Shown here piece by piece: positions 1 to 64,000 of a stretch of 64,000 nt of DNA. The stretch is from Neocallimastix sp. 'constans' (taxonomy: Eukaryota). Position numbers and translations under genes: made by a program. The stretch covers positions 124,001-188,000 of the forward strand of contig JBODTK010000015.1 of assembly GCA_050613775.1 (NCBI GenBank), read 5' to 3'. Every line of letters begins with the position of its first letter. Within the stretch, counting starts at the first letter, position 1. Below the pieces are notes generated by a model. That model worked only from the letters and a program-made list of their open reading frames with translations, was not told where the DNA came from and did no database searches.

Positions 1-84
1 TACGAATATTATAATTTTATTAATAAAATTTACTAAACTAAACCCACTGCTTATAAATTATTGCACATAAAAGTCCCGCATATC

Positions 85-2554
85 AATAATGTAAACACGT
101 GATTGTCATATTAAATTAATTTCTACATATTATATTTTAATTATAAAATATAATATTTAGCTATATTAGATTCTTATATTTTATTTATATTAAATATTTA
201 TATTATTATCTTAGTTTATATTATCAATATCAAACTTTTATTAATGCTATTACATATTCATATTAATAATTAATATTTAATTAATTATTTTATATAAATA
301 CATGTTTAAATCTTTTGATTAATCCTTTGTAGGATTTTTGTAATTTAAATTATAGTAATAATTATATAAAATAATAATGTAATAAAATATTATTAAGATT
401 AAATAAAATTTATATTTTAAATAAAAACTTAATTATAAAATTTACTAATAACAATATGTTTTAAATAAGAATAAAATTTAATTATTAATTAATTACTATA
501 ATTTGGCATCTTGACCTAATCGTTAAGACCAAATTATCACAAAACTTTGACAATAATCCTACCAACAATCTATCGATTACTTCAAGATGTCCACAACAAT
601 TAGGATCGATCCTAATATATCATTAACAAGTAATGATATATTAAAGCTACTAAAAGAAGAATTTGTTACAATCGAAGAATATAATGAATTTATTCACAAG
701 ATGAAGAAGAAAATAAAATCGAGGATATCAGAGATGAACAAAGCAAAACAGGTCGTCTACTCTCAGAAAGTTGTTGTAACAAAATCAATGCTAAACGGAT
801 CAATAGACTTCAGAAGTGCTAAGTTAGCTTTATGTCAAATTGAAAGATTAATATTACAAATTAATCAGAATATTTCTAATTTTGAACAGGTTGATAAGTC
901 CATGATATTTTTAAAAGAAGAAATTTCTAATAAAAGACAGAAAGAAGCTAATATTAATGAAAACAACATTAATAAAAATAATAATGAATTAATTAATAAA
1001 AATAACATAAATCTCATCACAAAATCTGAACTTCCTGATAAGGAATCCTACGAAGAAACTACAAGACACAGTAAAAATGACTCTAACGAAGAATCAAATA
1101 CAATTAAAGGTAGCAATCACAAAAAAGAAAAAATAAAGTCTAATAAAGTTAGTGGAAATAATAAAATGAAAACTAAACAAAAATTAAAATTAAAGAAATC
1201 ATATAATAAAAATACATATAATAAATTCAATCCAAATCTATTAGTTGCAGTATTTTCATTTCAAAAATTAATATTTATTTTTTTTCAAATTAAAAGAGGA
1301 ATAAGAGCAAATTCACATGAATCTGATTTTTCTCCACTAGTAATGGGAATAAAAAATTCATTCAGTTCAAAAAATTGACTTACTATTTTAATTAATACTG
1401 CACTAAAGATATATTCAATTATAATTTACATTTTTTGTATTCTATGATAAATAATTATATCAAACTAAAATTTCTATTTCTTTAAATAAATATCCAAATC
1501 TTTACAGTTATATTGTTTTTTTTATAATGAAAAATAAAAAAAAAAAAAAAAAAAAAAAAACGAACAGTTATATTTAATAAAATTATATATTTAATTACAA
1601 TAAATACAAAAACAATTCAAAAATTCAGTAGGAATCAATATTTGAAATCAACAATTTTTCTTTGAAATCAAAAACCTTATTTATATAATAATTAAACAGT
1701 TGAAAATAATCAACTTTTTCCTTATTTTACAGTTAATAATATTCTCTATAAGAGTTATAATTAAAATTTTAAAATTTATATAGTTATTAAATTAATACTA
1801 GTTAAAATTTAATAATAAAGTATAATTTTATTATATTTATAATTTAAAATTCAACAATATCTTATTGGAACTGATCTAATATTATATAGAGAGGGACGCT
1901 TTTCTTATAGAATTATTTTGTGTTGAAATGATAATTATGATAAGGACGCTTTCATAATTATTAACGTTAAAAATATATTAAATTGAATATTATAAAATAT
2001 TCAATAAGTTATATTGATAAAATATATTCAATAATTAAATTGATAAAATTTTCAATTACAATTTCAGAATTTAGAAAATTAAAAATTAAAAATTAAAAAT
2101 TAAAAATTTTAAAATTTCAAATTTCGACATTTAAAAATTTCACATTACGAAATTTCAAAATTTAATAAAAATTATATATTCAACGATTTAATATTAATTT
2201 TATATTTTAATATATTTATTATTCACTATATTTTAAAAATTTTCAAAAATTTCATAGTTAATGGTAAAAATTGAAATGTTAATTTCAATTAAATTTCAAA
2301 ATTTCAATTTCAAAAATTTACAAGGGAATATATATATTAAAAATGGTATCAACATATTTAAAAATATTGAATTTTATAACAAAATTTTAATTTTAACAAT
2401 TTTTGACAAATTTCAAATTTCACGAAATTGTCACTTAAAAGGTCTTCTCCAAAGGATTCAAGTGACCTTTTAATTCCTTATTTACTTTAAAAAATTAAAA
2501 ATTTTTCTGTAATAAATTAAAAATTTTTTTTAACAATGTTACACAAATCGTCTG
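85..2554 (+). mobile_element. Non-autonomous LTR element 'A', copy 1 (partial 5' LTR, PBS-like site, orphan ORF, long AT-rich 3' region, cut just before the PPT)
   Basis: 85-590 and much of 1620-2554 are the reverse complement of 16756-17233 and 14321-15535. TGGCATCTTGACC at 504 follows the LTR-like segment. Confidence 0.75.
587..1378 (+). CDS. Orphan ORF of element A (263 aa): coiled-coil-like N-terminus, N/K-rich linker, hydrophobic segment, SHESDFSP motif
   Basis: Intact ORF homologous to 15830-16759 (VTIEEYN, SID, SHESDFSP shared, with synonymous codon differences). Confidence 0.7.
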   Translation: MSTTIRIDPNISLTSNDILKLLKEEFVTIEEYNEFIHKMKKKIKSRISEMNKAKQVVYSQKVVVTKSMLNGSIDFRSAKLALCQIERLILQINQNISNFEQVDKSMIFLKEEISNKRQKEANINENNINKNNNELINKNNINLITKSELPDKESYEETTRHSKNDSNEESNTIKGSNHKKEKIKSNKVSGNNKMKTKQKLKLKKSYNKNTYNKFNPNLLVAVFSFQKLIFIFFQIKRGIRANSHESDFSPLVMGIKNSFSSKN

Positions 2555-2605
2555 TTTGTTCTTTATTATTTATTTTAATTTAATAATTTTGTTATTTATC
2601 ATATA

Positions 2606-3373
2606 TGATACGGGCTGGGGTTGAAACACTAAAATATTCAAAACAAAAAAATAAATATTAACACATAACTATAAAAATAAATTTGGAAACAAGAAAAAAA
2701 AATTAAATTTTAAAATATTCTTTATTTAAATTTAAAATTAAAATTATTTGTTCCAAGTATTAAAAAGAAAGAAATTTATTCTTCTTTTTATACTTTTATT
2801 TTAATACATTTTATTTATTATTAATATATTCTTTATAAAAAAAAACTATTATAACTATTTTATTTTAATTTTTAACTGTTATTTTAAATTATTTTTTTAA
2901 AAAAAATAACATTTATTAAATTAAAATATAAAAATTAATTTAGAGATTGTATCACGAAGGGCATTCCGGGCGGTAGCTTCTTCTTGATATTGTTTTCAGA
3001 GAGAGAATTATACGGAATTGATATTCTCTGTATTTTAGATCTTTTTTATTATTGAAATTCTGTATTTTAGTTCATTTTTATTTTTAATAAAGATTTAATT
3101 TATTTTTGATTTTTGATTTATTTTTTAGTTTATTTCAAAGGTTTAGAAAATATTATACAGAAACTTATAATTCTGTATTTTATATCAAATATTTATTGAA
3201 ATAGGTTTTTATTATTCTTAATATAAAAAATAAGAATTAGTAATGATTTAAATATTATATAATTTTTAATAAGAATATTTAATAATAATTTTTATTATAT
3301 TTAATATTAATAAAATATTTTTATTAGAATATTTAATAATAATTTTTATTATATTTGATATTAATAAAAGAAT
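2606..3373 (-). repeat. LTR-like repeat 'B', copy 1 (truncated)
   Basis: Reverse complement of about 17440-18309; terminus TGATACGGGCTGGGGTTGAAACAC at 2606. Confidence 0.75.
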
Positions 3374-3391
3374 TTTATTAATATTAAATAA

Positions 3392-4138
3392 TCCTACCAA
3401 CAAACTATTTTTACTGCTTGTATATTAACGGCTTCTGGAGAACCAAGAGAGATTATCCAAGAATTAGAAGATGGAAATGACCTTTCTGAAGATGAAGATT
3501 CTGATTTCGATAGTGATAGTAAAGGAGAAGATGATGAAGAAAGTGAATCAACTAACACCTACCCAAGCCTTGATGAAATAATAAATCATCTGAAGACTTT
3601 CTATGGACTTAAAGAAGATCAAACCAATTTGTTACGAGAATTACGTTCCATGAAAATAAAGAAGAACGAGAAAGTTAAAGATTTTAATGTCCGTTATAGA
3701 TCTTTGTACCATAAATTGGATAAAAAGAGAAGAAGAAAAATTAGTGTTTTAGATTATGCAAATTCCTTAACCAATAATCCTGACGTATGGAGAAAGGTTA
3801 TGCTTAAAGACCATATTTCTATTACCAAAGCGTTCGCTATAGCTGAAAAAGTTGATCTTTTATCTATTAAAAATAGTACTGAATATTATGATAAGACTCC
3901 TTACAATCTCCTTAACTCTAAAAGTGATTTTAAGAAGAACATTTCAAATGATTTTAACAAACCAAAAACCCACAAAAATGTATTTATAGAAAATATCTCT
4001 AACAAGATGAAAGAAATGAAAATTAGTACTTGCTGGTTTTGTAGCAATGAAGGACATACCAAACGAAACTGTCCTAAATTAAATTCTATATTGGAAAATA
4101 ACCGCAAGAAGTTTTATGAAAATCATTTAAACCACTAA
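3392..4138 (+). pseudogene. gag: Ty3/Gypsy gag, 5'-truncated, with CCHC zinc knuckle
   Basis: Frame is open from 3392 with no Met; CWFCSNEGHTKRNC; directly upstream of pol. Confidence 0.85.
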
Positions 4139-4178
4139 AAGGGAGTAGAAGCACTCCCATCGTCAAAAAAATTGCTTC
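4126..4178 (+). promoter_or_regulatory. -1 programmed ribosomal frameshift signal (slippery heptamer plus H-type pseudoknot)
   Basis: T TTA AAC in the gag frame at 4126-4132, an 8-nt spacer, stem 1 GGGAGT/ACTCCC, stem 2 GAAGC/GCTTC. The -1 frame is open into pol. Confidence 0.85.
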
Positions 4179-7100
4179 AGTCTGCCATCGTCCCAAAACA
4201 GTTGACTTAAAAGAAGATGATGATTATGAAGAAACTGCTGATTTCCAAGAAGGTACTACTACGGATTATTACGAAAATTTTGATGATGAGTCGGATGGTT
4301 CCAAAGAATTAGATTACTTTGTAAACGTTATAAAAAGAAAGGCAAATTATAAAGATGAAAAGACTAGTGACCAAAGAGGAAAGAGGGTTCACCGTAGTCT
4401 AAGAGATGATCCTAAGCCAATAGTTACTCCAGGTTTACGAAAACAAAAAGAAAATCAATTAAGGGGAACATCGCGACCAGTCAAAAAGCCAACAACTCAA
4501 TTACATCCTTCGATTATGGCTCAACCCAGAATAGAGAAAGAAAAGAGGATTGAGAAAGAGCTAAGAGATAAGGAAAGAGCTAGTACTAGTACTTCTGTGG
4601 AAAATAATAAAAATAGTAATGTTAATGTTATTAATGAAGAAACTTCTCAGGAAGGAAATAATTCTAAACAAACTTTAAATAAATTAATTCAAAAAAAATC
4701 ATCAGAAAAGTCAACTGAAATTATGCCAACTAGAATTTCAAGAAGAGTACAAATGCAAACTGATTGTGATAGTTATGACGTGATAAAAGATTTAAACTCC
4801 AGTAATTGCAATATTACATTTGGACAATTATTGGACGTTGCTCCAACGATACGGTCTCAAGTATCACAAGGACTTAAATTAGAAAAGAATAATACTAAAA
4901 TTTCAGGTGTAGTGGATAATATGTGTGCTACTACAATAATAACGAACAATATAGATCATACATATAAAAGTAAACATCATGAACCACAAGAAGATGATAT
5001 TGCTATGGTTGATGTAATATTAGATTGAGTTCGTGGTAAGGCTTTAATAGATTCATGTAGCAACTTAAGTATTATCACAAAGCAATTTTTAGATAAATTA
5101 CCTTATCAGTACGAACCTATAGGAATTAGTGCAGGACGAATACGTTTAGCAACGATGAATGATGATTACTCAGAAGATGTGTTAATCAAAGTTCCCGTAA
5201 AAATTAATGAACTAGAACTACTTGTTACGTGTAGAATTATAGACAAGGAGGATCCATTCTATGATATATTAATCAACCTCAAAACTCAAATTGATAACCA
5301 GTTATTTATACACCCAATTAGATATAGTCTTTGTCGATTTAATGATCAAGGTTTAATTGAAGAAATTGCACCTATTAATAATGAATATGATGATGAAGAA
5401 AAATTATTATGTGTAATCAAGGCATTGAATCACCAAGAAGCTAGACAACAATTGAAAACGATTGAAGGATCACCACCCATAAAATATATATATGACACAG
5501 TTTTTCAAAGTACAATTAATTCAAGTTATAGAGAAGCTATTACTAAATTACTTGAAGAATATATTGATATAATTGCAACTTCTTCTGAAGAATTAACACC
5601 TTCAGATTTATCACCATACAAAATTATTCTTAAGGAAGGAGTTAAATCTATTAAACAAAAATTTTATCGACTTAGTAAATTAAAAACAGATATCTTAAAA
5701 GAAGAATTAACCAAACTCATAAATAAACGATTAATTGAACCTTCATGTTCAGAATGGTCATCACCAGTAGTACTTGTGCCTAAAAAGAACGGTAAATGGC
5801 GCCTGTGTATTGACTATAGGAAAGTAAATGAAGCAACTAAGAAGAATTCTTATTCTTTACCAAATATTGAGGAAATTTTTGATAGCTTAGATGGAGCAAA
5901 AATCTTCTCAACATTAGATCTTTATTCCGATTATCATCAAATATTAATGGATGATGATAGTGTTGAAATCACTACCTTTACAACTAAGTTCGGAAACTAC
6001 CAATTCAAGGTAATGCCCTTCGGTTTAACAGGTGCTCCAGCTACATTCCAAAGAGAAATGAACCGTATACTATTCCCCTTAATAGGAAAATGCGTCTATA
6101 ACTTTATTGATGATATTTTAATCTACTCAAGAACTGAAGAAGAACATCTAGAACATCTTAAACAAGTCTTAGAAATATTCAAGGAACATAAGTTAAAAAT
6201 CAATATCGAAAAATGTTCTTTCATGCAAACTGAAGTAGAAGTACTGGGACATAAAGTATCCTCAGAAGGTTTAAGTCCATTGGAAAACAAAGTTAAAGCT
6301 ATTAAAGAATGGAAGACTCCCTCTAACATTCATGAACTTCGATCATTTTTAGGAGCCATTGGATATTATAGAAATTTCATTAAGGACTTTGCAAAAGTTA
6401 CTGCACCTCTCTGCACTCTATTAAGAAAAGGTGTTAAGTTTGAATGGAAAAAGGAACAAGAAGAAAGTTTTAAAATTCTTAAAGAAAGATTAATCAATGC
6501 TCCAATATTAAGATTTCCTAGATTCGATAGAAAATTTATTATAAGAACAGATGCTTCCTATGATGGTATAGGCGGTGTGCTTTTACAAAGGATGATGAAA
6601 CTGGAAAGGAACATCCGGTTCATTTTATTAGTAGAAGTTTATCTAAATCGGAAAAGAATTATGGAATTACGGATCTAGAAGGTGCTGCTCTAATTTACTG
6701 TATTAATAAATTAAAATCTTATATTATGGGAAATCCTAAGCAAACTATAGTATATACAGATCATAGACCATTAATCGGATTACTTAAAAGGAAGGAACCA
6801 CAAAATTCTCGTCATACTAGATGGTGTTTGACTGTCAGTATGTTAGGAATTGATTTACGATATGAAACTGGAAAGAATAATGTTGTCGCAGATGCTTTAT
6901 CAAGAATGAAAAATGAAAAAGAAAAAGTTGTCTTAACAACATAAATTATCAAAGAACAAAATGAAAACCTGCTTTCAAGAACCATTAAGGAATTTATTGA
7001 AGAAAAATTTAAGACAATTGATGGTGTGGACTACTTTGTTGATGGCAATAATTATAGAAAATTAATTACAGATACAAAAGAAAAACTTCAATTAATTTTT

Positions 7101-8126
7101 CAAGCACACAGTATAGGACACGAAGGCTATTACAAGACATATCAACGTTTGAAAAGGAGCTACTATTGGAACAATATGGTTAATGACATTAAGCGAATTA
7201 TAGGTAAATGTGAAAAATGTCAATTAAATAAATCTCAACCATACCCTGAACCAACGGAAGATAAACCAATTGAAGTGGAAGGACCATTTACACACTTAGG
7301 ATTGGACATTATAGGACCTCTAAGTAAAACCAGAAATAATAATCAATATATAATCGTTGTGGTTGATTATTTTACTAAATGGGTTGAGGCAGAGCCCACC
7401 GAAAATGTTACTTCTCAGGATGTGATAAAATTTTTAATTAATGTATTTGCTCGACACGGTGTACCTCAAATTATCACTACTGATAATGGAACACAATTTA
7501 CATCAGATATGACAAAAATCTTCCTTGATTTATATGATGTATATGTTAAATTTATTACCCCATATCATCCTGAAAGCAATGGTTTGGTTGAGAATCGTAA
7601 TAAAGAAATTAGAAAATTATTACGATTACTAGGACAACAACACAAAGAGTGGGATGAAATTTTACCATCTGCACTTTGGGCTTTAAGAACTACTAAAAAC
7701 TCAATCACCAACCATTCAAGTTTTGAATTAGTTCATGGAAGGGAGGACCAACAACCTTTTGACATTGCTGCCAGACCAACTAAGGGTATAAATAAGTCTT
7801 CTGACGAAATTCTACTGGAAAAATTTGTATCACACTACCAATGGGTAATGGAGGCCGCATCTAATATCAAAAATGCTTCGAAGTATTGGGCTACTAGGAG
7901 AGAAGAAAAGATCAGTATGAATCAAGCTAAAAGAATAAAACCAGGTGATTTAGTACTAGTAAGAAACTTTAATAGAACTAAATTAGAGCCTTACTTTGTT
8001 GGACCTATGAAAGTGGTAAAGAAACAATTCAATACAGTCACTTTAGCCGACCCTGCTACTAATATACAAATGAATCGTAATGTTCATTTGAAAAATATTG
8101 TCAAGTTTAACTCAGCTTCTACCTAG
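4132..8126 (+). pseudogene. pol: Ty3/Gypsy pol (PR-RT-RNase H-IN), disabled
   Basis: Protease LIDSCS; RT WRLCIDYRKVN, MPFGL, FIDD; RNase H TDAS, TDHRPL; integrase H-H-C-C, LDIIGP, TDNGTQF. Stops at 5026 and 6942, frameshift near 6588. Confidence 0.93.
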
Positions 8127-8136
8127 CTTGAGTCTT

Positions 8137-10400
8137 AGCGGGGGCATCTTAATACAGAATGAACAAATAATACTAATTGTGCTAGAATAATATAAATTAT
8201 TCTAACCTTATAGATTATTCTATTCTATATAATTGGAACTTTCCAATATTCTTCAAATATTACTAAATAGAAATCTTAAGTTAATAAATCACCAATCAAC
8301 CTATAATTCCTTTTTGAATTATCGATCCGATCCCATTATAAAGTATTAAAAATCTTTAGCCAAGAATATTGTCCTTGCCCACTTAATATATTAATATTAT
8401 ATTTCTTTTGTAATATGTTATATTGAAAATAATCAAATTTATTTAATTAGTTATTAAAATTTTCGCTATCAATTTAAATTTATTTTTAATTACTAAATTT
8501 AACTAAACCATAATTAAAATATTCTGTATAATCTCTTTATTTTTATTCTATATATATTAATATTAAACTATTATTAAATAATTAATAATTCAATAATATA
8601 AAACTAATATTTATAACAATAATATTAATAATTCAATTTCAATTTAAATGTTTTATTTATTAAAATAATTAGTAATTAGTTTATTAAGAAATAGTTAGGC
8701 TTTACAAATTTTAATTTGATAAAAAAATATAAATACATGTAATTTTTAGTGAAATAAAATATAATCAATAACTTACTTTTATTAAATAAATAATTATATT
8801 ATTATTTTTCTTTTATAAATTTAAATAAATAAATATTGATTTTAAAACAAAATTAATTTTATTGTAATTTTATTATTTGTGTTAATTATTATTATATTCC
8901 TAAAACTATATGAACCATACCATCGAGGTGTAAGAATCTATAATTATTTTTAACAAAATAATTATATTTTCTTAGTTAAGTTATAATAATATAACTTTAT
9001 TTAGATTATATTACTTTGGTATACTTAATTATAATTAATAATTTATTTAATATTATATTAAATATTTATTTAATTTAGTATTAGAAAATTATTTAGATAA
9101 ATAGTTTTTATACATTTAAATAATAATAATAATTTATTTAATCATTCATTTAGATATCAAATTTATTAGTTTAGTAATTTAGTTAAATTAAACTATGTAA
9201 CTAAAACATTACTCTATATTGTATAATGTATTCTGTATTTTATAATGTATCTTATATTTTATTTAATACATAATTTAATATTATTTATATATTGTTTTCC
9301 TTATATGTAAATTCATATTTATATGATCGAAATATCTTTTATTCTTGTTCTTTTATTTTCGATCATTAGATTAGATTAACCAATCGGTTAATTAAGGTTT
9401 TTCCAATTACTTCCATAAAGTAATTGGTTTTACTTAATTAATACCATGATCGATATGGATAGAATATCGATCAAAAGCTTATCTAGGTTTTTCTATCTAA
9501 TCTTTTCCTAGATAAGAGAATTGTTAAGATTAGAACCCCTTTTGATTTTAACCTTATTTTGACAAAAAAGTATAAATAAGGCTCTTGAGTTCTCTTTGAG
9601 AAATCAAGAGTTATTATTATAACAAATATAATAAATAATAATAATAACAATAATAATAAAATAAATATTTTTAATTACTTTTATATTAATAAAAAATAAA
9701 ATGTTTAATAAAAGAATTCCACAAAATATAAACCGGCTCTCTTTCTAAGTTTAGTGTTTCGTTTATTATATTTGCTATAATAAACTCCAAGTAATTAGAT
9801 TTGAATCATAGGTAAGTATGATTCTTTTCTAATCCTTAATATTAGCAGTTAGAGCTAATATTAATGATTAATAATTTAATTACATTTTATAATTAAATTA
9901 TTACACGAGGAATAAATAGTAATGTCTGAACAGAAATTGTTATGTAAGTTTACCTAAAATGTTAATATTTTGATATAATACATAGTTTAAATTTAAATAA
10001 AATAATATGTTTTATTAAAAAATATTCACTAAGTCGATACGTCTATATAGTAATATACTATATAGATATATAATAATAATAATAAATATTTAAATGGTTT
10101 AGTTTAATAAAAATTTATTTATAATAAACTTTGATAATTAGAATTATTAAATTAATTTGATTTTAAATTTATTTATTTTATTTAATAATAAAATATCTAT
10201 AATATATTACTATTAAGGTAATTTTTCAATAACTTTACAAAGAATATAAAAGATAGATTTTTACATCTTTCTTTTATATTTTGTAAGTTACATAATAATA
10301 ATATTTAATTATAAGATATTAATAATATAGTAATATAAATAATAATAAAATATAAAGATAAATTTAATTATATAATTAATTTGAATAATTGAAATTAATA
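8137..10400 (+). repeat. PPT-like AGCGGGGGCA followed by a probable 3' LTR or non-coding region of the Gypsy element
   Basis: Purine tract just after the pol stop; TATAAATA at 9571; no matching 5' LTR in the window. Confidence 0.35.
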
Positions 10401-10406
10401 TAGATA

Positions 10407-13400
10407 TGTTGTAAAGGGAGAGGTCCAAAACGCCAATTTTTTCACGTGATATATCAAATTTTGAGGCTTTTTAAATTAATAGTTATATGATACTATTTTG
10501 TTGTATTATTAATTTGTAATTTTTTTCTTAAAATTTATTAAGTGAATAATTAAATAAATTATAATGGTTAGATAAAAATAAATATTTTTTTACAAAAAAA
10601 AAAATAAATAAAATAAAATATTCAAACAATTAAAAGGTTTATTTTAAAAAAAAATATTAATAAAATAATTTAACAATTATATAGATTTATTTATTTAAAA
10701 AAAAATATTAATAAAATACTTTAACAATTATATAGATTTATTTATTTAAAAAAATATTAATAAAATATTTAAACAATTATTAATAAAATTAATTATAAAC
10801 ATTAATAATAAAATATAAAAATATAAAAATATATTATTGATATTAATAATAAAGTATAAAAATATAGGATTATTTATTTTAAAAAAAATATTAATAAAAA
10901 TTTAAACAATTATTAATAAAATTAATTATAATAATAAAATTATAGAATATTTATTTAAACTACATAAATTTTATCAAGTTTATAAACATTTTAACTTTTT
11001 AATAATTATAAAATTTTAATTAATAAATTTAATTATAAGTTTTTGTATGAAAGAATTTTAATGATTTTTTCTTTTGGAAATTCCTCTGTCATTTCATAAT
11101 TATTTGTTATAAAATAATATTTATAAAATATTATTTAAATTATTTAAACATTCAAACCACAATTTAGTAAGATCACTTCTATCATATTTAATATCAATTA
11201 ACTTGGCTTCTTTATTTTTGTATTTTTCAATTAAGATATTAATTTCATCAGTTTTTGTTTTTATTTTTTTTTTTCATTCTCCAAATTCCTTTTATTTTCA
11301 TTTGGTAATCATAATATGATAAATGTTCCTGTTCCTTTAATTTATTTATTAATTCATAAAAATTTGGTTTCATTGGAAATAGTTTATTTAAAGAATTATT
11401 GAGTGATTCTGAAGCATTATTGGTTATATGTTCAATATTATTATAATAATTCCAACTTTTCATATCGTAACCAATTAAATATGTTTCTTAAAAATATTCT
11501 AAAAATTTTAAAAATTGACAAGAATTTTTTTCAATGGATTTAGTTTTAATTAATGAAAAAATATCCATTATGTATTCAGGGTTGATAAATGGTAAGTTTG
11601 AGATTCCTTTGTAATAATTAAATATTTTTTCATCATCGTTCACTTCATTACGACACAATTCATTTTTTTTAATTTCTAATAAATTTTTATAATGCCAAAT
11701 ACAGTATTTATAGGAAATATTTTTTTAACTGCTTGGATATGCCTTTTTCAAAATCGCAATGTACATTTTTTGGTTCAGTTATAATATTATTATTAGAATT
11801 TTGTTTTAATTTATTGAATAACATTTTATATGTTTTTTGCTTTTTATTTCTTAATATTGCATAAGAAGTAGTATAAAAACTATTCAATTCTTTAACGTAA
11901 GTTCTAGTAATAAACACTTGTTGACTAAATTTAGGTGCGATATAAAAAGTACCATCCACAAATATATCATTATTATATTTCTTAAATAATTTTGCTTGAA
12001 AAGGGGATTGAAAAATTACTAAATCAGAATTTTTGAATATCATAAAATCTTCATTTCGTTCAGTTTTATAATATTCAGATTCATTAGGAATTTCATTAAA
12101 AGTTGTTACATTGGATGGTAGTTTTTTATTAATACTTCTTAATATTAGAGTTTTAACTGAAATATATTCTGGACATGGATATATAAATCCCATTTCTTTA
12201 GAAATTTCATTATATAGTCTTTTTCGTTTTATATCAAAAGGATTTGAATGTTTTTTAATTTCATCTTTAATTTTATGTTTCATTACAGAGAGGGATACAC
12301 TATATTCGTTTCCAGGATGATTATGTAAACTCTCATATTTTAAGATTTCTTTCTCATTATTTAAAATAATAAAAGATTTACATTTATTATTTTATTTATA
12401 TTCGGTACATTTATAAACTCTTGAATTATCTTTCCTTGAATGTGAAAAATTAAATTTATATTGTTTATTAATAATGATTTGTTCTTCTCCTCTGTTAGAC
12501 TAACTTATATAAATAGTTATGTTTTCTTCCATTTATAAATTTTAATATATAATTTTTAATTATATCTTTTAAATTATTATATTAATTATCTAAATATTAT
12601 TTTTTAATATTAATTCTGAACAATTAAATATTCAATTTTTTATAAAAGATAAATAGTATTTTAATTATTTCTTTTTTTTTTAATATTTTTAAAAAAAAAC
12701 AGATATATAAAATATATATGAAAATATTTTAATTTTTATTATTTAAAAATAAATTATTTATTTAATGTATATAAAAAAATTTAATTATTTATTTATTCTA
12801 AATTAATATTAATTATTTTTTTTTTAATATATACTAATAAAGAATTTATGAATTAATTAATTATTATATTTATATTATAATCTAATTAAATTATTAACTT
12901 TTAAGTCTTTTTAAAACAACAAATATATATAGCATTTTTTAGCATATAAAGTAGAACTGGGCTTTCTACTGGTTGTTATGTGGCGACTTAATAATCATCT
13001 GGTGTCCAGCCAACCCCTGCTGGTATCTATTCTTGATCTGATTTTCCCGATAGGGTTTGGAGAAAGGGTAAAGGGGTTATAATGGCACAATTTCAGGTAA
13101 GTATTAATTCCGCTCCTACCATTATTGGATTGCCACGTATTTAATTTCTATATTTGATCACCCATGGCATCCTAGTGTAGTTGTATAGCCTATACTGAGA
13201 GGGTTACGAGTTCAATTTCTATAGGATAACACGAATGTTATTTGGCAAGACATGTCTACTGGAGCTACCTCTGCTTAGGAATTTGGAGCGCCGACGTCGT
13301 ACTGATATAGTATAAGATATATATACCAAAGTATATATGTTCTTTACAAGCCCATATATATAATATGGGATAGACATGTGAATTCATATGTGTAAAAAAC

Positions 13401-14135
13401 CTATTTATATATCTCTACAAAACGGTTGCGGTAATATATAAATAGTAATTGAAATGTGAACAACAAATTTTAATTTTTGAAATTTCAATTTACAGTTATA
13501 ATTTAAGTCTTATAAAAATATTATTTTGTAATTTTTATTATTATTTAATATTTTATTTATAAATTATATATAAAATAAAAGGTTTAATTCTATTATTAAG
13601 ATGTTATAATAACAACTAAAGTTTTAGTTATAATATAAAAAATTAATATTTTAAATAATATTAATTTAAATATAAATTTATAAAATAAAATTTTTTAATA
13701 ATAAAATATAAAAATATTATATTGATATTAATAATAAAATATAAAAATTTAAAAATATAAAAATATAATATTAATAGAAAAATATAAAAATATAATATCA
13801 ATAATAAAATATAAAATATAAAAATATAATATAAATATTAATAATAAAATATAAAAAATAAGGTTATAAGAAAAATAATTATTTATCATTTTCCTTATAA
13901 CATGATTGTCAAAAAAAAAAATTATATAAAAATATTTTATTTTTTATTGACCTTTTTAATTTTTATTTATTTATTTATTTACTTATTTATTTATACATTT
14001 ATTTCTTTTTTACTTAAAATTATATTAAATTTTATGGCGTAATAATATAAATTTTAAAAGCCACAAATAAATAGATGGCTTATTAAAATTTCAAAAAAAA
14101 AAAAATTGGCGTTTTGGACCACATTCTTCACATCC
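10407..14135 (-). mobile_element. Mutator-like (MULE) DNA transposon
   Basis: Inverted termini with a perfect 21-bp core GGTCCAAAACGCCAATTTTTT (10422-10442 and 14100-14120); transposase remnant inside; no clear TSD. Confidence 0.85.
11120..12532 (-). pseudogene. MULE transposase (FLYWCH-like zinc finger plus DDE domain) with stops and frameshifts
   Basis: YKC..C..HNH; FVDGTFYIAP; HCDFEKGI; CIWHY; TNNASESLN. The 3' end is approximate. Confidence 0.88.
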
Positions 14136-15177
14136 ATATATTAATTTCAATATGTTAATAATATTTAGTCAACTAGTTGACCTAGACTATTTCCTAAATA
14201 TTTTAATAATAATTATTATATTATTAATTATTAATATTGAAATTCAAATAACTGAATTATTGAAATTGAAATTGAAATTCAGTTATTATCTTAACAATGC
14301 CCTTCCACAAAAATCGGATTCCAGACGATTTGTGTAACATTGTTAAAAAAAATTTTTAATTTTTTAAAGTTATTAAGGAATTAAAAGGTCACTTGAATCC
14401 TTTGGAGAAGACTTTTTAAGTGACAATTTCGTGAAATTTGAAATTTGTCAAAAATTGTTAAAATTAAAATTTTATTATAAAATTCAATATTTTGAAATGT
14501 GTTGGTACCATTTTTAAAATATATTCCCTTGTAAATTTTTGAAATTGAAATTTTGAAATTTAATTGAAATTAACATTTCAATTTTTACTATTAACTTTGA
14601 AATTATTGAAAATTTTAAAAATATAGTAAATAATAAATATATTAAAATATAAAATTAATATTAAATCGTTAAATATATAATTTTTATTAAATTTTGAAAT
14701 TTCGTAAAGTGAAATTTTTAAATGTCGAAATTTGAAATTTTAAAATTTATAATTTCTAATTTTCTAAATTTTGAAATTGTAATTGAAAATTTTATCAATT
14801 TAATTATTGAATATATTATAATATTCAATTTAGTATATTATTAATCTTGATAATTATGAAAGCGTCCTTATCATAATTATCATTTTATCATCGAAGAATA
14901 TTATAGAGAAAAGCGTCCTTTTCAATATAATATTAAACAAATTTTAATCTATTAAATTTCAAATATTGAATCAATTTAGAATGCTCCTCCTTCCTTCTTT
15001 CATATTATTATTTTTCTATGATTAATTCAGAAATTTAAAATTTAATAAGTTTAATGTAATTTTGCTATTTATATATTTATAATTGATGTTTAAAAGAAAA
15101 TTATTATTATTGCAATTCAGTCGAAGAGAATATTTATTTATTTAAAATATAGAATTGATTGATTTTATGTAATAGAA

Positions 15178-15208
<31 letters not shown>

Positions 15209-17392
15209 TTTAAATTTTAAATTATAAAATTGTATATATTTATTAGTATATAACGTTTTTGGAATTTTAACGATTGTTTTAAAAAATATAATTTTGATTA
15301 TTTTTTGAATAATTTGTAATTATTACTTTTGTATTAATTTAATAACCATATAAGTCTTAAAATTTTAATTATAACTCTTGTAGAGAATATTTTAATTATA
15401 GCTCTTGTAAAAATATTATTAAGTGTAAAAGAAGGGAAAAGTTGATTGTTTTCAACTGTTTAATTATAATATAATTAAGGTTTTTGATTTTAAAGAAAAA
15501 TTATTAATCCCAAATATTGATTCCTACTGAATTTTTTTTATTTTTTTTTTTTTTTAATTGGAGTAATTCATTAATTGAAATGTTTTAATAATTATTTTAA
15601 TATAGATTTTGGTAAATTGATATAAAAAAAATTGATTTTAATAATTGAAAGTTTTAATGTTATGTAAAATAAAATTATAGTAGTTTATTTTATATCCAAA
15701 TTTAGTATTATTAAAATTAAAGTTATTTATTAATAACTATAATTAATTATTAATGTATATTCAAATGTAAATAATAATCGAAGATTATAAAATCTACCAG
15801 TGCAGTATCGTTTTAATTTAAATAGTAAATTAATTATTATCAATAAAGTGTTTGTTAATTGTATTATTCTTCGTATTTACATGATATGGTGGAGAAAAAT
15901 CTGATTCATGAGAATGTGCCTTTATTTTTCTCATTTTAGACTTGGAAATGATGATCTTTAAGACAAATGAAATTAATACTACAACTGTTTTACTAATATA
16001 ATTTTTATAATTGTGGTTTGAGATACTTGTTTCTAGTTTTGGTTTAACCTTGGTAACACTAATGTTGTTCTTATATGTTAAATTTTCACCTTGATTTATG
16101 TTATATTTAACTTTCAATTTATTATTAACCTTCTTAATTATATTTATTTTAGAATATTTATTATATTTATTTGTTATTTCTTTATTATTTTCATTAATAT
16201 TTAATTGATTGTTATAAGTAAAATAAACTTGATTTTTGCTAGAAATTTCATTATTGAAAGATTGATTTTCCTTAATGGATTGATTTTTTATAGAATTAAT
16301 ATTATTCCTCGAATTTTCGGAAGTCTTGATTTGGATAGATTCTTTATTAATGTTTTTATCTTTATTAATCACATTAATTCTATTATAAGCGTTTCCTTTT
16401 GATTTTCTATAACCTATTTTAGGATCTATATATTTGAAAGACCTATTTAGCTTAATACAATATAACGAATTAGTTTTATTTTGTAGAAGTATTTTATTGA
16501 TTTGATCTAAGACATTCTGAGCAGTATTCGTATCTATAGAACGATTTTCTATTAACTTTAGGATTTTAGACCTAAGGGCGCAAGCCTGTTTTTGGGCTTT
16601 AATAATTATTGATAACTGAGCATTAACTTCATTTGTAACTTTATTAACAAACCCATTGTATTCTTCAATAGTAACGTAATCTTTCTTTATTTCTTTTAGT
16701 TTCTTTGTATCATCTATTGTAAATGATACAGTAGTAGCGTTACTAATTATTTTAGACATCTTGAGGCAATCGATAGATTGTTGGTAGGATTATTGTCAAA
16801 GTTTTGTGATAATTTGGTCTTAACGATTAGGTCAAGATGCCAAATTATAGTAATTAATTAATAATTTAAATTTACTCTTATTTAAAACATATTATTATTA
16901 GTAAATTTTATAAATAAGTTTTATTTAAAATATAAATTTTATTTAATCTTAATAATATTTTATTACATTATTATTTTATATAATTATTACTATAATTTAA
17001 ATTACAATAATCCTACAAAGGATTAATCAAAAGATTTAAACATGTATTTATATAAAATAATTAATTATTAAAATATTAATTATTAATATGAATATGCAAT
17101 AGTATTAATATATAAGTTTGATATTGATAATATAAAGTAAGATAATAATATAATAATATAAATATTTAATATAAATAAAATATAAGAATATGTAGAAATT
17201 AATTTAATATGACAATCACGTGTTTACATTATTTAATATATATTAATTTCAATATGTTAATAATATTTAGTCAATTAGTTGACCTAGACTATTTCCTAAA
17301 TATTTTAATAATAATTATTATATTATTAATTATTAATATTGAAATTCAAATAACTGAATTATTGAAATTGAAATTCAGTTATTATCTTAACA
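14136..17392 (-). mobile_element. Non-autonomous LTR element 'A', copy 2 (5' LTR about 16846-17392, PBS about 16830-16842, ORF, PPT about 14297-14308, 3' LTR remnant 14136-14296)
   Basis: 14136-14296 is a near-identical direct repeat of about 17238-17392, both starting TGTTAAGATAAT on the minus strand. Purine tract GTGGAAGGGCA precedes the 3' copy. No pol. Confidence 0.8.
15830..16759 (-). CDS. Orphan ORF of element A (309 aa), diverged homolog of 587-1378
   Basis: Intact ORF in the same position after the PBS; shared motifs. Confidence 0.7.
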   Translation of the reverse strand: MSKIISNATTVSFTIDDTKKLKEIKKDYVTIEEYNGFVNKVTNEVNAQLSIIIKAQKQACALRSKILKLIENRSIDTNTAQNVLDQINKILLQNKTNSLYCIKLNRSFKYIDPKIGYRKSKGNAYNRINVINKDKNINKESIQIKTSENSRNNINSIKNQSIKENQSFNNEISSKNQVYFTYNNQLNINENNKEITNKYNKYSKINIIKKVNNKLKVKYNINQGENLTYKNNISVTKVKPKLETSISNHNYKNYISKTVVVLISFVLKIIISKSKMRKIKAHSHESDFSPPYHVNTKNNTINKHFIDNN

Positions 17393-18309
17393 TTAATAAT
17401 AATAAAATAAAAACTATTATTAAATTTTATTATTAAATATTCTTTTATTAATATCAAATCTAATAAAAATTATTATTAAATATTCTAATAAAAATCTTTT
17501 ATTAATATCAAATATAATAAAAATTATTATTAAATATTCTAATAAAAATCTTTTATTAATATTAAATATAATAAAAATTATTATTAAATATTCTAATAAA
17601 AATCTTTTATTAATATTAAATATAATAAAAATTATTACTAAATATTCTTATTAAAAACTATATATAATTTAAATCATTACTAATTCTTATTTTTATATTA
17701 AGTATAATAAAAACCTATTTCAATAAATATTTGATATAAAATACAGAATTATAAGTTTCTGTATAATATTTTCTAAAACTTTGAAATAAACTAAAAATAA
17801 AACAAAAATCAAAAATAAATTAAATCTTTATTAAAATAAAAATGAACTAAAATACAGAAGAATTTCAATAATAAAAATGATCTTAAATACAGAAAATATC
17901 AATTCTGTATAATTCTCTCTCTGAAAAACAATATCAAGAAGAAGCTACCGCCCGGAATGCCCTTCGTGATACAATCTCTAAATTAATTTTTATTTAATTA
18001 ATATTATTTTATTTTTTAAAAAATAATTTAAAATAATAGTTAAAAATTAAAATAAAATAATTATAATAGTTTTTTTTATAAAGAATATATTAATAATAAA
18101 AATAAAATGTATTAAAATAAAAGTATAAAAAGAAGATTAAATTTCTTTCTTTTTAATACTTGGAACAAATAATTTTAATTTTAAATTTAAATAAAGAATA
18201 TTTTAAAATTTAATTTTTTTCTTGTTTCCAAATTTATTTTTATAGTTATATGTTAATATTTATTTTTTTTGTTTTGAATATCTTAGTGTTTCAACCCCAG
18301 CCCGTATCA
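17393..18309 (+). repeat. LTR-like repeat 'B', copy 2, with about four ~51-bp tandem units at 17460-17660; ends in CA before a PBS-like site
   Basis: Ends CCCGTATCA; TGGTACGGTGCCG starts at 18314. Confidence 0.72.
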
Positions 18310-18672
18310 TAATTGGTACGGTGCCGAATTAAATTTTTAATATAAATATATTTATTTCCTTACTTGGAGAACTTTCTTATGTTCTATTACTGCCAAATTA
18401 TTACTAATAATATATTTATTATTATTAATATAAATTCTTTATCAATATCAATACTTTATTATTAAAATTAATACTATATTATTAATATCAATATTATTAT
18501 CAATATCTAGTTTTATTAATATGATTTATTCAAATAATAAAGGTCACTTTACAAATATTTTAATAAGTAATAAAGTGGTCTTGTTTGTATAAATTTTTCT
18601 TTAAACTAGTGTGTTCGGAGAGAAATTTATCAATAATAATAATAATAATATAAAATTTTAATAATATTAAAA

Positions 18673-18709
<37 letters not shown>

Positions 18710-19014
18710 ATAGTTTTTATATAAATTTATTTTTTTTTTAACTTTTTGAGAATAATAAAACCAAAAAATATAAAAATTCATGTACAGTGTTTAAACCGTA
18801 AGAAAATTAATTAATTAATTAATAAGTTTAGGTAATTACAATTTATTATTAAATTTAGGTTTTTAATTGAAGTCCGTTGTAGGTGCGGTTTTCCGTCCCG
18901 GAGTAATAATTATACTCCTCAAAATACTTAATATATTAACTATTCAAGTGTTGGCAGGGTTTCCGGCCAAGATCGAGCCATGGCGAATAATGAACTTATT
19001 TCACCAAAGTTTTA

Positions 19015-19051
<37 letters not shown>

Positions 19052-19320
19052 ATTATTATATTAATATGAAATAACGTCTCATCAGCAACTATAAATTCAG
19101 ATGAAAGTTTTCTGTTTATTAATATTTCAATCCAATAATAGTTTATTTTTAAATTTAATCATTTCAATATTTAATCTAATTAAGAAAGTTAAAAAAAAAT
19201 GCAAATTAATTCATCCATCCATCAATTTAAAAAATAAATAAATAATTGATAATAAACTTAATATATAAATAAAAATTCATCTATCCATCCATCAATTAAT
19301 CAATTCATTAAAATTTCAAA

Positions 19321-20150
19321 ATGAAAATATTAGAATTAGAAAGACTTTTCCCTAGGCTTAATGAAAATGTAAGAGACATCAGCTCATGAATTTTTTCCAA
19401 AATAATGTTTCTGGCGGATATATCTAATCCATAAAATATACTTTCATGAGCTACAGAATATGTTGATGGTAAATTGAAAGGAACCTAACAAGAGCTACTT
19501 ATTATGGATGAAGATGACAATGATATTTACCCATTCATTAAGGAAATCAAAGAAGCTATCGAAAATGAGCCTCAAGAAAAAAGTAAAAGACTACAAAGAA
19601 CAAAAATTAGTATAAAGAATTTTAATTGGGGATATAAGAAAATTTAAAATAACTTACCTAAAATATATCAATCATTTAATTACAGTTGAAGACTACGCTG
19701 ATTCATTAATTTATCGTTCATACGCTTGATCTCAGGTCATAACTCAAAAATGTTTAGAGTTGGAAGATGCTTTTGAAGAAACTGAATTAGCAGAAAGAAC
19801 CTATGAAATTGGAGATACTACTAACGAAATCGTAATGACCAGAGAATTTAATTCCTAACCATTTTATTATAAAAATAGTGTTCGTTTTTTTTTTTTTTAA
19901 GCAATTCAATTCACCAATTTTATAATCAGAATTACAATCAAAGTTATAATCAACATTATAATCAAAAATATAATAGATAATAATTATTCAATTCATACAA
20001 TAAAAAGAATCAATCAAACTATCAAAATTATAATGAAAATAATGAATTCCAGTATGGTTTTTGTAATTTAAAATAATTGACAATAATAAAAGAACAGACA
20101 ATAGAAATGAATTTGTGTAAAATATAACAATCCAGAAAATGTTAAACAAG
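19321..20150 (+). pseudogene. Heavily decayed Gypsy gag related to 3392-4138
   Basis: EDYADSL...LEDAFEETELAE resembles LDYANSL...ITKAFAIAEK; many stops; PPT-like AAAGGGGAA near 20274. Confidence 0.55.
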
Positions 20151-20285
20151 ATTTTAATAGTACAAGACTTTTAGTGAAACAAAAAGTAATACTCAAAATA
20201 AAGGATATAAATAAATTCAGAAAAAAGATCATAGGCAATGAACCTTACCTCCAAGATTATAAGGTTCCTGTTTAAAGGGGAATTA

Positions 20286-21318
20286 TTATTCCAGATTAGG
20301 GTTTGAATTGACTCTCTGAAAGAAATTATGACCTTCTCCTTCATAGGCATTGGCCCTGCTAGTCTGTCTTACCGCATATTCAGAGTTGACGCTCCTGGTT
20401 AATTTGCGCTTATGCCGTCGGAAAAGACATCCTTGTGGAGTACTAGTCCTTGGCATAATTTCTGTAAAGAGAGTCGCAGATCGCACCAAGAATAGCATTT
20501 TTAAAATAATCACCAGAAAAGATTTGGTTCTTAAACCAAAATATTCCATTCCTTTTTATAATTTAAGCCAATAATATATGCATCCCTTCCACCAAGAAGG
20601 AAGTTATATAATTGGTACCACATCACATATATATTTACACACTCATTATCCAGAAAATTAATGAAATTAACATGATTTTCACCAGTTGACCTATTCACCA
20701 TATTATTAGTAACGATACTATTATTATCACTATCACTAATATTAATATTCTTATTTTTACTATCACTAACACTACTATTATTAATAATATAATATATCTG
20801 TTGTTATTATTATTAATATTATACTCTTCGTTACTACTATCAGAATCAGTACTTGATTCACCATTATTCACATCTGTCACAACAGTATTTACATTACTAT
20901 TAGGTATTGGACAATATTTACTAATTACAAAAAAAAAAAAAAAAATAAAAAAAATAAATTTTCATAAAGGATATCAATATCCATAAAAATATTTCATTCG
21001 AAATTCACAGAAAAGATAGTACTAAGAAAACTATTGATCTAATCGAGGATTACTATTTTCTCTATAATAAGGGAGACACCGTTCTGGAAAGTCGTCTTCA
21101 ACCCTATTGGCAGTTTTGGCAATAACAAGTATCGAATTTATATCCAGACATCTGGGACGAAGTACCCATTGGAAACCAATATTATATTCAAGGATACTTA
21201 AAAAGTTGAGCTTCAAGGAGTCTCTTAGTTTTTCTCAAATTTTTATTTTTACTTTAATAAGCCTTAGCCTTGATTGATTTTCCTGCCCCTGTCTCTATCC
21301 CAGTAAAAATTAGCCATT

Positions 21319-21351
<33 letters not shown>

Positions 21352-22390
21352 GAAATTTATCTAAGTTTGTATGCTAAAATTTTTTTAACTTTCTTTTACC
21401 TATGTATGGCATCTACAATGTGATATATTTTCAAAGTAAAACAGAGATGATATATTTTCGAGTTTTTACTTTTTTTTTTTTTTTTAAATAGTCTAATCTG
21501 AGCAATTTCACATTTCGCACGAAAGAGGGGGGAATGTTAAAGTTCTTTTTGAGAACAAAATAAAGGGATGTTGAGCTATTAATTCCCATTAGATAAATAC
21601 CTTCAATCCAGTATAAAAATCCTGAATTAACTAGTAGTTCTGGGGTACTTCTCATTCTTTCTTTGTAAGATCCAAAAATAGAGGTGCATAATACGAAACT
21701 TGCCCAAATACTATAAACAGAAAATAACCATTTTTTTTTTTTTAAAGGATAAGAATATAAGGATTCTATAAGAAATCCTTTTTTTATAGAATAAAGTGTT
21801 TTTCTAACGTTTTATTATTCATTCTCTGTATAATTAGTTTCAATTCTAAATCATTTGAAAATAGGTACACCTAATAGATATAGCAATTCGTTTTAAGTAA
21901 CACTTGACTTGAAAAATAAAAGGTAGAGTTACTGTTATTAAGAAATCATGAAACTTTCCCTCATACTACTAAATTTATACATTTATTAATATCAAATTGT
22001 ATTTTATTATTTTTAGCTCATATACTTTCTCAATTTAACAATCTCTTAAGTCGAGATCTTGTTGGAAGACATAACACAATGTCATCTGTAAAGATATTTC
22101 TACAACGGGCATTTTATCACCAATAGAGGTTCTCATATTTATTACATTTATTAAAAATGTCATTAATAAACAAAAAAAAAAAAAAATTAGTGAGAAGGGA
22201 CAACCTTGAAGAACACCCATCATAATATTAAATGATTCCGATAATTGTTCATTAACCTTTACATAAAGCCTTGGAAGATAAGTATAAGATTTCAATAAAA
22301 TTATAGCATTTATCTCTGAGACCTAAGTGATGAATCTTCATTAATACATTATATATAAAGAGAAACTGACTCATACGCTATTTTAAGGTC

Positions 22391-22430
<40 letters not shown>

Positions 22431-24900
22431 AAGGTACCTATCTTTATTTTCAAATTTCCGTCCCTGAACATATGATTCTTAATTAAGTGTAAAGACTTAA
22501 ACATTCTTCTCGGTTACGAAAATCCAAAAATTGTTCTAGTCTAATAAATCCTTTTTATCAATTCCATATATAGTGATTCTATTAGTGATGTTTTTAGCCA
22601 CAAAATTTTTAACCCAGTATTGATAAGAGAAATGCCGCGATAGTTATTACAATTCGAAGGATCATCTTTTTTATGAATAGAAACTATTAATGAGTTATTC
22701 CATGTTTCTTTGGAAAATCACCATTCCAAATACCGTTGATTAAGGCCTTGAAACATTTAAAACAAGATGAAATATTACTATTATTTTCACTAGATTCTTC
22801 TGAATCATCTTTTACCGGGGAATCAAAGCCTTGAAGAATTTCATTGGAATCCCTATCAGTACCACAAGCTTTAAAGTTAGGGGTAGATGAGATCACCTTG
22901 CTAAGTTCTTCATCGCCTAAATTTTGGTTAATTTCCCACAATTATTACGTTGCTTCAGATTTCCCAAATTCCTAAGTGCTTCCAGAAATTTTTAGTAAAC
23001 TATGACCTGAAGAATCCGACGCTAGGAATTTATAATGAGAATACCAAGCTTTTAATTTTTTCATCTGTGAAAGATACTAATTCATTATTATTATTATTAT
23101 AATTATTATTTAATAGGATGAAAGACCATGAAAGGATGGATAATTTTATTTAATTTTTTTTTTACGCATTTCCATACTTTTCTAATCTATCAATTTTTAA
23201 AGAGCTAAAGGAGCATCCAATTTTTTATCTAATAAAAATATTCTTTTTTTTTTTTTTTTTTCAAAATTCATTATATTTTTTTATATGAATTGATTCATAT
23301 AATCTATTATACGAGTCAACAATTTTTAACAAATTCATTGGGAATCTCATTCAAGATTTATAACACATAATTTATTTATACTTTTTAAAAAAGTTTTACT
23401 TTTTGACCATAATAAGTTTTATGGGACATTCTAAACATTGATTTTCTTATTTCTGTTGACAATATAATCGATAAAATCCTTAACAATAGAATTAGTAGTG
23501 ATGATGAACTTTTTATCAATACTATCTGTTGAAAGTTCTCCATTTCCAAATTCTTCCCTAAGAATCTCAAATTTATTGTGATCACATTCTCAAGTTCAAA
23601 ACATTTATACCTATCCCACCTAACAAATTTTTTTTTTGACAAAAAAAAAAATGATAGATATGTGATAGTTCTCTTGCAATAAACAACGAGGGGTTTAAGA
23701 TCAGATACAGAAGGATAGTCAACAAAAATAAACACTTAATATTTTATCCAGTATACTTTAGTTAACTAAACGTATGATCAATATCTGATGAATATTTACC
23801 TCTAGTCCATATAAAAATTGGTGAACCAATTAATCGGGAAGAATAAATTAGTTACCAAGATTACTGTGGGTCAATTTGTTTTGTAAATCAAGGGGGGGCT
23901 TATGTTAAAAGTTTCCAAGAAGAATATATGGATGATTAATGTGATTTCCAAGGCATGTGAAAACTTCAGAAAATGCGTATTGGACTTATAATGAATGTTT
24001 CTTAGTGGGGAATTTAAGCATTACCTACAGAACACTTAAAGTAATTCCATAGATGATAGGTTGTTTAAAGACACAATATGAGAATAGGAATTATCTTCAA
24101 AAAGACTATTTGACACGAGATATGATACCCAAGATATAAACCTCTGCAATATTGGCGTATTTGGATCCATTCTTTTCAGGAAATTATTTGTAGTTGGGAA
24201 GTATTTACCTTACAAAGATATCTATCATCTTTGGTTCCATTACCTATTTTCTGAAAGCAAGATAATGGTTTTAAAAGTGATATAGAAGTATTCAATACTA
24301 TCTCTTTTCACAAAATTTCATCCATTGGTGTTTCAACTAAGAGAAAAAGGAAAACTTTTCTGTATTAGAATGAGAAATTGGAATTTGAGAGATAAGATTA
24401 AGATATATTGGGAGTATTGGGTTCATGATTGGCATTTCATAGCATTTACTAAATTAGTTGAACTGGAATTGGCTGAGTTTATATTATTGGAAGTATTTTT
24501 TGGATATTAAATTTTGATTTTAAATACTGAAAAAAAAATCTTATGATTCCATTTGGAACATCCATAATATGAAAATTCAATTCCTGATATTGTTTTTTTT
24601 TTTTTTTTTTCAAATATTTTTTCAAATTTTTCGTGGTTGAAATTTGGAGTGTATACTTTAATTCTGAAGAAACTATCATTGAATTTAGTAATTTTTTTCA
24701 CTGACAAAATATTATCTTTAAATTTTTTTCTACATCTAGAATGAATTAAATTCCTTCATTTTTAGCGTTGGTCCATGAGTGTATACCCCCCATATAAAAA
24801 TTAACCTTGTGTTGTTAAAAGATGTTCCATAACAGCAGGAAACCCCCCGTTAAATATCTTTTCTATAATGAACAACAAATTACAAAATGATAAAAATGAA
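20286..24900 (-). mobile_element. Decayed non-LTR retrotransposon (APE endonuclease plus RT)
   Basis: Endonuclease remnants LLGNFN, DIDH, SVSDLKPL; RT remnants KACGTD, YRGISLIN, GVLQGCPFS; many frameshifts. Ends approximate. Confidence 0.85.
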
Positions 24901-25926
24901 AATAGTATATACTAAAATACTAAAAACTAATTGATATGTATAAAGAATAATATAAAATGAAAAAAAAAATTAAATTTAGAAAAATTAAAAAAAAAAAAAA
25001 AAAATCAGAAAATAATGGTATTATTGTCTCTTTTTTTTTTTATTTTTATCCTGTTTTTTTTTTTTATATTGGTAATATTTAAGTAAGATAAGCATCGATA
25101 TAGAATTGTAATTGTTAATAAAAATTTTTTATTTCTTTCAAATTTTTTTTTTTGATTTTCTATTTGATTAATAAAGCTATGATTAATGTAATAATTTTCT
25201 ATAGAATAATCATATAACATATAACAACTAAAATGTAAAGATAAATAAAACATTAGTAGTGAAAGATCATAAAAAGATATTCATCCACTAAATAAAATCT
25301 TAAGCACATGCTTTGGAATGAATCAAACTCCTACGACTTCCAATTTACAATAGCTACATGAGTTTAAATAATACAATAGAAAAATACATATACAAAATAA
25401 TACAAAGGTAAAAAATATAATAAATTCATTTCAATGATAAACATGTAGAAACTACATGATATTATTAATTTTTACAACTTCAATGTTACTACATATCCAG
25501 TCTAAAACAATATAAAACATCAGGTTCACAATCTATGGTCTTCCTCTATTCCAAACTATCTCTCTTCGTACTAGAAGCCACTTAATAAAGGATAACCATG
25601 GATTATCATCAGAACTACAGAAAACTATCATTAGTACACCTGATATAGTCTATTCCTTTTCCATCGACCTTCAATGGACCTGAAAAAACAGTATATATCA
25701 TTTGGAGCATAAATTAATGATTATAATTATTTTATTTAATATTATTAAAATTTTTATAAATAATTGAAATTGAAATTAAATTGAAATTGGAAATACAGTT
25801 ATTATTTAACTTTTCAAAAAAAAAATTAAAATAATAAATAAATAAAAATAATTAAAAAAAAAATATTCGAAAAAGAGATAGTGTATGAGTGTATATATAT
25901 ATGTATAATCCTTTTTAGTAAAATAA

Positions 25927-25992
<66 letters not shown>
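25927..25992. repeat. (AAT)n microsatellite
   Basis: Direct observation. Confidence 0.95.
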
Positions 25993-26175
25993 TATAATAA
26001 ATATAATTTTTATTATAAAATTTTCAATTTTTTTTATTTTTACTTATTAGATTTTAAATTTTTATTTATTTATTTTTTTATTTATTAATTTTTTATTTAT
26101 TTATAAATTTTTCTTTATATTAATTTTTTAAATTTTTAATTATTAAAATGTTAATTTTTGTTATATATGTAAAAC

Positions 26176-26215
<40 letters not shown>

Positions 26216-26533
26216 TTCATTCATTCATTCATTCATTCATTTTTTACTTATTTATTAATTTTTTTTTATATGTTTTTATAAAGTTCTTTATTTATTAAAA
26301 TATTAATTTTTATTATATATGTAAAACATTTTTTATTTATTTATTTATTTATTTTATATTTATATTTTTTTTCTTATATATATTTATAATTGATCTTTAA
26401 TTTTCTTTTTTTTATTTCCTCCTTTTAATCTTTTTTTATTATTTATTTTTCATTTTTCATTTTTTATTTTTTTTTTTGTTTATTTTATTTATTTTATTTA
26501 AATTTTATATATATATTATCTTATTTAATTTTA

Positions 26534-27557
26534 TTAACGAAAATTTTTATTCACTGATGGTTTATTTAAAAATAAAGAAATATTATTATTTTGTTGAGGA
26601 TAGGATTCCATAGGTGATCCATTCATGGTTATCATATTATTAAAATTAGGATTTAAGGAGTCGGTAGAAAGAGACGAAGATGTATAAGAACGAGGAAGAG
26701 ATGGAACTGTTTGATGAGGTTCTGGTGGTGGTGGAGGTTGTTGTGGAATGGATTGATTTGAAAAGCGTTTTGAATTAATATTACCTAATGATTGTGAAGA
26801 ATTAGGTAGATTTGGTAATCCTCTATCTATTCTTTCTACAGGTAGGGAATGTACTGAAAAATGTTTATTTAAAGGTATGGCAGATACTGGTGATTGTTGA
26901 TTCATTGAATTTGGATCAATATTCAAACCAGGTGGATGATTATTAGTAGTAGTAATTGGCTATTATTATATTAATTTTAAAATTTATCAATGTTTTTAAA
27001 TTATATAATTATGATTATATATAAAGAAAAAAAGATATATAGATTAAAAAATAAAAAATAAAAATAAAAAAAAAAAAAAGGTTAATATAAATTTTAATAA
27101 TAAAATATTTAAAATTATATATATATATATATTATTAAATATATGAAATAAATATTAAATTTTATTTTAAAAATAATAAATGATAATATAAGGATTTTTA
27201 ACAAATTTAATGGTAAAATAATAATTATAATAATAATAATTAATTAATTAATGAAACAATAAAAATAATAACAATAATAGAATATTATATAATAAATATA
27301 TATATATTTTTTTTAAAAAAAATAAATAAAATAAATAAAATAAAAAACTATTTATCAAAATAAAATAAAGATAAAAAAAAAATAATAATAATAAAAATAA
27401 AAATAAATTATATAATATATATAAATATATCTATAATTTTATTGTATATATAATATATAACTATTACAATAAAATAGGATATTTTATATTATATAATATA
27501 TTCATTGATTACTTAATGATCAATATTGTTATATATATATTATGATAATGATGATAA

Positions 27558-27600
<43 letters not shown>

Positions 27601-28052
27601 TTCTTATCTTTTTTTTTTATTATTTTAATAATCACACTATTTGTAATTTGTAATTGAACAAGTGATTATTATTACTATCATTATTATTATTATTGTTGTT
27701 GTTATTATTGTTATTATCATTATCATTATTTATCAATTTCAATATAATGCATTATTATATGTAATGATGAATTATTATTATTATTATTATTATCAATGTC
27801 ATTATTATCATTTATTAATTTCAATATAATGTATTATATTATTATATGTAATCTACGAATTATTGTTATTATTATAATTATTTATACTATAGTTACATTG
27901 ATCGTTATATATTGACTTTTGATTTAAATTTTTTTTTTTTTGGTTGTTATTATTATTGTTGTTGTTATTATTATTATAAATAAATAATATTTTATAGTAA
28001 CAATAGTGATATATATTTTTGTATTTTTAAAATATTTTTGTTATAAATAAAA

Positions 28053-28095
<43 letters not shown>

Positions 28096-28168
28096 GAAAA
28101 AAATAAAAAAAGGTAAAAAAGAAAAATAAAATAAATGAAATATAAAAAAATATATATAGAAAAAAGAG

Positions 28169-28234
<66 letters not shown>

Positions 28235-31200
28235 GAAAAAGAAAATTATTAGTAATGGAGAAATAATATAAAATATAAAAGAAAAATAAAAAAGATAAAA
28301 AAAAAATTTTTTTTTTTTTTTGTAAAGAAATAGAAAAAAAATATATATTTATATATTTATAATATTTTTCATTAATTTTAATTTTCATTTATAATTCATA
28401 TTTTTTTTTCTCCATTACTATTAATTATGAATATATATTATAAATATTATAATTATTTTAAAAACAAATAATTTTTTTTTTCTAATTTCTTTACTCTATA
28501 ACTAAAAATTTATTCATTATTATTATTATTATTTTAATTAAATTATTATAAATTTATATTTATTTATTAAAAAAATAAAATAAAATAATAATAATAATAA
28601 TAAATAAATAAATATATATATATATATTTTTTATATATATAAATATTTATATTTATATTTATACATATAATTTAAATTTATATATATATTTATATTTATT
28701 TATATATATTAAAAAAAATAAAATAAAATAAAATAAAATAAAATAAAAAATATATACACATTAGTATTTTAATAAAAAAAAAGAAAAAAAAAAACTTACA
28801 GATAATGAAAGGTTGCTGGCTTTATTGGCTAATGGAGATATAGAGACTGATGGATCCATAGCAGCACTTAAATGACCACTCGAAATAGAACTAATATTGT
28901 TTAAAACAACCGCTGAACCATTAGGAGTACTACCAGCTGAATTTGTATAGGAACGAAGAGGAGTATTTCCAGCTGAAGAAACATTGGTATTAATATGTAA
29001 ATTAGAAAAACTTTGAGTGATGGTAGGGGAACGAGTAGATTGAGAATTTAATGGAGAAAGATAGAAATTGTTTGTCACATCCTCCATTTTTTGTAAATCT
29101 TGTTGATAATCATCATTAATCTTAATTGGACTAACAATTTCACTTGGCATATAACCAAATAATTTTGTGAGACGTGGTGGAGCATCTAATGGAGAATCAA
29201 ATTGACTATTGCTACCATTAATTGTATTATTCATTGAAAGTCTATTATTTGAAGTCATTGGATTTGTATTAATCTTTATTGGAGAATTTGTATAAATTGA
29301 TGAAACTGGATTTGGTGGAGATGGTAACTGTTGTTGTTGATACTGATATTGCTGTTGATGTTGATATAATACTTCATTAGCACTATGAGAATTATTATTA
29401 TTATCAATAATATGATGACTATCACCAGAATTTGGTTTAGTTGGAATCTTTAGTGGTGGTAATTCCTTATTATGCCAATCATTAACAAGATTAATAGAGG
29501 AATTACACTTATTGTGAAGTGGCTGTTTGTACAATGTATTTATAGTTGGATTACCATTATTAGGATTAGTATTTGTATTGATCATTAAATTATTAGAATT
29601 ATAGCTATTGTTGCTTGCTCTTTTTTGGTTGTATAATTCACTAGTACCATAACTTATTCCACTACCATTAGATTTATATATCATATATTGATTATTATCT
29701 GATATTTGAGATTTATTGGGTGCATTTGAATTCATTAGATAAGCTTCATTATATTTTTTCATTATTTCATTCTGTTGATGTTGATGTTGTTGTTGCTCAA
29801 ACATATAGGAATTATATTGAGTATCCATTAATACTGCTTGCGGTGGTTGTGGTGGTGGTGGTTGTGGCATAGTAGATGGTGTTTGATACATTGTATAATG
29901 ATTCTGTGGCAGTATTTGTTGTGGTTGAGAAGTTTGTGATTGTTGTGATTGAGGTTGAGGTTGAGGCATAGAAACTTGGGATTGATAGGAATACCTATAG
30001 CTAACATTTGGATTAGTCATCATTGAATTTTCATTGACGGATGTGACACCATGTTGATTGTTATTATTATTAGTTGAAGAAAGAGGTATATTACTATTCA
30101 TGGACATAATTAAAGAATTTCTTATTTTTGCTGATGCTGATTTTGATGAAGTTCTCTTATATGAATAAACATTTGGTGCAGAAGAATGATTATCACCTGT
30201 TGGAGATATAGTACTCAAACCAGTGTACTTTTGAATTGGTTCATTATCAAATGAATCAATAGCCGCAGCAGTTGAATCAATGATATCTCTATTATAATCA
30301 TCATAAGAAGTAATATGTTTGGTTTGAGTACCAGATGAATTATTAAATTGAATATTGTATTGTACATGATTATTATTTGTTTTTGTGTTAGTGATAGGTA
30401 GAGATGGTTGTTTGGATTGACGACGACCTGATTCTTCTGCTTCATTTAATGTCACTCTTGGAGGTACCGGTATATCTTTTTGTTGCTTTTGTTGCTTCTG
30501 TTGTTTTTGTTGTGAAGATGTATTTAACTTAGAAGAATGTTTTAATAGCTTTAAATCATTAGTTGGATTAGCATTGATTTTAAGTGGGTATTTTAACTTA
30601 TGGTTTAATAAAAGATCACCAGTTTCCTGAATTTCTTCAACACTGATATGTAAATCAAAATCATTAATTAAGAGAAATTCAATTTCTAATTGATTAAGTT
30701 CTATCACTGGTAAACCACCAACCTAATAATTTTTTTTTTTTTTTTTTTGATCATTTAATTTATTTTTGTATTAAAATTATTATTATTGATTATTATTATT
30801 ATTATTATTGATTATTATTATTATTGGTTATTATTATTATTGGTTATTATTATTATTGGTTATTATTATTGGTTATTATTATTATTGATTATTATTATTA
30901 TTATTGATTATTATTATTATTATTGATTATTATTATTGATTATTATTATTGATTATGAATTATTATTTATTAATAATTATTGATTAAAAATTTTTATTGA
31001 TTATTATTTTATTTTATTTTATTTTATTTTATGAATATAATTTATGATTTAATTTTTGACAATCATAAATAGAAAAAATAGATAAATTTTCAAAAAAAAA
31101 AAAAAAAAAAAAAAAGTTACAATAAAAAAAAATTTTTTTAATTAATAAAAATTATAATATATATAAGTAATAATGAATTTAAATTTAATAGATATAAAAA

Positions 31201-31947
31201 AAAATAATAATAAAATATCTATTTAAATAGAATTATATATAATTTTCTATGAAGTCATTCTTTATTATAATTCTTTTATTTTTTAATTATTTTTTATAAT
31301 AAAATAAAAAAATTACCTTTGCATAGTGAGAATTTGTAAAGAAAATATCACTATAAAATTTAGCAGCAATCATAATACCTATTATAAGTAAACGATGAAT
31401 ATTATATGAATTGATAATGATTGGCTTTCTACGTTTTTTACAGGAACTAACAAAAGATGGAGGTTTATTTTGAAGAGTTGCCATTCGATTAAAATAAACT
31501 AATACCGAAAGAAAACAATCATTCTCACAAGGTGCGTATTTTAAAATTCTATTTAAATAAGCCAAAATATCAATGGTTGGAATGGATTTAGCATGAAATC
31601 TTGTCTATAATATAATAATTATTATTTTTTAAATGTTTTTTTTTTTTTGGTTTTTTTTTTTTTTTTTTGTTATTACGAAAAAAAATTTTTTCGTTTATAA
31701 ATATAATAGTATTAAATTTAAGTATAAATTTAGTATTGAAATTATATATATATTATATAAATATTTATATTTAAAAATGGTTTTTTATAAAAATAATTTT
31801 TAAAATTTTATTCATTATTTTTACCAATTCATTTCTACTTTCAGGCATTTTATCTGTTTGTTCTATTACTTCTTGGAGATATCCAGCCATAAGACGTAAA
31901 GTCTCATGTCTTGAATAATTCACTATATCAAAATGTTTACTACTCAT
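26534..31947 (-). CDS. PHO80/Pcl6/7-like (Pho85-type) cyclin with a long N/Q/S/P-rich tail; exons 31947-31825, 31604-31317, 30722-28800, 26959-26534; 919 aa
   Basis: TRFHAKSIPTIDILAYLNRILKY...NIHRLLI...AAKFYSDIFFTNSHYAKVGGLPVIELNQLEIEFL. Three phase-0 GT-AG introns give one open frame. Confidence 0.9.
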
Positions 31948-32449
31948 ATTATATATATAATTATATTGTAATGACTTTTTAGGACTTTTAATAATATTTA
32001 TTGATTAATTGTTTTGCTATTATTTTATGTATGATTTTCATTTAATATTTGAAGAAAAAAAAAAGATTTTATTATTAATATTTAAAAGCAATTTAATTAT
32101 TATTAAATTATTAATAATAGTAAAATGATAGATTCTTTATTTATTGGTTTACTTATTTACTTTTTTTGGTTTGTTTGTTGTATTTTTTTGGAGAGTTTTA
32201 GCTTTTTCCTTTTTTTTTTTTATTAATTTATTTACTTTAAAAGATATAATTTTCTGTCAATATATAAAAAAAAAGTTCTATTCTTTATGCAAATTTTTAT
32301 TTTTATTTTTTTTTAAAGAAAAAACTAAATTAATATATATATATATTTTTCTATAAATTATTATTGTTTAATAATTTTTTTATATTTTCGTTTTGTTTTT
32401 ATTTTATTTTTTTATTATTATAGATTATATTTCTTTTTAACTTTATTCA

Positions 32450-32489
<40 letters not shown>

Positions 32490-33044
32490 TTTATTGTAGT
32501 TAAATGTTATATTCTTTTTTTTTTTTTTTTTTTTGGAAACTCTAAATCATTTGCTAAAAATTTGAATTTATATTATCTTGTTCTTTCTTTTAGGTTCTTT
32601 CAATATATTAACTTTTATTTCTTTTTCTCTGAAAGGAAAGAAATAAAACTTTTGGTTTATATATTTTAAATTTATATATCGTATTATATCATCAGTTTCT
32701 TTTTATTATTCCTTTATTGTTGAATTATTCAAAATGAATAATATAGAAATAGTATATTTATTGTAATATATTTTATATCAAAAGATTTTATTTAAATAAA
32801 ATTTTTAATATAAAAATATTAATAATATATATTATATATTAGTATTTAAAAAAAAATAATAATAATTAATATATTTGTTAAAAATAATATATATCATTAA
32901 TAAAATTTATGATATAATAAATAATTCTTTCCAATTCTATATATATATATATATACTTGATTATGATACTAATAAATATCAATAATAAAAATAATAAATG
33001 TATATATTTTTATAAAAATATTTTACTTGAGAAAAAAAAAAAAG

Positions 33045-33340
33045 CAATTTATTAAAACATAAAGTTATTGTTTTTAAATAATTTATTCTTTCAAATTTGA
33101 AGCATTATTATTAATCTTTTTATATTTATAAATATTTTAAACATTTTTGTTTTTTTGTTTTTAATCTTTGTATTTTCAGAGTTTATTACAATTTATTAAA
33201 ACATAAAGTTATTGTTTTTAAATAATTTATTCTTTCAAATTTGAAGTATTATTATTAATCTTTTTATATTTATAAATATTTTAAACATTTTTGTTTTTTG
33301 TTTTTAATCTTTGTATAATTTTCAGAGTTTATTACAATTT
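33045..33340. repeat. Near-perfect tandem duplication of ~144 bp upstream of the cyclin
   Basis: CAATTTATTAAAACATAAAGTTATTG...CAGAGTTTATTA occurs twice. Confidence 0.9.
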
Positions 33341-33528
33341 ATTATATTTTATAGTATCAATTTCATAAATACTTGTAATATATTTATATATAAATTTCTT
33401 TTTATTATTGTTTTACAGACATATTTATGTGTTTTGTTTTGTTTCTTAGTTATGTTTTGTTTTTAGTTTTGTTTTTATTAAACTTTCTTTATATTATTAA
33501 TTAATATGTAAACTTCAATTATTGAAAC

Positions 33529-33559
<31 letters not shown>

Positions 33560-34190
33560 GTTATCTTTTTATTAATTTTTTTTTTTCTCATATACATAAA
33601 TAAATAGAATAGAGTTATGATTAATTTACCTAAATGTATATTTTATTATATAATTAGAATATAAATATAGGAAATAAATATATAAAAAAAAAAATTTCGT
33701 AATAATAGATACTAAAAGAAAATAATAATAGTTTAATATATAAAGTTATAATAAAAATAATAAAATATATATATATATTTTATTTTTATATCGATATACA
33801 ATAAATTTAACTTTATATCGAAGAACTAAAGAAAATATAAAATATAATGATAAAAAGAAAAATATTTTATTTTTAGGTTTTCTGTTGGTAATTGTCAATT
33901 TAAGGTTTATTTTTTTGTTTATTTATTATTTATTAATTTATTAATTTATTTATTTAATTATTTATTATTTAATTATTTATTATTTAATTATTTATTATTT
34001 AATTATTTATTATTCAATTATTTATTATTCATTTATTTAATAAATACTCTTTATTATTTGTTTGTTTGTTTGCTTATTTAACTAATGATTTTATCACAAA
34101 AATATTAATGAATCAATAATGAATTTATCAAAAAATAATTTTAATAAGATGTAAATGAATTAATAAATATAATTACAAATAAATTATTAA

Positions 34191-34221
<31 letters not shown>

Positions 34222-34411
34222 ATATTACAGTTAAGTAAAGGATTGTCTTTTTTTCTTATATACATCAATTTCTCTATTATTAATTAAAGTACTATTAATA
34301 TATATACATTATATATTGCAATATTATTCAATATATACTAATAATTTTAGAATATGTACAATTTAAATTAAAATTATTTATTTATTAAAAGTAATCTTTT
34401 TTACTTATTCT

Positions 34412-34590
<179 letters not shown>

Positions 34591-34709
34591 TTCAATTATT
34601 TATTTCTCTAATTAAATTTTAAATGTCATTTTATATTTTATCATTTTTTTTCACAATGGATTAAAAAAAAAAAAACTTTGTTCTACGGCAGGCTTTGTTT
34701 ACCGTAGAA

Positions 34710-35442
34710 TAAGGTTATTTACATTAATTAAAAGCCACATATAATTTACATATTTAAAATATTGGCTTTGAAAAACTAATTTTAATTACTAAAATAATGA
34801 TAATACAAATGTATCAATTTTATATAGCCACAATGGTATTAATGATCACATGGCCATGTTTCTTTTTTCCATATAGAACTTAAAGTATAATTAAACTATT
34901 AATCTTTTTTAGAAGGAAAACAGCTCATAATTTAATATATGGTATAATATATTGTGACATATATAAAAGTAATTAAATTCTATTTATTAATTAATTAAAA
35001 TTAAGTACAAAAAAGGAAATTAAAAAAAAAAAAAAAAAGAGAGAACAATGATTTTTTCTAATATAAATAAAGTTTATTTGATATATTATATATAAATTAA
35101 TTCAGTTGAATTTCATATATTAAGTATATAATATCAAAAATTAAATAAATATGTCTTTAAATTTTATTATTATTTAAATATATTAGCAATATATTAACAA
35201 TTGATTTATTATTTTTTATCCTTTTATGAATAATTTTGTTGTGTATTACATAAAAATAAGAAAAATCAACGACAAATAAGAAGTTTCAATTTTAGATAGC
35301 AAATATTAAAGATTAAGAAATATAGGAAACAGAGAAAAGGAAAAATCATTAATTATTAATTACCTATTATTCAATTATTTATTTATTTATTTATTCAATT
35401 ATTTATTTATTTATTTATTCTTTATAAATTATTTATTTATTC

Positions 35443-35518
<76 letters not shown>

Positions 35519-35955
35519 TTCAATTATTTAATTATTTTATTTATTCAATTATTTATTTATTTATTTATTATTTATTTATTTATTATTTATTTATTTATTT
35601 GTTTATTATTTATTTATTTATTCTTTATTAATAATTAATAATTACTCCTTATTATTTGTTTGTTTATTATTTATTTATTTATTATTTATTTATTTATTTA
35701 TTATTTATTTATTATTTATTTATTATTTATTTATTTTTTTTTTATTTTTATTATTTATTTATTTATTTATTAATTATTTATTATTTATTATGTAACATTG
35801 GAGGCTTCGCTTACATTTTAATTAGGTTATTGTACATTATATAAAGCCACACATAATTTACATTTTTAAAATTTTGGAATTTGAAAAATTAATTTTAATT
35901 AGTTAAATGACCAAATTTATCAAATTCAATATCCACAATTCTATTAATGAACACA
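34710..35955 (+). repeat. Two diverged ~140-bp copies (about 34710-34850 and 35824-35955), probably LTR fragments
   Basis: Shared AGGTTATT..AAAGCCACA..ATAATTTACAT..TTTGAAAAA.TAATTTTAATTA..CCACAAT..ATTAATGA.CACAT. Confidence 0.55.
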
Positions 35956-35959
35956 TATA

Positions 35960-37430
35960 AAGAAATATAGTTAAAAGCTTTTGAAAAAGAATTAAATAAT
36001 ATGAAAAGAATGAAAGTTTTTTCTGTTATTGGTGAAATACTGAAGAATCCAAATATTATTTCAACTAGATAGGTACTTAAATATAAAAAAAATTCCTAAG
36101 GAAAAATGATTAAATATAAAGCCAGATAAGTAATAAGGGGATTTAATCAAGTATACGAAATTAACAATAATAATACTTTTTCTCCAACACTCAAACAGGA
36201 TATTTTTAGAACAATAATTGCAATCACAGTTCAAAACAATTTCAATATTCACCAGATGGACATTAAAGTCGCTTACCTAAACGCAAAATTAGATGAAGAT
36301 AACGTATTGATGCCGGAGGATATAAAACGGAGGATATAAACCGAAAGGGATTTTGTAAATTGAATAATGAATTATACGGCCTAAAACAATCTGGTAGAAT
36401 GTGGAATGAAATCTTAAAAAAGGTATTGCTGGAACTAAACTTTAAAAGATTCATAAGTAAATTATGTGTATACATAAAAAAAAGATAAATATATTAATAT
36501 AAACTATTTACTAGCTGTATAGATCGAAGACATAATCGTTACAGGTACAAAGGATGAAATAATTAAAACTAAATGTTCAATTATGAATAATTTTAAAGCT
36601 AACGATGTAGGCGAAGTTAATTTCAAAATAGGAATTAAGTTTATAAAATGTAAAGATGGCTATTTGATTTATCAAAAGAAATATTTGAAAGAAATATTAA
36701 ATAAATTTATCATTGGTAAATATACTCCAGTGTCTAATACATTGAAAACACAAATTTAAAAAATAAGAAATCTAACATAACTAAATACAAAAAAACTTAT
36801 AGGGTCTTTATTGTATTTAGCCATTAGTTCAAGACCAAATATACTATTATCCGTAAATAAAACCTCCAGAAAGTATGAAGACTGGTATAATGTTTTAAAA
36901 ATATTTAAATATCTCAAGGGTAACTCTAATTATGGAATAAAATTTTCTAATACTGATAATTTTAACTTAAATGTTAATGTCAACGCTGATATAGGTAAAG
37001 ACAAAGAAATAAGAAAATCCACTATTCAATTCATAATGTTTTTTAACTCGGCTCCTTACAAGCTGGTATTTTAAACGTCAACATTATGTTGCAATTTTTA
37101 CTACTGAAAATGAGTGCTACGGAATTCACGAATGTGTAAGACACTGCCTTTGGTATAGGAATGAATTTAAAGAACGTAGACTTAAACATGATGCTATCAA
37201 TAAATGCAGATAACAAAATCGCAATTTATCATTGCGAGAAAGAAACAATTAATCCAAAATCTAAACACGTTGATTTACGTTATCATAGTATAAGAGAATG
37301 AGTCATAAGGAAATATATTACAATAAAATATATAAAATCTGAACATCTTTTGTCTGACGGAATTACAAAGTATCTAAACTCAACCTAAATGAAGAAATTT
37401 AGAAATAACATTTTATATCAATTTTACTGA
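35960..37430 (+). pseudogene. Ty1/Copia RT-RNase H remnant
   Basis: HQMDIKVAYLNA, LYGLKQSGRMWN, IGSLLYLAISSRP, KSKHVDLRYH; multiple disruptions. Confidence 0.9.
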
Positions 37431-37448
37431 TCTTAAACTTTAGGGGAG

Positions 37449-37666
37449 TGTTAGAAATAAAGTTTTATATGTTATATTAAATCTTGTATAACTTAAAATA
37501 ATATATATTTGTTATACTAAACCATTCATGTACAATACAATACAATGTATGATTCATTGTAGCATATTGATGAATGTATATCACGTAATTATATATCTAC
37601 ATTAGTTAACCAAATATCTTATACGTACATTTTTTATTTTTATTTTTTTTTAATATATCATTAACA
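37449..37666 (+). repeat. Copia 3' LTR
   Basis: PPT TAGGGGAG at 37441-37448, then TGTTA...TAACA. Confidence 0.75.
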
Positions 37667-37952
37667 AATAATTTTAATAAATAATATAATAAATAAAGTT
37701 ATTTAATAAATTTTTTTTTTTTTTTTTCGTTTTTTATCAATAATACTTTTTTTATTTTTAATTTTTTTCTATAAAAATTTAAAATAAAAAATATATACAA
37801 ATATCAAATTGTTTAGGTAAGGAATTGAAATTATTTTAATCATTAAAATAATAATTGGTAAAATAGTAATTTTTTTTCTTGAAAATGCTTCTATATTACA
37901 TTATATTTTAAAAAGGTTTATACTATATATATATTAAGTAAAATTAACATCA

Positions 37953-38813
37953 ATGACAAAAAAATCAAAAAATATAAATGACGGTACCAATATTACTACC
38001 ATTAAAAATGAAAGTAATATTGATTCCGATAAAAAAGCTGAAATAATTCAAGATAAAGTAGGCCAATTATACAAGAAAATAAACTTTTTGGAAAAAATAA
38101 CTCAATATTTTTTCTATATCAATTTATTAATTGTATTATCATTTATATTTCATATTCAATTTAAAAATTGGTTCATTCTTCTCCATATTTGTTTCAGTAT
38201 TATTTATAATGTATTATCAAAATATATCGATCTTTATTTAAAAAACAATGTAGAAACAGAGCATAGAAAAACTTTTATTAAAAATGCCCTTAATGCCAAT
38301 ATTACAGAAAATAATTCTACCAACAATTACTATAATAATAGCGAAAAAGAATCCATAAAAAAAATGGGTTTAAATTGTTTCGAAAGTTTATTATTTTCCG
38401 AGTTTATTGCAAATAAAATGATTCGGGAAGAATTTTTGAAAACGACAGGTTTAGTTTTAATATTTATTTCCTTAGTCATAAGTACTCATAATTTATTAGA
38501 TTTTACCCTTTTAATAAGTCAAGCTTTTCTTTCACTTGAAAAACTATATCTATTTATTAAACTACTGTACTTCAAAAATCATGTCACCGTACTCTACTCT
38601 GATATATATTCTTTGTTTGTCACTTCACGTCCAAAGAATGATCAGGTTTTAATAGCAAAAATTTTAGATATAACTATGAATTATGAATGTTTAAAGTATT
38701 TTTGTAAAATATCACTTTCTTCTCGCATATTCAATAAATATAATTCAGCACTATCGAAAGAATGGGATGATATATATCATAAAAAAATAGAAAGTACTAA
38801 CGCTAACCAATAA
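37953..38813 (+). CDS. Intronless 4-TM protein (286 aa), similar to bacterial CBASS-associated 4TM effectors; paralog 1
   Basis: Intact ORF with 2+2 hydrophobic helices and motifs RK.FIK, YYNN, MG.NCFE, YECLK, SLSSRI, EW; clear paralog at 40191. The family call is from memory. Confidence 0.75.
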   Translation: MTKKSKNINDGTNITTIKNESNIDSDKKAEIIQDKVGQLYKKINFLEKITQYFFYINLLIVLSFIFHIQFKNWFILLHICFSIIYNVLSKYIDLYLKNNVETEHRKTFIKNALNANITENNSTNNYYNNSEKESIKKMGLNCFESLLFSEFIANKMIREEFLKTTGLVLIFISLVISTHNLLDFTLLISQAFLSLEKLYLFIKLLYFKNHVTVLYSDIYSLFVTSRPKNDQVLIAKILDITMNYECLKYFCKISLSSRIFNKYNSALSKEWDDIYHKKIESTNANQ

Positions 38814-39330
38814 AATAAATAGTCAAATATCCAAATCCTTCAAAAGAAATAGAATATTTTTTTCAAAAATTAAATTATTATAAAGTTTCAATAATAAAAA
38901 CATAAAAAGCATACAAATATTTTCTTAAAAAACAATAAATAAAAAAAAAAAAAAAAAAACTTAGATCATATAATATATATATATATTATTTGTTTATATC
39001 TATAATACTCAAATTTAAAAATAACAAGTTATAAATAATTATATATAATAATATATAATATACCTTAGAATATTTAAGTTTATAGAAATTATAACTGTAA
39101 TAATATTTATTGTAATAGAAGTGATAGGTGTGGTAATAATAAAGTGTTGTTGATATTTGATTATTTTATCGAGGAATTTTACAATAATTATTTTAATAAC
39201 ATTATAAAATCATCATTAAGTTTGATTTACGATATTAATTTATGTTTGAATAATAAAAATTATTTTATATTAATTAAGGTTTGAATTTTTTAATTTATAT
39301 CATATTGATTTATAAATTCCCAAATAAATG

Positions 39331-39730
39331 ACATTTCAAGGACATTTCCAATATTGTACTACCCTAATTTTAAATTTTAGATTTTTTAGATTAAATCCTT
39401 AAAATTATATATAAAAATGAAAACATAAAAATAAAAAAAGCAATAATAAAAATTATTATTATTATTATTAAAACTATATAAAAAAAAAAAAAAAAAAAAA
39501 AAAAAGAAGAAAGGGATATGAAAGAAATATAAAAAGTCGTTTTGTAAAAAATAGAATTAAGGTTTGAAGATTTCATTTTATATCATATTGTTTTATGATG
39601 CCAAAATGACCGTCCGGCATTTCAAGGACATTTCCAATATTGTACTACCCTAATTTTCAATTTTCAATTTTTTTTTTAAACTAAATCCTAAAAATATAAA
39701 AATAAAAAGAAATAATTTTTGTTATTATTA

Positions 39731-39785
<55 letters not shown>

Positions 39786-39820
39786 ATAAAGGAAACATAG
39801 AAAAGTCTTTTTTATGTTAA
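39331..39820. repeat. Diverged tandem duplication (period ~286 bp) between the 4-TM genes
   Basis: CATTTCAAGGACATTTCCAATATTGTACTACCCTAATTTT is identical at 39332 and 39618, with similar downstream sequence. Confidence 0.85.
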
Positions 39821-40190
39821 TATATAAAAAATAATAATAATAAAATATAACTTTTAAATAATTATTAATAAAAAAAAAATTAAAATAAAATATCATTAAA
39901 TAAATATTTATAAATAATATATTATTAATATTATTTTCGGTTATTTTAATATAAAATATTATTATATACCTAATCACATAAAATATATATTAAAACAAAT
40001 GTTTAATACACCTGTTTCTATCAATCTCCACAAACACAAAATAAAAGAAATAGTAATAGGAAAAAGTTAAATAAAATTCAATATCTATCTAACATTCAAT
40101 ATTTTATAAGATATTTTCATTTATCTATACATAAAAATATATACTAACGATAAAAAGAAAAAAAAAAAAAAAAAATTTATTTATTTTCAG

Positions 40191-41033
40191 ATGTCAAGTC
40201 CACAAAAAAATACTTTAAAGCATACTCTGTCTTGCCCTGAATTAACAGTTATAAATCTACCTGAACCAGAGAAAAGTGAAGAAAAAGTCGATGAAGTCAA
40301 TAAATTGTATAATAGAGTAAATATTTCAGAAAAAATTGCCAATGGTGTATTTTTTATTAATTTAATAGTATCCGCTATTACAATTTTTGAATTCAAATAT
40401 CAAGATTTATTTTTCATTATAAATATTATATTCAGTATAACGTATGTGGTACTTAGTAATGTTATTGATATTTACTTTAAAAATAGAGCTGAAAATGAAC
40501 GAAGAAAATCGTTTATTAAAGAATCCTTTAACGTTAACCTTACCAAAAGAAAAACGTATAAATATTATAATAATGACGAACAGGAATCACTACGAAAAAT
40601 GGGAGTAAATTGTTTTGAAAATTTATTTTTCACAAAATATATTGCTAAAAAAATGTTAATCACAGAAAGTATAAAAGTTTTTATTATCGTACTCTTATAT
40701 ATCATTCTGTTAATTCAGGTAGAAAATTTAGAACTTTTAGTACTTATTACCCAAACTGTATTTTCTTCAGAGTACTTCTTCAAGTATATCAAATTTTTAT
40801 ATTTTAAGGTTCATGTAACCCGTATCTACCAAAAATTGTTCGATATATTTGTCACCACTCATGCAGAAGATGATAAAGTTACTAGAATTAAAATATTGGA
40901 TGCTGCTATGGATTATGAATGTTTAAAATTTTATTGTAAAATATCTCTTTCTAGTAGAATTTATAACAAATACAATAACAAACTTAACAAAGAATGGGAT
41001 GAATTATATCATTCATCTATTGTATATCATTAA
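40191..41033 (+). CDS. Intronless 4-TM protein (280 aa), similar to bacterial CBASS-associated 4TM effectors; paralog 2
   Basis: DEV..Y, AE.ERRK, T..YYNN, G.N.FEN, TQTVFS, LD...YE..K, S..Y.K.N..L..EW. A TTTTCAG acceptor-like site lies immediately before the ATG. Confidence 0.8.
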   Translation: MSSPQKNTLKHTLSCPELTVINLPEPEKSEEKVDEVNKLYNRVNISEKIANGVFFINLIVSAITIFEFKYQDLFFIINIIFSITYVVLSNVIDIYFKNRAENERRKSFIKESFNVNLTKRKTYKYYNNDEQESLRKMGVNCFENLFFTKYIAKKMLITESIKVFIIVLLYIILLIQVENLELLVLITQTVFSSEYFFKYIKFLYFKVHVTRIYQKLFDIFVTTHAEDDKVTRIKILDAAMDYECLKFYCKISLSSRIYNKYNNKLNKEWDELYHSSIVYH

Positions 41034-41693
41034 TATATCTCCTTTAAAATTCTCCATTCTTTTTTTTTTTTTAATAAATATATATTTTATTAGAAAAAAA
41101 TCTTTAATGATTATTAATAATATAGACAAGAATTAGAATAAAAAAAAAAAAGATTGGTTCTATAATCAATATAAATAGATAAGTAAGATGTTACTATCAT
41201 GTATATTTTTTAATCATAATTTTATCATTCATATTTATTATGAGAATTAATATTCAACCGTAAAAATGTTATTGTAATGCTCAATAATATTTAAAAAAAT
41301 TAATCCTATTATAATCTCTTTCTTACTTATATAAATTATATTAATTTAATGAAAAAAAAAATAATAATATACTGTAATTGATAATACATATAAAATAATA
41401 TAAAAATAAACATTATAATAATGAACAAATTTTATTTTATTTTATATAATTTTATTTAATATTTTTAAAGATAATTTAAAATGAGATTTTTTTTATTTAC
41501 TATGCTTAAAAAATATTGAATTTATTTGTATTAACTTTAGTGGATATTTGTTGCTATATAAATATTATTATAAGTATTAATGATATATTCGATTTTTATA
41601 CTATTTTGTTTTGACCAAATTTTTTTATTTTTTTTATACTTGACTTTATCTTTTAATAAATAATTCTTTTTTTTTCAATATATATTTGAAATG

Positions 41694-42190
41694 TGTTACA
41701 TTTAGAAACGTGGCTTATAAATTAAAATTTAATTTGTAATTCAACGCCCCACATTTTTATTTTTTTTAAATCATTGTAAATAAATAAATAAATAAAATTA
41801 GAAATAAATATAAAGGGTTAATTTTTTTTTCTTTAAAATAACAAAAAAAATTTTTTCATAAGAGCATTATTTATAATTATTAACAAAAAAAAAAAATAAT
41901 TGAATAAAATAAATAAAAATAAATAAAAATAAATAAAATAAATGAAAATAAATAAAAATATATAAAATAAATAAAATTAAAATTAAAAAAAAATAAATAA
42001 AATAAATAAAAAAAAATAAAATATTAAATTATAAAAAATTAAATTTAATAAATTATTAAAATTTTTTATTGATTTATTTAAAATTTAAGTAATATTATTT
42101 ATTTATCAAAAACAAAATAAGCCACATTCATGTGAACAATACATTGTAATACGCCACTTTTCATATAAAGTCACGTTCCGAAATGGAACA
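41694..42190. mobile_element. MITE with ~27-bp imperfect TIRs
   Basis: TGTTACATTTAGAAACGTGGCTTATA versus the reverse-complemented end TGTTCCATTTCGGAACGTGACTTTATA; related ends at 55304-55640. Confidence 0.8.
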
Positions 42191-42279
42191 TTCCCATTCC
42201 CCCTTTATTATATAATATGACTAAAAAAGACACCATACTAGCTGTGGGCCTGAAAGGGTTGCATTAATATTGTAATTTA

Positions 42280-42753
42280 ATATATTTACAAGGGAATTAC
42301 TAGCATTTGAGTGCGTGATTTCATGTGTCCATGTACATACATATTTTACTTGTGATGTAGGATATATTCTACTAAATTATAATCTTTCTGACGTTTAGAT
42401 ACATATTCTACTTGTGATGTAGAATATATTCAACTAAATTGTAATCTTTCTGACGTTTAGTTTAGTACTAATCTCTATAGGTTAGGTTACATTGTCCTCA
42501 CTTCAAAGGGAAGTTAAGAACTGGAGAAGCACTCCAAGAAAGTATACTTCAAAAATTCTCAGGAATAATGATAGGCATGGCAGAGCCACGATGCTGAACA
42601 CTCGGTAGGGTCGTCCAGTAGGGACAATCATGCCTCTATGGAAGTGTGCAACTATCTCATTATTCCCACAACACCAGAGAGGGGGGTGGGGCTGAATCCA
42701 AAGGTGGTTCATGTCGGAAATGAAATAAATAAAAAAAATAATTAAAATTAATA

Positions 42754-42792
<39 letters not shown>

Positions 42793-43664
42793 GTGCTTCT
42801 CTAATGTAACCTAACCCATAGAGATTCGTTACTAGTTCCCTTGGCAAATTCATAGTAGTAAGAAATATTACAATTTAGTAGAGTATATCTACACAGACAA
42901 ATGAAATCATATACCAAAATGCTAATAATTTCCCTCTTAAATATAATATATATAAAGGGAAATACTTAATTTTAATCCTAACCACCATATTCCTTAAAAA
43001 ACCTCGTGTTAAGAAAACCAGGAAAATGGTCATAAGGCTGGACCAAACCAGGAGTATTATATATGCTAGTCCACGGACTAACAATCAGGATAGAACCTAG
43101 TTCAATTTTTCATGTAAAAGGTTAAGTTTACTATGAAATAAAAATAACAATGTATGAAGAAAGGCTAAGATAATTCAATACTTCCCTATTCAAGTTACCC
43201 CCATGAAAAACTTTTATATATTATTTTTAAATAATTATTGCTAAAACTACATTTAAAGAATATAAAGCAAAGCTATTAAACTCCATTCATTAGTAGCAAG
43301 CCAAGTTTGCACTAGATATTTATATTTATTTATTTATATAATTAATTTTTATTTATTAATAAAATATTTTTAATACTTCAATTTACCTTTAATAGTGAGG
43401 CTAATGCGTTTGTAGATTCAGTCACAGAGATTATTTATACATGCTACCTATTTTTTATGATTGGATAAATATTTAATTTATATAAAACTCACTAATCAGT
43501 CAATTATAAAGCTATCTAAATATAAATTAGTTTAATTAAATATCTAAATACAGAAATTTAATGATATAACATAATAAAATAAATGTACAATTATTGTACA
43601 AAACTAATTAAAGATGCTATGCAATTCACAAAGAAATTGCTAACTGTTTTAGAGATATATTACA
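42280..43664. repeat. Two diverged LTR-like copies in inverted orientation (about 42280-42491 minus; from 42805 plus, possibly to 43664)
   Basis: Both start TGTAACCTAACC.ATAGAGATT and share ATGAAATCA, AAATGCTA.TAATT. The minus copy is preceded by PPT-like GAAGTGAGGACAA. Confidence 0.6.
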
Positions 43665-44320
43665 TATTGTAACGAATCTTAAAAAATTAGAAATTAGAAT
43701 GCTGGCATAGTGGTTAGTCACTATGACCTCAGCCTGAACCACTAGGGTTTGACTCACACCTTTATTAAAATTTTATATCATTTAAATTTTAAAGAATTTT
43801 TATACTTCATTTCTGTATTTGTTTCTGTATTTGTTTCTGTATAAATTTCTGTAAAAATTAACAAAAGAAATTCTTAGAAATTAATAGAAACAAATCAGAT
43901 AGAAATTCTATTTTAATTTATCTTTTATCATTATTTCCTTTAGATTCTTTTTAACCGAAAATAATCAATTTTTATGAAACTTTTTAATGATTTTATGGTT
44001 TTAAATTTTTATGGATTTAAATTTTGAAAAACTATAAATAGGAGTGAATTTCGCAGCCAAAAAAAAAAAAAAAATATTCTAAAAATTGTGTTTTTATTAA
44101 TTATTGAATTAATTAATAAGTAATTCGAAATATTACAATAATTAATCTTTATAATTAATATTTTTAAATTTCTTAATTAATAAAACTATATTTTAAAAAA
44201 CCAAATTACTTATTAATCAAAAAGTGCTTACCTATTGTGTTACACTCTTTAAAACACGGATATTCCAATATTCGTTACAATAAAAACACCACTAAACTAA
44301 GCACAATACCTTTGCACTTT

Positions 44321-44525
44321 TACTCTTTTTGGAACCCCGTTAAGGAATCCCATTTTCTACTACTATTTTTGGAACACCGTTAAGGAATCCCATTTACTAC
44401 TATTCTTTTTTGGAACCCCGTTAAGGAATCCCATTCTCTACTACTCTTTTTGGAACCCCGTTAAGTAATCCCATTCTCTATTACTCTTTTTGGAACCCCG
44501 TTAAGGAATCCCATTTTCTACTATT
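44321..44525 (+). repeat. Five ~40-bp tandem repeats in the chromovirus leader
   Basis: Unit TACTCTTTTTGGAACCCCGTTAAGGAATCCCATTYTCTAC. Confidence 0.93.
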
Positions 44526-44758
44526 TTTGAAACCACTTACCAAGACTATAAATTTTTCTACCAAAATTCATGCATGAATTTATAAATTCAATCGGAACCC
44601 TTGAATTTTACTATATATTAAAATTATTAATATTTTCAATAATCCATATAGCCATCCTTGAAATTAAAATTATTTATATTGAAATTAAATATTTACTTCT
44701 TCTAATAATTAATTATATTGTATATTTATTATTCAATCAAAATTAATGATTATAATAA

Positions 44759-44805
<47 letters not shown>

Positions 44806-45135
44806 AAAAAAATTAGTAATAATTAATATTTAATAATTAATATTTAATAATTAATAATAATAATTAATAATCAATAATTAGTAATAATTAATAATTAATA
44901 ATTAATAATAATAATAATCAATATTCAATAATTAGTAATAATTAATAGTAATAATCAATATTCAATAATTAGTAATAATTAATAGTAATAATCAATATTC
45001 AATAATTAGTAATAATTAATAATAATAATTAATAATTAGTAATAATCAATATTTAATAATTAATAATAATTAATAATTAATAATTAATAATTAGTAATCA
45101 ATAATTAGAATTAAAAAAAAAAAAAAAAAAAAAAA

Positions 45136-50114
<4,979 letters not shown>

Positions 50115-50182
50115 ATATAAATCATTTAATCAAAAATAAATTTTATTTCATCAAAGTACTATTAATCATTCTAACTTATGAT

Positions 50183-50215
<33 letters not shown>

Positions 50216-51045
50216 TATTTTATATTATTCAAAAACATTTATTCTAGATAGTTTTATTTTTATACTTTATTTTTAAAACTTAAAATTCATGTAATTTTTA
50301 TTATCCAATGTATTAATTAAATTATCACTCCTATAAGTATTTTAGTTATAGTTTATTATTATAAAAGTTAGAATTAGAAATAGTTTAGATTTAAAGCAAA
50401 AGATTCGTCTGGCATCCGAATCCTAGAGGAGGACCATGTAACGAATCTTAAAAAATTAGAAATTAGAATGCTGGCATAGTGGTTAGTCACTATGACCTCA
50501 GCCTGAACCACTAGGGTTCGACTCACACCTTTACTAAAATTTTATATCATTTAAATTTTAAAGAATTTTTATACTTCATTTCTGTATTTGTTTCTGTATT
50601 TGTTTCTGTATAAATTTCTGTAAAAATTAACAAAAGAAATTCTTAGAAATTAATAGAAACAAATCAGATAGAAATTCTATTTTAATTTATCTTTTATCAT
50701 TATTTCCTTTAGATTCTTTTTAACCGAAAATAAACAATTTTTATGAAACTTTTTAATGATTTTATGGTTTTAAATTTTTATGGATTTAAATTTTGAAAAA
50801 CTATAAATAGGAGTGAATTTCGCAGCCAAAAAAAAAAAAATATTCTAAAAATTGTGTTTTTATTAATTATTGAATTAATTAATAAGTAATTCGAAATATT
50901 ACAATAATTAATCTTTATAATTAATATTTTTAAATTTCTTAATTAATAAAACTATATTTTAAAAAACCAAATTACTTATTAATCAAAAAGTGCTTACCTA
51001 TTGTGTTACACTCTTTAAAACACGGATATTCCAATATTCGTTACA

Positions 51046-53312
51046 CGTATAATATATTTTAAGATCAACCTTTTTATTGTATAAAATTTCATTTGGAATT
51101 TTGGTTTGAATACTCTTATGAGGACTTATATTATATAATAAATTCGCATACTTTATTACGTAATCCCAGAATTCGGTTGACATTTTGTTCCAATGTATAG
51201 TGTTTTTACATAACTAATTATTGCATAATTAAATCTTTTAGAAATCCCATTGTTTTGGGGATTGTATAGAGGTGAATAAGTGTTAATTATACCATTTTCT
51301 TTGCAATGGTTGAGTATTCTTTTATTGTTGCATTCAGTTCCTTGATCTGTTCGGAATGATTTTATTTTATTATTAATTTGATTATTTAAATATGTAAAGA
51401 AATTTATAACAATTTTTGGGATCTCTTTTTTATTTTCTAAAAAAAAAAAATATAGCTTTTTCTTGTGAATTTATCAATAAATGTGAGTACATATGATTTT
51501 CCTGTATAAGATGGAGATATAGGACCCATCATATCTGAGTGAATAACTTCTAAAGAACAAGTAGTCTATGGGGTTTCCTTACTGTGTGGTTTCCTACTTA
51601 ATTTTTGCAATCTTGCTGTAAAAAGAAAACACCAAAATAGATTACAATAACAACACAATAAGATTTTATTTTATTAGAATTGTTTATTAAAAATATTTTT
51701 TCTTAATAATATATAATTATTAATAGTTAATAGCAATTACATTGAAAAAAAAAAAAAAAAATGTGAAAAGTATCTTCTATTTATACTTTTCCTAAATATA
51801 TTAATAATATATTATTTTATTTAAATTACATATATTTTAATATAAAACTATCCTAATGAATTTTATTAAATAATAAATTTATAAACTATAGCTAAATTTA
51901 GAAAAATATAATTATTAATTAAACTAAATACTAAGTAATTTAAATTAAGTACATTTATTATCTATTTATTATTTTAATATTATAAGTAAAATCTTTATTT
52001 ATTTTCAATTTAAAAAACAATGTTAAAAGAGTCATGATTAAATTTTGAAACTTAATTTTCACAAAATAAATTATTCATTTATTTTGTTTTAAACTTTAAT
52101 CAATTCATTCTGAGAAAATTATTGTTTTACAATAATCAATTCATTTAAATCATTGTAAAACAATAATTTTCTCAGAATTAATTTTTTTTTACAAAAATTG
52201 TTACATTAAAAATTTGTCTTGTGGCTTAAGGAATATAATTCAAAAATTTAGTTCATATGACTTATTTAACTTTATTTATTATTTTATAAATCAAAGAATA
52301 ATTTACATTTTTGAATTACACAAGAAAAATTTTTAAATTTAAAATGTGATTGGGATAATCACATCTTTACACTTGCTATCAAAGCACTTTGTTTTGATAT
52401 TATGTAATTTAAGATATTTAGTTATATCATCATTACAATGATGACCAAGTCTTCTCTGCCAAGGAATTTTAGATTGATCATTTATTTTAATAATTTCATC
52501 AGATGAAATATTATTATTACAGAATTCTGAATCAATTTTATTATTTGTAGTAATACAAATAGTATTATTTTTGTTTGCTATGAAAGTTCCAGTGGTGATT
52601 GAATGCTTTTTTATCATTTTTTTTTTTAGATTTTACTGTAAGGAATACTTTGTCTTTTCTTGTTTTTAAGTTTGCATTTTAAACCATTTTTACCAAGTTT
52701 TATTCCACTTAATAGGCTTTTATTGACAGTTTTTGAATAATAGGTATTTTCTAATATTATACTATTTCCATTTTATACTTCCTTCATAGGTTCCAATTCC
52801 ATCAAATTTGCATATTGAATCGTTTGCATCTCAATGAAATTTTCTCTTCGTTAAAGTTTGTAAGAATTTCCTTTTTGTTGGTGATATGCTCAGAAGCACC
52901 TGTATCATAAGTCCAACCAGTTTTATTATTTTGAGGTTTCTCAACTTCTGATATTGTATTTTCGGAAAGTTCATTAGGAAAATTCAAATAATGCTTTTTA
53001 ATTTTTTTGCTTTATTTCGTACTCAGTCTTAAGGCCCCTAACATCGCGGTAAAAATATATATCCCTTTTTAATATTTGTATATATTATTGCACTAGCCAT
53101 GGGGTCTTCTTTATGGGCTTGTTTGATTTTTACCTCCAGATTTTGGGTGGCTTTTGTGAATTCTTCTCTGATTTCCGGGTTTATTCTTTTCTTCGAGTTT
53201 CTTAATGAGTTCCCCAATTACATCAGAATCAACGCATTTAAGGATTTCCTTTGACTTGAGGATTTTTCCGAGGATGAATTCCCAGCTTTGGAAGTTTTTT
53301 TTTCATTAAGAC
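51046..53312 (-). pseudogene. Ty1/Copia gag-protease-integrase remnant
   Basis: NFQSWEFIL (gag), WTYDTGASEHIT (protease), WQRRLGH, VIHSDMMGP, RTDQGTE, PQNNG, FWDYVIKYAN. Confidence 0.88.
51617..52371 (-). mobile_element. Solo LTR inserted in the Copia integrase zinc finger
   Basis: TGTAAA...TTTACA with 5-bp TSD CTTGC. Confidence 0.9.
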
Positions 53313-54952
53313 TGTAAAGCTCTGTAATAAAACAGATTACAAATAACTAAATAAACACAAAAATATTTTTTAAAATAAAACACAAGAAATTCTCTTCTTT
53401 TAAAATTAGTCTTTATTAATTTTTAATAATTTAAATCTTCTTTGTTATTAACTATATAATAGTCAATAACTAATATATTGATTTAAATGATAAAAATTTA
53501 CATGTATTTATATTTTTTCATGATTATATTATAATATATTATTCCTATCTAATTTACATATATTACTATTTATTTATAAACAAAATATTTATTAATAATT
53601 TTATTAAATAGCAACTATCTAAAACTAAACAATAGTTAATTCAATAAACTTTCAACTTATTTACAACAATAATTAAATTCAATAAGAGCTCATTTTTTAT
53701 TTATTTATTAATTAAATATTATTAATACCAATGTTTATATATTTAACAATTCAAAACTATTTTTATAAAGTATTTAAACTAATTTTAACTATTTAAAACT
53801 ATTCTGAAATTAAGTTTAAAGTATTTTAAACTAACTAAACTAAATTAAATAAATTAAATTAACTAACTTAAATAAATTATTTTAGATTAAATTTATTATC
53901 CAAAATTATTTACCTAATAATTTTTCCTTTTTTGAAAAATTTACATAAATTTATAACTAATTTTCATATACATAAATCATAAATTTATGTAATTTTAATA
54001 CATCAATTAATGATTATATAATTAATTATTAAAGATTTTATTAAAATCTTTACATTTTCGCCTTTCAAGTTGAGCACTTGCGAACTAAGAGTTCAATCTC
54101 TGAAAAGGGAATGTCAATTACGAATGGTATCGATATTTATGTCTTATATATTCTACATTAAAATCTTTATCACCATTATCAACCCCATTTCGTCTATTTC
54201 TTTTAGATATACGATAATATTCTTGAATTAGTTGTCTATCATTAATTTTGATCTTCATCGATCCAAGAATCTTCAACAGAATCAAGGCCTTTCCAAGATA
54301 CGAGGAAACAATTTTTTTTTCCTCTATATGTCCTCATATCAATAATTCTTTCAGGAACCTTATCTATGGTATCGGTAGTTAACTTAATATTCTCTCTTTT
54401 TCCTATTATTTCTATTAGCAAAATTCATTTTCATAGTACGGTTCCAGTATAGATACCTGAAAAACAGGGTGACAACGCATATTACATGGTAACTTCAGTT
54501 CGTAGGCTAATGAACTAACTTTCCTCACAATTTTAAAGGGACCAAGCATTTGGTCTGCTAATTTCTTCTTTACATTCTTAGCTGTACTTCCTTTGAGTAA
54601 CCAGATTTTTTCTTTTTTACCGACTTCAAAAATCAGGTGTAGGTAATCTCTTAAGATCAGCATATTTTTTTTTATTTATAAGTTTCTTTAGCTGATTCTA
54701 AATTTTCCCTTAAAAAATTTAATATTTTCATTTATATCTTTTACCCTAACATCAGCTCTATGAGGCCTATCTAAGGATGGAATTTCTAGACTTAATTTTG
54801 GATTATATCCATAGTTTACAAAAAAAACGGTGATTGATTGATTGATTGATTGATTATTACAAAGTATTATTATAGGCGAACTCGGCGAAAGGCAGCAAGT
54901 CAACCCAATTCTTTTGTCTTTCATTTATGAAACAACGGAGATATTGTTCCAT
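53313..54952 (-). mobile_element. 3' remnant of a second chromovirus: integrase end, chromodomain, PPT and LTR (53313-54054)
   Basis: [62 protein letters not shown] then TGTAAAGAT. Confidence 0.87.
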
Positions 54953-55303
54953 TTTTTTTTTTTACTATTATGTATTAATAACTAACCTCAGATTTACAAT
55001 TAAAATAAAATTATATCTATTTATACAAGAATTGTGGCTAAATTTAGATACATGTTAATTTATTTAATTAATGTATTTTACATGATATGATTCGTATGTT
55101 CATTAATCTGATTTATATATCATAAATTTCTACTTCTAACAAAAAATTATTCAATTATATATTTATTATTTATTTATTTATTTATTTATTATTTATTTAT
55201 TTATAAGTTATTATTATTTATTTACTATTTATTATTCAATTATTATTATTTAGTATTTAATCGAGGTAAAAATGGATTTTATGAGAAATGTTCTTTTAGA
55301 ACT

Positions 55304-55680
55304 TGTTGCATTTCGGAACGTGTCATATAAACTAAAATTTAATTAGTAATTTAACGCCCCACAATTTTATTATTTTTTAAATAATAAATAATAGTAAATA
55401 AATATATAAATAAATAAAAATAGAAATATAAAGGGTGCATTTCGGAACGCGGCTTTATATGAAACGTGATGTATTTTAATAAACCGTTCATGTAAGGTTT
55501 ATTATTTATTAAAGTACTTCGTATTTTTAGAACGTGGCTTATTACTTAATTTTAATTCTTAATTTAACAACCACATTCTTATTTTTTTTAAATAATTATA
55601 AATATATATAAATAAAAATAGAAATAAATATAAATGTAAATCGTTAATTTTTTCTTTTAAACAACAGAAAAATATTATTA
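55304..55680. mobile_element. Nested fragments of the MITE family seen at 41694
   Basis: TIR-like CATTTCGGAACG at about 55309 and 55438, and GAACGTGGCTTAT at about 55530. Confidence 0.65.
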
Positions 55681-55694
55681 AATATTATTTTATT

Positions 55695-56690
55695 AAAGCA
55701 TTATTTATTAAATATTGGTATGTCACACCAAATCCTGTTTATAAAATGTCAATTTTATAAACAGAATTTGAGTATTTAAATAAATTTTATCCCATAACAA
55801 TTTCTAATACAATAGGAAAATATTGTGCATTTATTTTATTTATCATTATAGCCAATTATGATAGATTCAATAGTATTACCGTTAAATTAAGATTTTAGAA
55901 AATATTATAGGATTTTATATCCTGATTTTTGGATATTTTCGATTTTTTGGAACTTTTCTTATGTTAGGATCATGTCATGTTGGTTTTGGATCTGTCACGG
56001 TAATAAAATGTCATTTAAGAGTATTATTATTTTCGTTTAGTGTTTCATTTAATATAGTACCATATATTTGTATGTTAAACAAAGCAATACATATAAAAAA
56101 TGAATTATGGAAAAAGATTAAAAGTCATAGTTATTTTATTTTAGAAAGTGTTCTTTTAATTGATAATCTATTATATATGTTAATATTAATGAATCCTTTT
56201 ACTATTAATAAAAAGATGTCAAAAAGTGGAAAAAATTATGAGAGGTGTAGAGCAGTGGGTGGTACTAAAATATTAACTTTCTATATCATAATGGTATTTG
56301 AATCTTTAATTGGTATCATAACATTATATTTAGTATATATTAAAAGAAATGATGAACATTTAAAAAATGATTTAAAATTTTTAATAATTTCATTGAATAC
56401 AACACTTCTCTGTATAATTCTTATTATTTTAATGGATATTGCTAATATTAATGATAATGTCACTAAATTTATTCTATTTGAAGCATTTTTATACTCTTTT
56501 TTCAATTTCAAATCATTTCATCTTTTTTATTGTAAGACCAATTTGACTATATAATAGAAAAGTTGATGAAGATCAAGAATATATGAAAGCTTTCTGGGCA
56601 AGTGCAATAATTGTTTTGAATAGTAGTAATCAAAAATCAAATTCAAAAAAATATCTAACTCACAGAATGTTTAGATTTCTATAATAAAAA
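55695..56690 (+). pseudogene. Partial inverted pseudogene copy of the last exon of the SBP-7TM receptor
   Basis: ALFIKYW..PNPVYKMSIL, then a deletion, then DFWIFS, VTVIKCHLRV, SGKNYERC; frameshifts; 5' exons absent. Confidence 0.85.
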
Positions 56691-57026
56691 AATCAGTCTC
56701 ATACAAATATAATAATAAATCCTTAAAACTAATACTTATTTAATTAAGTAAATTTTAATAAATACCTTTAAAATTTAAAAATGGAAACAATAAAATTTAT
56801 TGAAGTAGTAATAAATTAATATAATTTTATTGTTGTAATAAAATAATATAATTATATATTAGTAATAAAATATTTTATTATTTAATATTTATATTTATCA
56901 TTCATTATATATTTATTATTTATTTATTTATTTATTTTTTATTTATTAATATTATTTTTTATTTATTAATATTATTTATTATTTATTTATTTATTATTTA
57001 GTATTTAAATTAATTTATTATAGATT

Positions 57027-57061
<35 letters not shown>

Positions 57062-57574
57062 AATTAGTTTATTGGATATCCAAAGATTTTAAAATTTATA
57101 TTTCCTTTATAATGAAATAAAAAAGAATCTTGAACACCATGAAAATAATAATATAAAAAATATTAATATTAAATAATAATACATAAATATAAATAAAATT
57201 GAATTAAATAATAATATTAAATAATAAATAAACTATTATATAAAGATATAATCGAGTTAACGTTAATATTATTCATAATATGTAATAAAATAAAGAAAAA
57301 AAAAAAAATTTTTTTTTTTTGTATAATTTAGATATAAATTATTAATATAGTTTAATATAAGAAATATTATTATTTAATATTATATACATATACATTTATA
57401 TTATTACTTTTAATTACTATTATAAAACCTATTATTATTACTATTATTATTATTATTTTAAAAGTTAATTTTTCAAAGTGGTATTTGATAAAGTATTATT
57501 TTATTTTACTTTCTCTTCTTCTTCTTCTTCTTCTTCTTCTTATTTTTTTTTTTTTTTTTTAAATTAAAGTAGAA

Positions 57575-60500
57575 TTAATTATCAGTAGTATTGACTTTTA
57601 TACTAGTATAGGATTGACTATTTACTCGAGAATTTACTTTAGAATTAGACATAGCAACTGGTTTATGATTCAATAGATTCTGTGAATTAGCATTAGTAGA
57701 AAATTTAGAATAAATAGGTGATTTAGAATTCATTTTTTGATTATTACTTCCATTAATACAAGAGAATGTATTGGAACGGAAAGCTTTCAAATATTCAAGT
57801 TCTTCATCTATTTTTTTATAACGTAACCATAATGGTCTTATAATGAAAAAGATGAAATGATTTGATATTGAAAAAAGAATATAAAATACTTCAAAGAGAA
57901 TAAATTGTTTATTATAGTCATTAATATTAACGGTATCTACTATAAAAATCATGATTAGACTGAGAAGAACGGTGTATAATGAAATTACTAAAAACCTCGA
58001 TTCTTTTTTTAAATACATGTCATTTCTTTTGATGAAAGCTAACCATTGTGCTATTACTATAATTAATGTTTCTAATATCATTAAGAGATAGAAACAGAAC
58101 CTATTAAGTCCGCTCCTTGATTTACATCGGTTGTAATTTTTCCCATTTTTAATGAATATTTTATCGATAGTAAAGGGTTCCCTTAATATAAACATATATA
58201 ATATATTATTGATTAGGAGAACACCCATTATCACAAAATAACTTTGCTTTTTAATTGCTTGCCACAGTATATCTTTTTTATGAATGGATTTATTGAACAT
58301 GCAAATGATAGGCATTAAATTGAATGAAAGACCAAAAGAAAAGAAAAATACTCTTAAATGACACTTTATTACAGTGACAGGTCCATAACCAACAAAACAT
58401 AATCCAAACATAAGAAAAGTTCCAAAAATAGAATATATCCAGAAATCAAGGTATAAAACTTTGTAATATTTTCTTAAATTTGGAATGAATGGTAATGCTA
58501 ATGAAACAACTAAAATTACTGCAATGATGCCTAAAATAAACCCAAAAGCTTTTCCTATTGAATCAGAAAATGATATGGAATAAAATTTATTTAAATTGTC
58601 AAATTCATTTAATGCTTCTATGATGGGTTTATCTCCATATAAATATTCGTAGATGAAGGATCTGAATTCTTTGGAATAGTCATCATATGGATAATCCGGT
58701 GGAAATTTTCTTGATACAAATTGAATACTTTTCATAAATTTGCAGTCAACGACTTTACATATATCATCATCATCATATAAACTTGGAATGGTAGAATATT
58801 CCAGAGTTTCTAAAGTAATATTTTTTCTAAATTCTCTTGATGTAACATATTGTAGTATTTTAACTGATGCATTTATTTTTTTATCTCCTATATCATTACC
58901 AATTCCTACACTTTGACCTCCTATGGTTGAACCTGAAATTCCCTTTTTAATTCCAGGTAAAATCGACATTTTATAAACAGGATTGGGTATGACATTCCAA
59001 TATTTAATAAATAATGCTTTTCCATCATTTAATTTTCCAAGTGTATATAACGTCCCTTGTTGAAATTGTTCATCTTTTAAAATATATAATATTTAAATAT
59101 TTATTATATTATATTATAATATATTATATTATTATATTATATTATATTGTATTGTATTATATTATATATATATTAAATATGATAAAAATTAAATAATAAA
59201 ATAGATTTAGTATATGCTTTATTATTAATTTTATTTTATTTTATCTTTTTTTTTTTTTTTTTTTTTTTTTTAGTTTTATACTAATAAATATTTTCTAATA
59301 TTTAAAATAAATTGATTTAAATATTAAATAAAAATAAAAATTAAAAATAAAATAGATAAATAAAGAAGATAAATAAATGAAATGAAATAAAGTATAATAT
59401 ATATATTTATGAATATATAAAATAAAAAAAAATTATATAATATATATTCAAAAATATATTTTACTTGATGCTATTTTTTCTTTCATATATTTTAATTTTT
59501 CTAATGCGTTAATCACAGTCTCATTAACAAACGACGGAAAAGGTGAATTAACTGAATCTCTAAAGGAATATATATATTCAAATAATGAAACAGTTCCTGT
59601 ATCAGTATCTATATATTATTTATATATATATATATTTTGTTATTTAGATTAATATTTATACTTATATTATTTAATTATTTATTTTTTATTTTTTCTTTTT
59701 TTTTAATATTTTATTAAAAAAAAAAACAAAAACTATATCTATATCTATGTCTCTCTCTATATCTATATCTATCTATATCTATATCTATATCTATATTTAT
59801 ATCTATATCTCTCTCTCTATATCTATATCTCTCTCTCTATATCTATATCTCTCTCTCTATATCTATATCTATCTATATCTATATCTATGTCTTTCTCTAT
59901 CTTTATATCTATATCTATACTATGATATTATGATAATATTATTACTGTTGACAGTTTAACAAAAAATTAAACTTACCATCATATAAACCATTAAATGAAA
60001 TTAAGTCCTTATCATTATCTTTTTCCCTATCCATGATATATATACTGGTTTCAATTAATTCATCCCATGTTTCTGGGATTGCTTTATCATATTTTTCTAA
60101 AAGATCCATATTACAATATAAAACATCATAACTTATTTTTATTGGCTTATTTTTTTTTTTTTTATGTAATTTTTTATAAAATAGTCATTTTAAATTATTT
60201 TTTTTATAAATTGTTAATTATTATATGTGTATATATATAATTCTTTTAAGATTTTTAAATATATAAATAAATAAATAAATAAATAAATATATATATATAT
60301 ATATAATAAATATAAAATATTTACTAATGAAACCCATTTATCATTAAAAACACAGAGTTGAGGAGTAATTCCTTCAGAATATATATCTATATGTTCTTTT
60401 GGTAAATATTCCTGCAAATTTATAAAATAAGGTCCAAATCGACTATTGTATATATATTCAAAAAAATACATGTCATATTTTCTTTTTTTGCTTTTTAAGA

Positions 60501-60962
60501 GTTTCTCCAACATTAAGCCATAATCTCTTACTTCCGCTGATGCATTATAGGGTGTAAATAAATTTAAGACTAAGGTGATATTTAAATTATTTTCTTTGGA
60601 ATATTTATTAAATTTATCAACAAATACATCATAGAATGAATTTAAGGTGTACGAAAATGCTATAGCATTGATAACAATGGCATATCCATATACTTTTCAT
60701 TAATAAAAAAAAAAAGAAAAAGAAAAAGAAAAAGAAAAAAAAAGATTAATACAATTATAATTTTTTTCTTTTATCTTTATATTTTATTATATATATATAT
60801 ATATATATATATTTTTTTACTCTATATATTCATATATAATAAACGAATATATATTTATATTTATATATTTTTTATTCTATCTTTTTATAATAGATTAGTA
60901 TTTATTGTAGACATACAAATATATAATAAAATTAATATTGAAACATAAAAATATTTAACCAT
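57575..60962 (-). CDS. Extracellular solute-binding domain fused to a 7TM (class C GPCR-like) domain; exons 60962-60917, 60692-60325, 60145-59977, 59608-59465, 59073-57575; 741 aa
   Basis: Signal peptide MVKYFYVSILILLYILYGYA; SBP motifs LYCNMDLLEKY..IPETWDELI and GSTIGG..VGI; about 7 TM helices; four phase-compatible GT-AG introns. Confidence 0.88.
59733..59918. repeat. (CTATAT)n and (CT)n intronic microsatellite
   Basis: Direct observation. Confidence 0.9.
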
Positions 60963-61015
60963 GATTTTAATATTTCCTTCAATTATATTATAACTATTAT
61001 AATTATATTAATAAA

Positions 61016-61046
<31 letters not shown>

Positions 61047-61054
61047 CTGTTATA

Positions 61055-61264
<210 letters not shown>

Positions 61265-61779
61265 TTTGTTAAATTTTTATTAGTATCATAACAAATATTA
61301 TTTTATTATTTTATTATTTTATTTATGAAATAATTATTAATATAATATATTTATTTAATATATTAATATTATTTGAATTGTTACGGAAGAATTATGCAAT
61401 GTGAGAAAAAAAAAAAAAAAAAATAAAGGAAGAAAAATAATTTTTAAAAATAATAATATTAATTTGAATAAATGAAATAAATATATATTAAATATATATA
61501 TATATATATATATATTTATTTTTTTTTTTTTTATTTATTTAAAATTTTTAAAATTTAGGATCAATAAACTGTATTTTTATAAATTTTAATAGTTTTATTT
61601 TTTTTAATTTTTATTTATCCCATTTAATAATAATATATGAAATATTGAAATATAAATTTTTATATTTTAAGCTATTACGTTTTGTATGTGATATTATGTA
61701 CATTATAGGTAAGTCAGAAATTTACAGAATATTTAATTATATAATAGCATAATTATTAAATTATTATTAATTTTAAATA

Positions 61780-62280
61780 TAATAACCGTTATTCCTAACT
61801 CTTCTCCTAAAGTATTTCTTCATGCTTTCACATCAGTTTGGTAGATTTCATAGTCATATTTTATTGATAAAGTAGTAAGAATTCTAAGTGATTCTTGTCT
61901 CAATGTCGGTGTATAGGTTTCATTGATATCTATTTCATGTTTCTGAGTGAAACCGTCTGCAACCAGCTTTTACTTTTTTTCCTCTTATTTATATGTGATA
62001 TCTGAAATATATACTTATATCCGAATACCATTTTTTGGACATTACTACATTTGCTTCTTTTGATGTTTTTTTTTTTTTTTTTTTTAAGATTTTTGGTGCG
62101 ATTTTGAATTTTTTTTTTTTTGATTTTTTGATAGATTAATTTACTTTATCATAAAATTAACTTTACTTGTCCGGGAAAGTTATTATTAATAATAGATCCT
62201 AGGGGGGGGGGGAAGGTAAAGCTATGAAGACGATTTATACCTATTTTAAGGCGAAATCCCCCCTTAAAAAAACTTTAGAA

Positions 62281-62326
<46 letters not shown>

Positions 62327-64000
62327 GTATGAAAAAACCTATAGAACGATTGACAATTAGTTTGATAATATTCCATATTTATCACATTTATTAAAAATGT
62401 CATTAATGAACCTTTTTTTTTTTTAAAATGTGGTATGGAAAAACCTAGAACAGTTAACAATTGACTTAATAATATTCCATATTTTCACATTTATTAAAAA
62501 TGTCATTAATGAACAAGATAAATAAAATTGGTGAAAGGGGGGGAAGGACAACCTTGACGAGCACGTTTCTTAATAACTAAATAATTCTGATAATTGTCCC
62601 CATCAATTCTTATACAAGTCTTGGAAGATAAGATTGATTAATATATTTTTGCATTCTTTTTTTTTTTTTTTTTTTTTATTTTTTTACCCATTTTTTATGC
62701 TATCCTACTATCCTTTTCAAGAACTAACGAACATTTAATTTTAATCCAATATAAATATTCTTTTATTTTTATTTTTATTTTTTTTTTTCAAAAATTTCGT
62801 TAATATTTTTTATGAATTGATTCACGTAGTCTGTTATGTGAGTCAACTATTTTTAGAAAATTCATCGGAATCATTTGCAGAAACATAATGTTTAATTTGG
62901 TTTGTATTTAATATGTTTTTACTTTTTTAAAGACAATAAATTTTTACGGGGACAATCTAAATATCACTTTTTCTGATTTCTGTTGAAGAAGTCATCAATA
63001 AATTCTTAGCCATGGAATTAGTAGTGTTAATGAACTTTTTTTCAATTACATAATCTATTGAAAGTTCTTCATTTCCTAATTCTTCACTAAGAATTTCAAA
63101 TTTATATTGTGATGACATATTTCTTTCTTTTGTTCAAGACATTTATACCTATCCCATCTTACAAATTTTTTTTTTTGGTAACAAAAATGATTCATCTGTA
63201 GTAATTTTCTTACAATAAACAATGAGAGGTTTATGATCAGATACAGAAGGATAATCAACAAAATAAGCCCTTGATATTTTATCCAGCATTACTTGAATTG
63301 ACGAAAGCATGATCAATATCTGATGAATAGCTACCTCTTGTCCATGAAATAAGTGAACCATTAATCTGAAGATTAAACCAGTTATCAAGGTTACTATTAG
63401 ATAATTTATCTTGTAAGTCAGAGGTACTCATGTTAAAGTCTCCAAGAAGAATAGATGGACGATTAATGTGATTCCGGAAGCCAATGTGAAAACTTCTGAA
63501 AATGCCTATCGAACTTGTAATGAGTATTTCTTAGTGGGGAATATAGATATTACCTACAGAAAAACACTTAGAGTGATTCCATAGACTATATGTTATTAAA
63601 GAAACAAGATAAGTGTAGGAATTATCTTCAAGTACTGCTTGACATGAGACATGATACCCAAGATATAAACTTCTGAAACCTGATGTAGTTGGATCCATTC
63701 TTTTTTTTTTTTTTTGGAAATATTTATATAGTTGGGAAGTGTTACTTTACATGGATTTCTAGCATCAATGGTACCATTACCTGTTTCCTGAATATATAGG
63801 AATAATGGTTTAAAAATGGTGTTGGAGTACTCAATACTATCTCTTTTCACAAATTTCCGATCCATCCATTGGTATTCCGACTAAAACAAAAAAGAAAACT
63901 TTCCTGTGTTAGATGGTGAAATTGGATTTTGAGAATTAAGATTAGGAATATTGGGGAGCATTGAGTTCATGATTGCCATTATTATTAACATTTACTAAAT
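61780..64000 (-). mobile_element. Second decayed LINE of the same family as 20286-24900, internally deleted and running off the window end
   Basis: LLGDFN, VDYPSVSDHKPL, FVRWDRYKC, RQGCP; 62750-64000 is collinear with about 23250-24460. Confidence 0.85.

Follow-up and report, generated by a model that had tools for sequence, protein, structure and literature searches.

When a eukaryote keeps a CBASS effector as an orphan, what would gate it? In bacterial CBASS a cyclic oligonucleotide is produced by the cyclase, and the infected cell is halted by a membrane effector. The question is raised by two neighbouring genes of the gut fungus Neocallimastix sp. 'constans', for which the cognate bacterial operon can be identified. 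The window that we analysed, 64,000 nucleotides of contig JBODTK010000015.1 (positions 124,001 to 188,000 of the forward strand), carries gene 1 at 37953..38813 and gene 2 at 40191..41033, both on the forward strand. Their open frames encode membrane proteins of 286 and 280 amino acids, which open reading frame and PADLOC profile together assign to the CBASS 4TM family. The two proteins are 47% identical over 258 aligned residues (E 3e-71), and are thus the intact same-strand paralogs that the first-pass annotation had described. In 200 shuffles of positions 37001-42500 the longest open frame reached 113 amino acids. There is no additional copy of the 4TM genes within the 64-kb window.

The pair sits among mobile elements. 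Upstream lies the relic of a broken Copia-type reverse transcriptase (36130..37301, forward strand; RVT_2 matches in 3 of 5 scanned fragments), downstream a Ty3/gypsy chromovirus-type element that retains an open frame of 1185 amino acids (45136..50114, forward strand). Both are context and lie outside the module. Farther away are 7tm_3 genes and a cyclin gene, which has introns, as had been said of the neighbouring host genes. The transposons are neighbours of the pair and at most its putative carriers. Named Neocallimastix records are one to two residues away from the window's two proteins: gene 1 clusters with ORY52132.1 of N. californiae and gene 2 differs by one residue from KAG4099414.1 of N. 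lanati.

That the proteins resemble bacterial CBASS membrane effectors had been proposed in the annotation, and the profiles bear this out. Both match the PADLOC '4TM' effector model PDLC00719 (gene 1 E 1.6e-47, gene 2 E 2e-59) from position 2 to 251 of 256, that is, over its full length, and a profile search returns 748 cluster representatives at E ≤ 0.001. Pfam and NCBIfam give neither protein a family name; a HEAT match (E 0.018) was discarded as weak. The proposed Pfam label S_4TM (PF18159) has to be dropped: its HMM matched neither protein and, at E 0.01, none of 146 aligned family members. S_4TM has an Atlas feature score of 0.89, and a profile-profile comparison with five S_4TM proteins gave a weak, N-terminal match (7% probability; a reversed control reached 0.4%). 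Judged by sequence, S_4TM is at most a remote relative.

Structure searches added nothing clear. For the 4TM proteins a sequence search of the PDB returned no match at E 10, the best Foldseek match in the PDB had E 0.19 and the best BFVD match E 0.08, and a VIA fold search found generic helical bundles (best Z 6.6 and 6.2). Matches this weak are no evidence for a new fold, nor do they mean that relatives are absent. Five of the 18 top viral fold matches are named SLATT, every one at E of at least 0.08, and no family member has a Pfam match to SLATT. Profiles detected no internal 2+2 repeat, reversed controls scoring higher. Relatives were found in none of 29 candidate stretches of viral contigs; a single phage record matches the 4TM proteins weakly.

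The nearest bacterial relatives are from gut Bacillota, with 43-50% identity at best, and they are found where the annotation had placed them, next to SMODS/CD-NTase genes. A CD-NTase lies within 2 kb of the 4TM gene in 40 of 45 GTDB loci, and 32 of 43 proteins scanned around bacterial homologs have a SMODS match. In gut Bacillota operons the cyclase comes first and the 4TM gene follows after a gap of a few bases; in Bacteroidota an E2-like gene stands between them (both operons tested). Plasmids gave 13 matches, and in all four that we opened, including Lactococcus lactis pMRC01, the neighbour is a nucleotidyltransferase gene. Among 12 metagenome loci, two match the window itself at 98-99.6%; of the other ten, eight have a cyclase and two are cut just upstream. 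Even the nearest cyclases of solved structure are distant (best E 4e-13), and hence the product nucleotide cannot be inferred from them. The lactococcal CBASS tested in PMC11381338 was considered as support for the pMRC01 operon and set aside, as the effectors named in the available part of that paper are SLATT and SUa-2TM.

Five GTDB loci have no CD-NTase within 2 kb. Two end less than 40 bases upstream of the 4TM gene, one holds a split 4TM gene and one a match of just 39 residues. In the remaining locus, which is surrounded by type I restriction genes, an intact 4TM gene adjoins a reverse transcriptase of the AbiP2 type, and SMODS was found in none of the three genomes that carry the last three loci. 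Hence, the family is not bound to CD-NTases alone. This weakens the case for a cyclic oligonucleotide as the trigger, yet it fits a trigger that can be re-wired.

How did such a gene come to be in a fungus? Named eukaryotic matches come from gut fungi only: Neocallimastix, Piromyces sp. E2, P. finnis and Anaeromyces robustus. In a quick tree of 136 rows, nine rows form one clade with support 100. In a more careful tree of 46 rows the 11 rows of the fungal clade (five of them assigned to it after the first tree) again form one clade, with support 100/100, amid gut Bacillota; the other 35 rows span the first tree. The fungal clade divides into a g1-type (100/100) and a g2-type (95/87) sub-clade. 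Because the tree is midpoint-rooted and the sister group of the fungal clade is not settled, the direction of transfer rests on the nesting of this clade within a wide bacterial diversity. GC3 does not separate the fungal genes from AT-rich donors and so does not distinguish host from donor. We consider a horizontal origin from bacteria very well supported, as the annotation had suggested. Likely, there was a single gain from a gut Bacillota bacterium, followed by duplication before the three genera split.

The duplication is old. Constraining the tree to join gene 1 with gene 2 was rejected (p-AU 0.0002), which rules out a recent duplication. The paralogs have diverged by dN 0.44 and dS 1.69, the latter near saturation. 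Adjacent accessions of the g1 and g2 type are found in N. californiae (ORY52132/33), A. robustus (ORX75833/34) and Piromyces E2 (OUM61481/82), and in the latter two species both members are on scaffolds of equal length. As the tandem pair is common to three genera, it must be older than their split; the gut-fungal crown group is dated to 66 ± 10 Myr in the accessible portion of PMC6712302. The idea that the pair is recent cargo of a transposon island is therefore not tenable. A third, more diverged Neocallimastix paralog is located on a different scaffold. Gene 2 is 72-74% identical to its ortholog in Piromyces E2 (74%) and to the closest further ortholog, gene 1 is 63% identical to its Anaeromyces ortholog, and the inter-clade average for gut fungi is given as 73% in the part of 10.1101/2022.07.04.498725 available to us. 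Gene 2 hence evolves at about the genome-average rate, not faster.

Gene 1 also looks like a fungal gene in its transcript. The seen part of a non-coding first exon (37787..37816, forward strand) is followed by a 99-nt spliceosomal 5'UTR intron (37817..37915, forward strand) with GTAAGG..AG ends, which is skipped ahead of the start codon in two of four runs (X2 and X6). The short sides of this joint, 23 and 28 nt, are below the usual caution level of 30; the same junction is given by a loose contig end in run X15 and by the opening bases of contig L046. The region is present in 18 of the 24 sequencing runs listed, 12 being recorded as RNA. Coverage was taken from four runs, all of them assembled into contigs, which give neither level nor strand. 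The coding region is covered in all four, and gene 1 is transcribed in all three RNA-labelled runs examined; the Copia relic (36900-37396) has RNA cover in none of the four. Gene 1 has eukaryotic gene structure and expression. The genes had been called intronless, which is right for both coding regions and wrong for the leader of gene 1. Gene 2 is probably transcribed too, given word shares of up to 0.64, more than the share of gene 1 (about 1 kb of 3.8 kb). Contig L047 crosses gene 2 unspliced and could be DNA.

These data also dispose of the suspicion that the pair came from contaminating bacteria or was recently inserted by a transposon. One could argue for it from the intron-free coding regions, the transposons on either side, the identity to gut bacteria of up to 50% and the uninformative GC3. 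The spliced intron of gene 1, the adjacent pairs of three genera, whose orthologs lie on scaffolds of fungal DNA 80 kb to 1.5 Mb long, and the single fungal clade refute it, and unlike in the bacterial operon there is no cyclase gene upstream. The chance that this explanation holds is negligible. What might have spoken against a CBASS origin was not what we found: the best matches are not widespread, vertically inherited eukaryotic proteins, the bacterial homologs are not unlinked from nucleotidyltransferases, and gene 1, at least, is expressed.

Have the fungal proteins kept what the bacterial ones have? Taking as conserved any column that 70% or more of the 135 non-fungal rows share, we obtained 29 columns. 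Of these, 27 are retained by gene 2, 25 by gene 1 and 18 by the third paralog; the 135 other rows keep 26.1 ± 2.0 on average. The soluble motifs quoted by the annotation are present in both proteins. In gene 1 and its Anaeromyces ortholog a His replaces an Arg that is 95% conserved (R104 of gene 2), and conserved residues around TM2 and TM4 are altered in the g1-type and unaltered in the g2-type. The conserved residues may be structural rather than functional.

For the proposed layout of 2+2 membrane helices the evidence is mixed. In both proteins three hydropathy peaks clearly exceed the cut-off of 1.5 and the fourth helix stays below it; two bacterial relatives have four peaks. The fourth, weaker segment is polar and contains the conserved Q188 and S192. 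The predicted structure (pLDDT 91) is all-helical, and long helices cover each of the four segments. The middle loop has 64 residues, 15 of them Lys or Arg, and the loop charges fit cytosolic ends. We infer that the middle loop and the C-terminus are cytosolic, which is where most of the conserved residues sit. Residues 1-20 of gene 2 are modelled with a pLDDT of about 50, and this N-terminal extension is likely disordered. The extensions had been described as unrelated; they do differ between the paralogs, but that of gene 2 holds a fungus-specific motif, KHxLSCPELTV (residues 10-20; 40218..40250, forward strand), common to Piromyces E2, Anaeromyces robustus and two further orthologs. The motif resembles a phospho-serine 14-3-3 site.

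One difference from the bacterial situation is the cyclase. There was no CD-NTase match in the six frames of the 64-kb window, in line with the annotation. A protein search for CD-NTases is uninformative for fungi: among the best 120 of 2952 matches none was named fungal. The EukProt survey in PMC10732462 counts zero cGLR, OAS and eSMODS for N. californiae, Piromyces E2 and A. robustus, and the domain table in the available part of that paper, which covers annotated proteins only, has no CD-NTase row for these three fungi. For STING, two tables of its supplement disagree on the gut fungi (0 against 1), and this column carries no weight in our analysis. Going by these sequence surveys, a cyclase appears to be missing from gut fungi altogether.

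It is of course conceivable that the pair receives its signal from a cyclase encoded at another locus, one that has diverged or escaped annotation, which would make it a complete fungal CBASS. The effectors retain their conserved residues, and eukaryotes have gained bacterial CD-NTases before (eSMODS; accessible text of PMC10732462). Given the three zero counts in all three gut-fungal proteomes and the empty six frames of the window, we think that this is improbable.

Our own reading, which we hold tentatively, is that the gut-fungal 4TM pair originated as a bacterial CBASS effector and is likely still a nucleotide-gated membrane channel, its partner cyclase apparently lost. Both ends of the proteins and the long middle loop would face the cytosol, with D34, Y40, R104-R105, YYNN, E143, Y242-E243-K246 and W269 as a candidate nucleotide site. 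On binding a nucleotide, the proteins would assemble into a leak or open one, and the ions lost through the membrane could arrest growth locally or cause death, much as CBASS does. The nucleotide might come from another fungal enzyme, or gut bacteria might be its source and the fungus take it up. Gene 2 would likely have come under fungal control by way of its N-terminal motif, and gene 1 would likely have changed its ligand or now be a partner subunit. A transcribed and conserved fungal copy would hardly be a pore that is always open, which suggests that gating persists or that the protein has been tamed. Several points count against gating: no cyclase was found and hence the known trigger is absent, gene 1 has lost the conserved Arg to His, its orthologs share just 63% identity, and the third paralog keeps 18 of 29 conserved columns.

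One could go further and see the pair as a cyclase-free receptor-channel that senses cyclic oligonucleotides of the bacteria around it in the rumen. It would be the fungal equivalent of STING, picking up signals of bacteria or of phage infection and answering with membrane depolarisation or cell death. We consider this more specific proposal unlikely, if attractive.

Alternatively, the pair has the same origin and was co-opted: the proteins might be ordinary membrane channels, transporters or scaffolds, with neither nucleotide gating nor a role in defence. Several results fit such a role, namely the lack of a detectable cyclase, the transcription of gene 1 in each RNA-labelled run and the near-average rate of gene 2. 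Gut-fungal transfers are also discussed as metabolic in 10.1101/487215, whose main text contains neither "defense" nor "phage" nor "nucleotidyltransferase", and whose supplements could list the pair. Under co-option one would not expect the family-wide conserved cytosolic residues to be kept at the bacterial level, nor extra paralogs to arise and diverge. Defence genes often spawn diverging paralogs. On balance we regard co-option as a serious if somewhat doubtful explanation.

The tandem arrangement allows another interpretation, in which one paralog forms a pore and the other is an inhibitory or recognising subunit, the pore being released without any nucleotide. Pairs of the pore and inhibitor type are known from fungal heterokaryon-incompatibility and toxin-antidote loci. 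The tandem order is retained in three genera, and the g1-type has changed conserved residues near TM2 and TM4 that the g2-type has not, both of which would fit. Allorecognition genes, however, are not known for near-identical alleles, and the alleles in the Neocallimastix records compared differ by just one or two residues. Tandem duplicates also often remain linked without interacting. Such a division of labour is therefore quite unlikely in our view. Still less can be said for an antibacterial protein delivered to gut bacteria, a use that the first-pass annotation had put forward and for which we found no support. Beyond the homology with a class of bacterial cell-killing effectors little speaks for it: the first 48 residues of gene 2 contain no hydrophobic leader, the anatomy is that of a polytopic membrane protein, and no delivery module was seen in the window. 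We give it very little credence.

If the gated channel is the right reading, these fungi have a receptor for cyclic oligonucleotides, which would provide a handle on defence in the rumen or on sensing across kingdoms. If it is wrong, a defence pore has been tamed into a household protein. In either case a 4TM effector, of a family that is structurally unsolved, has been retained by fungi over tens of millions of years, apparently without a cyclase. Among the titles and abstract openings that we searched, no paper pairs CBASS with Neocallimastix and none describes the pair. In the text of 10.1101/2022.12.12.520048, which applied DefenseFinder to eukaryotes, the terms 4TM, chytrid and Neocallimast are absent; its supplements could list the pair. 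The available parts of PMC11381338, PMC13064643 and PMC10686824 treat effectors of families other than 4TM.

The closest known system is type I CBASS with a 4TM effector, in which PDLC00719 stands beside the cyclase PDLC00769, as in MAGs of gut Clostridia and Bacilli and on pMRC01. The fungal pair shares with it the full-length match to the model, the conserved residues, 43-50% identity to the closest relatives and, apparently, the helix layout. Unlike this system, the fungal pair has no CD-NTase alongside nor, apparently, anywhere in the proteome, and it consists of two old tandem paralogs with N-terminal extensions and a 5'UTR intron in a fungal host. The E. coli CdnD12-4TM operon is a two-gene CBASS with a 4TM effector that, in the accessible part of 10.1101/2023.05.21.541620, shows cyclase-dependent toxicity and phage defence; its effector may be of the same 4TM family. 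Pfam S_4TM proteins are likewise SMODS-linked membrane effectors with four helices, and differ in that their HMM matches neither fungal protein. SLATT 2TM effectors are also CBASS-linked helical membrane effectors present in eukaryotes, with members in giant viruses, and the SLATT family has a fungal branch. Finally, eSMODS, algal viperins and blSTING are bacterial defence genes gained by eukaryotes (PMC10732462), and they have in common with the fungal pair that a CBASS-linked gene passed into a eukaryotic lineage. Judging from the part of that survey available, its scope is cyclases, STING and viperin only, and it raises as a question whether STING-like receptors operate without CD-NTases. 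Where the published texts at hand report that eukaryotes acquired parts of CBASS, these are cyclases, STING-like receptors and phospholipases, whereas the gut fungi have kept a membrane effector, of another family, as a conserved pair.

The proteins are incomplete in the public gene models ORY52133.1, KAL6630727.1, ORX75833.1 and OUM61482.1. Models of gene 2 that encode 265 aa omit a 45-nt in-frame GT..AG stretch (window 40443-40487), and the uninterrupted 280-aa form is present on 48 contigs. The stretches missing from the public models are likely to be mis-called introns, or else they reflect rare splicing. Immediately 5' of the gene 2 ATG, a pyrimidine tract and AG (window 40176-40190) resemble a splice acceptor; a contig crossing gene 2 (L047) is unspliced at this site.

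A third Neocallimastix paralog (P0057 / ORY80607.1) has the family's YYNN motif replaced by a poly-Asn run and retains 18 of the 29 conserved alignment columns. Despite this divergence it is intact, and it is found on 22 contigs.

Between gene 1 and gene 2, a segment of about 285 nt is tandemly duplicated (39260-39830), with 95% identity over a 56-nt core. Farther along the window, six copies of a 40-nt unit (44281-44568) lie upstream of a Ty3/gypsy chromovirus-type element (45136-50114), which has a 1185-aa gag-pol frame and a chromodomain in a separate frame. Beyond it (55886-60696), two stretches, one on each strand, encode 7tm_3 (class C GPCR-like) sequence; a further exon-like frame is also found upstream of the minus-strand stretch.

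In a Streptococcus genome (L025:4316-6765), an AbiP2-type reverse transcriptase (PADLOC match, E 1e-180) lies 17 bases upstream of an intact 4TM gene of the same family as the fungal pair, both within a type I restriction cluster, and a SMODS search of that genome gave no match. This arrangement is possibly an RT-4TM defence pairing.

At other loci (L027, L030, L032, L033, L039, L041, L042 and L061) two CD-NTases lie around a single 4TM gene; on a Rhizobium plasmid this arrangement is taken from the annotation. The order in several Bacteroidota examples is cyclase, E2-like gene, 4TM, second cyclase; one two-cyclase locus has its second cyclase upstream on the opposite strand.

The Lactococcus lactis dairy plasmid pMRC01 confers phage resistance. 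It carries a CD-NTase and 4TM operon (L058:3209-4756, pMRC01 21584-23131), adjoined by an ISS1S element. The operon is a candidate source of this resistance, and would offer a test system that is ready for use.

Gut fungi may hold more antiviral genes in common with bacteria than the 4TM family, since supplement rows of a EukProt survey record viperin, another antiviral gene common to bacteria and eukaryotes, for N. californiae and Pecoramyces (PMC10732462).
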